A stretch of DNA of 64,000 nt from Lama guanicoe (taxonomy: Eukaryota), in NCBI GenBank assembly GCA_013239625.1, contig MU053881.1, forward strand, positions 14,624,373-14,688,372. The letters are read 5' to 3'. Positions 1-64,000 of this stretch are shown here, piece after piece. A program made the position numbers and the translations under genes. Position 1 is the stretch's first letter, and every line of letters begins with the position of its first letter. Under the pieces are notes generated by a model. It was given only the letters and a program-made list of their open reading frames with translations. It did not search any database and was not told the DNA's origin.

Positions 1-3000
1 ACCTCGCCTGTGGGAAGGCGCGGGAGAAGGTCAGAGGGGCCCCAAGGGCCTTCCTCCGGAGCCCGGGAAGGGGATTCCACTCCAGATAGCCCTGATCTGG
101 TCAGATTTTGGTTGTGGTTAAAGGAAACGCTGGCAGCCGCAGCTGCATACCCCCTTCACCACAGCATCACGATGCCCTTACCTCTCACTCAGTGCTAAGA
201 GGGGGGACTTCAGTTTCTTTTTTACAAGTGAGGTAACTCAGGCCCTTCAACGGGTTGCACATCAGAGAGAGGGAAAGGCTTGGTGAGGAGGGGCTCAGTG
301 AGTAGGAAGGGGAAAGTGAGGCAGGGATGAGGGGAGGATAGACTCAGAGAAGGGGAAAAGGCCTCAGAGAGGAAAGGGGCTCAGAAAGATGGAAGGGGCA
401 CAGAGAAAGAGAGGGGCTCAGAGCGGGGAGGAAAGCTCAGGAAACCGGTGGGCCCAGGTGCTGGCTGCAGGTTTAGAGAGGGATGAGACTTGGGAGAGCT
501 GGGCAAGGACTTAGGGAAGGATGGGGGTTAGGGAGGGTAAAAGAGCTCAGGGAAGGTGGGGGTTCTGCCAGCCCCAGACTTACCCCCCAGCTCACGGGCA
601 AAGCAATACACATCGTAGAGTTCCCGTGGGTCTCGCCTCCCATAGTTCCTCACCCCTGGAAGGCTGCTACGGTCACCATAGCAACCAGGACGGGACTGGG
701 TGATAGGATACCTGACAAGACAAGGTGGGGGTCCCTCTCAGATGTGTGCTCCTGGGGCCCCCAAGGACCATCTTTCTCCAGGGGCTAGCTCTCCATCTCC
801 CTACCCTGTGTACCCCCTCACCGAACAGTGCGGTCAGAGAGCCACCCGGCATCACAGTTGTCAAAGCCATCCTCAAAGGCAGCTTGCAGGTGCCGCGGGG
901 CTGCAATGGTGGCAGAGCTGAGACTGCAGGCCTCCTGGGCCTCAGTGAAAGACAGCGCGTAGCGATCCCGGGCTGCTCGGTAGTGGAACACAACACCTGT
1001 TGGGGAACATCCAGGATAGAGGGTTGATTTGTGCTGGAAACTTCAAGAACAGACCTCCCTCTTGCAGAATGCCCCGCCACTACCCAGTCTGATAATAAGA
1101 GATCTACTGCCCTACACTGCCCTGTACCACATCTGTTCACTCAGCACCAGAGACAGTGCTATGGGGAATGATGGGAAGTGAGACTGCTATGCCCCCATTT
1201 AGCAGATGAGGAAACTGATTAACAATGGCCATAAACGGCTAGAATTTGTCAAATATTTGCTATGTAAAAGGCATTTATAAACATTATCTCACTGAAGTCT
1301 TACAACAACCCTGTGATTATCCCCATATGCAGAGGAAGAAACTAAGGTCAGAAAGGGTGAGGGATAGGTCTAGGGTCACACTAGTATTATAAGGGGAAGC
1401 CAGAATTTATATCCTGGAAGATCTGACTCCAAAGATAGTATTCTTCATGCCCAGGGTTAGGCCCTGGAGGTGACAGGAGGCATGGAGAAGAGTGAGAGAG
1501 AGAGAGATTCTGCCTTTTTGGAATTAAGTACATGCACTGATAGGGGAAGCACAGCCAGCAATGGGCGATCACATGTGGTTCTTGCCCAACTTAGAAATGG
1601 AGTCACAGAAGGCTTCCTGGAGGAGGTGATGTGTATGCCAGGGTTCACTGTGACTCAAATTCTGACTTAAGGTTGAGAAAAATGGCCAAGCAAGATGATG
1701 GAATTAAACATTTTGCTCCATCTTATCAAACTGAGAGCTCCTGGAAGGCAGCACCTCCATTTCAGTCATGGCCATGTCCTCAGCACAAGGCTAGCATCTG
1801 GTAGCGGCTCAATAAATGTTTGGCTGAATGAATGAACTGAACAAATCTGGAGGTAGCAGTCCCTTCTTTCACCATTTAGTTTTCTTTGAAGTTTATCAGT
1901 TATGAGAACCAGGGTCTTGGAAAGGGTATGACTGACCCCCCAAATATGTAGTGAGACACTGTTTGATGGGGAAACACTGTGCACCAGAACAAGGGGTGCA
2001 GGGACTTTGCCCATGACCAACATAGGTTAAGGGAAATTGACTTCCCAGGAGTCCACCGGATGTTCTCCACACAACAATACATTTGTTGTGTTATTCATCA
2101 AATACCTGTTGAGCATCTTCTGTGTGCCATGTCCTGTTCTAGGACTTTGCTTTAATAATTAAAAAACTTTTTTTTTTGCCTTGTTCACCTTGATCAGTTC
2201 AGAAAACAAACTACACTGGATATTTCAATAGAAAAAATTTAATGCAGGAATTGCTTAAAGAGGTATTTGAGGACTGTTATTTACTTAATATGTATTTTCA
2301 ATTGACTTTTTTAAAAGAACTACACTTTTAAAAAACATGTATTTATTTTAAAAGGAAATTTGTATTCCTATTTTAAGTAGAAAGCCAATATCTTTTGCCT
2401 TATGTGAAAGTAGGTAACCATGAAACGGACTTAAAATAAGGCTATGAAATCCTGTGAAATGTTGTGGTCATAAGAGACTGAGCCAGAGGCTGCTCTTTCT
2501 TAGCTTAAAGACTTTTCTTAAAGACCCATAGAGATTTTCGTTGTGACTTTATCAGAAGAACTGAAAGCGCATCACTGTTCTAAGGTGACATTCAGTGGAT
2601 GGGTATCCCGTCCCAGCCTTGGTCCCTCCCCTTCCCCCAACTGACCCGTCACCTCCAGGGGCACCAGGTCCTGCTCATCCTCGATGCCCCTCACCACCTG
2701 GCAGCGGTAGAGCCCGGAGTCGCTGGCCCTCAGTGGCCCCAGTAGCAACGTGGCGTTAGCCCGGTGGCGGGGGTAGGCAGGTAGTGACACGCGTCCCTGC
2801 CAGCCCTTGGCCACTCGAACCACGTTGTCCTTGGCCACTAGGATGGGCAAGTCCTGCCGCTGGCCTGATGCAGTCCGCACCTTGGTCCACTTGATCCGAG
2901 GGGCTTCTCGGGCTGCACCTGGCCGTGGCCGCAGGGTGAAGAGACAGGGCAGGGCCACCAGCTCTGCCAGCGCGGCCCGCACCGACCCAGACCCCACCTT

Positions 3001-4028
3001 CTGCATGTGGAGCCCCTTCTCGGCAGCGGCAGCGGCAGCAGCAGTGGTGTCCTGTGTGCCTGGGATGGAGAAGGCAAAGAGAGGGCCTGAGTCAGTGGCA
3101 AGGGCCAGCAGCTACCACTATTTTCCTCACTTTACAGATAGGGAGACTGAGGCCACAGAGGTTAGGTTATCTTCACAACATCACAATGCAGATTTGTGAT
3201 CTGTACCCTGATTTGTGAGCAGAAAAGAAATAATGGGGAGAAATCCCTTCATAGTTCTGCCCCCACTCAAAGTCCAGATCCTCTGGGCCAGGGATTTGAC
3301 TCTCAGTGTCACTGACTCACTACATAGCCATGGGAAAGTCTTCTCTGAGCCACAGTTTCCCCAAAAGTTAAATGAGAGGCAGCCATTGAAAGGGGAATAG
3401 TGTTTGTGGAGTACCTTCTATATAACAGGCTCTTTATAAATAGCAATCAGCTCATTTGATTTTCATAACCATCTGCATAGGTAGCCATGGCTCATCCAGT
3501 TTTGGGTGACTTGAGGAAATTGAGGCTCAGAGATATCATTGCACTTGCCTGAGGTCACAGCAAATCAGGAGGCATTTCTAAAGTCTGGGCTTTTGACCAC
3601 CACTGGGGAGATGCTAGGGAGAGGCACATAGACCTTTATTTCTATTGCCCCACCCATGGCAGGCATCACTAATCAATCTTCATAATATTCTCTCTTTTCT
3701 CTCTCTCTCTCTCTTCAGCTCATCTCAGCAAAACAGTGAGAGGCGGGAACCTCTAGCCTCCGCAGGCAATGACTAAAAATAACCTTTCAGGTGTCTTGCT
3801 CACTTTTGACTGTTCAAAGACTTTTTTCATCTATTCTCTTTTTATTTTCCAGACCAAGCCAGAGAACCAGCAGGATAAGGCTCTCAAGTTAAAAAGCTGC
3901 CCCATCTTGTCAATTCCCCAGATCCCAACTTCTCCCACCCCCCAAGCCAACTCACCCTGTTTCCCAGCCACAATAAGCAGCATCTGGAGAATCAGGAGGC
4001 CCAAAGCCCAGACAGACATGGCCCCCAT
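1..4028 (-). CDS. NCAN: Neurocan core protein, 5' part of the CDS (signal peptide, Ig V-set domain, Link domain 1); continues off the left edge
   Basis: Minus-strand coding exons 4028-3956 ([25 protein letters not shown]), 3059-2646 ([20 protein letters not shown]...[25 protein letters not shown]), 996-822 ([16 protein letters not shown]...[14 protein letters not shown]), 711-584 ([13 protein letters not shown]...[12 protein letters not shown]) and 7-1 (start of the next exon). All introns are GT-AG with consistent phases. Matches neurocan as I recall it. Confidence 0.97.
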
Positions 4029-5234
4029 CCTGGACCTGAAACAAGATGGAGAGGGAGGGAAGGGTGAGTACAACCCACCTAGACAGTCGGCATGAAAAGA
4101 CCAATTGCTCCCACTCTATAGATCTGGAAACTGGGCTCAAAGAGGCCACTTTGTCTCTCAAGGTTGCACAATCAGCAAGCAAGGGCTGAGCCAGGATTTG
4201 AACCCAGGACCAGCTGACTTCAGAATCCCAGCAGTAAAGTCTTATGGTCAGAGCATGAGTGCTAGAGTGAATCAAACGTGGGATTGTCTCTCTGCCTGCT
4301 CCTTGCTGTGTGACCTTGAGCAAGTAGCTTAACTTCTCTATACCTCAGTTTCTTTGCAGGTCAGATGGGGATAAAATCAGGCAGTTGGAAGGAATAGATG
4401 AGTCAATATCGTCAATATATATAAAATGCTTCGAACTGCCTGGCATGAAGGAATAAATTTCAGTTGTTATTATTAACCTTAACACTGCCAAGATGAAAAT
4501 TCTATTTTTTAAGTTAGCTTCCCCAATCAAATTGCAGGCTCCTAGAGGGCGGCAGCCAGTCCCAGTCTGCCTAGGGTCCCAGTTCTGGCAACAGGCTGGC
4601 CTCCAAGCCAGCCTTTAATCTGGGTTTGCTGACTGACACGATTCTCAACTTCAATTCCAGGATTTGGTTGTTGCCAAGATTCTATTCCTGGTTTCTGGGA
4701 TTTTTGAGGCACTGCCAAGTCCCAGCTGGAGGAAGGGGCCTCGCCCTTGCCCCCCCACCCCACCCCCCGAATTCACACTGACTGGAGAAGATGCCTCCTA
4801 GGTTCACAGAGAAACTACAGTTGTGTGTCCAGCCTTCTATAGAGGTTGTGGCCCATGAGCATAAAGTGGACAAATAATAAGCACTACCTGTAAGCCAAGC
4901 CAATTACAGACATTGGGACACAGCAGGGCCCTCCCAGCCCTCACATTCTCCCAGACACTAGAAACCCAGGGGCTCCTCCCTAAAGCCTCCCACCCTTCTG
5001 GAACCCCACGTCCTTGCTCCCCTCATACTGCCAATGAGGTTCTTAAGGTGGGGGCAGATGGGAAGTTAGAACATCACCTACAAACCCAGCTCTTGCACTC
5101 TCCTCCTGATAAAAGAATATCCCTGAGTAAGGAGTGTGGATGAAGTCCAGAATAGGGTCCTGTGGGAGACAGCTGTCTCCCTCCTCAGCGCCCCGTTTCC
5201 AACTTCCAGAGGCCGGGTAGGGAGAGAAACCGGG

Positions 5235-5255
5235 GGACCTGTCCGTGGTGCTGAA
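5235..5255 (-). promoter_or_regulatory. RE1/NRSE (REST-binding silencer) in NCAN intron 1
   Basis: Minus strand reads TTCAGCACCACGGACAGGTCC, 19/21 identical to the RE1 consensus TTCAGCACCACGGACAGCGCC, in a neural gene. Confidence 0.85.
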
Positions 5256-5629
5256 CTCTGGGGCAGCAATGCAGCGGCACTGCCCCCTGATCTCCTCCTT
5301 TCCTTCTTAGGGCAGTGCCTCTGGGTCCAGAGAGGGCTAGTAGTTTGCCTAGGGCTGCACAGCAGATCAGAGGCCAGGTCCTGGGATGATAATCCCTAAC
5401 TACTAATCTGTAAACCTGCGCAACCTCTGTCTCTATCCCAGGTTGTCCACACTTCTCCCCCTTGGAACCCCAAGCAAGAGCGGCATCCCCTGATGGCTGT
5501 TCAAGACCTGAATGGGTATTAGAAGGTGGGGCAGGACTCTGGGCTGTGCCTGCTCCAGAAGGACCTTAAGAGAGGGCAAGTGCAGAGAATTCTCACATAT
5601 ATACACATGCACATACATACTCTTGAAGA

Positions 5630-5812
5630 TTAAGAGCTCAGACTACATCCACGTGACTTGACTTCAAGCCCTGTCTGTACTCCCTACTTGTTGCATGACC
5701 CAAGACAGCTGCTTCAACACTCTGTGCTTGTTTCCCCATCTGTAAAATGGGGATAACCCAGCACATACCTCATAGTGTTATTGCGAGAATGGAATGAGCT
5801 AAGACTTGTGAA
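5630..5812 (+). mobile_element. MIR SINE (one example; further MIR-like cores at about 1190, 3120, 4150-4440, 8650, 12270, 19700, 22190, 30940 and 59710)
   Basis: Core CTCTGTGCTTGTTTCCCCATCTGTAAAATGGGGATAA; other copies show the antisense core ACAGATGAGGAAACTGAGG. Confidence 0.7.
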
Positions 5813-6169
5813 ATCCAAGAAATGTTAACTCGGAATGCTAACAGCTTCTTGTACACAAAGCCTTGTGTACATACTCTTATATACAATAGGGTCCAAAAAG
5901 GTGACAGGCACAGGTTCAGATGCACCCTTCCTGCCCACACACAGGCCTTCTCACATGCACTCCACTCCCCTCCAACTGGACCCTCACACACCCACCCCCT
6001 TTCTCTTAAAATACCTCTTTCCCAGGGCCACCAGAGGTGAGCAGTTACACAGCTGTCTGGGGCTTGTCCCCTCATAAATAATGCATGAGCCTCATACATA
6101 TGCAAGTAGGGGCCTGTGGGGTTTGGGGGGAGGGGTGGCCCAGAAGGAGAGAGATAGGAGAGAGAGAGA

Positions 6170-6171
<2 letters not shown>

Positions 6172-6203
<32 letters not shown>
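6172..6203. repeat. (TG)n microsatellite
   Basis: About 16 TG units in NCAN intron 1. Confidence 0.95.
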
Positions 6204-6207
<4 letters not shown>

Positions 6208-8308
6208 CCCTCTCCCTCACACCCACCTCCTGTCTCAGAAGGCACTGAGTGAGGGTGAGTTTCCCAGCAGGTGTTTTTGTGTGTTTGTGACTGGGTGTGC
6301 ATTAGGGTGCTGTGTCCAGGCAAGGATATTCATGAGATTTTGCTCTATGGTTTGTGAATGTGTACAAGAGTCCACAGCAGCTCTATGCACTGGGTGGGGT
6401 GTAGGGGACCCAGCATGGTCTCTGCATGTGGAGCTCAGCAGGAGCTATGAGCACATGTGTGTATGTGTTATTAGCCCTGGAATCAGGGTATATTTGTGTA
6501 CATGGTGTGAGCATGGAACTCCTTGGAGGAGAAAGAAAGCTGGGCTCAGTAAATCATCCCAGGCTCCCCCTCGGAGATCTGAACCTCCTGCCAATGTCTC
6601 CCACATTAGCTCCCAAACTCTGCACACAGACCACATCTCACACTCCCCTGCCCAGGGTCCACACTGCCAACCACATGGAGAGGACCCTTGCTGTACACAA
6701 GGGACACATACATAGCCACACACTCTAGGCTCAGAGCCTAGGAGACACACACACTCACAGAGTCACAGTGACATTAACAAAGAGAGACAATATGGGCACT
6801 TACAAGGCAGGCAGCACGTCTTCTGCACAAAGACACACACCCACAGTCTCAGGCTCCCCACATAAACCCCTCGATAAGGCCACTCCGTCAGACACATCTC
6901 CTCACACACACTCACACACATCGATGCCAGCCCCTGGCACAGACTGGGCTGGATAAATTGTGGCCTTGTTGACTGGTGAGCACACATCATTTTGCAACCT
7001 GGTGACGTGGCCCCCGGCACAAGTTTCCTGACAAAGACACAACCTTGGTCACATTCGACTCACAGAGGGCCCCAGGCACCCCCATAAGCACACACCTTTT
7101 CCCAGTATGGGATAGACACACATACACAAAGTCACCACCTCCTGGGGGGCCCCTTCCATTTGGGAATGTCCACAAGCCAGGGAGGCTGCTGGGTTCTGGG
7201 GTCCCACGGTCTGCACAGTCCTCCTTCCCTGCCCTTCCCCCACATCCCCCACTGGGGCCCAGCGCCAACACTCTCCTCAGCCTGGCTGTCTCCCATTAAT
7301 GCTGCTGAGAGGAACAAAGCCCCAGGCGCAGGGAGGGGGGTCGCTCCTGTCCAGGCTGGGCTGGGGGTCCCAGCCCTTTACTTCCCAGCGCCTGTGCCCC
7401 CAAGCCAAGCCAGGACTTCCACATGCATCCATACGGACAGATGGAACTGAAGGGGTGAGGCAAAGGTCTGTGTCCAGCTGTGAGGACCTGGCCAGATGTG
7501 GAAGTACTGAGGGTGGCTCCCTTCTTGGGACTGGGTGCCCTTTATTGGTCCTGGGATCAATAACTGGGGGTTTTAAGGGACTCTGACCCAGCACTCACCT
7601 GGGAGACCCAGTGTGCTCCCTGGAAGAAGGAAGAGCACCCCAACTCCAGGTCCCAAGGAACAACAGGGACCACCTTGGAATGGACCCCCTCCAGAGCCTC
7701 CTCCCTGAGTCAGGTTGTGGTGACAAGATCTGAACCAAAAAGACAGGGAGACCGCAGGGCACCCTTCCCCATGAGGGTTCACTCTCAGTGCAGATCCCCT
7801 TCCATTGGGCTCAGGTTAGTCTGGGGGGCCCCTCCCCACTGCAGTTCAGCCTGGACTCCTCCATTCATCTGCAAATTGGAAATCCCTACTTAAAATCTTG
7901 GGGTGTCTCAGCTCAGACACCAGGGTGCCCTGTTCTGGAGTCCCACACACAGCATGTGGGTGTCCCTGTCTTCTCTCCTAACTCGGGGTGCCCTTCCCTA
8001 GCCTTGGTTCCCAGCGCCTCCTCCCCAATTCTAAGACCCACCCGAAGCCCGGCCCCCTCCCCATCTCGGGGTTCTCTCTGCATTCCCCCGGACAACCTTA
8101 CTCCCAAAATGCGAATCCCCCTGACATCCCCAAGCTCCCTCCCAGTTTGCATTCCCACCCCACCCCGGGGCTTCCCTCCCCCTCCCAGCCCCCTCCCCAT
8201 TCTGGGGGCTTCTCTCTGATCCCAGGTTCCATCTCCAAACCCAAGCTCTGCTTCTGATCCCGAGGACCTCTCCCTCAACGCGGCCTTCTCCCCACGACAG
8301 ATCCCCAC

Positions 8309-8410
8309 CTGGCTCCTAGCTCGGACGCATCCCGGGGCGGTCGACCGGCACAAAGGACGCTCCGGCTGGGCTCAATCCGCTCCGGGTCCACCCCTGCGCC
8401 CTGCGCTCCA
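8309..8410 (-). other. NCAN: NCAN non-coding exon 1 (5' end approximate)
   Basis: CpG-rich segment ending in donor CCAG|GTGGGG at 8309/8308. It would splice to the exon-2 acceptor at 4035, 7 nt upstream of the ATG. Confidence 0.7.
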
Positions 8411-8520
8411 CTCGCCCCAGCGCCGCCTCAGCGCTTATAAAGGGGCTGCGGGGCTGCGCTGCGCATGCGCCCCTGCCAGCCCGAAGCCTCCAACTGAGCG
8501 AGGGAGGGGGTTCCTCCTGC
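8410..8520 (-). promoter_or_regulatory. NCAN promoter: TATA-like element and NRF1-type motif in a small CpG island
   Basis: TTATAAA at 8435-8441 (TTTATAA on the minus strand) about 30 nt upstream of exon 1; TGCGCATGCGC at 8460-8470. Confidence 0.65.
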
Positions 8521-9072
8521 CTAAAACCCCCTCCCTACTCCTACGACCACTCATCCCACCCAGGGGAAGACAGCGCCTGACCTCCTCCTTTCAAGTCGTC
8601 CTAGGTGCCATGTTAAGTGTCTCCGGACTCCCCATGATGGGGCCTGCTCCATCTTACAGATGGGGAAACTGAGCCCCAGGGAAATGAAGTCGCTCCCAAG
8701 GTCACGCAGAGGGGAAGAGCAGAACTGGGATTCCAACCCTGGCCTGCCTGACTCTCCAGGGCTCAAACTTGAAGCAGTCTGGGCTACAATTACTATTTTA
8801 TCCCATGCATAGAGAAGAAGCTGAGGCTCAGAGAAGCTCAAAAGCTTCCTCCGTCACACCACTGATAAGACTTGCAGGGTCAGAGCCCAGGTGTATCACA
8901 CGCAGAGCTGTTTCTGCCACTCCAGCCAGAACTATCATTCATTCATTCATTTCCTTATCTAATCTGCTTTTATGGTGCAACTGCTGTGCACCAGGTACTG
9001 TTGTTACTTCTGCTTTGAGCAGGGGGCACGTGTGTGTCTTTGCAGGGAGAACTGCAATCTTAAAAATTCTGC

Positions 9073-9442
9073 AATGGAGTATTATTCAGCCATAAAAAGG
9101 AATGAAGTACTAATACATGTTACAACATGGAGGAATCCTGAAAACATTTTGCTGAGTGAAAGAAGCCAGACACAGAAGGTCACAGTATGAGTCCATTTAT
9201 ATGAAACATTCAGAATAGACAAATCCAGAGGCAGAAAGTAGATGAGTGGTTACCAGGGGCTGGGGGAGGAGGAAAGGGGAGTAACTGCAGATGGGTACAG
9301 GATTTTCTTTTGGGGTGATGGAAATGTTCTAGTACTAGATAGTAGCAATGACTGCACAATTATGTTAATATACTTAATGCCACCAATTGTACGCTTTCAA
9401 ATGGAAAACTTTATGTTCTGTGTATTTTACCATGATGAAAAA
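9073..9442 (+). mobile_element. Old L1 (L1M-type) 3' fragment
   Basis: Diagnostic AATGGAGTATTATTCAGCCATAAAAAGGAATGAAG and CTGAGTGAAAGAAGCCAGACAC; boundaries approximate. Confidence 0.8.
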
Positions 9443-12400
9443 TGGAAATGAGGGAGGACAAAAACTTAAAGAGGTCAGCCCCTTCCAGGGTGTTAGTCTC
9501 TCAGTACTGAGAATGGGCTGCACTGGAGAAGAGGCTCTGTGCATTCCATTAGTGTCCTGCATCTGTGTGTGTGTGCGCATATGTGCACGCGTGTGCACGC
9601 ATGCCCATCTCTGAGGGTGGGTCTTGGTCTGGTTGGGGGATACAGATAAATGGAGGACAATGGTTTTGGCAAAATTACCAAAAAGGGTGTGGGAATGAGT
9701 GAAGGATGGGGGAAAAGCCCAAGGGAGCAAGGTCGCCTTGGAACATCTGTGTCAGCCCGCTGTTTCAGGAGTGGGAGAGTGGTGGCCCTAAGGGCCAAAG
9801 TGACACTGGGGAGCTATGCTTACTGTCCAACTCCTCATCACAGAGGAGGGATGGAAGTTGGGGATCACACTGATTAAGTATTTGCACGTGACAGGCAGCA
9901 GTGACAGAAGTCTGGGTATGGTTGTGTGATGTGTGTGGGAGCTGCAGGTTGGCCTCCATGAGTCCATAGTTCAAAACTCTGCAACTCCTAACACTGTGAC
10001 TCTGGACCAGCCATTTTGTCTTTCTGTGCCTCCGTTTCCCTGTTGAAAACGGGGATAATTAAGAGCAATCACCTTACGGGGTTGCTGGGAGAATGAAAAG
10101 GGAAGTAAAGACACAAGCTGGGTGCTGCTACCATGATATGGCCCGTATTCCAGCTGGGGAAACTGAGGGTCAGGGAGACTGGACCACCTGCCTGAGGCTG
10201 GTTGCACAGTACGAGTAGGGTCAAGTGGGAACCAGGTCTATGCCTTTAGAACCAAACTGATTCCCACCCTGACTCCCCTTACTCCTCCACTCCCCCCTCC
10301 TCCCCACCCCAGGCTCCCCTGGCTGGTGCCAGAGCTGAGCTTAGAGGGGCTGGCCTGGGGCCCAAGGGCAGGCTGTTGCTGGGGGCTTGAATGAGGCAAC
10401 TTTGCCTGGGAATCTGCTGGGCTCAAAGAGCTATTTATAGGCCTGCACTGGGAATGGGCCAGCCGCTCCCCCCCACCAGCCCTGAGTGCCCTCTCTATCC
10501 CCCCCATCTGGGGCCCCCAGCCAGGGGCTGCTGCAGGTGGGGGAGGGAGCAGGGAAGGGGGCAGGTGGGCTGGAGCAGGAGCAAGGAGGCAGGACCCTCC
10601 AGGAGAGCTGCATCTCTGAGTAGACAGTGTCCCCCAACGTGCCTCTCACTTCCCCAAGGTGACATACAGACAGGGCACATGCAACCACATTCACATCTGT
10701 CACATACAATGTCACCAACAATCACCAATACCAAGTCATACCCTAGACACACAGTGACAGCATAGGCAGATCATCTACAGCCATACCAGCCAGGCCACAT
10801 ATAGATCACCCTGGCCACACACAACGTCAACTGGCTGCACACAGGTCGGGTCTGCTGCACAACCAAACTCACAGCCGTGAGCCCGGCCACACCAAGAGTC
10901 CTTTCAGACTCAGACACACCCATTGCTGTGCACACCCACTGAAACTTAGCCCTCCTGCTGCCACAAACACAGCCCACATTTGTCCCATGTTGTTTACACC
11001 CAGCCATGCTTATGGCCGTGGGCATACTACAAACAGCCAGCACCCGACCTAGATCACTTGACACCATGTCACCAACACGGAGACAGTCCCCCCGGGGCCA
11101 TATTCACAGCACAGCCACTCAACACACCCGATCTTGGCCCTGGGTGTTCCCATGTGAGCTCAGCACAATTCCTTCATGCCTCGCCACCCCCTCTCATGTC
11201 AGTGTCACCTCCACTTACCCAGGCTTGCACCCTGCCAGGACCGACAATTCCAGATGGAAAGAAGTGAGCATCCATTTACTCAGAGCTGGGCCCTGCTGGA
11301 CCTATGCAGGCCCTGTGGATAGATCAGACCAGGACTTGCCCCATGGGGCCTGCCAGCCCAGGAGACTCTGTCACAGCCACCCTCATAGACTCTCTAGGCT
11401 GGAACCTTAGGGCAACCATTACACTTACTCCCCAGGGGGAAATGGAGGTTCTAAGCTATCTCAGGGCCTCTTCCTCCCCCAACTCTGGGATGACAGATCC
11501 ATGGGAATTGCTATTTGTTCTCTGCCATAAGTGTGGCTGCTTCCTCAAAGAGAGTCCCTGCTGAGCCATACTTGCTGTGTGACTTCAGCAAATCCCTGGC
11601 CCTCTCTGAGCCTTCATTTCCTCTCCTGAAAATGCAGAACTCAATTCAGTGGTGGGAACTCCAGAGACAGACTAGGGCTTGAATCCCGGTTCCCCTGGGT
11701 GACCTCAGCCAAATGCCTTCTCTGTGCCTCAGTTTCCCTCACTAAACCAGAGTTGCAGCTCCTGCTCTTCTAGAGCTCTCTCTACCCCTTCTCCTGGGGT
11801 GAGGGGGGAGGGAGTGCCTAGTCTCCTCTCACTCTGACAAATGAATGGACCACTTTTGGCTGCCCTGCTGGGAGCTTAGAGCTGCTAATTCCTTGGAGAA
11901 ACAGGAGGCTCTTTCATGCCCAGGCGCCGGTGGGGTGGGGAGATGGGAAGAGGGTATGAGGCTGGCTTCATCCCAACGGGCGAGATGGCTCCATGCCAAG
12001 ACCAGGAGTGGCAAGAAGGGCCCTGGGGCCATGCATATCGTCCCTGGGAACCTTGACCAAGCAGCTATACGTATCCTCAGCTGTAAAATGTGGTGACTGG
12101 GACCAGCACAGCAGGTTTAATGAGTCAGGTTTTTAATGGATGGAGACAAAATGTGGCTTCAACTTAAACACAGAGTAGGCTCTCAACAAAGGTCAGCCAC
12201 TGTTGTTATGTGTCAGCCTGAAGCACCCACTGAATTCTCCAGCAGTCCTGTAAATAGAATCCCCTCCATTTCACAGATGAGGAAACTGAGGTTCAGAGAG
12301 CTCAACATACTTGTACAAGATCACACAGCTCATGAGTGAGTGACCCAACCAGGATTTGAACCAGATCTAAGCCCTCTGGAGTCCACGCTCTTCCTAAATT

Positions 12401-13609
12401 CCTCCAGGGGTAGGTAGAGAGGTGTTTTTTTGACCCCCAGCCCCGGCCCTGAGACGAGCAGAACGAGGTCTGGATGGCACCAGGCCATGACTGAATGCAA
12501 GAAGTCCTGGCAGGCAGGGGCTGATGGAGTGGCCCTTCCGCTGGTGTCCCAGTTTCCCAGCCAGCCCCCACTCCTGGTGTGGACTTGGCCAGACACTAGT
12601 AGGATGCCAGGAGGACCATTCCCCTAGCCCTTGAAAAAAGGGGTTGGATCCCAGACCATTCCGTTAAAGCCAGGAACTGCAACCTCCTGCCAGTGGCTGC
12701 TCTGTTTCAGAGCCCTCCATTCATGCAGATTGGATGGTGAACCGCCCTTTCTCAAACACCTTCCGTGACTGCTTTAGGATTAGCAGGATCTGGCTCCACA
12801 TATTTTATTCAAATTCATGGTCTTTCATCCAACCAGGCCTTTGCTTATGCTGTTCTCCCTGCCTACGCCTCTCTCCCCATTTTCCTCACCCTGGTGAATT
12901 TCTGCCCATCCATTAAAGTGCAGGCCTAATATCGCCTCTCCCAGGAAACCCTCTCTCCAGGTATAGCCCCTGCTATCCCAGCTCTATCTCTCCCCCTAGT
13001 TCAGCCCTTGCCCCATAGGGCTGAGAGTGTATGTGTCTAGCTTACCCACATTGGGAGATCCTCAGGTATGGGGCTGGAGCTGAGGCCTCTCTCATTCTCC
13101 AGCATCACCCAGGACAGGACTGGGCAGTAAGGGAGTGGCAGTTGTTTAATGAATCAGTGAAACAAATCTTTAGCCATGTATCTGAGGCTTTGTGTAATCC
13201 GGCTTGGTAAACTCCTGTTCATCCTTCAAAATCCAGCACGCATTCCCCCTCCTCCAAGACGCCTGTCCCTGGCAGCGTTTACTGAGAAGACGGATTTGGG
13301 GACACATGAGGCTGATAAAGACTCCCAGTACTCGCAACATCTTGGCTTCTTCCTCAACTCTTCCTTCGGCCTCTGGGAGGCAGTGAGGTGCAGGGGTTCC
13401 CAGGCTCCAGTTGCAGTTAAGGAATGAATCCGGCCGACTTCATTTTGCCGGTAGGAAGACATCATTATAAGAAATCTCTCGGATTCCAAAACTAGTGCTC
13501 TATACCCGCGGGCACCAAAGGACAGCGCCCAGCACACAGTCGTAACACAGTTGCTTTAGGTGCCAGCCTTCCTCCAACTTCGAGGGACACGCAGTCACTG
13601 GACAAGGGC

Positions 13610-13730
13610 CCTTTAAGAGGTGGGCGCTGAGGGGGCGGGGCTCAAAATAAACCGCGCCCCGGGAGCGCGGGCTGGGCGAACCTGAGTAACACTGCGCATG
13701 CGCAGTGTTGACGCGGTTCCGGGTATGGGT
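13610..13730 (+). promoter_or_regulatory. NR2C2AP CpG-island promoter
   Basis: GC box GGGGCGGGG at about 13632-13640 and palindromic NRF1 motif CTGCGCATGCGCAG at about 13692-13705; CpG-rich through exon 1. Confidence 0.65.
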
Positions 13731-14068
13731 TTTGGTTCCCCGAGCTGTTCGCAGTGAAACTGAGGCTCGGAGAGGGAGCAGTTGTGCCCTCAGGAAACCT
13801 GTTCCCCTCCTTGGACCCACTGTGAAAGTTCTGGACTTCAGTCATTGACAGTTTCCCCGAAACTCCTAATCAGTCCGGCAAGGGGGTGATAACGGCGACA
13901 TTTAGGAGTGAAGTGACGGGACAGTGACGGTCCTTGTGCCGTGTTACAGGTGAGGACGTGCAGAGTCTGAGACGTGAATGAGATCGCGCCCCTGCGGCTG
14001 CTTTGGCGCCGAGATTCAAATCGGGGCTGAGCGAAGCCCTGAATCCTGCGAGGCCTTGTGGCGCCGAG

Positions 14069-15213
14069 ATGACCCACTCTTTGGTTTGTCCAGAGACAAT
14101 AAGCAGGTGAGAGCCCAGGTGGGGTTAGGTGAACGGATGCGGCCAATGGTGGGCGAGGCTCTTGGCCTGCGGTTAGACCCGTGTGGACAGAAATGGGGGA
14201 ACCGGTGGTGAGGAAGGGGTGGGCCGGATAGCAGGTGGGTCCTCGCCGCTGGGCTCAGCACCTCTCCACGCCCTGATTCTGAATGCTTCCAGGGTGAGTT
14301 CGGTGCTGAATCGTAACACTAGGCAGTTTGGAAAGAAGCACCTGTTCGACCAGGACGAGGAGACATGCTGGAACTCAGACCAGGTGAGGCACCTTCTCTC
14401 CGGACCCTCCACCCCAAGTGTGAGTTAGAATCAAGGGTCCTAGAATTTTAGGGCACCCTAGATGGGAACAGTCAGATTGGCCAGGGAAGGAACCTGTGTA
14501 CCCCCACCACAGACTGTGTGAATGAGAGACATGCATAGCAGGGCTCTGAGCCCAGAATGACCGTGGGCCTCTGCTTCAATCTGCTTCCAGGGCCCCTCCC
14601 AGTGGGTGATACTGGAGTTTCCCCAGCGCATCTGTGTCTCCCAGCTGCAGATCCAGTTCCAAGGGGGCTTCTCCTGTCACCAGGGCCGCCTGGAAGGTAC
14701 CGGAAGGTCCTAGAAGGTGGGGGATTTGAGGGGGCACACCGACCTCACGGTCTGGTCCTTTCTACACTGCAGGTTCCCAGGGGAGTGAGGCCTTTGGAAA
14801 GATTGTGGACTTTTACCCTGAGGACAACAACTCGCTTCAGATATCCTGCCCCAGCCTCTGGGTGGGGTGGTCTGTGCCTCTGAAAGCTGTGGGACCTGGT
14901 GTGTGACCTGAAGCGAGATGCCTTTAGGTCTCCACTGCTTCATCTGTAGAATGGGCTGATAATAATCTGTTCTGAGCGAGAGCTTCAGAGTGGCCCATAG
15001 CGTGCCAGGTTGCCCAGCATGTTGGGGTATCTGAGCTGGGGCTGGTAGGTGGGAAATAGTAAGGCACCTGTTTCCCTTGACTGCTCTGCTTACACCTTCC
15101 CTGTGCCAGCTGCTGAGGTGGACCGGCTGAAAGTGACATTTGAGAACACCACTGATTTCTTCGGCCGAGTGGTCATCTACCACCTGCGAGTACTAGGAGA
15201 AAAAAAGGTGTGA
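14069..15213 (+). CDS. NR2C2AP: Nuclear receptor 2C2-associated protein (TRA16), 140 aa
   Basis: Exons 14069-14106, 14293-14383, 14591-14696, 14773-14840 and 15094-15213 total 423 nt: MTHSLVCPETISRVSSVLNRNTRQFGKKHLFDQDEETCWNSDQGPSQW...DFYPEDNNSLQTFPVPAAEVDRLKVTFENTTDFFGRVVIYHLRVLGEKKV*. The last intron is AT-AC. Confidence 0.96.
14841..15093 (+). other. U12-type (minor spliceosome) AT-AC intron, NR2C2AP intron 4
   Basis: 5' splice site ATATCCTG, branch site TTTCCCTTGAC at 15071-15081, 3' end ...CTTAC. Removing it gives an in-frame, homologous protein. Confidence 0.92.
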
Positions 15214-15284
15214 GGCCTGTGGCTGCTTCCTCCAGGAAGCCCTCCGGGAAGCACAGCAAAGCTCTACAAGTTCTGCACAGAAGG

Positions 15285-15290
15285 TTTATT
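15285..15290 (-). terminator. RFXANK polyadenylation signal AATAAA
   Basis: TTTATT on +, about 130 nt beyond the RFXANK stop. Confidence 0.75.
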
Positions 15291-15418
15291 GTCTCCTCTC
15301 AGAAAGGGCCCTCTCCCACCGTCTGTCCAGGAGCTGCCTCTGAAGCCAGGTCTGGGTTCCCCCAGCTCTGGGTTGACCATTTTGTTCCCTGAGTGTCTGA
15401 GTACCCGGCAGACGGTGT

Positions 15419-19355
<3,937 letters not shown>

Positions 19356-19491
19356 GGGGGAAGCTGGTGTAAGGGCCAAACAGGGTGAGATAGCAATAAT
19401 TATCAACTCGTTAATTAGGCATACTTTGGCGTTGCACAGTGAGTGTGGGTAAACTTGGACTCAGCAGGGAAATTAAAACCAGAGTCCAATT

Positions 19492-19612
19492 GGGAAGGAC
19501 ATAGATCGGTGGTAGAGTGTATGCCTAGCATGCACGAGGTCCGGGGTTCAATCCCCAGTACCTCCATTAAAAAGTTAATTAACCTAATCACCCCTCCCCA
19601 AAAAAAACCCAA
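19492..19612 (+). mobile_element. tRNA-derived SINE (camelid Vic-1-like) with target-site duplication
   Basis: A-box-like TAGATCGGTGG, B-box GGTTCAATCC, A-rich tail; flanked by CAGAGTCCAA at 19480-19489 and 19613-19622. Confidence 0.85.
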
Positions 19613-19984
19613 CAGAGTCCAACTGCTTCTCAAACCCACTCCTCCCCATATACAATATGTATTGCTTTAAAAGCCTTGGCTCTGTGGTCAGCCATCTGGG
19701 TTGAATCCTTCCACTTTTATAGCTGTGAAAACTCGGGCACATGACAATTTCTCTCAGCCTCAGTTTCTTCATTAATAAAATGGGGAAATAAGGCCTAAAA
19801 AATCATGTCTGTAAACATCATATCTGCAGGAGGCCTGATACACGGACAGAACTTAATAAATGTTCGGTGTGGGTTTTTTTGGGGGAGGGGGTCGAAATCC
19901 CAGTTAATGAGTGAGGGCTCAACAAAGATGTGATTGGTTGCATCCCACCCGCCCCTCCCAAACCGATCGAGGAGGTCCACTCAC

Positions 19985-20124
19985 CTCTAACGAGCCTCCT
20001 TTGTCACCCCACGCCGCAATCCCGGGTCCCCCCAAACTTGGGGGCCCAATTCACAAACTTTTCTATTCCAACTGATGTAGGGGGGAGCAAGATAGAGCCT
20101 GGACCCTCTGCGCCCTGGCTTCTT
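19985..20124 (-). other. RFXANK: Probable RFXANK non-coding 5'UTR exon
   Basis: Acceptor CTCTCTGTCCGGGCAG| at 20125/20124 and strong donor AG|GTGAGT at 19985/19984. Confidence 0.5.
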
Positions 20125-20149
20125 CTGCCCGGACAGAGAGCAACTTGAT

Positions 20150-21150
20150 ACGCGACCGCTACCCCCACTCCAGAGTTCCCCCACTGCGCCTGCGCACCCA
20201 GCCCCACAAAAGTGCGGAAGGGCCGGAGCAGTAGGTGCTGCTTCTGGCCCTTTAAGGCTCGGGGGAGGGGCGTGGCTTCCGCTGGGGGCATTAGAAATGC
20301 AATTGCGCCTGCGCATTCTTGTCCTAGGGGCTCCGGCGGGAGCCCAGTAGGTTCGGGGGGATGGGCGGGGCCTCAGAGAGCTCTCTGGAGTTCCCTGCGC
20401 TGGTCCTCCCTCACCTCCAATTCGGCCCACAGATTTTTTTTCAGGCAGAGCCACTCGGCTCCACCTTCGGAAACACGGGTCGGGCTTTCTCCAGTAGGAG
20501 GGCGGGAGAGAATTAGGAGGGGCGTCTGGAACTTAAAGGGGCGACACCACTGCCGCCCCTGTCCATAACAATGTGCCCTCTGCGGTCCTGGAGGCTCAGG
20601 AGCATGCGCAGGGATTTGATGGCAGCTGGAGGGGTACAAGAATGGAGTTTATACGGCCTAAAGTGGGCAATGTGTGGAGTGTTCCCCCAATTCGTCTAGC
20701 CCCCGAAAAAGGTGTTCGGTAAGAGAGGGCGCCCTTTCCCGTCCCCCTCCTGAGTGTCCCTCCTGGAACTTCAAGGGGTCGCTGTCCTCTCTTTACCCAC
20801 TTCCCAAGTGCCTCTTTCCCCAGTCTCTCACTCACGGACCCTCTTCTGTCTGGGTAGACGAAGGATCTGGGAAGGCGGGCCAATTAGCACAGGAACTGGA
20901 GAGGTGCGGAGTCCAGTTTCGCAGGGAAGATTTAGGCAGTTGTCCCCACCTCCTGACTTCCGGTCCCGGTCGTCGGAACAGGGCCGTGGCCGCGATGGAA
21001 GAACCTGAGATGCAGCTCAAGGGGAAAAAAGGTGGTGCGGGGTGCCGAGCGGGGCGGAAGGGCGACCTGACTAGGGGCAGGAAGGAGCCAAGGCACGGAG
21101 GGAGAGCGTTTAGGGGGCAGTGGTTGAGCTGCTGCGGAATCCTGGCTCGG
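20150..21150. promoter_or_regulatory. CpG island / bidirectional promoter shared by RFXANK (-) and BORCS8 (+)
   Basis: Head-to-head genes; NRF1-like TGCGCCTGCGCA at about 20185 and 20304; ETS motif ACTTCCGGT at 20956-20964 just upstream of the BORCS8 ATG. Confidence 0.8.
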
Positions 21151-24100
21151 CCGCTGACTAGTTTTGAAACCTTTAGAAAATCCCTGTGCCTCGATTTTGT
21201 CATCTGTAGAATGGGGAGTAGAATAGTCTCCCTCCTTCTCCCCACAAAATTGTTGTGAGAATTCAGTTACCTGATATTTGTAAAGCATTGGAAGAACGTT
21301 TGGGGTGTGGCAATTGCTATGTGTATTGTTTCCCTTGTATTTACGCATTTGTGTGTTTACGTTGACTTATCCAATATGACCGAGTTACAAGTTACAAAAT
21401 GCCACAAGCTATTTTTAAAGTATAAATATTTTTGTTACTGTATTATATACGTTTTTACTAGTTAATTATTCAGAAGTCACAAGTACATTTAATTGAGGCC
21501 TGCGCAGGTCCCAACCTGTTGGTGGTTTGGGGTTGCTATCTGCCTCATAAAGCAAAGTAGAGGATTTGTCTTCTGGGAAGACATAGTCGTCTTCTCCACT
21601 GATAAAACCTCTCACATAGTTGGCTTTGGCATCTTCCAGGAAGAGAAGTTTGAGATTGAGGCTTCATGTGTACGGGTTTTCAGTTGAGATAGAGGAGACA
21701 ATGGTTATAACCAGAACGTCCAGAGTGGGTTATAGTTACCTCCAGAGCTTGTCACTGTTAACCCAGCTTGGGCTTCATGACAATCATAGAAGTGGATTCC
21801 TTAATAATAATAATATAATAATAACAACAACAACAACAATAATAATAGTTATTATTATTATTATTTCCAAAAAAAAGTCACAAGTACATTTAACTCCACG
21901 TTCTCCATAATGACACTGTGAAATGTAAGCTATTAGTACTACACTCATTTTCAAAATGAGGAGGCCTAAGAGAGTAAGAGGACACAAGAGTTTGGAGGTG
22001 GCAGGCTGGGCTCTGCCCAACTCAGGGCACAGTGGTACACTGGACACATCTAAACTGGGCAGACTCATGCACAGCCTCTCTTGACTCCCAGACACATGTG
22101 GGTTCTTTCCCTCACCAACCACAATGCCCTGGGCAGTAGTGTGGGTCCATCTCTGTAGCAGACCTTGAGGTGGGTACAGTTATCATTCCGTTTTTACAGA
22201 TGAGGAAACTGAGGCTCAGCGAAGCCCCTGCCCTCACAAATGAAGTTTTAGGTAAACATGTAACCTAACAAAGAATGAGAATTTAAGTATAAGGGAAATG
22301 AACAAAGAATGAAGTTGAAGGGACATCTGATTGATTAAGCTTGGTAATTAGGGAAGACTTTACCCAGGAGGTGACATTTGAGCTGAGACATGAGGGGTGA
22401 GGAGAAACAAGGGGTTGGTGGAGGCAATGTCAGTGGTGGGAACAACAGGTACAAAGGTCCTGAGGTGGCAGAGTGTTCAGAACTGTGCCACAATACACTG
22501 GCTACTGGTCACTGTGCTTATGCATATTTATGTTAATTTAAATTAGGTAGAATTTAAAATTCGGATTCTGAGTCACATCAGTGACCCAGTGAGCACATTT
22601 CAAGTGCTCAGTAGCCATATGTGGCTACCATATTGGACAGTAAAGATTATAGAACCTTCCCATCATCTCAGAAAGTTCTTTTGGACACTGCTGAGAGTGT
22701 AAGGAACAAGCAGGAGGTCATTGTGCCTGGGGCAGAGGTGGGCAACAGCAGGCAGAACATATAGGGCCTTCTGGGCCATGTTGAGGAAAGCAGATTTAAT
22801 TCTCAGGCTGCTGGGAGTCATGGGAGTGTTTCAAGCAGAGGAGAGACATATCTAATATGTTTATTAGGAGCTCATTCCGTCTGTTTCGTGAGGATTGGAT
22901 TGTTGACAGGTGGGGAAGCAGGGAGACCAGGGAGGAGCTGAGTTTGCCATCTCAGTGGGACAGGCTACACCTAGATCAGTGGGGTCAGAGCAGTGGTAAG
23001 AATGAGTGAGTTTGGGGCTTTGTTTTGTGACTCAGCCAGCAGGATCTGCTCATTGATGGGGTAGGATGGGCAGGGACAACCAGCTAGCTGCTGTTTGTTG
23101 AAGCAGACCCTGGGATGAGGATTTGTGTGCGATTAACTTACCAAGAGAACCCCACAGAGGAGAAGGGGAGACAAGACAGGGCCAGGGAAGAGGCTAAGCA
23201 AGGAATGACCTCAGGTAAATTGCACAGAGGGAGGCCTCAGCCTGTTCCCTCAGGGGTGCTCACAGGTATGACTTGTGCCTCTGAGATGTTGCAGCACACA
23301 GGACGGGACATGGGTCTTCATACCCCTCGGTGGTTAGTCATGGCTGAGAGCCATCCATGGGTGTTAACTTTCTGTCACTTTTGGGTCCAGTAGCCAGTGG
23401 GCATCCTCTGAAGAAGAATCTTGGAATTTTGTCACTGGGGTAAAGGGAATGTGAATGGATACAAGTGGGTGGCAGCAGTGTCCTCTACAAGTGGGTTTGG
23501 GAAGGGAAAGATCATGAGTTCACTGGACAGGTTGATGTCCTCAAGATTGAGGCCCTGCTGTGACCAACTCCCACAGCGCATCACCTGGGCCACAGGTGAC
23601 CCAGCTGCGGGGAGGGACACTGGACTCTTCTCTACTCTAGCTGGACTCATGAGCAATCAGGAGTCTGATGTTTTGTCTCCTTGTCCCTCTTTTTCTCCCC
23701 CTCCCCCACCCCCCATTTTGCCAACTGTTGATCCTGGACCCAGTCACAGACAAATTCACTGAGAGCGTCTATGTCCTGGCCAACGAGCCATCCGTGGCCC
23801 TGTACCGGCTGCAGGAGCACGTGCGACGCTCTCTGCCTGAGCTGGCCCAGCATAAGGTGAGCCCTACTCCCAATGTCTCACAAGGTCTGCACCTTGTGGC
23901 CTGGGGCCTGCTGTGTGGAGCAGGGGCTGTTGGTTTAGCAGTCAAGGCTGGGACACCAGTGTCAGGGAACATGGTCACTGACCCAGGTTGGAGCTGGGTG
24001 GAAAGAGCTGGGGCAGATTTGGAAGAAGAGAACAGAAGGGTCTGCATCAGTTGTGACCTGTGTGGTGAGGAGGAGGCAGCTATATGAGGACCCAAGGGGA

Positions 24101-27100
24101 GGATGTCCCAGGCAAAGGAAATAGCCTGTGTGAAGGCCCTGAGGCATAGTTGCCAAATGTTCCTGGAAAGCCCAGACTGGTAAGGAATGGGAGTTTGAGA
24201 AGGAAAGATCAGGGGCTGGAGGGGACCGGTCTCTATAGCCATGGTGACTGGCGATCGGATGTGCCTTCCCAGAGAGCTGGGAGGATGGAAGTAGCAGCCA
24301 CCCCTGCTAACAGCCCCCTCGCCCCAACAGGCTGACATGCAGCGGTGGGAGGAGCAGAGCCAGGGAGCCATCTACACAGTGGAGTATGCCTGCAGGTGAG
24401 CCCCACAGCCTCCCCACTGCCAGGGTTGCCCTGTTATGCCCCGGGGTCCCTCCTGCGCCTTCAGGGGCATCTCAGCCCACTGCCATGTCAGCCTGCCCTG
24501 CCAAACCCATCTGAGTAGAGGCATATGGATCTGGACTCACTTGGCCACAGGGCAGGTTCCAGCCCAGAGTTGAGCTTCTCACCATTTGACCCCCATGTGC
24601 CTGGGGCAGGCTTCTTTCTGGCACTCAGTCCTTCCCCATCTGTCATAGGAGGGGGAGGTGATAAGGATTCCGGGAGATGCCACCTGGGCAGGAAGCCGGT
24701 GCCTCGAGGGGCCAGCGTTTCCCACTGACAGTGAAGACCACAGACTGGCCAGGGGGGTGGATGGCAGCTGAGGGTCGGGCCAAAACCTGAATATGACTGT
24801 TTATTTTTAAATTTTAATTTCTTTCCAATTTCTTGTATTTTGGTAAGATGCACCTAGCATAAAATTCATCATCTTAGCTATTTTTAAGTGTAGAGGTCAG
24901 TGGTATTACATACATTCATAATGCTGTGTAACCATCACCACCATCCATCTCCAGAATTCTTTGCATCTTGCAAAACTGAAATTCTGTCCCCATTAAACAC
25001 TAACTTCCCATTCCCCACCCCACGGTTCCTGGAACCCTGCATTCTGCTTTCTGTCTAAGAATCTGATGATTCTAGACACCTCACATAAGTGGAATCACAA
25101 TAGTTCTCTTTTTGTGACTGTCTTCTTTCACTTAGCATAATATTCTCAAGGCTCATCCATGTTGTAGCCTGTGTCAGAATTTCCTTCCTTTTGGGGGCTG
25201 AATAATATTCCATTGTATGGATGGACCACATTTTGCTTATCTATTAATCTGTTGATGGACATTTGGGTTGCTTCCATGTTTTAGCTACTATGAATAAAGT
25301 TGCTATGAACATAGATACACCATTTATTATTTTTGCTGATTTAACTTTCTTTAGATATTCAGATATTTTTCTTAACCCCAAGTGAAAGTTGTACCTGAGA
25401 ATAAAAAGCAGTAGTTGGTATTTCTCTCCATCAGAGCAGCTTTGCCGGCCTCGCCTCCTGTGATTCTGTTGGTTCCCCATGATTGTATTTCATGCTCTGG
25501 CTCATTCTGTTTGCTTTGGGAGTTTGGTGACTTTACTTAGAAGTGTTGTTGGCCCCGGTACAGGCTGTGGATTGTTTTGGTGGAGACTGGACACTCCCTA
25601 GCAGTTCTCGTATGTGGTGCTGTGGGGTTTGCTTGCCTGTTTGCTGTGTGATCGAAGGTCCCTTGACAGGAAGTCCTGCTTCTGGGGGCACTGAGCTGAG
25701 TTCTGCCATCAGCAGCCTTGGCCTCTCCAGTGAGGTGGGAGGGTGACCCAGACAGATGACATCTTCCTGAGGGTGGTGGTCGCAGACACCTACCTTAGCT
25801 CAAGAAAGAGAGAAAAGAAAGGGGAGTTTCTCTGGCAGCTCCCAGAAAGCCAAGGGCTCATCAGAAAGGCCCACGTTCAAGGAAGAACAGATCAAACTGT
25901 GTACTTCGTCCCAGTTCGTCTAGCCTCATTGTCCGGTACAGGAGCCCTGGCCCCAGGTGGCTGTTCACACTTAAATTGTAATGCATAAAAATGAAATAAA
26001 ATGAAAGATTCAGCTCCTCAGTCTCACTAGCCACCTTTCAGGTGCTTAGAGCAACTTCAGTGGATAAAGGATTTGTCCATCATTTGTTCTACTGGACTGC
26101 CCTGGGCCAGGCAGAGGGCCAGTGTACTCACAGCACTTCTCTTTAGATAGGCGTAAATTTCTCTAATGCTGAAAGACTGTATTTCCTCTACAGACATGAA
26201 AGCACCCTTTTAGTTGTTTGAAATGCTTTAATGGTTGGTGTAGAACTGAAAGATGTGAAGGGAGGTTGTAGCTTAGTGATAGAGCTCACGCTTAGCATGA
26301 CCAACGTTCTGGGCTCAATCCCCAGTACTTCCATTTAAAAAAAAAATTAAAATTTAAAAAATAATCTGAAAGATGTTAAAATGGCATATTGATAGGGGTG
26401 AACTATTCAATAGTGAGTTGTAATAATGAATCTGTTACTATTCAATGGTAACATAAGTTAGACAGCTTTTTATCAAGGTGAACAGACACTAGAAAAGCTG
26501 ACCACGTTTGCTGGTGTCAGATGAGTTTGTCAACAGAGCAGGTGACAACCAAGCTCCCCCCACTTTGATCTCATGGCCATTTTCAAGCAGGTCCCTGACT
26601 GGTAATAAATGGAAGTGATTTCTTTGTCTTTAATAGAAGGACTTTAAAACCACCCTTATATTTTTACTGCAGGCATCATCGCACAGGCAGCTTTCTGACA
26701 TTAGCAAGGCCGGAGTGGCTTGGTGAATATTTTCCTGTAGTGCTGTTGGGAGGGGCTCTTTTCTTTTCTTTTCTTTTCTTTTCTTTTCTCTTTTCTTTTC
26801 TTTTCTTTTCTTTTTTCATTTTTAAAAATTTTTTTAAATTGAAGTATAGTTGATTTACAATATTGCATTAGTTTCTGGTGTACAGCCTAGTGATTCAGTT
26901 ATATATATATACTTTTGCGTATTCTTTTTCATTACAGGTTGCTACAGGCCATTGACTATAGCTTCCTGTGCTGCATAGTAGAACCTTGTTGTTTCTCAAT
27001 TCTGTACATAGTAGTTTGTGTCTGCCAGTCCCATACTCCCAGTTTATCCCTCCTTCCCCACAACTGGACCATTTTCATTAGACATTCATCAGTGTGGTAC

Positions 27101-29051
27101 CAACACCAGAGCTTAGCACAGCTTTGTGGTAGCGCCTCTCAAATGGTGATGAGTCTAAACTCACCTCTTAGAGCTTTTCACAGTTGGGTTGACAGGCTTC
27201 CTTCAGGGGCAGGAATAGGTGACCTAAGAGGAAAGCAAGATTTTTTTAGGTCATCTTTGTACATTTACAGCTCCTTCAAAGCTTTAGATGGTTTAGCAGC
27301 CTCAATGTGAAAGTTGCGTGTTGCCATTGAGTGCTCTGTCGCATAAGAAAACTAAACTTTAAGCCCACGGTGAGCCCTGAGGGAAGCCCATGGAATCCCC
27401 AGGTGCTTGACACACACCAGTGCAGGCATCCATGGAGCTCTGTCTCTGGGGTGAAGCAGCATGGCGCCGACTGAGTCCATCCTCCCATTTCAGTGCTGTG
27501 AAGAACCTTGTCGACAGCAGCGTCTACTTCCGCAGCGTGGAGGGTCTCCTCAAACAGGCCATCAACATCCGAGACCACATGAACGCCACAGCCCAGGGCC
27601 ACAGGTAGCTCCCGGGACCACCCTCCCCTGCTGCTCTCAGCCTCCTTGCTGTCAGGACCTCCGCTGCTCAGCCAGGACCTGCCACTGCTCGCTCCTTAGA
27701 CAACTCCCTTTCTTTGTCTCACGATGTCTCGTGACTTCCTCTTGCCCTTTGGCGTCTGTAGCAGGAGAGTTCAGTCTCTCAGCACCCAGCTCCTGAGCTC
27801 TGCCGGGTGCCTGGCCCTGGGCTGGGTGCCAGGGACATGGCAGCGACCAAGACAGGTGTGCCCATGTTCTCACAGGGAGACGCACGGCAACCAGGTAAAC
27901 ACGGAACAGACAACATTTCAGACGTGCGTAAAGGAAGAGGGCTGTGGGGGTCTCTCTGAGGAAGTGACAGAGGTGTGAGCAGAGGCTTGAATGACATGCG
28001 GGCAGAGGTGACCCAGGGTCAGTGTTCCAGGCACTGTGGTGGCAGGGGCAGAAGCCCTAGGCCTGGTGAGCTGGGTGTGGCTGGAGTGGGTGCACGAGGG
28101 GGAGGCGAGGTAAGGGAGGTGGGCGGGGCCTCGAAGGCAGCAAGGAGGCTGCCCAGAGCTGAAAGAGGCTTTGAGGCGATGACCAGATGGTCTAGAAATG
28201 AAAAATATTTATAGTTCTTGCGACTGGGGAGAGAGATTTTGGAGAAGTAGATCTTTTTGGTCTTGTTTTCATTGTAACTTAATAAACATGCATTTGTGCA
28301 TACATGCACATGCTGTAAGCCTTGAGATGTGTCTGGCCCTGCAGTTTCGGGTTCTGGCATGCCTGTCCCCGACCAGGCATTTAGAAAGAAAAAAAAAAAG
28401 CCTCTGTGTTGCTATTTGTGATAACCAAGACACAAGAATCATCAAAAACAAAAAAGCCTTGTGAATGTGTAAGAATGGATGTGTGGTGACCTGCACATGA
28501 GGGTGGCATGAAGAGGGGTTCACCTGGGATCATTTGCACCAAATAACCAACTGGCTCTGGCTGCTCGGCCCCAGGCTGGTGACAGCCATTAGGACTGGAG
28601 TTCACTATGTAAAGCGCTTTGCACAGCACACCCCTACACACAGTAGGTCCTTGAAAAACCATAGCCTTTACTTTCAACGCAGTTTCCCAAGTGCTTCCAA
28701 AAAGCCCTCCTTGTGCCTGCTGTTGTGAAAATACATGCTTCTGAAAGACACTAGTGGCAGCCTGAGTAGTAGCTGTTTACCTGCTAAGACCTCTCTTTGC
28801 AAGTCCTGGGCGTTTGAAGCCCCCAGTCCTACGTGAGTACCAGCCATGACCTCTGAAAGTGGGTGGCTGGTCCCATTTTTACAGAGGCTGCCCTGAAGGC
28901 TCAGGCCAGGGGTCTTGGGGGACTGGAGCACGACCCCAATGTGCAGTCCAGGCTAGCCGAGCAGGCCTCAGGGCCTCTGACCTCAGTCTCATGGACATTG
29001 CACATGTTTTGTTCCAGCCCTGAGGAACTGCCCCCGCCCTCCTCGGCCTGA
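20995..29051 (+). CDS. BORCS8: BLOC-1-related complex subunit 8 (MEF2BNB), 119 aa
   Basis: Exons 20995-21031, 23744-23856, 24331-24395, 27494-27604 and 29018-29051 total 360 nt: MEEPEMQLKGKKVTDKFTESVYVLANEPSVALYRLQEHVRRSLPELAQHKADMQRWEEQSQGAIYTVEYACSAVKNLVDSSVYFRSVEGLLKQAINIRDHMNATAQGHSPEELPPPSSA*. Exon 5 continues to a donor at 29093. Confidence 0.97.
21493..21874 (+). mobile_element. Unidentified retroposed insertion with a 19-bp target-site duplication and (AAT)n/(AAC)n/A tail
   Basis: Perfect direct repeat AAGTCACAAGTACATTTAA at 21474-21492 and 21875-21893; A-rich microsatellite tail at 21803-21874. Confidence 0.75.
22480..22692. mobile_element. MER3/MER33-like hAT DNA transposon relic
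   Basis: CACATTTCAAGTGCTCAGTAGCCATATGTGGCTACCATATTGGACAG; a related fragment lies at about 25960-26100. Confidence 0.65.
24800..25320 (-). mobile_element. Old L1 3' fragment
   Basis: Antisense L1 3' motifs TTTCACTTAGCATAAT, GCTGAATAATATTCCATTG and TTGATGGACATTTGGGTTG. Confidence 0.8.
26260..26365 (+). mobile_element. Second tRNA-derived SINE of the same family with target-site duplication
   Basis: Homologous to 19492-19612 (TAGCTTAGTG...GGGCTCAATCCCCAGTAC), A-tail; flanked by CTGAAAGATGT at 26246-26256 and 26366-26376. Confidence 0.85.
26757..27060 (-). mobile_element. L1 3' end with a (CTTTT)n tail-derived microsatellite
   Basis: (CTTTT)n at 26757-26816, then TTGAAGTATAGTTGATTTACAAT, the antisense end of laurasiatherian L1; homologous to the copy starting at 46901. 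Confidence 0.8.
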
Positions 29052-29614
29052 TCCCAGAAGAGACTTGGAGGTGCTTTGGCCCCTCTGACCCAGGTCAGTG
29101 CTAAGCGGGGCTGTAAGCCTCTCTGTGCTCCGTGCTCTGAACTAACCCACGCTCTTGACATCCAAGAAGGGACCTGCTCGACTAACCAGTTGGGCTTTCT
29201 TCCTAAGCTTGTAAGATGGTTTTATTAGTGGGAGGCTGGAGTGGAAGGGGACCTGTGCCCTCTGCTGCTCAGTCCTTTGGTCAGCCCATCTCCCTTGTGC
29301 TCTCTCTGCCATCTTCCTGCCCCTTATCCAGGCCATAGGCCCTGTCCCATTCCAAAGGACCCCCGTCCCCAGAACAGGGAGGGGAGCCCACATTTCCCCA
29401 GCCTGGCCACATGCTAGCTGCTTGCTTTACCCACACGCATTGTCTCAGGCAGAGCCCAGCACAGCAGGTATCCACCCCTCTCTGGAATCCTCGCTCCACT
29501 ACTGATCTGCCGTGTGACCCTGAGTGAGTCCCTCCCCACTCTGGTCTCTGCTTTTCCCTTCTGTCAAAGTGGTTCATTAGGCGGCAGAGCGGGTGCTGCC
29601 ACATACAATGATGT

Positions 29615-30060
29615 GTGTTAGAGCAGTCAGCTACTGTTGCATGACAAACTATCCCAAAACTTAGTGGCTTATGATGCCAATCACTTGCCTGCTAACAGTT
29701 CTGCCATTTGGGCTGGACTCAGCCAGGCAGTTTTGTTGGGCTCAACTGGGGGCCACTTGTGGCTCTTGTCAGAGCTTGATGGGGCCAGATAGGCAGAGGT
29801 AGCCTCACATCTGGCCCTTGACTGGTGCGGTCTGCTGCAGAGGTCAGGGAACAGGTCTAATTCTCCACATGGCCTCTCCAGCAGGCCAGCCCAGGCTTCT
29901 CCTGGGGGTTGGGCACCCAGTTGTACACATGTTCATCCAGCCTCCCCTTGCTTCACGGTTACAGATGTCCCATTGGTCACAGCCAGTCACGTGGCCAGAA
30001 CCAGGACCAGATGGGCGAGGACTGCAGGAGGGCTTCAGGACTGGGAGGTGTAGTTGACCA
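29615..30060. mobile_element. MaLR (MLT-like) LTR relic
   Basis: CCCAAAACTTAGTGGCTT start and CCCATTGGTCACAGCCAGTCACGTGGCC end, typical of MLT1; a similar relic lies at about 61455-61810. Confidence 0.55.
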
Positions 30061-32954
30061 TATGAGGAGAGCATGGCGCCAAGAACAGCCTGGTGTCTTG
30101 TTATTCTGTGCTCATGCGGGCAAACATGGGCAGATTGGAGGTGCCTAGGGGACTTACTGAGCCCCTGGCTTGTGTAGCTTTCGGAGCCCCCTGCCCATTT
30201 GCTGTGATGGTTCTCCGTGCTGTGGAGGCCCTCTCAGAGGGTCAGGGGAAGCATGGGTGAGCACAGGGCCCCACAGCACCTAGAACAGCAGTTCCAAGAG
30301 CCAAGAGGCAGCCAAGAGGCAGCAGAATTCATGGGTGTGCAGTCAGAGAGTCTTATTGGGCCCCTGCTGTGTGCAGGGCCTAGCTCTGGGAAGAGGGGTG
30401 GCGAGGAATCCCACAGGCTGTGGGATCGCCTGGGGAACATCTGGGAGGGCCTGGAGCAAGAGGGGCTGCTAAGGGGGTCAGAAAACCCACCGCATTTCTC
30501 CACCCAGTGTTGCCCACCAGCCCTGGGCCCAGACCCCACCATCTCCCTGTTCTATACCTTGTGCCCTGGTCCCTCTCACCCTCGAGCCTCAAGGATGCTG
30601 TGCTGCTGCCCTCCCACACCTTCCACACCCAGTGTGTTCCTCCTGCTCCTGCCTGGAGCCTCCAGGCCAGCTAGAAACATGCTGGATCATCTGCTGTCCC
30701 TCCACTGCTGTGCCCCTTCAGAACGAAATGCTCTGGGGCTCCTATCCCACCTTTGTCCCTACAGACCCTGCTCTGTTGCTCCACAGAACTGCGGCCCCAC
30801 TCTCCTCTCTCAGAGCCTCCACCCCCACTTTCCCCCAACCTGTTGCCCCTGGGATTGTAGGTGACCTTCACAGGGTCAAGTCTTGGCCTTCCCTGGTTTC
30901 CCCTACCTCTCCAGGCCCAGGGCTGTACACACAGCCCCATTTTACAGAAGAGGAAACTGAGGCTCAGAAAGGCAAAGCAGGGTCACTGCCCATGACCAGA
31001 AATGCCAGGATTCACACCCAGACCCTCTAACCCCCAGTGCTTCACCTCTTCCTCTGGCCCCACCCAGGACCCTGCCTCAGCTACCACCTCATCAGGGCTA
31101 CCCTGCCACCCTGGGGAGTCTCTCAGACCTTGCCTTGACCCATCTCCTGCCCCTCAGCTCCTCCAGAGCTGGGCCTTCGTACACAGTCTTGTGGGACTTG
31201 GAGGGGACCGAAGACCAAGCAAGTGTGGCCAGCGTGTTCCTTCTGCTCCTGCCTGGGGCCTCCAGGCCAGCCGTGAATGTCCTGAGACAAGGCTTTGCTG
31301 CCCCTGGACTCTTACCTGCCCGCCCATTGATGGACACGGCCATGGCCATGGCCCCTTGGACCAATAACTGCCACCATGACAATCCTGATCACACACCTGC
31401 CATGTGCCCAGAGCTGTGCTGGGAACTTCACCAAGGCCATCTTTCATCCTCAGACAGCCCTGTAAGGCAGATGTCACCCCAAATACAGATGGGATAAGAG
31501 AGGCTCTGAGATACGGCATGATTTGTGTGAGGTCACACAACTAGAGAGAGCAGACCCCAGCCTAGTTTGGCCCCAGCACTGCCTCTGACATGCTGTGTGA
31601 TATGGGGCCTCATGCTGACCCTCTCTGGTCCTACCTTTTTCCACCTGGACAAGGAAGCCTGGACTGGACCTTCTTTACAGGCTGAGGCAGACATTTGTGT
31701 ACCTGCCTGCCTGGACTGCATTCTGTCTCAAGAAGAAATGCCCACCACAAGCTCAGGTCATATGGAGAAGCCACCCTAGCTCCAGGGGTGGCCTGGCTAA
31801 TCAGAACCCCCCATCTCCCAGGTCACAGTGATTGGTTTGAGATGGGTATGTGATCCAATGGGAGGTTTCCCCTGGAATTTTGCTGGAAAAGTGCAAAAAG
31901 TACCATCTTCCTTCTGTGGTTGTTGAGCTGGGCAGATAGAAGGGGCAGCCTGAGAACATTGCATGGGGCCCTGGATCCAGCTGTACCTGATACTAGCAAA
32001 TCCCAATTCTTCAGTTTCACGAGTCCCTAAAATTTTTTTGCCAGAATTATTTTGAGTCTGTTTCTGCTGAGTTCAGAAAAGCCCACACTGATCCCTGGGA
32101 ATTCCAAGCCTGGGAGATCATGGCCCATGGTTTGTACACGTCCAGGGCCAGCTGTGTGCCAACACAGTGCCCTGCAAAATGTATCGGGAAGGTCAGAATG
32201 GAGTCGTTGAGGGTATAGCCAGGATGGGTCCCAGGCCCACTGCTCTGGGAGGATCTCCCCCAGCTTGGCACTGTGAAGTGATTTGGAGAGAAGGGTGGCA
32301 AAGACACCAAGAGGTGTATCTAGGGGGTGTCAGGGCTGTGGAAGGACTGAGGGCCTGGCAGGGGGTTCAGGGACACAGGAGGTATTGAGAAATAACCACC
32401 TCCAACCACCAGGCAACAGGACCAGCCCTTTCTCCTAAGGTGTACTAGGAGCCTGCCACCATCCTGCCTTCCCACTGCCCCAGCTCAATTTAGGGGGAGG
32501 GAGGAGCCTCAGGTTCACCCTATTTTAGGCCCTGACTGGTGTGTGACCCCCATAGAGTCACTCCCTCTCTTTACCCTCTCTGAAGGCATCTCTCATTGTC
32601 CATCTGTCCTTCTACCATGCAGCCATTTATCCAGCAAACACTGGCCACCCTCTCTGAGCTGGGTCCTGCCTCTCCAGCGGATGTCCTGATGAGCCAGACA
32701 GGCCAACCCTGGCCCCAGGGCACAGACCCAAGGGACATAGGGGCAGCTCAGTGAGGTAACTGTCCAGGGGCGGCCCTGGACAGGTCAGGTGCTTTGAGCC
32801 TAGTGGGGGGCAGTCATGAGGTGTCCTAGACTTTTCTAGGGCTCCCTGTCACGCACAGCCCTGAACGCGACTTCAGCCCACGACTAATATATCCTCTCAA
32901 AGAGGTCTGTGGAGGACTCTAGGTTGTCAAATTCCCCACCACCCCAAGTCCTAG

Positions 32955-33490
32955 GGCTTACAGAGGTAATGGTTAATTTGCGTTTCATTTATGCCACCTT
33001 GCCCTTCGTGCCTGGCGAATGTCCTGCCCCTGCCGGCCGCCAGGGGACGCAAGAGGCAAAGCCTTGGCCCAGCACTCTGCCTCCAAACGGTCGTTGTCCG
33101 CAGTCTTGGCTGATACTGGAGGGTGGATCGTAACCCTCTGCCCTTTTTCACCTTATACGTCCTTGCTTCAGAAAGTGAACCAAGGCTCCGCGAGGCCAGA
33201 TTACCCAGCAAGACCTCGCACCAGCTCCCATACGCTGGCAGCCTTACCTCCCCAGAGTGGAGGGAGTGGGCATTCCCAGATCCTGCTCACTAAGACTCCC
33301 AGAAATAGGTAGATGGCCAGGAGAGAGGCAGGTAGCTCCCCGTGGCACAGAGCACTCAAGCAGGGAGTCTAGCACCCATAAGGGTGGGGGCCGCCTGGAA
33401 AGGATCCCTGGGTAACATGTTGGATGCCCCACCCGGGCTCCTTCACATCTGTGGATGGAGTAAAAGGAGGCCCAAGACGGCTGCGACTTG
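32955..33490 (+). other. BORCS8: Candidate BORCS8 terminal 3'UTR exon
   Basis: Acceptor CCTAG| at 32954, variant poly(A) signal AGTAAA at 33459-33464, T-rich sequence downstream. The exon-5 donor at 29093 needs a downstream exon. Placement is inferred. Confidence 0.35.
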
Positions 33491-35489
33491 CCCCTGGTTG
33501 GTCCACAGTGGTCAGAATGGGAATCAGACTTGAGTTTTGGCTTTTTTTTTTTTAATTGAAGAGTTTTGGCTTTTTGTTCTTAGCCCCTTAGATCCAAATC
33601 CTGGTTTTTATTTCAGACCTGCTCTGCACTCTCAGAGGATCCTGCTCTCTGAGCAAACAGGCTCAGAGGGGTGAAGTGACTGGCCAGAGGTTGCACAGCA
33701 AGTGGGAGTCGGAGCTGGGATGGGGACTCAGGGTTCTGGAGCCCTGAAGCCCTACCTGGTGGACCACACTATTCTTACCTTGGAGGGTCATTCAAAGCCT
33801 TCCCCTGCTGACATTCTTGGAGAGGATTTGGTGGAGGGAGACTTGGGAGGGAGTAGCTTTTGTATCTCCTCACCTCCTCACCCCTGCCTCCACTTGCCCC
33901 TACCTTCCTCATCTTCCAGGCCCCCTTCCCAGATCTCCCTCTGTGGCCTTTTCCATTCCCTTCTCCCCTTAAATATCCCTTTCAACCCTCCAACCTCTTA
34001 TTCCAGCAAATAAGGGTATCCCCTCATCTGAGAAGACTGAGGTTGAACCTCTTGATTGCCCCAGTGGGGGATGGAGGTCCACATGGGGTAACATAGCCAG
34101 TGATGGAGAATACAGTACAGGAAGAGAGGCAAAGGCAAAAAGGAGGGGATGTTACAGGAATCATAGTGTGAATGATAGAAATGGAATCGATAGAATGATA
34201 GAAATGGGAAGGGAGTTTGGGAACATGAGTGGTGGAAGGAGGCAACATGGCAGGGGCAAGAACACGGGAAGGAGCCCCAGTGATGGGGGGCAAGAGGTGT
34301 GGCCCATAGTGGACAGCCCCAGCCGGCTCAGCTCAGGCCGCTCCCAGGGCTGCTCCCAGAGCTGCTCCAGCTGCCGCCCTCACGTAACCAGAGCCTGCCT
34401 ATTGCATCAGAGGCAGGCGGGCGGCCTTGGGTAAACAGAACGGCCCTCGAGGGGCCCGGGGCCTCCCCAGCCACCTCCATATCCCCAAGCCTTGTTCTGT
34501 GCCTTGGAGCCCAGGCAGAAGCCCCCAACCTGGCCTGGGCCCTGGTGTGGCCTTGGGACACTTGAGTGTCTGGTGTTGGGCACTAAGGGACAGCAAGGGC
34601 GGGGTGGGGGAGGCAAGACAGACCCCTAATCCCACCTTTTTATGACACAGTGCAAACTCTAGTTTTTATATCCAAAGAGAAATCCATGCCCAGGCTAGAG
34701 GTCCACAGTGCCCATGTCACAGTGGGGGAACTGAGGTGTGGGGAGAGGCAAAATCTTCTTAAGGTCTCGGTTTCCTTCCCCAGTGTCCCCTACACACTGA
34801 TATCTCCACATGCTCCCCACCAAGTCCAGAGGCCCAGCCATCTCCTGTTGTCTTCTGAGAAGGTGGACATCAGGCAGCCACTGCAACCCACCTGCTCTCT
34901 CCTTTTCATCTGCCCCAAATGGACCTCCCCATCCTACCTCATGGCTCCATCTCCCAGCCTCTCCGTGGATGCCTAGCTCAGTCTGCTTCCACTCACTACT
35001 CTGGCCTCATCTCCCTCATCGTCCTCCACCAAAGACTATTCTGCAGCCTTTCTCTGCATCTTTGCAAGTCCTGTTCCCTCTTAGAAAACCCTTCAACCAG
35101 TAGCAAACTCCTACTCATGCTTCAAGGCCTGGTACAAATGTCCCCTCTTTGGGGGCAGCCCTCCCTGACCCCTCTGGCCCAGCTGCAGGAGGCACAGCTG
35201 GAATAGTCCACACAGCGACCCCAGAGCCCCTTTCTGCAGTCCTTCTATTTGAAAGAGCAAGGGTTAGGGATGGCTTCGAGAAGCCCTCGGTCCCTGGGGC
35301 CTCAGGGTCCGGGATCGGAGATATAGTTCATTCAGGTTGGAGTAAGTCCAGGAGCTAGCAGTGGTTAGAGTCAGGGTCCGAATTAGGGTCAGGGTCAGCA
35401 GTAAGGTCAGGAGTGACCAGTGACAGGGTAGGAAGCCTGGCACGTCTGATCCAGCCCTCTCCCGGGTCCTCCTCCCTCACTGTACTCTC

Positions 35490-35738
35490 CTCCCCTAACC
35501 TCTGCGTCTTCCCGCGTCTAAGTACCGGGCCCCAGAACTCGCGATGCTGGGCCACGCCCAAGTGCCCGCCCGTCGCCGCCTGCAGACACGCCCTCTATGC
35601 AAACTACCGCCCCGGCCAATCAGCTCCTGGGGGCGGGGCCTCCCACTCTGAAGGCACCTGTGGCCGCCGGGGCGCTCGGAGCTCTGTGCCGCTGCCGCCG
35701 GGTCGGTGCGCGAGCGTCCGAGGGTCCAGGTGGAGCAG
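35490..35738 (+). promoter_or_regulatory. MEF2B CpG-island promoter and non-coding exon 1
   Basis: CCAAT box GCCAATCAG at about 35615, GC box at about 35630, near-octamer ATGCAAAC at about 35597, donor CAG|GTGCGT at 35738. Confidence 0.7.
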
Positions 35739-38700
35739 GTGCGTGTCGCGTCGGGCCGAGGCCTGTGCCGTGTCCTTTGAATAGCTTCTGTGGGCTGGGT
35801 TGAGTTTGAAGGTCCGACTGTCTTGCTATGCATCGGAGAGTTGTCTAAGTAGTGTGCGTCCTAGAATTGGGAATTTGAGAGGCTGTGTGTCCCAGGGGTT
35901 GTGTGTCCAAAGGGTGTGTGTCCAAGGGTTGTGTTTCTGAGAGGTTGTGTGTACCAAAAGATGAGTGTCCAAGGAGTTTCATGTCCAGGAGTTATGTCTG
36001 AAGGAGAGTGTATCATGTCTGAGGGCTTGTGTGTCCAAGGGGAAATGTGTCTGAGGGTTTTCATGTCAGTTCGGGAGTTGTGTGTATAAAGTTGTGTTGC
36101 CATGAGCCCCTGGTATGCGTCTGTGAGCTGCATGTCAGTAAGCTCCAGTGTCCCCATTTCCTGGGGCACACTCCTTTGCACATCCTAGAGGCCCCTGTGC
36201 ACAACCCCATGCCTTCCTGCTATGGGTATGCCCTCGTGTGTCAAGGCCCCAGGCCTGAATGTGGCATGACATCCACATGTGCCTGGGACCACCATGACCT
36301 TCACCCACCCATGGGGCCTGCACTTCATGCAGCAAATGTGGGACCTCAGCTGGGCACTCAGGGTACCTGTGTAGCTGGGGGCAGGGCAGTGGACATGGAG
36401 CCCTGAGTGGGAGACCACAGCTGCCTGGGCCGCCCCCTCCCCATGACTCAGTGTCCCCATCTGGGACATGGGTATGGGAACAATAGTCATAGCCCTCTGA
36501 GTGTCAGCACATGACAAGCTGGTGGCTGCGTAACTTTCGTGGTCATGGTCTCCACCCTCTGCCTCTCAGGGTCCAGGGCAGAGATGTCACCAACTGGGGT
36601 CCCTGGCTATTCCCTGTCCGCAAGCTGCATACCCAAGAAGTGAGGAATGGCTGAGGCCTCATGCCCGGCTTTGCTGAGAATCCTCACTGGGGATGGTCAG
36701 GACCTCTGGATTTGGCATCCAGGGATGAGAACTCTCAGGCTCTTGGGGTGAAGAAAATGGGGTTCAAAAAGGTATTTAGACTTGAAAGGACAAATGTGTG
36801 GGGTTTGATTCCAAAGGTCAAAGGGGCTTTGGGAGAAGTCAGCCTCGCTCCCTCCTGTCCCCATACCTGCCTTCCACCACCTGTCTGAGTCAAGAAGTGA
36901 ATCTTGGCCTCCAGGGAATGGAATTTGGGGACATTTAGGGTCCTGGGGTCTCACCTGCAAGAGCTGGAAACTGGTTATCTGGTCTGAAGCTGCCACTTGG
37001 TAGGAGGGAAAACTGAGGCCAGGTGGAGACACGGCTGCCCCTCAGTTCCCAAGAGAACAAAAGCCAGGAATGAGGGGCCCCAACTTCCTCTCTCCCCTCA
37101 GACAGATCGCTGCCCCTTTCTAAGCTCTCTGGCTGCTCCTGTGACCTGAAAGCAAGTACAGCCCAATCTTACTTCCCATCTCCAACTAATGATTTATTTC
37201 ATTAAATCATTACCCAACCAGGAAGACATCTGGAGAATGCAAATTAGAGGAGTAAGGGAATGAAAATAATTTGTCACCTCAACTTAGATGCAATGAGTGT
37301 AGACATGTTGGGGGTCTGACCTTCTGGAAGATTCGAGGCTCATGTGCACCTGGAGACAGATGTCATTTGTCGGAGAGGATTTATCATATGCCTGGGATCC
37401 CGTTTGGGGTCAGAGAGGTCACCCCAGCCCTGGCCCATGAATCTGCATGGGGTGTACACAGAGGTTGGGTCCCATTTCTCAGCCCCCACAAGGGCCTCCC
37501 TAGGCCTGCATCTTAGGGGCTTGTGAGGCTGCCTGTTGCCCCCAGGTGACCCAAGAATGAGTGTCTCGGACCCCACTGATGCCCAGGCCCACTTTCTAGA
37601 CTGGGCAGCGGGGAGGGTGAGTTAGGGGTGCAGCCGGACAACCCTGGGGTACACGCCCACGCTTGAGTGAGGATCTGGGGTCCTGCCGAGTGGCTCTGGG
37701 GAGAAGCCCGCTTCCTCCTGTGTAGTAGAACCGGGTCAGCTGTCTCCGCTTCACTGGGCTATCTGAGTCAGGCTGGTCCTGTGTGTAAATGAGGTGGAGC
37801 GTGGGCCCGGGCAGACAGTAGGCACTCAACAACAAGAGGTGCCATCTGAACTATGATCGAGTGGATGTGCCTCTGAGCCCCATCCAGGCCCACCCTCACC
37901 GCCCGCTCCCCCTGGGGCCAAGCAGGCTCAGGCCTTTCAGCTTCTCTGTCCTGATCTCCTCCAGGTTCATGTTCACTGGAGGTTGAAGTAGAGTCCTCGG
38001 AAGGGAACAATCCAAGCAGGTTGTCATAACGAGTCACTGCTGTGGGCACAGGACTGCCTCTATTCAGTTTCCACAACCAAAGACTCCACCATCTCCCTCT
38101 GGATGCTGTCCTGGCCTCCTGCTCCCATAGGGCTTCTCCCCACAGCAGCCACAGGGTCTTCTGAAAACCCTGAATCATACCACAGCCCTCCCTCCCCTGC
38201 TCATACACCCTCCATGGCTCCCCACTGCTCTATAGCCCACTCTCTTACCTGATCTCTTAGGCCCTTAGGCCCTGCTCACCCATCCATACCCAGCCATACC
38301 AGCCACCCCCATACCTGGAACGCACTGAGCATGTTTCCACCTCAGAGACTTTGCATCTGCCATACCTTCTACCAGGCAACCTCTCACCCACATCCCTTCA
38401 TGGCTGGTCTCCTTTCATCCTTGAGGTCCCCTTTTCAGAAAGCCCCTTCTGGCCTCTTTGTCCAAAGCAGCTCCCTCCCTGCCACCCCTCCCCACTGCCT
38501 CCCCCTATTGAATTTCTTCATCAGAGGCCTCTGTCCCTGACACAGTTATGTGTCTGTCTCCCCAACCAGACTGGGCAATGGGGAAGTCCAGGCTGGGTCT
38601 CTCCATTCCCTGTCCTTGTATCCCTGGCACCTTGGTAAGCTCCCAGACATTTCTGGGGGAAGAAAGTGGGGACCAGGGATGCCCCAAAGGCCCCATCTTA

Positions 38701-41700
38701 GGTTCCCCACTGGCCATGTCTTGGGTCTACTGGGCTATGGGCCGAGTCCCTTCTGCCCAGTGCTGACAGATGTGCTAATTTCCCAAGCAGGGAGGCCTGG
38801 ACCTCTGGGGATGAATTTCTGGGGCCCTACAGGGAGATTTTCTCTGGAACAAAGAGATAAACTTTGGGCTGTTCCTGCAGCTGCCACTGCAGCTTAGGGG
38901 ACATCACTGAGGGCCTTGGGTGGCTCAGGGCTCTGATCTGTGTGAGATGGCAGATTGGGGAGTCTTCCCCCAGCCCTGGAGGTAGGGGTCCCAGATTGTA
39001 TGGGAGGTGGGATGGGGCAGTGAGCCTCTGTTGGCAGTGGACAGGGAGGGCAGCTGGGTACTGCATGTTATTATGACATAGTTTCCTTCTGAGATGGGCG
39101 CTGGAACCTTCACAGGGTCGGCCCCTTGGCCTGAGAGAAGTGTGAGCACCATCCAGTTGGCTGGTGTGCTTTTGACTGTTGAGAGCAGGGGTCTCAAACT
39201 GGCGACCAGACAGGGCCTCATATTTGTTTTGTGAGCCATGAAGTGTTAAAAGGAAAACTAAACCAGTTGCCAATGTTTCTTCTGTTTGTTAAGCGGTTGT
39301 TTGCTCATTCAAGGAAGGGTGGTTGCCAGCCTACTGTGTGCCGGGTGTAGGGAAGCCTCCATCCCTGGCCTCATAGAGCCGACATCCTAGGAGGGCGACA
39401 TGATCATCAAAGAAAGTAGCATAGAAGCACAGAAAATATCTGGTAGAACTAAGTGCCACAGGGAGAGAGAAGTCTGATCTGGGGAAATACGCACCTCTGG
39501 GGAAGAGATTTTTGCCCAGGCTCGACAGATGTGTAGCAGCTTCTCAGACCTGGGTGAGCCTGAGAAGGATGTTTCAGGGAGAGGGCGCAGCACAGGCAAA
39601 GGCCTGGCGATGGGAAAGTGACAGGTCTATCTGGGGCTGGTGTTTCAGGTGTCTGGAAAGGGGCAGAAGGTGAGCTGGAAATTTGCCAGTAGATGAGGCC
39701 TCCCTAAAGAGGAGGGGCAGGTGAATGGATGCCTGAGGAGCCCCAGGGGGCCATGGTACAAGCAGGGAGACTGAGGCTCGGAACGTGTCAGGCAATGAGT
39801 GTAGAGTGGAGCCAGGATATGAATACTGGTCTAGCCAGACCCACAGTCACAGCCAGGCCCACGTACCTCTCAGCACATGGCCACACATGGCAGGTCCCTC
39901 CAAGGAGGGGTCTGTGGGGGAAGGTCTGAAGGTCCCCCACTGGGCCTCAGTTTCCCCATGGATGCCAGAGAGACCTATGCACAAAGGGACCCCCAAAGGA
40001 CCTTCTCCAGCTGGAACATTCTGGGTTTTTAGGATTCAGAGCCACATGAGGGTAACACACTCCACCCACAGACCCCCACAGTCTCCAGAAATACCCCACA
40101 GATCCCCATGATCCCCTGCCACCTGTACCAACGTAGCCTGTGGTCCCCATGCACGGTCCATATATGGGGGTCTCTGAGATCATCACCCCGGCACCTCACC
40201 CTCAGGACCCCCACCCCCCAGCCCACATCTCTCCCCCAGGGGGTGCTCCCATCCTGCCTCAGGAAGCCAGAGGATGGGCAAAACCACTGCAGGGGAGGGA
40301 GGCCCTACCTGAGTCTGGGGGCCTGCATGTAATGGGAGGACCAGCACAGATTTGGGGAGCTCTGCTTGTGTCTAGCGGGTTTGCATGTTGTGGGGGAGCT
40401 GGTCTGTTTGGGGGCATCTGCATATGTTGGGAGGTCTGTGGGCATTTGGGGGATTGGCGTGTTGGGGGCTCTGTGTGTGTCTTGGGGGGTCTGCAGGTAA
40501 TTGGGCATCCACGTGTGCAGGGGGACCTGAGTGTGTTTTGGGATTATGTGTGTTTGGAGAGCCGTGTGAGTTTGGGAGGGGTCTACATGTATCATGCACT
40601 ACATGTGTTTTGGGGACTCATGTATGCAGGGATCCATGTGTGTTTGGGGGTGATGCATGTGTTTGAGGATCTCCCTGTGAGCAGAATCTCCCAAACTCAC
40701 CCCCAACTGTACATATGAGGAAAGGGCTTCTCCCTGGCCCCCATGCCCCATCACCCTTCCTGGATCTGCAGGGGGCCCTCTGAGCTGGGCACTCAGGGCT
40801 GGGGAGAAGTGACCCCAAGACCTTCTGGGACAGGTCAGGGCCCAGTGATTACAAAAGCCACCTGCATAGGGAAGGAGAGATATGCCACTTCCAGAGCACC
40901 TACTGTAGAGCACTCCCCAGCTCAGGGATGTGCCCCCGACTCCTCATATTCAGGGGTAAGAAACTGAGGCCTGGAGAAATTTGGCCACACAGGAGTCACT
41001 GCCAGAGCCCACCCTCTCCCTAGGGCAAGTGAGTGGCTATTGTGGGCTGAGCCAGCCCCTAGGTCACCTACAGTGCCCCCCCACCTGGGCCACCATCTCC
41101 CTAGGCCCCCAGGGGAAGAGGCGGCCCAGGGGCCCCGGCTGGGGTGGGGGAGGGTCGCCAGCAGCTGGGGTCGGAGCTGCTTGAGCCCTCAAGAGAGGGG
41201 AGGGGGGGTCCCGACTTTCCAAGGGGCTCTTCCTGTCGCCTGTAATGAGGTACTTGGGGAGCAGGTGATGAAACCACCGCCTGGGTTGCATGAGGCGGGG
41301 CCGCCGGCCTGATTTGCTGCAGCGCCCAGGAGCAGCGCCCCCTCCCCGCTTCGCCGCGTCCCGCGGGCCCTCACCTCCCCACCACCACCCACCTGCCTCT
41401 CACTTCTCCTTTCCCCCTCTCCTTTCCCGGCCTGGGTCCCCCACCAAGCTGAGGCCTCTGGGCTCAAGGGTCTGGCAGGGTGGCTCTGCCACTTGGCCCT
41501 CCATTAAAGCCCCACTGGGAGCCTAGAAGAGGAACTTGACTGTTCCTGGTCTTTTCTCTCACAGCCTCATGGCAAAACCTTTGAGATCAGGATGCTGTGA
41601 CCCATTTTATGGAGGAGGAAATGGGGGTTTGCTGTCATCCAGCGTGTCGCAGTGACTGTCACTGGGGTCTTGCAACATGGCATGTTGACTCAGCGTCCCC

Positions 41701-42299
41701 AGTTCCAAGGCCCCTCTTCCTTCTGGCTAATGGGAGGCCAGAAGACAAGGTCCATAGAACGCCCTCCACTGCCCCCTCCTCCCCAGCTGGTGGGAGGATT
41801 CTCACTTCCATTTACAGGCGAGAAAATGGAGTCCTTCCATGGAGAGAGGCCAGCAGTGAAGGGTCAAGGAGAGGGTGGGATTCCTTCCAGCCCCCCCACC
41901 TCCAACTCCAAGAAAGGCATCTTAGAGAGAGGAGACAGTCATGGCCTGAAGGACACCAGGGGTGTTTGTTGATGAATTTACTGACCACAGGTATCACCTA
42001 AAAGAGTTTACAATGCTCCAGGCATTCACGAAATCTTCCTTCATCCCCCTACTTTTCCCCTGAACAGTGCTCAGGTCTAAAACCCCAAGCACCTTCCAAA
42101 CCCCAGGCATATGCCACTAGCATGTCCTGTCCCCTTGGTCACCAAACAGCCCATCTGTTTCAGCCTGCCTGCGGCCCCCATCCCAGTTCAGGCCCCACAT
42201 CTCCCACCAGGACACCTGCCCCAGCCTCTCCCTGTCACCTCACTCCTGCCCAGACAGGCGCTGCTCCTCATGGCAGCCAGGAGCAGAGGGGAGTTTTTT

Positions 42300-42915
42300 A
42301 AAAAAATCTTTTGGTTGAGATAAATCTCAGAGAAAAATGCAAAGATGATTGGAGTAGGGCTAAAAAGTTTGCACAAACTAAATACACTTGTGTACCCAGG
42401 CCCTGGACCAGGGACCAGAACACCCCAGCCCTGAGACTCCCGCTGTGCTGTTATAGTGTCTGCTCGTAGTGGCCACTGTGCTGATAGTCGCTGTACGTGA
42501 GCTTTGTCTGTTCTGGAACTTCACACAGATGGAATCACATGTTGTGTCCCCTTTATGAAGCCCAATGTTGTTGAATCGGCACAAGGTCTGGGAGATTCAC
42601 CTGTGTAGTTGCATGGAGCTGGAATGCATCCTTTTCCTGTGCTGTATAGTCCGTCTGCCATAGAACCTACCAGAAAGTATTTACCAATTCTCGAATGGAG
42701 AGCATTTGGGTCATTTCCAGTTCAGGGCTATGACGAACGAAGCTGCTGAGAACATTCTTGTCTGTGTCCTTTGGTAAAGCATGCACCCATTTAGGTGAAT
42801 ACTGAGGAGAGGGTTGCTGGGTCAGAGGGCAGATTCGTGTTCTGCTTTAGTAGATGCTGGAGAGTTTTCCAGAGGGGCTCTACCTGTTTCCCCTCCCACC
42901 AGCAATGTGTGAAAG
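42300..42915 (-). mobile_element. Degraded old L1 3' fragment
   Basis: Remnant motifs CATTTGGGTCATTTCCAG, GCTGCTGAGAACATTCTTG and TCCCACCAGCAATGT. Confidence 0.6.
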
Positions 42916-45900
42916 TACAAGGGGATTTTCAAACTGTTAAATCCCATTCTGACCCTCCCCTGCCCCCAAACTCTCCATGGCTCCCTCTTGCCCTCAGAAA
43001 AAGCCCACACTCTTCACTGTGGCCCATGAGGACCTACGTGGTCCAAACCCCACAACTGTCTCCACCACCATCCCCCTTCCACCTCCCCCTTGCTCACGCT
43101 ATCCAGCCACACAGACATCTTTGCTTTTTTCAAGATGCCAAACTGATGATCACTCTGGGCCTTTACCCATGCAGTTCCCTCTGCCAGGAATACCCTTTCC
43201 TCAGATAGTCCTCAAACTGACTCATCCTTTGCTTGGCTATGTCCCTCTTGTGCTTCAAGTCTCGGTTCAAATGTCACCTCTTCAGAGAGATCATGACTTA
43301 GGCAGTTCCCATTGTTTTCAAGGGTCTGAGGCCATTTAAAGAATGTTGCCCTTTTAATAGTAGGTCTCGAATCACTTTTCTAATTTTCTATGGTCATTGG
43401 TCTGTTTAAGCTTTCTATGTCTTTTCAGGTGAGTTTCTCGCAATGTTTGGCATGTGGTTGATGCTTGATAAATGCTAAGTAGGAGGTGCAAAGAAAGGGG
43501 TGAGGAGATACTGGACTCTTGGCCCCATCTGCTCAGACCCCTGGCAAGTCTTTCCACTGAGGCCCAACTATTTGCTTCCCCTTCGGAGATGCCCTCTTGG
43601 ATTTCTCCTGACTGTTCTTCCCTGCTCTGTTCCCAGATCATTGGGTCCATCTCTCTGCCTCTCTGCTGAGCCGATGCCACAAGCTCTCTGCTTTCTACCT
43701 GGACATTGGTGGGGGTAGGGGAAATATGTGCACAGAAGAAGCCTCCCCCAACCTCAGCCTCCCCCAACCCCAGCCTCTCCCTCGTGCCCTGCACATTTAG
43801 CACGCACCGCCACCTCCCCCAAGCAGTTCCGATCACGCCAACATCTGGAGAACGGGCCGCCAGGTCTGTCTGCGGCTCAGGGTGGGGATTTGCATGTAAG
43901 TACAAATATATATGCACACCCTGGGCCTTCCGCCTCCGCATTCCTTGGCTGACCCTTTACACCTGGGCCTGAGGCAGGGCAACGCTGTGTGGCTGGATTT
44001 GCATGCGCGTGTATTTCTGGGTAAGGAGTCAGCTGGGGGAGTCTGAGAGGAAGTTGTTGAGGGAAGCTGGGGGGAGTTCAGACGTGTCCCTGTTGACCTG
44101 CTCCATTCACCAGGTCTTCCCTGTCACCCCTGTGTCTGGTCCTGAGGGACTTCCAGCCTGGGGGAGAGGGAGAGCTGGATATACAGCACCACCAGGCCCG
44201 CAGGGTCAGAGCTGGAAGGGCAGGACAGGGGCTGTGGGAGTCCAGAGTGAGGGCAGAGGGGGCTTCCTGGAAGAATTGATTTTTTGAGCTGGGCTTTGAA
44301 GTGTGAATAGGAGTTGGCCAGGTACAGAAGAGGCAAAGGGACTTTTTAGGCAGAGACATTTTGTTAAAGGTAAAGAAAGGTAGGCAAGGGCTGACTGGGG
44401 CACGACCCCGAATGCCAGGTTGGGGGCTGAGACTTCCTTTTTCCTGAGGACGGTGAGGAGCCATAAAGAGCTGTGAACAGGAGGGGCATGATCAGAACTG
44501 TGTGGTGGGTAGATCCCTCAAAGGCCAGAGCTGGGGATGACTTTGGTTCCTGGGTAAGGATTGGGAATTCCAAGGTCACCAAGGGTCAGAAGAGTCAAAC
44601 CCCTGCATGAGCCCATCTGTGCCTATCAGGCCTGGCTCCAGGGATGGCAGAGGATCTGGTAGCTGCTGAAGGACCCAAGGAGCCCTGGAGAACAGTGACT
44701 TAAAGTGCATGGTGCAGGCCAAGTACAGAGGGGCCTCACCCCAACTCTGCCCAGATGGACACAGCCTTGGCCTCCCTCCAGTCTCCTGTTATCTCTATCC
44801 CTGCCTCCAGCAGTCTTGCTCCCCATGGCAGCCATGGCCATGGCCAAGTTTTACAATGATGAATCAAACCCCATCCCTTCTTGCCCAAACCCCACCCTTC
44901 ATGGCTCTCCATTGCTCTTAGACCAAAACCCACAGCTCTCCCAGCAGCTCAGAGGACCCAGATTGTCCCTGCATCAGCATCCTCTCCCCATCCTCCTCAC
45001 TCCAGCCTTGTTGATGAGTCTCCTCCCTCCTCAGGGTCTTTGCACCTGCCCTTTGCACATGTCCTTTTCTGATATGGGGACAGATGGAGAAGGGGCCAGG
45101 GTTGGATCTTCCAGGCCCAGAGACTCATGTCCTAGTCCCATGTTCCCATGGGACCCCAGGCGTGGGGGGCATTTCCGGAGTCATCTTGGCATGGAGACCT
45201 CCGGGCCAGTGCCCTCCTCCTGTCCCCAGGGACCCGTCGGGGCGGGGCTAATGCATCCCAGCCGTGGGAACTAGCCTGATTCCGGCCGGGGATTAAAATT
45301 AGCCCCAGAGGTTAAATTTAGCAAGTCAAGCTGGAGCTGCGGGGCTAAGGTGGGGGCTCCCATCAGCCTGGGCACTGCCTCATCGTGACCGCTCAGAGAT
45401 CCAGCCCGAGAAGGTGGAGGGTGTGCCTGCGGTCACATAGCGGTCTGCAAATGATGGGCTGGGGTCTGGGAAGCAGGCATGGCTACTTCCAGCCAGGCCT
45501 GCATTTCCCTACGCTTCCCAAGAACTCATCCCCAGGCCTTGTTCTGGGTACTGGGCACTTCATGCCCACCCCATTCACAGAACAGCAAAGTGAGGCCAAG
45601 GGAGAGGCTTCCCTGGCTGAGGACTGCCCATCTGGTCAGAGGCTGGCTGGGACCTGAGTTCTGACCCACTTCACCTTGGGCAAGCCTGTGGTGTGATCCC
45701 AGTCACCTGTGGCAGGGGAGGGCTGAGAGGTGGAGTGTGGTCATAGAAGTTGGCAGAGGTGGGTCTCAGGTCCCGGGGGCCACGAGGTGGCCATCTGTAT
45801 GGCGAGGTGGGTGCTGCAGACCGACAATATGATTCCTTGGTTCCCAGGAGCCCTGCATGGGGGCCGTGGGGAAAGGCCTGGACCCTGTCTTGGGGATATG

Positions 45901-46189
45901 CTGTCCTCACTGAGCTGTTCATTTTTACCCATGGGGCCCCCGCCAGGGAGATTTGAGATCCCTATGAGGAGGGTCCAGGGTTTCTCCCCAGTTGCCCTGG
46001 GCCCAAAGCCCCCCAGTCTGAAGGCTCCAAGCCTAAGGTCTTTCCAAGGTATTCCCCCTCCTCCTGCTGGAAAGTGGGGCAGGGGTTGGGGTTTCTGTTA
46101 TGTTCTCCCCTCCAAATTTCTAAAAAAGAAATCTATAATCACCGAGGGAGAAAAGTTAGAAAATTTAAATTATCAGAAAGAAAGAAAAA

Positions 46190-46475
46190 AAAAAAGACAA
46201 AAAGACCACCATTATATGATTCCATTTACAAGAAGCATCCAGAACAGGCAAATCCACAGAGACAGAAAGCAGATTATGGTTGCCAGGGGCTGAAGGAGAG
46301 AGATGGGGAGTGACTGCTCCCGGGTCTGGGGGTTACTTTTGGGAGGATGAAAGTTTCCAGAACTAGGCAGAGGTGATGGCTGCACAATGTTGTGAATACT
46401 CTAAACGCCACTCAATCACACACTTTAAAATGGCAAATGTTATATTATGTGACTGGCATCTCAATTTTTAAAAAC
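46190..46475 (+). mobile_element. Old L1 3' fragment
   Basis: TATATGATTCCATTTA...GGCAAATCCACAGAGACAGAAAG...GGTTGCCAGGGGCTG, similar to 18780-19000. Confidence 0.75.
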
Positions 46476-46900
46476 GGGGAAAAAACTCACCCATAAATTT
46501 CCACCCAGCGGTGACTCCCAGCATGAGCATTTCCTTCGAGTCTTTTTTCCACTCTCAATGCAATTTTTTAAATATATGTTTTATATATTTTTAACATATG
46601 TTTTCTGGTAACCACAGCCCTCAGCCTTGTTCATTGGAGGGCTATTGTGGGATTGCACAAGTTAAAAGGTGTTCGATGTGTGGACCAGGCTCACTTTCAG
46701 TGGCTCAGGATCACTGAGCACCGCTGGGTGCTGGCATTAGCTCAGCCTCCAGCCCGGCCTGTGAAGGGCTTTTAGGCTGTTGTCTATGTTCATAACAGCA
46801 GTGCATAAGTGGCACCTGCTGTGTTCTGGTCAGACCTGGATGCCCTATGTGGGTTAGCTCGTTTTACCCGCCAAGAGCATTGGGCAGTGCACAACACTGT

Positions 46901-47733
46901 GTTTTTAAATTGAAGTATAGTTGATTTACAATGTTGTGTTAGTTTCTGGTGTACAGCAAAGTGATTCAGTTATATATATATATATCCTTTTTCATACTCT
47001 TTTTCATTATAGGTTATTACAAGCTATTGAATATAGTTCCCTGTGCTATACACTTGGACCTTGTTTATCTATTTTATATATAGTAGTTTGTATCTGCTAA
47101 TCTCACTCCTAATTTATCCCTCCCCCTCCCTTTCCCCTTTGGTAACCATAGGTTTTTTATCTACGTCTGTGAGTCTGTCTTTGTTTTGTAAATAAGTTCA
47201 CTTGTATCATTTTTTTTATATTCCATGTATAAGTGATATCACATGATATTTGTCTGTCTCTGTCTAACTGACTTTACTGAGAATGATAATCTCTAGGTGC
47301 ATTCATGTTGTTGCAAATGGCATTAATTCATTTTTAATGGCTGAGTAGTATTCCATTGTGTGTGTGTATGTATGTGTGTATGTATATGTATGTGTGTGTG
47401 TATGTATATGCATGTATATATATATATATATATCACATCGTCTTTATCCTGTCATCTGTCGATAGTCATTTAGGTATATTCCATGTCTTGGCTGATGTAA
47501 ATAGTGCTGCTATGAACACTGGGGTGCACGTATCTTTTCAAATTAAGAGTTTTATCTGGATATGTGCCCAGGAGTGGGATTGTAAGATCATACGATAACT
47601 TCATACAGTAACTCTATTTTTAGTTTTTAAAGGAATCTCCATACTGTTTTCCATAGTGGCTGCACCAATTTACACTCCCACCAGCAGTGTAAGAGGGTTA
47701 CGTTTTCTCCAAACCCTCTCTAGCATTCATTGT
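46901..47733 (-). mobile_element. 5'-truncated L1 with target-site duplication in MEF2B intron 1
   Basis: Antisense L1 3' sequence flanked by GGCA(G/A)TGCACAACACTGT at 46883-46900 and 47735-47752; internal (TG/TA)n microsatellite at about 47357-47432. Confidence 0.88.
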
Positions 47734-48081
47734 TGGCAATGCACAACACTGTTATCACCACTGCACAGATAGGGAAGCCCTAGGGGGCCCCACAATTACC
47801 AGCTTGTCTTGCTTTAGAGCCTCAGGTGAGAGCATCTGCACCTCTCAATCTTTTCCCTTTGGTCAGCCTTCTCCTTATAAGGCCTGGGCCAGAGGTGTTC
47901 AATGAGCATCTACTGCATCCTGTGCTGGTCAAGGTGGGGGGCCCCTTCATCTCCCTCTCAGCACTGGGCAGGGGCAGCCAGAAGGTAGGCTGGTGTGCCT
48001 GTCCCCACTCTCTACCTCCCCACTCTTCTCTCCTCCTTCTCCTCAACCTCTAGACCAAGGTCACTCCACCCAGCCAAAACA

Positions 48082-51918
<3,837 letters not shown>

Positions 51919-52111
51919 TAGGCCCCAGGGGTGGCACCGATCCTGCCCCCCAGGCCAGGCTGAGTGAGGGCATGTGGGGTCTCAACCTCTCTCCCTGTGT
52001 CCTTGGAGAAGACCCAACAGTTGCGACCCTCTCCGCGGTTGTAAGAGGGGAAGGCTGGGTTCGGATTCGCAATTCTGGGCTCCTTTCCCCCTTCCTGTGT
52101 GTGTATCCATC

Positions 52112-52117
52112 AATAAA
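52112..52117 (+). terminator. MEF2B polyadenylation signal AATAAA
   Basis: Canonical hexamer about 195 nt after the stop. Confidence 0.75.
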
Positions 52118-54572
52118 ACACACGTGGCATCCATGGATGAAACTGTCGGGGCTCAGAGCCACGCTCCTGCCTGGGTCTTCTCATCTCTTCCCCAGGAGCC
52201 TCAATCTTGCCTTTTTTTGGTTTGGGGTACCTCCTCCAGAATCTGACCCTGAGAAGATTTGGGAGTGCTGGTAGGGGTGTGGGGGCCGGGACTTAAGGGG
52301 AGGAACCCTGCAGGGAGCCCAAGGAGCAGGTGACACCAAGCAGGTGACACCGTGGACAGTGGGTGCTCAGCCCACTGGGGGCCCTAGGGGACCACTGAGA
52401 GTGTGCACCTAGAGTGGTTCCACCACAGGGGCAAGAAGCTGGGCTATTTACCCTCCAACTCCTGAAGGTGTCCAGTGGAGGACTCGGGGGAAGCCCCAGG
52501 CTAGGTCACAATTGCTTGTAGCAAGAAGCAGTTAAGAAACGTGAACAAGGAAAAAACAGTTGAGCAGTATGCGTGAAGGAACGGCCACTACACTGTTCAT
52601 CCTTAAAATGGGCAGATCCCTTGATCTCTGGACCTAACAATTTCATTCCACTGGAGGGAAGAGAGACCCAGGCATTTATCCACCCACTTCCACATGATGC
52701 AAACTCCCTCCACTTTGGCCTGTCCTGTGTGAGGGCAGACTTGGGGGTCCAGGTGCCAAATGTTGCTCCGTCTGTTCCTCCCCTCCAGCTACCTCCCAGG
52801 TCTCAGTGGAATCTTTATAGCGCTTGGATCTGACCCCTGACCTTCTGGAACTCCTTGGCTGCCCCCACCCACTCTGTCCTCTGCCCTGAGGCCCCTAGAA
52901 ATACTTACTGTTCCAAGCTAGAGCCATGCTGTTCCTTCCTCCTGGGCCACCTCCCACAACTCCCAACTGGCCTCCTTTTTAGACTGCTTCCTACCCTCCA
53001 AGGCCCAGCTCCATGTTCCCTCCTCCAGGAAGCCCTCTGCACTGCCCCACACTGAGAAACAGCTCTGACAATTCTCAAAGGGTTTGCTTAGTGAAGATCA
53101 CTGATTTGGACAGGAATGTGAAAAAAAATACGGTGTTAGTATCAGTATTTCTAAGGTTTGTGTGTCCCCTCCCTTCTCCCCATCATTCTACTAAGATCCA
53201 AAGCTGATTGGTCCAGCTTGGCTTGGGGTGAATAAGTCAGCTTGACCAATAATTTCAAGACTTGTCCCCTTTTGTCACCCCAGCGCTCCTTAGAGGGGCT
53301 TTTTCCAAGGTTTTTTGCAAGGAATTGGATTTTTTCCAAAAATCCAATGCCTTGGATTTTACCCTTAGGGCACACAGACCTAGATGTGGATACAGAGGCA
53401 AATATGTGCATAAGAGGCTTCAAAATCAGTCACCTCCCTTTCTCCTGTACTCCCCCTCCCTAGCCAGGAATTTGGATGGACTCCCTAGAGGGGCAAGGAG
53501 AGAAGGGAACATGTGTAAAGTGATAGGACTTTTTGGTGAAGTGAGAGCATTTGCTTGAGTGGCCATATACATAGCACCATTCACATGCCAGACCCAGGAA
53601 GGGTTTGTCCTCTGAGCTTCCCAGTCTTTGACACTTTCATCCCCAGTGAAGTTGGGGTTCTGGAGCTCCAGTTTTCAGGGGAGGGACATGGCATGATCAA
53701 AGTTTATAAAAGCCACCCTCCCTGGGACTTCTGTGGCAGCGGGGTGGAACTGAGGTCCAGAGGAAAAAGAGGCAGGAGGCTGAGGGGTGACGGAGGGACA
53801 CCCCATGGTGTGTTTGGAGGGAGAGGCACCAGACCCGCAGATGGCTGGGATGTGGGGGTGAAGGGGAGAAGGTGTCATTGGCAGCTCGCTGCCCCCTCTT
53901 GCACAGGGAAGGCAGCAGAGAATGCAGAGGGTGTGGGGTGAACTCTGTGGAGTGTCTGAGTTAGGCTGGAATATTCTCTCACCCAATTCAGATTCAGGTC
54001 CTAAATCATCCCCACCTGCTCTCTTCTGTCCCTGCCTACCCTCAGAGGAGGGGTGAACCACTATCTCCACCCCAACCCATGACAGTGGACTCTGGGGATC
54101 CAGCCAAGCACACAGTGCCTGCCACAGCAGCACCATCACCACATGCGCCATGGTCACCATGCAGGTGCAAATTTCTCCATCTCGGTTACCTTTCTGGGGA
54201 TCCCCTTCCTCAGGTCACAAGGACCCTGGCCATCCACATGGGGTGGATAAACTGCCCACCTGGTGGCCTTCCACAGTGTTGCAGTCACAGCTCCCCATAC
54301 AACCAGACACAGGACTAGAGAGGGGCTTAAGAGGAAGAGAGAAGCCAAGCCAGCTGGTCTTCTGGGGAAAACAGAGGCATGACCAGAGTGGGCCCCTTTT
54401 CAGCCTCTGAATCTCACTCCAACGATGGATAAGAAGGTGGGTCAGTCCCTGAAGTCAGTGCCCACAGGCTAAGTGCCCAGAGTGGAGTTCATAAAAACGT
54501 GGATTGCTTTCAAAGGCTGGGGTGGGCCCCAGGGCCATTGGGTGTGGTTCTGCATCTTCATCCCTGGGTGGC

Positions 54573-54603
54573 TGCACTTCCAGCACTTGCCACTAGGTGG
54601 CAC
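54573..54603 (+). promoter_or_regulatory. CTCF site (core plus upstream motif) between MEF2B and TMEM161A
   Basis: TGCACTTCC, 5-nt spacer, TTGCCACTAGGTGGCAC; matches the CTCF core CCASYAGRKGGCRS with the upstream motif at canonical spacing. Confidence 0.75.
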
Positions 54604-56929
54604 CCAATAGTGTGCTTTGGATTCTGAATTCCCCACTGAAAATTTGAAAATAAAGTGGAAATAATATAAATAAATAAAATCTCTCTTGGATTCCAGGGAG
54701 TTCACCGCATGTTTTCAGTCTCTCTCTGAGCCTGGAGACACCAAAAAGGGCTGTATCACATGTGGTGTGTGTTGTTATACATGGACAGCTTGGGGTGTCC
54801 TGGGCCATTAGGGACAGTGGGCATGCTACCGGGTTCAGGAAATGCCTGTAGGTGTAGACTCTAGCTCTGCCCTGCTGCCTCTGTGGAAGAGGAAGAAGAG
54901 GCTTTGTGGAAGTGTTCTACTGCCATTCTTTCTAAGGACACCATGGTGATGTTGGCCAGGGCCAACGTAACCATCAGAGGTGGTACTCTGTCCCGGGAGC
55001 TCTTGGTCACTGTTTGAAAGCACCATGGGAAGCATGGACTGGGTGCAAACATGATGATGGAAGTCAGAGATCTGAGAGATGCATTTTTTAGGCACCATAA
55101 ATAAAGATGGTGAAACAGCCGATGAGAAATCAGAGTGTGGACTTCAGTGTAGTCAGAGAATGTGGGACATTAGCGTAGACAGACATAGAGTGTCCAATGA
55201 GTGTCAGGGAAAATGGGATACCCAGTGTAGGACAGAGAATGTGAATTCACTCAAGGGAGACTAGACAGTGAAGAATGTCCAGTGGAGAACAGAGAACATA
55301 GCACGTGCAATGTAGAATAGGGAGTGAGGAACAGTCAATGTAGAACAGAGATGTTGAGCAAACAATGAAAGATGGAGTACATGGACCAGGAGGAGGCTTT
55401 GGCATTTGCTCTGTATGAGGTGGGAGCCATGGATGGTGGGAGCAGAGGAGGGACATGGTCTGGCTTAAGTGTTAACAGTTGCCCTCAAGCTGTTCAGGGG
55501 AAAACAGACTGTGGGAGGTGGGGTGGGGAAGAGGGGATGGAAGCCACAGAAGACCAGGGAGAAGAGGACTGCAGGTAAGAGATGATGGAGGCTGAACTGG
55601 GTAGAGGCTGTGAAGGGAGTGAGGCTGGATGGGACAATGGTTATACTTGGAAGATGGAGCCATCAGGAGGGGCTGACAGATTAGTTATGGAATGAGAGAG
55701 AGAATTCAAGGTCAACTTCAGAGTTTGGGGATAAGCACCTGGAGGACGGAAATGCCTTCTTTGCAGTAAGGAGGCTGCAGAGGGAAGTTGCCGAGCTCCT
55801 GGGGCCAGGATGTGTGTGAGCTGCCTGTGGCCCGGGTGCTGTGACACCTGTACTCATAATCCTATGCCCAGGGTAGAAGTCTGGGTGTGAAGGAGAGATC
55901 TGGCCCACTCAGAGCCTCAGTATCTTTATCAATTTAATGGTGAAAATTGTCCCAGCATCCTGATATACTGAAGGGAGCACTTTGATCAGTACCCCCATCC
56001 TGGCATGCAGTGGGCCTGCAGCAAACGCCCCCCCCCTTCTTGGTCCCTCTTCTCTGACAAATCCCAGCTTCCCTGGATCCTATCTGGATGCTACCGCCCT
56101 GAGGGGCATCTCATGACTGCCGCGTAGGTCCTGGGAAATCTCAGTGATCCTCACTGCCTTCATGACCCACGGTCTCTCAAGCGGACATACTGAATCCACA
56201 GGACCAAAGTCAACAAATAGTGAATCCCTTGCAAACAGACATCTACATGTGCTCATAAACAAAGAAAAAAACATCCACAGAGACAAGCCAGTCAATTATA
56301 CAGGATCCACTCACAGGCCCCATAAAGACTCTCAGACTTTTAGTCACATCCACATGATATGTCCACAATCAAGCAGACATAATTATCCATAGAAACATAG
56401 CTGGCAAAACTTAGGTTTGAAGCCCTTTCCTCTAAGTCTTGAGACAGAAAACATTAGATTCCTGAGGTTGACATTTTTGTCCTTGATCCAGCCATGCCTG
56501 AAGCTGATACTGATTTTACAGTTTCTTGCTACATGAGCCAAAACTTTCCCTTTACTGCTGGTGCCTATTTGAGTTGGACTTTTTTTGGGGGGGGAGTCTT
56601 GCAACCAGAGTTCTGGCTGATAGAGATGAATAAGACTTTTGCCAGGTGAAAAAGAAAAAGAGAGAGAGAGAGAAGGAGGGGAAAGGGGGGCATTCCAAGA
56701 TGGAAGATGGCGTTACAGAGGCCTGGAGATATTAGAAAGCATGGTCGGTGGCTAGCTGTACTATACTGCGTACAACAGTGTTGGAGACAGACTGAAATTA
56801 GGCAAAGGGGTCTCAATTCAGTCTGAGCAACTGGAAGTCTAGTCAGTAGGAGCCACCGGAAGTTCTTTATCAGGGGAGTTCCACGCTCAGACCTCTCCAG
56901 CGGGAGACAGTGAGTGGATGAATTAGTGT

Positions 56930-57234
56930 GTTCGCCGCAGACCTGCGAAATAGGCGCAGGTAAGGAGACAATCTCAGAGACAGTGGCCACACAGAAATCC
57001 CAGAGACGGTCCCGCCTCAACCGCGGACTGAGCTCGTCACGAGTCTTCGAACTACAACTTCCGGCATGCAACGTGAGCAGCTCCTTGTCCCTCGTGATTT
57101 GCCCTGGCTCCAATCGTGATGATTGGTTGGACCGGCTGCTTGTCAGACCAAAGTAGGGTTCTGATTGGTCTAGTTCCGCGAGGTGCTCCGCGCTCCAGGC
57201 CCCTGGGTCCGGGCACCGCGCTCCCTCCGGCAAC
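56930..57234 (+). promoter_or_regulatory. TMEM161A CpG-island promoter
   Basis: ZNF143/THAP11-type ACTACAACTTCCGGCATGC at 57051-57069; CCAAT boxes at about 57110 (+), 57122 (-) and 57164 (-). Confidence 0.75.
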
Positions 57235-62424
<5,190 letters not shown>

Positions 62425-63648
62425 GTATGTGCAGTCTGGGTCCTGGAATCACCTCCCTCACTCTCTCATGTAAGCTGGTGAGAGTGGAGTTTAGGTGGCT
62501 TTTCCACCTGCACACAGTAGGTGAGAAGGCGACTCCTGGGGCCCAAGAGATCTCCATGGATGCTTGCCACCCTGGGAACCCCCTTGGGCTTTGAGGACAG
62601 GAGACACCCCATCTCACTGTCCCTGATGAATGCCTGCAGCTGTAAATTCACACAGGCACTTCTGTTCCCCTCCAGTCTGTCTTCTACCCAGCAGCCAGAG
62701 TGATTTAATATTTACCTATTCTAATTTAATGTGGGGGAGGAAATAGGTAAATGGTATAAAATTGATAAAATACAAGAAGGTACAGAATGAAAATCACCCT
62801 TCCACACTGGTTCTCCCCAGAGGAAACCTAGGGCACCACATTCCCATACTCTCATCAAACAGTAGTGTATATGGCTTTACACCTTGTTTTTTTTCCCTTA
62901 AAAACAATAAATATTACTGTCCCTTGATGCTATGTCCGTTGTATGTTACAGTAGCATAGTAACAGTAACTTGATACTACATTTTGTAACAGCTACACAAT
63001 ATGTCACTTTATAGATTTTCTGTGATTATTTAACCAGGCCTTGAGTTATGGACTTATTTAAGTCTTTCCACTATTAAATGCTGTTGCACAGAAATCATGT
63101 TGCTACAAGAACAGCCTCGTGCATGTGACCCTGTGCAAGAAAGTGCACTTATAATTTTAATAATGCTGCAAAATTGCCTTTTAGGAAGAGATCAATGAAC
63201 ATGCCTATTTCCCCACATTGTCTCCAATGTGTTCCTCAGACATTTTTGTCTTGAGTGATCTGATGAGTGAAAATATGTGAGGTTGAGCATCTTTTCATAT
63301 GTTGAAGAGCCATTTATATTTCCCTTCCAGAAAAGGTTTGTTCTTTTGCCCAGTTTTCTACTGGGTTTTTGATCCTTTATTGATTTGTAGGAGCCCTTTA
63401 TATATTAAGGTACTTAGCCTTTGTGTGTGATAGGAATTGTAAATATTTTTTCTGTGGACTTTCTCTATTTCTTGAATGATCTTTTAAAAAACAATTTGGA
63501 TTACATCACTTCTCTGCCTGACACCAGACTCTAATGGTCTTTGGGTAAAGATAAAAATCCTCACCATGGCCAACATGGCCCTGCTGACTACTTGAGCTTT
63601 ATCATCACCAATTCTTCCCACCTTTCAATTTTTAAATTATGTAATGAA

Positions 63649-63676
63649 TACACACACACACACACACACACACACA
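63649..63676. repeat. (CA)n microsatellite
   Basis: About 14 CA units. Confidence 0.95.
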
Positions 63677-63739
63677 TAAAAATTACAAAACCAGATAATG
63701 TAAACACTCATTACCCACCTCTACCATTCAAGAGGCTGC

Positions 63740-64000
63740 CTTTTTGTTTTGTTGATAGTTTCCTTTGCTGTGCAGAAGCCTTTTAGTTTGCTGTAGTCCC
63801 ACTTGTTTATTTTTGCTTTTGTTTGTCTTGCCTGAGAATACATGTTCAAAAAAATATTACCAAGACCAGTATCGAATAGCATACCACCTATGTTTTCTTC
63901 TAGGAGTTTTATGGTTTCACCTGTTACATTTAGTCTTTAATGCATTTTGAGTTTATTTTTGTATATGGTGTGAGAAAGTAGTCCACTCTGAGTTTTGCAT
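63740..64000 (-). mobile_element. L1 ORF2 3' region fragment, runs off the window
   Basis: TTTCCTTTGCTGTGCAGAAGC...CCTATGTTTTCTTCTAGGAGTTTTATGGTTTC...TTTTGAGTTTATTTTTGTATATGGTGTGAG. Confidence 0.85.

What the first reader, a model, noticed from the sequence alone, without database searches (positions are those of the whole stretch)
21474..21893. Tailed 382-bp insertion of unrecognised, coding-like sequence in BORCS8 intron 1, with a 19-bp target-site duplication
Seen: a perfect 19-bp direct repeat (AAGTCACAAGTACATTTAA, 21474-21492 and 21875-21893) brackets about 310 bp of unique sequence plus an (AAT)n(AAC)n(AAT)n..(ATT)n..A tail. Established: a long duplication plus an A-rich tail is the signature of L1-mediated target-primed reverse transcription. 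The body resembles no SINE or LINE I recognise. Antisense to the tail there is a stop-free frame over about 21663-21493: SLNLKLLFLEDAKANYVRGFISGEDDYVFPEDKSSTLLYEADSNPKPPTGWDLRRPQ, preceded by frame-broken segments (TLDVLVITIVSSISTENPYT; GIHFYDCHEAQAGLTVTSSGG). Inference, by eye only: ISGxDD...TLxxxxxSNPxPxTGxD resembles the third Ig domain of nectin-2/PVR (ISGYDDNW...ATLSCDVRSNPEPTGYDW), with TAT one substitution from a Cys codon. The alternative is a captured non-retroviral RNA-virus fragment, which would fit the antisense orientation. Candidates are an inverted or antisense retrocopy of an unknown gene, an endogenous viral element, or an undescribed camelid retroposon.
Basis: partly seen in the sequence, partly recalled or inferred. 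Interest (0 to 1): 0.7.

Follow-up and report, generated by a model that had tools for sequence, protein, structure and literature searches.

The report
Retrocopy of guide RNA SCARNA27
The insertion is a pasted-in copy of SCARNA27, a small RNA predicted to guide one chemical change in the splicing RNA U4, together with about 250 bases that followed it in its transcript; this is an ordinary kind of event for a little-studied RNA, not a protein gene or a virus piece.

Summary
In detail: a perfect 19-bp duplication brackets 382 bp. The coding reading does not. On the + strand, sense to BORCS8, 21494-21619 is a box H/ACA RNA: hairpin, H box, hairpin, ACA+3 (z -4.0). It matches human SCARNA27 without gaps at 107 of 126 positions (counted by eye). 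Both boxes sit at the same offsets, and the 7+3-nt guide for U4 pseudouridine 4 is unchanged. About 250 nt of 3' flank, a 6-nt A run and the second duplication follow. This is an L1-made scaRNA retroposon of Weber type 2 or 3. The antisense 'ORF' is spurious: its 28 database relatives look like gene calls on other copies (20 of 28 end at the RNA's 5' end, 17 of 28 carry private frameshifts). No significant nectin or viral hit appeared. Rfam gave no significant hit; the snoRNA Atlas lists SCARNA27 with no Rfam family and as not conserved. Yet up to 23 further loci share this 3'-extended form. Parent locus, empty site and expression were not tested.

The parts
20995..21031 (+). BORCS8 first coding exon (ATG to donor); sets the intron and the sense strand
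   Evidence: next exon 23743-23856 hits Pfam PF10167 BORCS8, E 9e-17
21474..21492 (+). left target-site duplication, 19 bp
21493..21619 (+). SCARNA27 copy (H/ACA scaRNA); 21494-21619 is the annotated 126-nt RNA, 21493 is one further templated base
   Evidence: 107 of 126 ungapped identity to human SCARNA27, by eye; fold z -4.03; the Atlas gives an expression start 2 nt upstream of the gene start
21494..21547 (+). 5' hairpin with pseudouridylation pocket
21500..21506 (+). 7-nt guide strand, complementary to U4 nt 6-12
   Evidence: U4 5' end from primers; identical in human SCARNA27; Table 2 of PMC1636440 gives 7+3 nt, 5' hairpin
21535..21537 (+). 3-nt guide strand, complementary to U4 nt 1-3; starts 14 nt before the H box
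   Evidence: by eye
21549..21554 (+). H box (ANANNA), RNA position 56 as in human
21559..21612 (+). 3' hairpin; loop 21583-21588 opens with a CAB-like NNAG (CAB consensus UGAG); pocket largely closed in this copy
   Evidence: (z -4.09)
21614..21619 (+). ACA box plus 3 nt, RNA position 121 as in human
21620..21868 (+). 3' extension copied from the parent transcript (intron, or 20-nt intron stub ending in CAG at 21637-21639 plus a non-coding exon); contains the microsatellite 21802-21865; no AATAAA/ATTAAA left
   Evidence: 23 of 28 relatives extend 12 or more codons past 21640; unstructured controls z -0.03, -0.22; no protein family in any + frame
21869..21874 (+). poly(A) remnant, 6 nt
21875..21893 (+). 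right target-site duplication
21493..21663 (-). 57-codon stop-free antisense frame; spurious

Best explanation
The insert is an L1-mediated retrocopy of the box H/ACA scaRNA SCARNA27. The template was an RNA already trimmed to the mature scaRNA 5' end but still carrying about 250 nt of downstream host transcript and a poly(A) tail. L1 ORF2p nicked BORCS8 intron 1, primed reverse transcription on that tail and left a 19-bp duplication. SHOWN: identity to SCARNA27, boxes, fold, guide complementarity to the U4 5' end, sense position in the intron, duplication, A run, and a family of copies with the same 5' end and 3' extension. INFERRED: the L1 step itself; that the extension is host intron cut at a cryptic poly(A) site (type 2, about 60%) rather than intron stub plus terminal exon (type 3, about 40%); that the copy could be trimmed out of the BORCS8 intron, bind the H/ACA proteins and act as a spare guide for U4 pseudouridine 4. 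Most likely it is a young, redundant copy, still processable but under little or no selection.
For: Human SCARNA27 (126 nt, U4-Psi4, 7+3 nt, 5' hairpin, host EEF1E1, northern blot) matches 21494-21619 at 107 of 126 with no gap (by eye). H box at 56 and ACA at 121 in both. I noted the U4-Psi4 guide from the sequence before finding the SCARNA27 entry. Of the 19 differences, by eye on the structure: 9 unpaired, 3 one-sided changes that keep a pair, 4 forming two double-sided compensatory pairs, 3 breaking a pair of that register, 0 in the 19 guide and box positions. Fold z -4.03, 1 of 200 shuffles as stable. With ACA held unpaired, 5 of 2350 ACA sites in the window pass a hairpin-H-hairpin-ACA filter; one is exactly 21493-21619. 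20 of 28 relatives reach the same 5' end (125 of 154 residues identical just inside, flanks 103 of 1092 pairwise). Where the family inference from their proteins differs from the window (8 sites), 7 carry the human base. Weber's types 2 and 3 describe this anatomy.
Against: No DNA of the parent locus or of any other copy was obtained, so the parent gene, the origin of the extension and the empty site are unseen. The human comparison was by eye. The insert failed my first, unconstrained anatomy filter (2 of 2350 other sites passed) because the minimum-energy fold pairs 2 nt of the ACA box; the filter was written after seeing the fold. Hairpin 1 alone is only z -1.60, and the reverse strand folds about as well (z -3.91). 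Rfam gave no significant hit (best 19.3 bits, E 1.5), explained by SCARNA27 having no Rfam family in the 2016 Atlas. The 19-bp boundary itself is a poor L1 nick site; it fits the recalled consensus only if the duplication is read as 21 bp with one mismatch. The U4-Psi4 role of SCARNA27 is a prediction; a 2021 review lists no guide for it.
Confidence: 0.93

Rival explanations
1. Same identity, but type 3: the CAG at 21637-21639 is a real splice acceptor and 21640-21868 is a terminal exon of a non-coding host or of an alternative EEF1E1 isoform, so the parent host may not be the annotated EEF1E1 intron.
For: A pyrimidine-rich 20-mer ending in CAG follows the ACA box directly and is kept in the family inference. 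12 of 28 relatives run to 21775 or beyond, so the 3' end looks fixed.
Against: The branch point would have to overlap the ACA box (inference). Most positions are equally well supported in the inference (122 of 148 above 0.99), so the CAG is not specially conserved. No + frame matches an EEF1E1 protein or any Pfam family.
Confidence: 0.37
2. The copy is not spare but the working, or a selected second, U4-Psi4 guide of this lineage (host-gene switch as Weber describes for U107 and ACA36).
For: Sense and intronic; boxes and both guide strands identical to human, chance about 0.046 at 15% uniform divergence; two compensatory pairs; opening pocket 1 and the hinge costs 4.5 kcal/mol.
Against: That conservation may be inherited from the parent: the perfect duplication suggests a young insertion (0.135 at 10% divergence). 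Two changes private to this copy (RNA positions 105, 110) close pocket 2; opening it costs about 7 kcal/mol. Across relatives the extension is nearly as similar as the RNA part (692 of 1072 vs 715 of 1023 residues), as expected for neutral decay. Expression was not tested.
Confidence: 0.25
3. The copies form a self-propagating SINE-like family (copies made from copies), like the platypus snoRTE (recalled), rather than independent retrocopies of one parent.
For: Up to 23 loci turned up by accident in protein calls alone; shared variants, such as a one-codon indel in hairpin 2, split them into groups.
Against: Groups may simply be host lineages with different parent alleles. No internal promoter or LINE-derived 3' end was identified; one copy in 64 kb. 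Tens of copies are normal for snoRNAs (table rows).
Confidence: 0.12
4. Antisense or inverted retrocopy of a nectin/PVR-like Ig-domain gene.
For: Motif likeness by eye; obscurin Ig at E 0.9-1; one multi-Ig protein at E 1.9e-4 from 6 summed stretches.
Against: 0 PDB and 0 Pfam hits at E up to 10; no usable Atlas hit; 17 of 28 relatives have private frameshifts at 25 positions; the opposite strand is SCARNA27.
Confidence: 0.01
5. Endogenous fragment of a non-retroviral RNA virus.
For: Duplication and A run are also seen at such elements (recalled).
Against: None of the 23 hits among 1.84 billion representatives has a viral Pfam family as a significant match; 0 of 35 candidate stretches confirmed in viral contigs; no phage or plasmid match; a host parent is identified.
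Confidence: 0.005

Closest known systems
Human SCARNA27 (PMC1636440; PMC4914119 supplement)
   Same: 126 nt, no gap, 107 identical by eye; H box at 56, ACA at 121; 7+3-nt guide for U4-Psi4 in the 5' hairpin.
   Different: Lies in BORCS8 intron 1, not EEF1E1; bracketed by a duplication and an A run; 19 substitutions; pocket 2 (human prediction 18S-227) altered and more closed; expression unknown.
sno/scaRNA retroposons, types 2 and 3 (Weber 2006, PMC1687206; Luo and Li, PMC1802619)
   Same: Mature 5' end, downstream host sequence, A-rich end, 7-19-bp duplication, sense insertion in an intron.
   Different: SCARNA27 is not named in the main text of either paper; type 2 versus 3 is unresolved here.
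U109/SCARNA18 scaRNA retroposons (Weber 2006)
   Same: Retroposed H/ACA guide for a pseudouridine at the very 5' end of a spliceosomal snRNA, with boxes and guide kept.
   Different: U109B is type 1 (no long extension) and shown to be ancient and conserved; this copy looks young and its conservation is untested.
5' snoRNA-capped, polyadenylated (SPA) RNAs (seen only in a search listing; otherwise recalled)
   Same: The inferred template has a snoRNP-protected 5' end and a polyadenylated 3' end.
   Different: Known SPAs are long and C/D-capped (recalled); this would be about 375 nt and H/ACA-capped, and is inferred only from DNA copies.

Membership tests
box H/ACA RNA | hairpin-hinge-hairpin-tail fold | tested here: met
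   failed the unconstrained filter only through 2 paired ACA bases
box H/ACA RNA | H box ANANNA in the hinge; ACA 3 nt from the 3' end | tested here: met
   21549-21554 and 21614-21616
box H/ACA RNA | bipartite guide about 14-16 nt from the box (rule recalled) | tested here: met
   hairpin 1: 7+3 nt to U4, 14 nt from the H box, by eye; the U4 of this species was not seen
box H/ACA RNA | accumulates as a mature RNA bound to dyskerin, NOP10, NHP2, GAR1 | not testable with these tools
   needs small-RNA reads or a pull-down
SCARNA27 | full-length sequence homology | tested here: met
   107 of 126, ungapped, by eye
SCARNA27 | orthologous position in EEF1E1 | tested here: not met
   it lies in BORCS8 intron 1: a paralogous copy, not the orthologue
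scaRNA | CAB box in a hairpin loop | tested here: inconclusive
   loop 2 opens with NNAG, not the full UGAG; localisation not testable
snoRT/scaRT | 5' end equals the mature RNA 5' end | tested here: met
   insert starts 1 nt before the annotated start; 20 of 28 relatives end there
snoRT/scaRT | A-rich tail and 7-19-bp duplication | tested here: met
   6-nt A run, 19-bp duplication
snoRT/scaRT | empty site in an outgroup | not tested
   no outgroup DNA was obtained
snoRT type 2 or 3 | extension derives from the parent's downstream intron, with or without spliced exons | tested here: inconclusive
   shared by 23 of 28 relatives, but the parent locus was not available
nectin/PVR Ig domain | significant profile or sequence match; kept reading frame | tested here: not met
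endogenous viral element | viral protein match and no host parent | tested here: not met
   host parent found

The most novel reading that the evidence does not exclude
SCARNA27, catalogued as non-conserved and with no Rfam family in the 2016 Atlas, is one of the more actively retroposed scaRNAs of placental mammals. Its copies come from a fixed, roughly 375-nt H/ACA-capped polyadenylated RNA that nobody has described. This BORCS8 copy is a working second or replacement guide for U4-Psi4 in its lineage, and the human EEF1E1 copy need not be the parent.
Probability: 0.2. Interest if true: 0.55.

Novelty: new member of a known kind. Interest (0 to 1): 0.3.

Why it matters
As an event it is ordinary: snoRNA retroposons have been known since 2006. 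Its value is for annotation and for one small open point. U4-Psi4 had no listed guide in a 2021 review, and SCARNA27 is marked 'conservation: NO, Rfam: NA' in the snoRNA Atlas, although the discovery paper reported dog and cow homologues. A non-human copy with an unchanged 7+3-nt guide and two compensatory pairs supports both the fold and the predicted target. The family of copies gives material for an Rfam model and points to a 3'-extended polyadenylated precursor that can be tested. It also warns that antisense frames of such copies enter protein collections as 'hypothetical proteins'.

Tried and rejected
Nectin/Ig and viral readings: PDB, Pfam, ESM Atlas (14), viral contigs (30), phages and plasmids: nothing significant. 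Five of the 23 hits (P0008, P0012, P0018, P0021, P0022) are long proteins hit through 5-8 summed weak stretches and were dropped before all counts. Five of the remaining 28 relatives were set aside by eye as probable same-locus pairs before the inference; only P0016/P0024 was confirmed (10 of 12 flank residues). Twin-priming inversion: rejected, the body is sense throughout. Rfam look-alikes SCARNA14 and SNORA18 (19.3 and 18.4 bits against cut-offs 40 and 70): shared architecture only. DNA of relatives: the one metagenome locus (L001, 1 of 83 candidates) is a bacterial false hit with no blastn match; 0 of 3 candidates in prokaryote genomes; no whole genome is held. Extension as coding exon: 0 Pfam families in three frames; PDB hits were noise (E 0.4-0.7, and a designed protein at E 8e-4 with no stretch passing alone). 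A MIR-like look of the right flank (recalled) was not confirmed by self-blast. A U2-Psi54 match of pocket 2 (recalled) rests on bases private to this copy and was dropped. Earlier findings of the scan: none.

Full report
Observation. The 19-mer is identical at 21474-21492 and 21875-21893 and encloses 382 bp. It is the longest of 11 exact repeat pairs of 15 nt or more within 7 kb in the window. The insert lies in BORCS8 intron 1: ATG at 20995, donor after 21031, next exon hitting Pfam BORCS8 at E 9e-17. The A run before the right copy is 6 nt.

The coding idea fails. The 57-aa antisense frame and its 79-aa read-through have 0 PDB and 0 Pfam hits at E up to 10 and no usable Atlas hit. A search of 1.84 billion representatives returned 23 hits; 5 long proteins hit through summed weak stretches were dropped, and a profile search added 10, giving 28 relatives. 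None has a significant Pfam family, and none of the 20 listed has a source name. One runs on into text I recognise, from memory, as a ruminant SINE (P0011). A frameshift-aware alignment to the insert shows 17 of 28 with private frameshifts at 25 positions; 20 of 28 reach the insert's left junction, with 125 of 154 residues identical just inside it and 103 of 1092 pairwise identity among 14 flanks beyond it; 23 of 28 extend past 21640. These are best read as automatic gene calls on the antisense strand of decayed copies of one element with a fixed 5' end, at up to 23 loci. No viral support appeared.

What the + strand is. 21493-21621 folds into two hairpins with a single-stranded hinge and tail, -48 kcal/mol, z -4.03; two downstream 129-nt controls give z -0.03 and -0.22. 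An H box lies at 21549-21554 and ACA at 21614-21616. In a window-wide scan the insert failed an unconstrained filter, which 2 of 2350 other ACA sites passed; with ACA held unpaired 5 of 2350 pass, one being exactly 21493-21619. The filter was post hoc. Hairpin 1 alone is weaker (z -1.60), and the reverse strand folds about as well (z -3.91). Rfam gave nothing significant.

Identification. From the pocket of hairpin 1 I noted complementarity to the U4 5' end around pseudouridine 4, 7 bp on one side and 3 on the other (recalled; note). Primers in two papers confirm the U4 5' sequence. Table 2 of PMC1636440 then lists SCARNA27: 126 nt, U4-Psi4, 7+3 nt in the 5' hairpin, host EEF1E1, dog and cow homologues, northern blot. 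Its sequence in the supplement matches 21494-21619 without gaps at 107 of 126 positions, counted by eye. The snoRNA Atlas row gives boxes at 56 and 121, as here, Rfam 'NA', conservation 'NO', targets U4-4 and 18S-227. By eye on the pocket-open structure, the 19 differences are: 9 unpaired, 3 one-sided and still pairing, 4 in two compensatory pairs (66-119, 87-98), 3 breaking a pair of that register, none in the 19 guide and box positions. The family inference from the proteins differs from the window at 8 sites, and 7 of them carry the human base, which ties the 28 relatives to SCARNA27 as well. That inference leans towards the window and leaves many third codon positions open.

Mechanism. Shown: mature 5' end at the left junction, about 250 nt of shared 3' extension, short A run, 19-bp duplication, sense position in an intron. 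Inferred: L1 reverse-transcribed a SCARNA27 precursor trimmed at its 5' end and polyadenylated downstream. Weber describes this as types 2 (intron only) and 3 (intron plus spliced exons). A pyrimidine-rich 20-mer ending in CAG follows the ACA box, but a branch point would overlap the box and no + frame codes for anything recognisable; I put type 2 at about 60%. The triplet microsatellite seems to have grown inside the RNA's 3' end, where the parent may have had its poly(A) signal; none is left here. The perfect duplication suggests a young event (0.135 at 10% divergence).

Function. Sense intronic copies with intact boxes can be processed, and this one keeps everything needed for U4-Psi4. Against selection: two private changes close pocket 2 (about 7 kcal/mol to open), and among relatives the extension is almost as similar as the RNA part (0.65 vs 0.70). 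No reads were laid, so expression, the empty site and the parent locus remain open; the run listing shows only that the DNA is present in full in four coded organisms.

Literature. Seen: PMC1687206 parts 1-3 of 8 and passages; PMC1802619 part 2 of 5 and passages; PMC1636440 passages with Table 2 and one supplement passage; PMC4914119 passages and rows of supplement file 1; PMC7960923 passages with Table 1; PMC2064619, PMC2234240 and PMC4010461 one primer passage each (66, 71, 67; the last irrelevant); PMC6984369 passages and a supplement search with no SCARNA27; bioRxiv 2024.01.08.574649 passages; PMC9896466 search listing only. 'SCARNA27' occurs in 4 papers of the library, none on retroposition by title or abstract start; BORCS8 with snoRNA gave 1 unrelated paper; two searches gave 0. 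The library lacks most subscription papers, so this does not show absence from print.

Verdict. A SCARNA27 scaRNA retroposon: new member of a known kind, confidence 0.93, interest 0.3.

Noticed in passing
P0001-P0033 (protein collections): 28 predicted 'proteins' appear to be antisense frames of SCARNA27 retrocopies in mammalian DNA; P0016 is recorded on 157 contigs from three sources.
   Followed up: partly
P0016 and P0024: Same flank beyond the RNA's 5' end (10 of 12 residues) but diverged bodies: probably one old insertion shared by two species, so SCARNA27 retroposition may be ancient.
   Followed up: partly
window 21583-21612; alignment A1: Relatives fall into groups with and without one codon in hairpin 2: different parent alleles, lineages or subfamilies.
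   Followed up: no
window 32922-33058 (-) and 49773-49904 (-): Two other stretches pass the hairpin-H-hairpin-ACA filter in both scans (-52.5 and -42.6 kcal/mol, 57-58% GC); no Rfam hit; probably chance.
   Followed up: no
window 21894-22000: Right flank looks like a MIR fragment (recalled); self-blast against the window did not confirm it.
   Followed up: partly
window 21802-21865: Compound triplet microsatellite with inverted halves; could be a polymorphic marker.
   Followed up: no
human SCARNA27 versus window 21494-21619: At 12 of the 19 differences the family inference keeps the window's base, and 8 of those 12 are C-to-T or G-to-A in human (by eye); the human copy may itself be a drifted copy, but the inference leans towards the window.
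   Followed up: no
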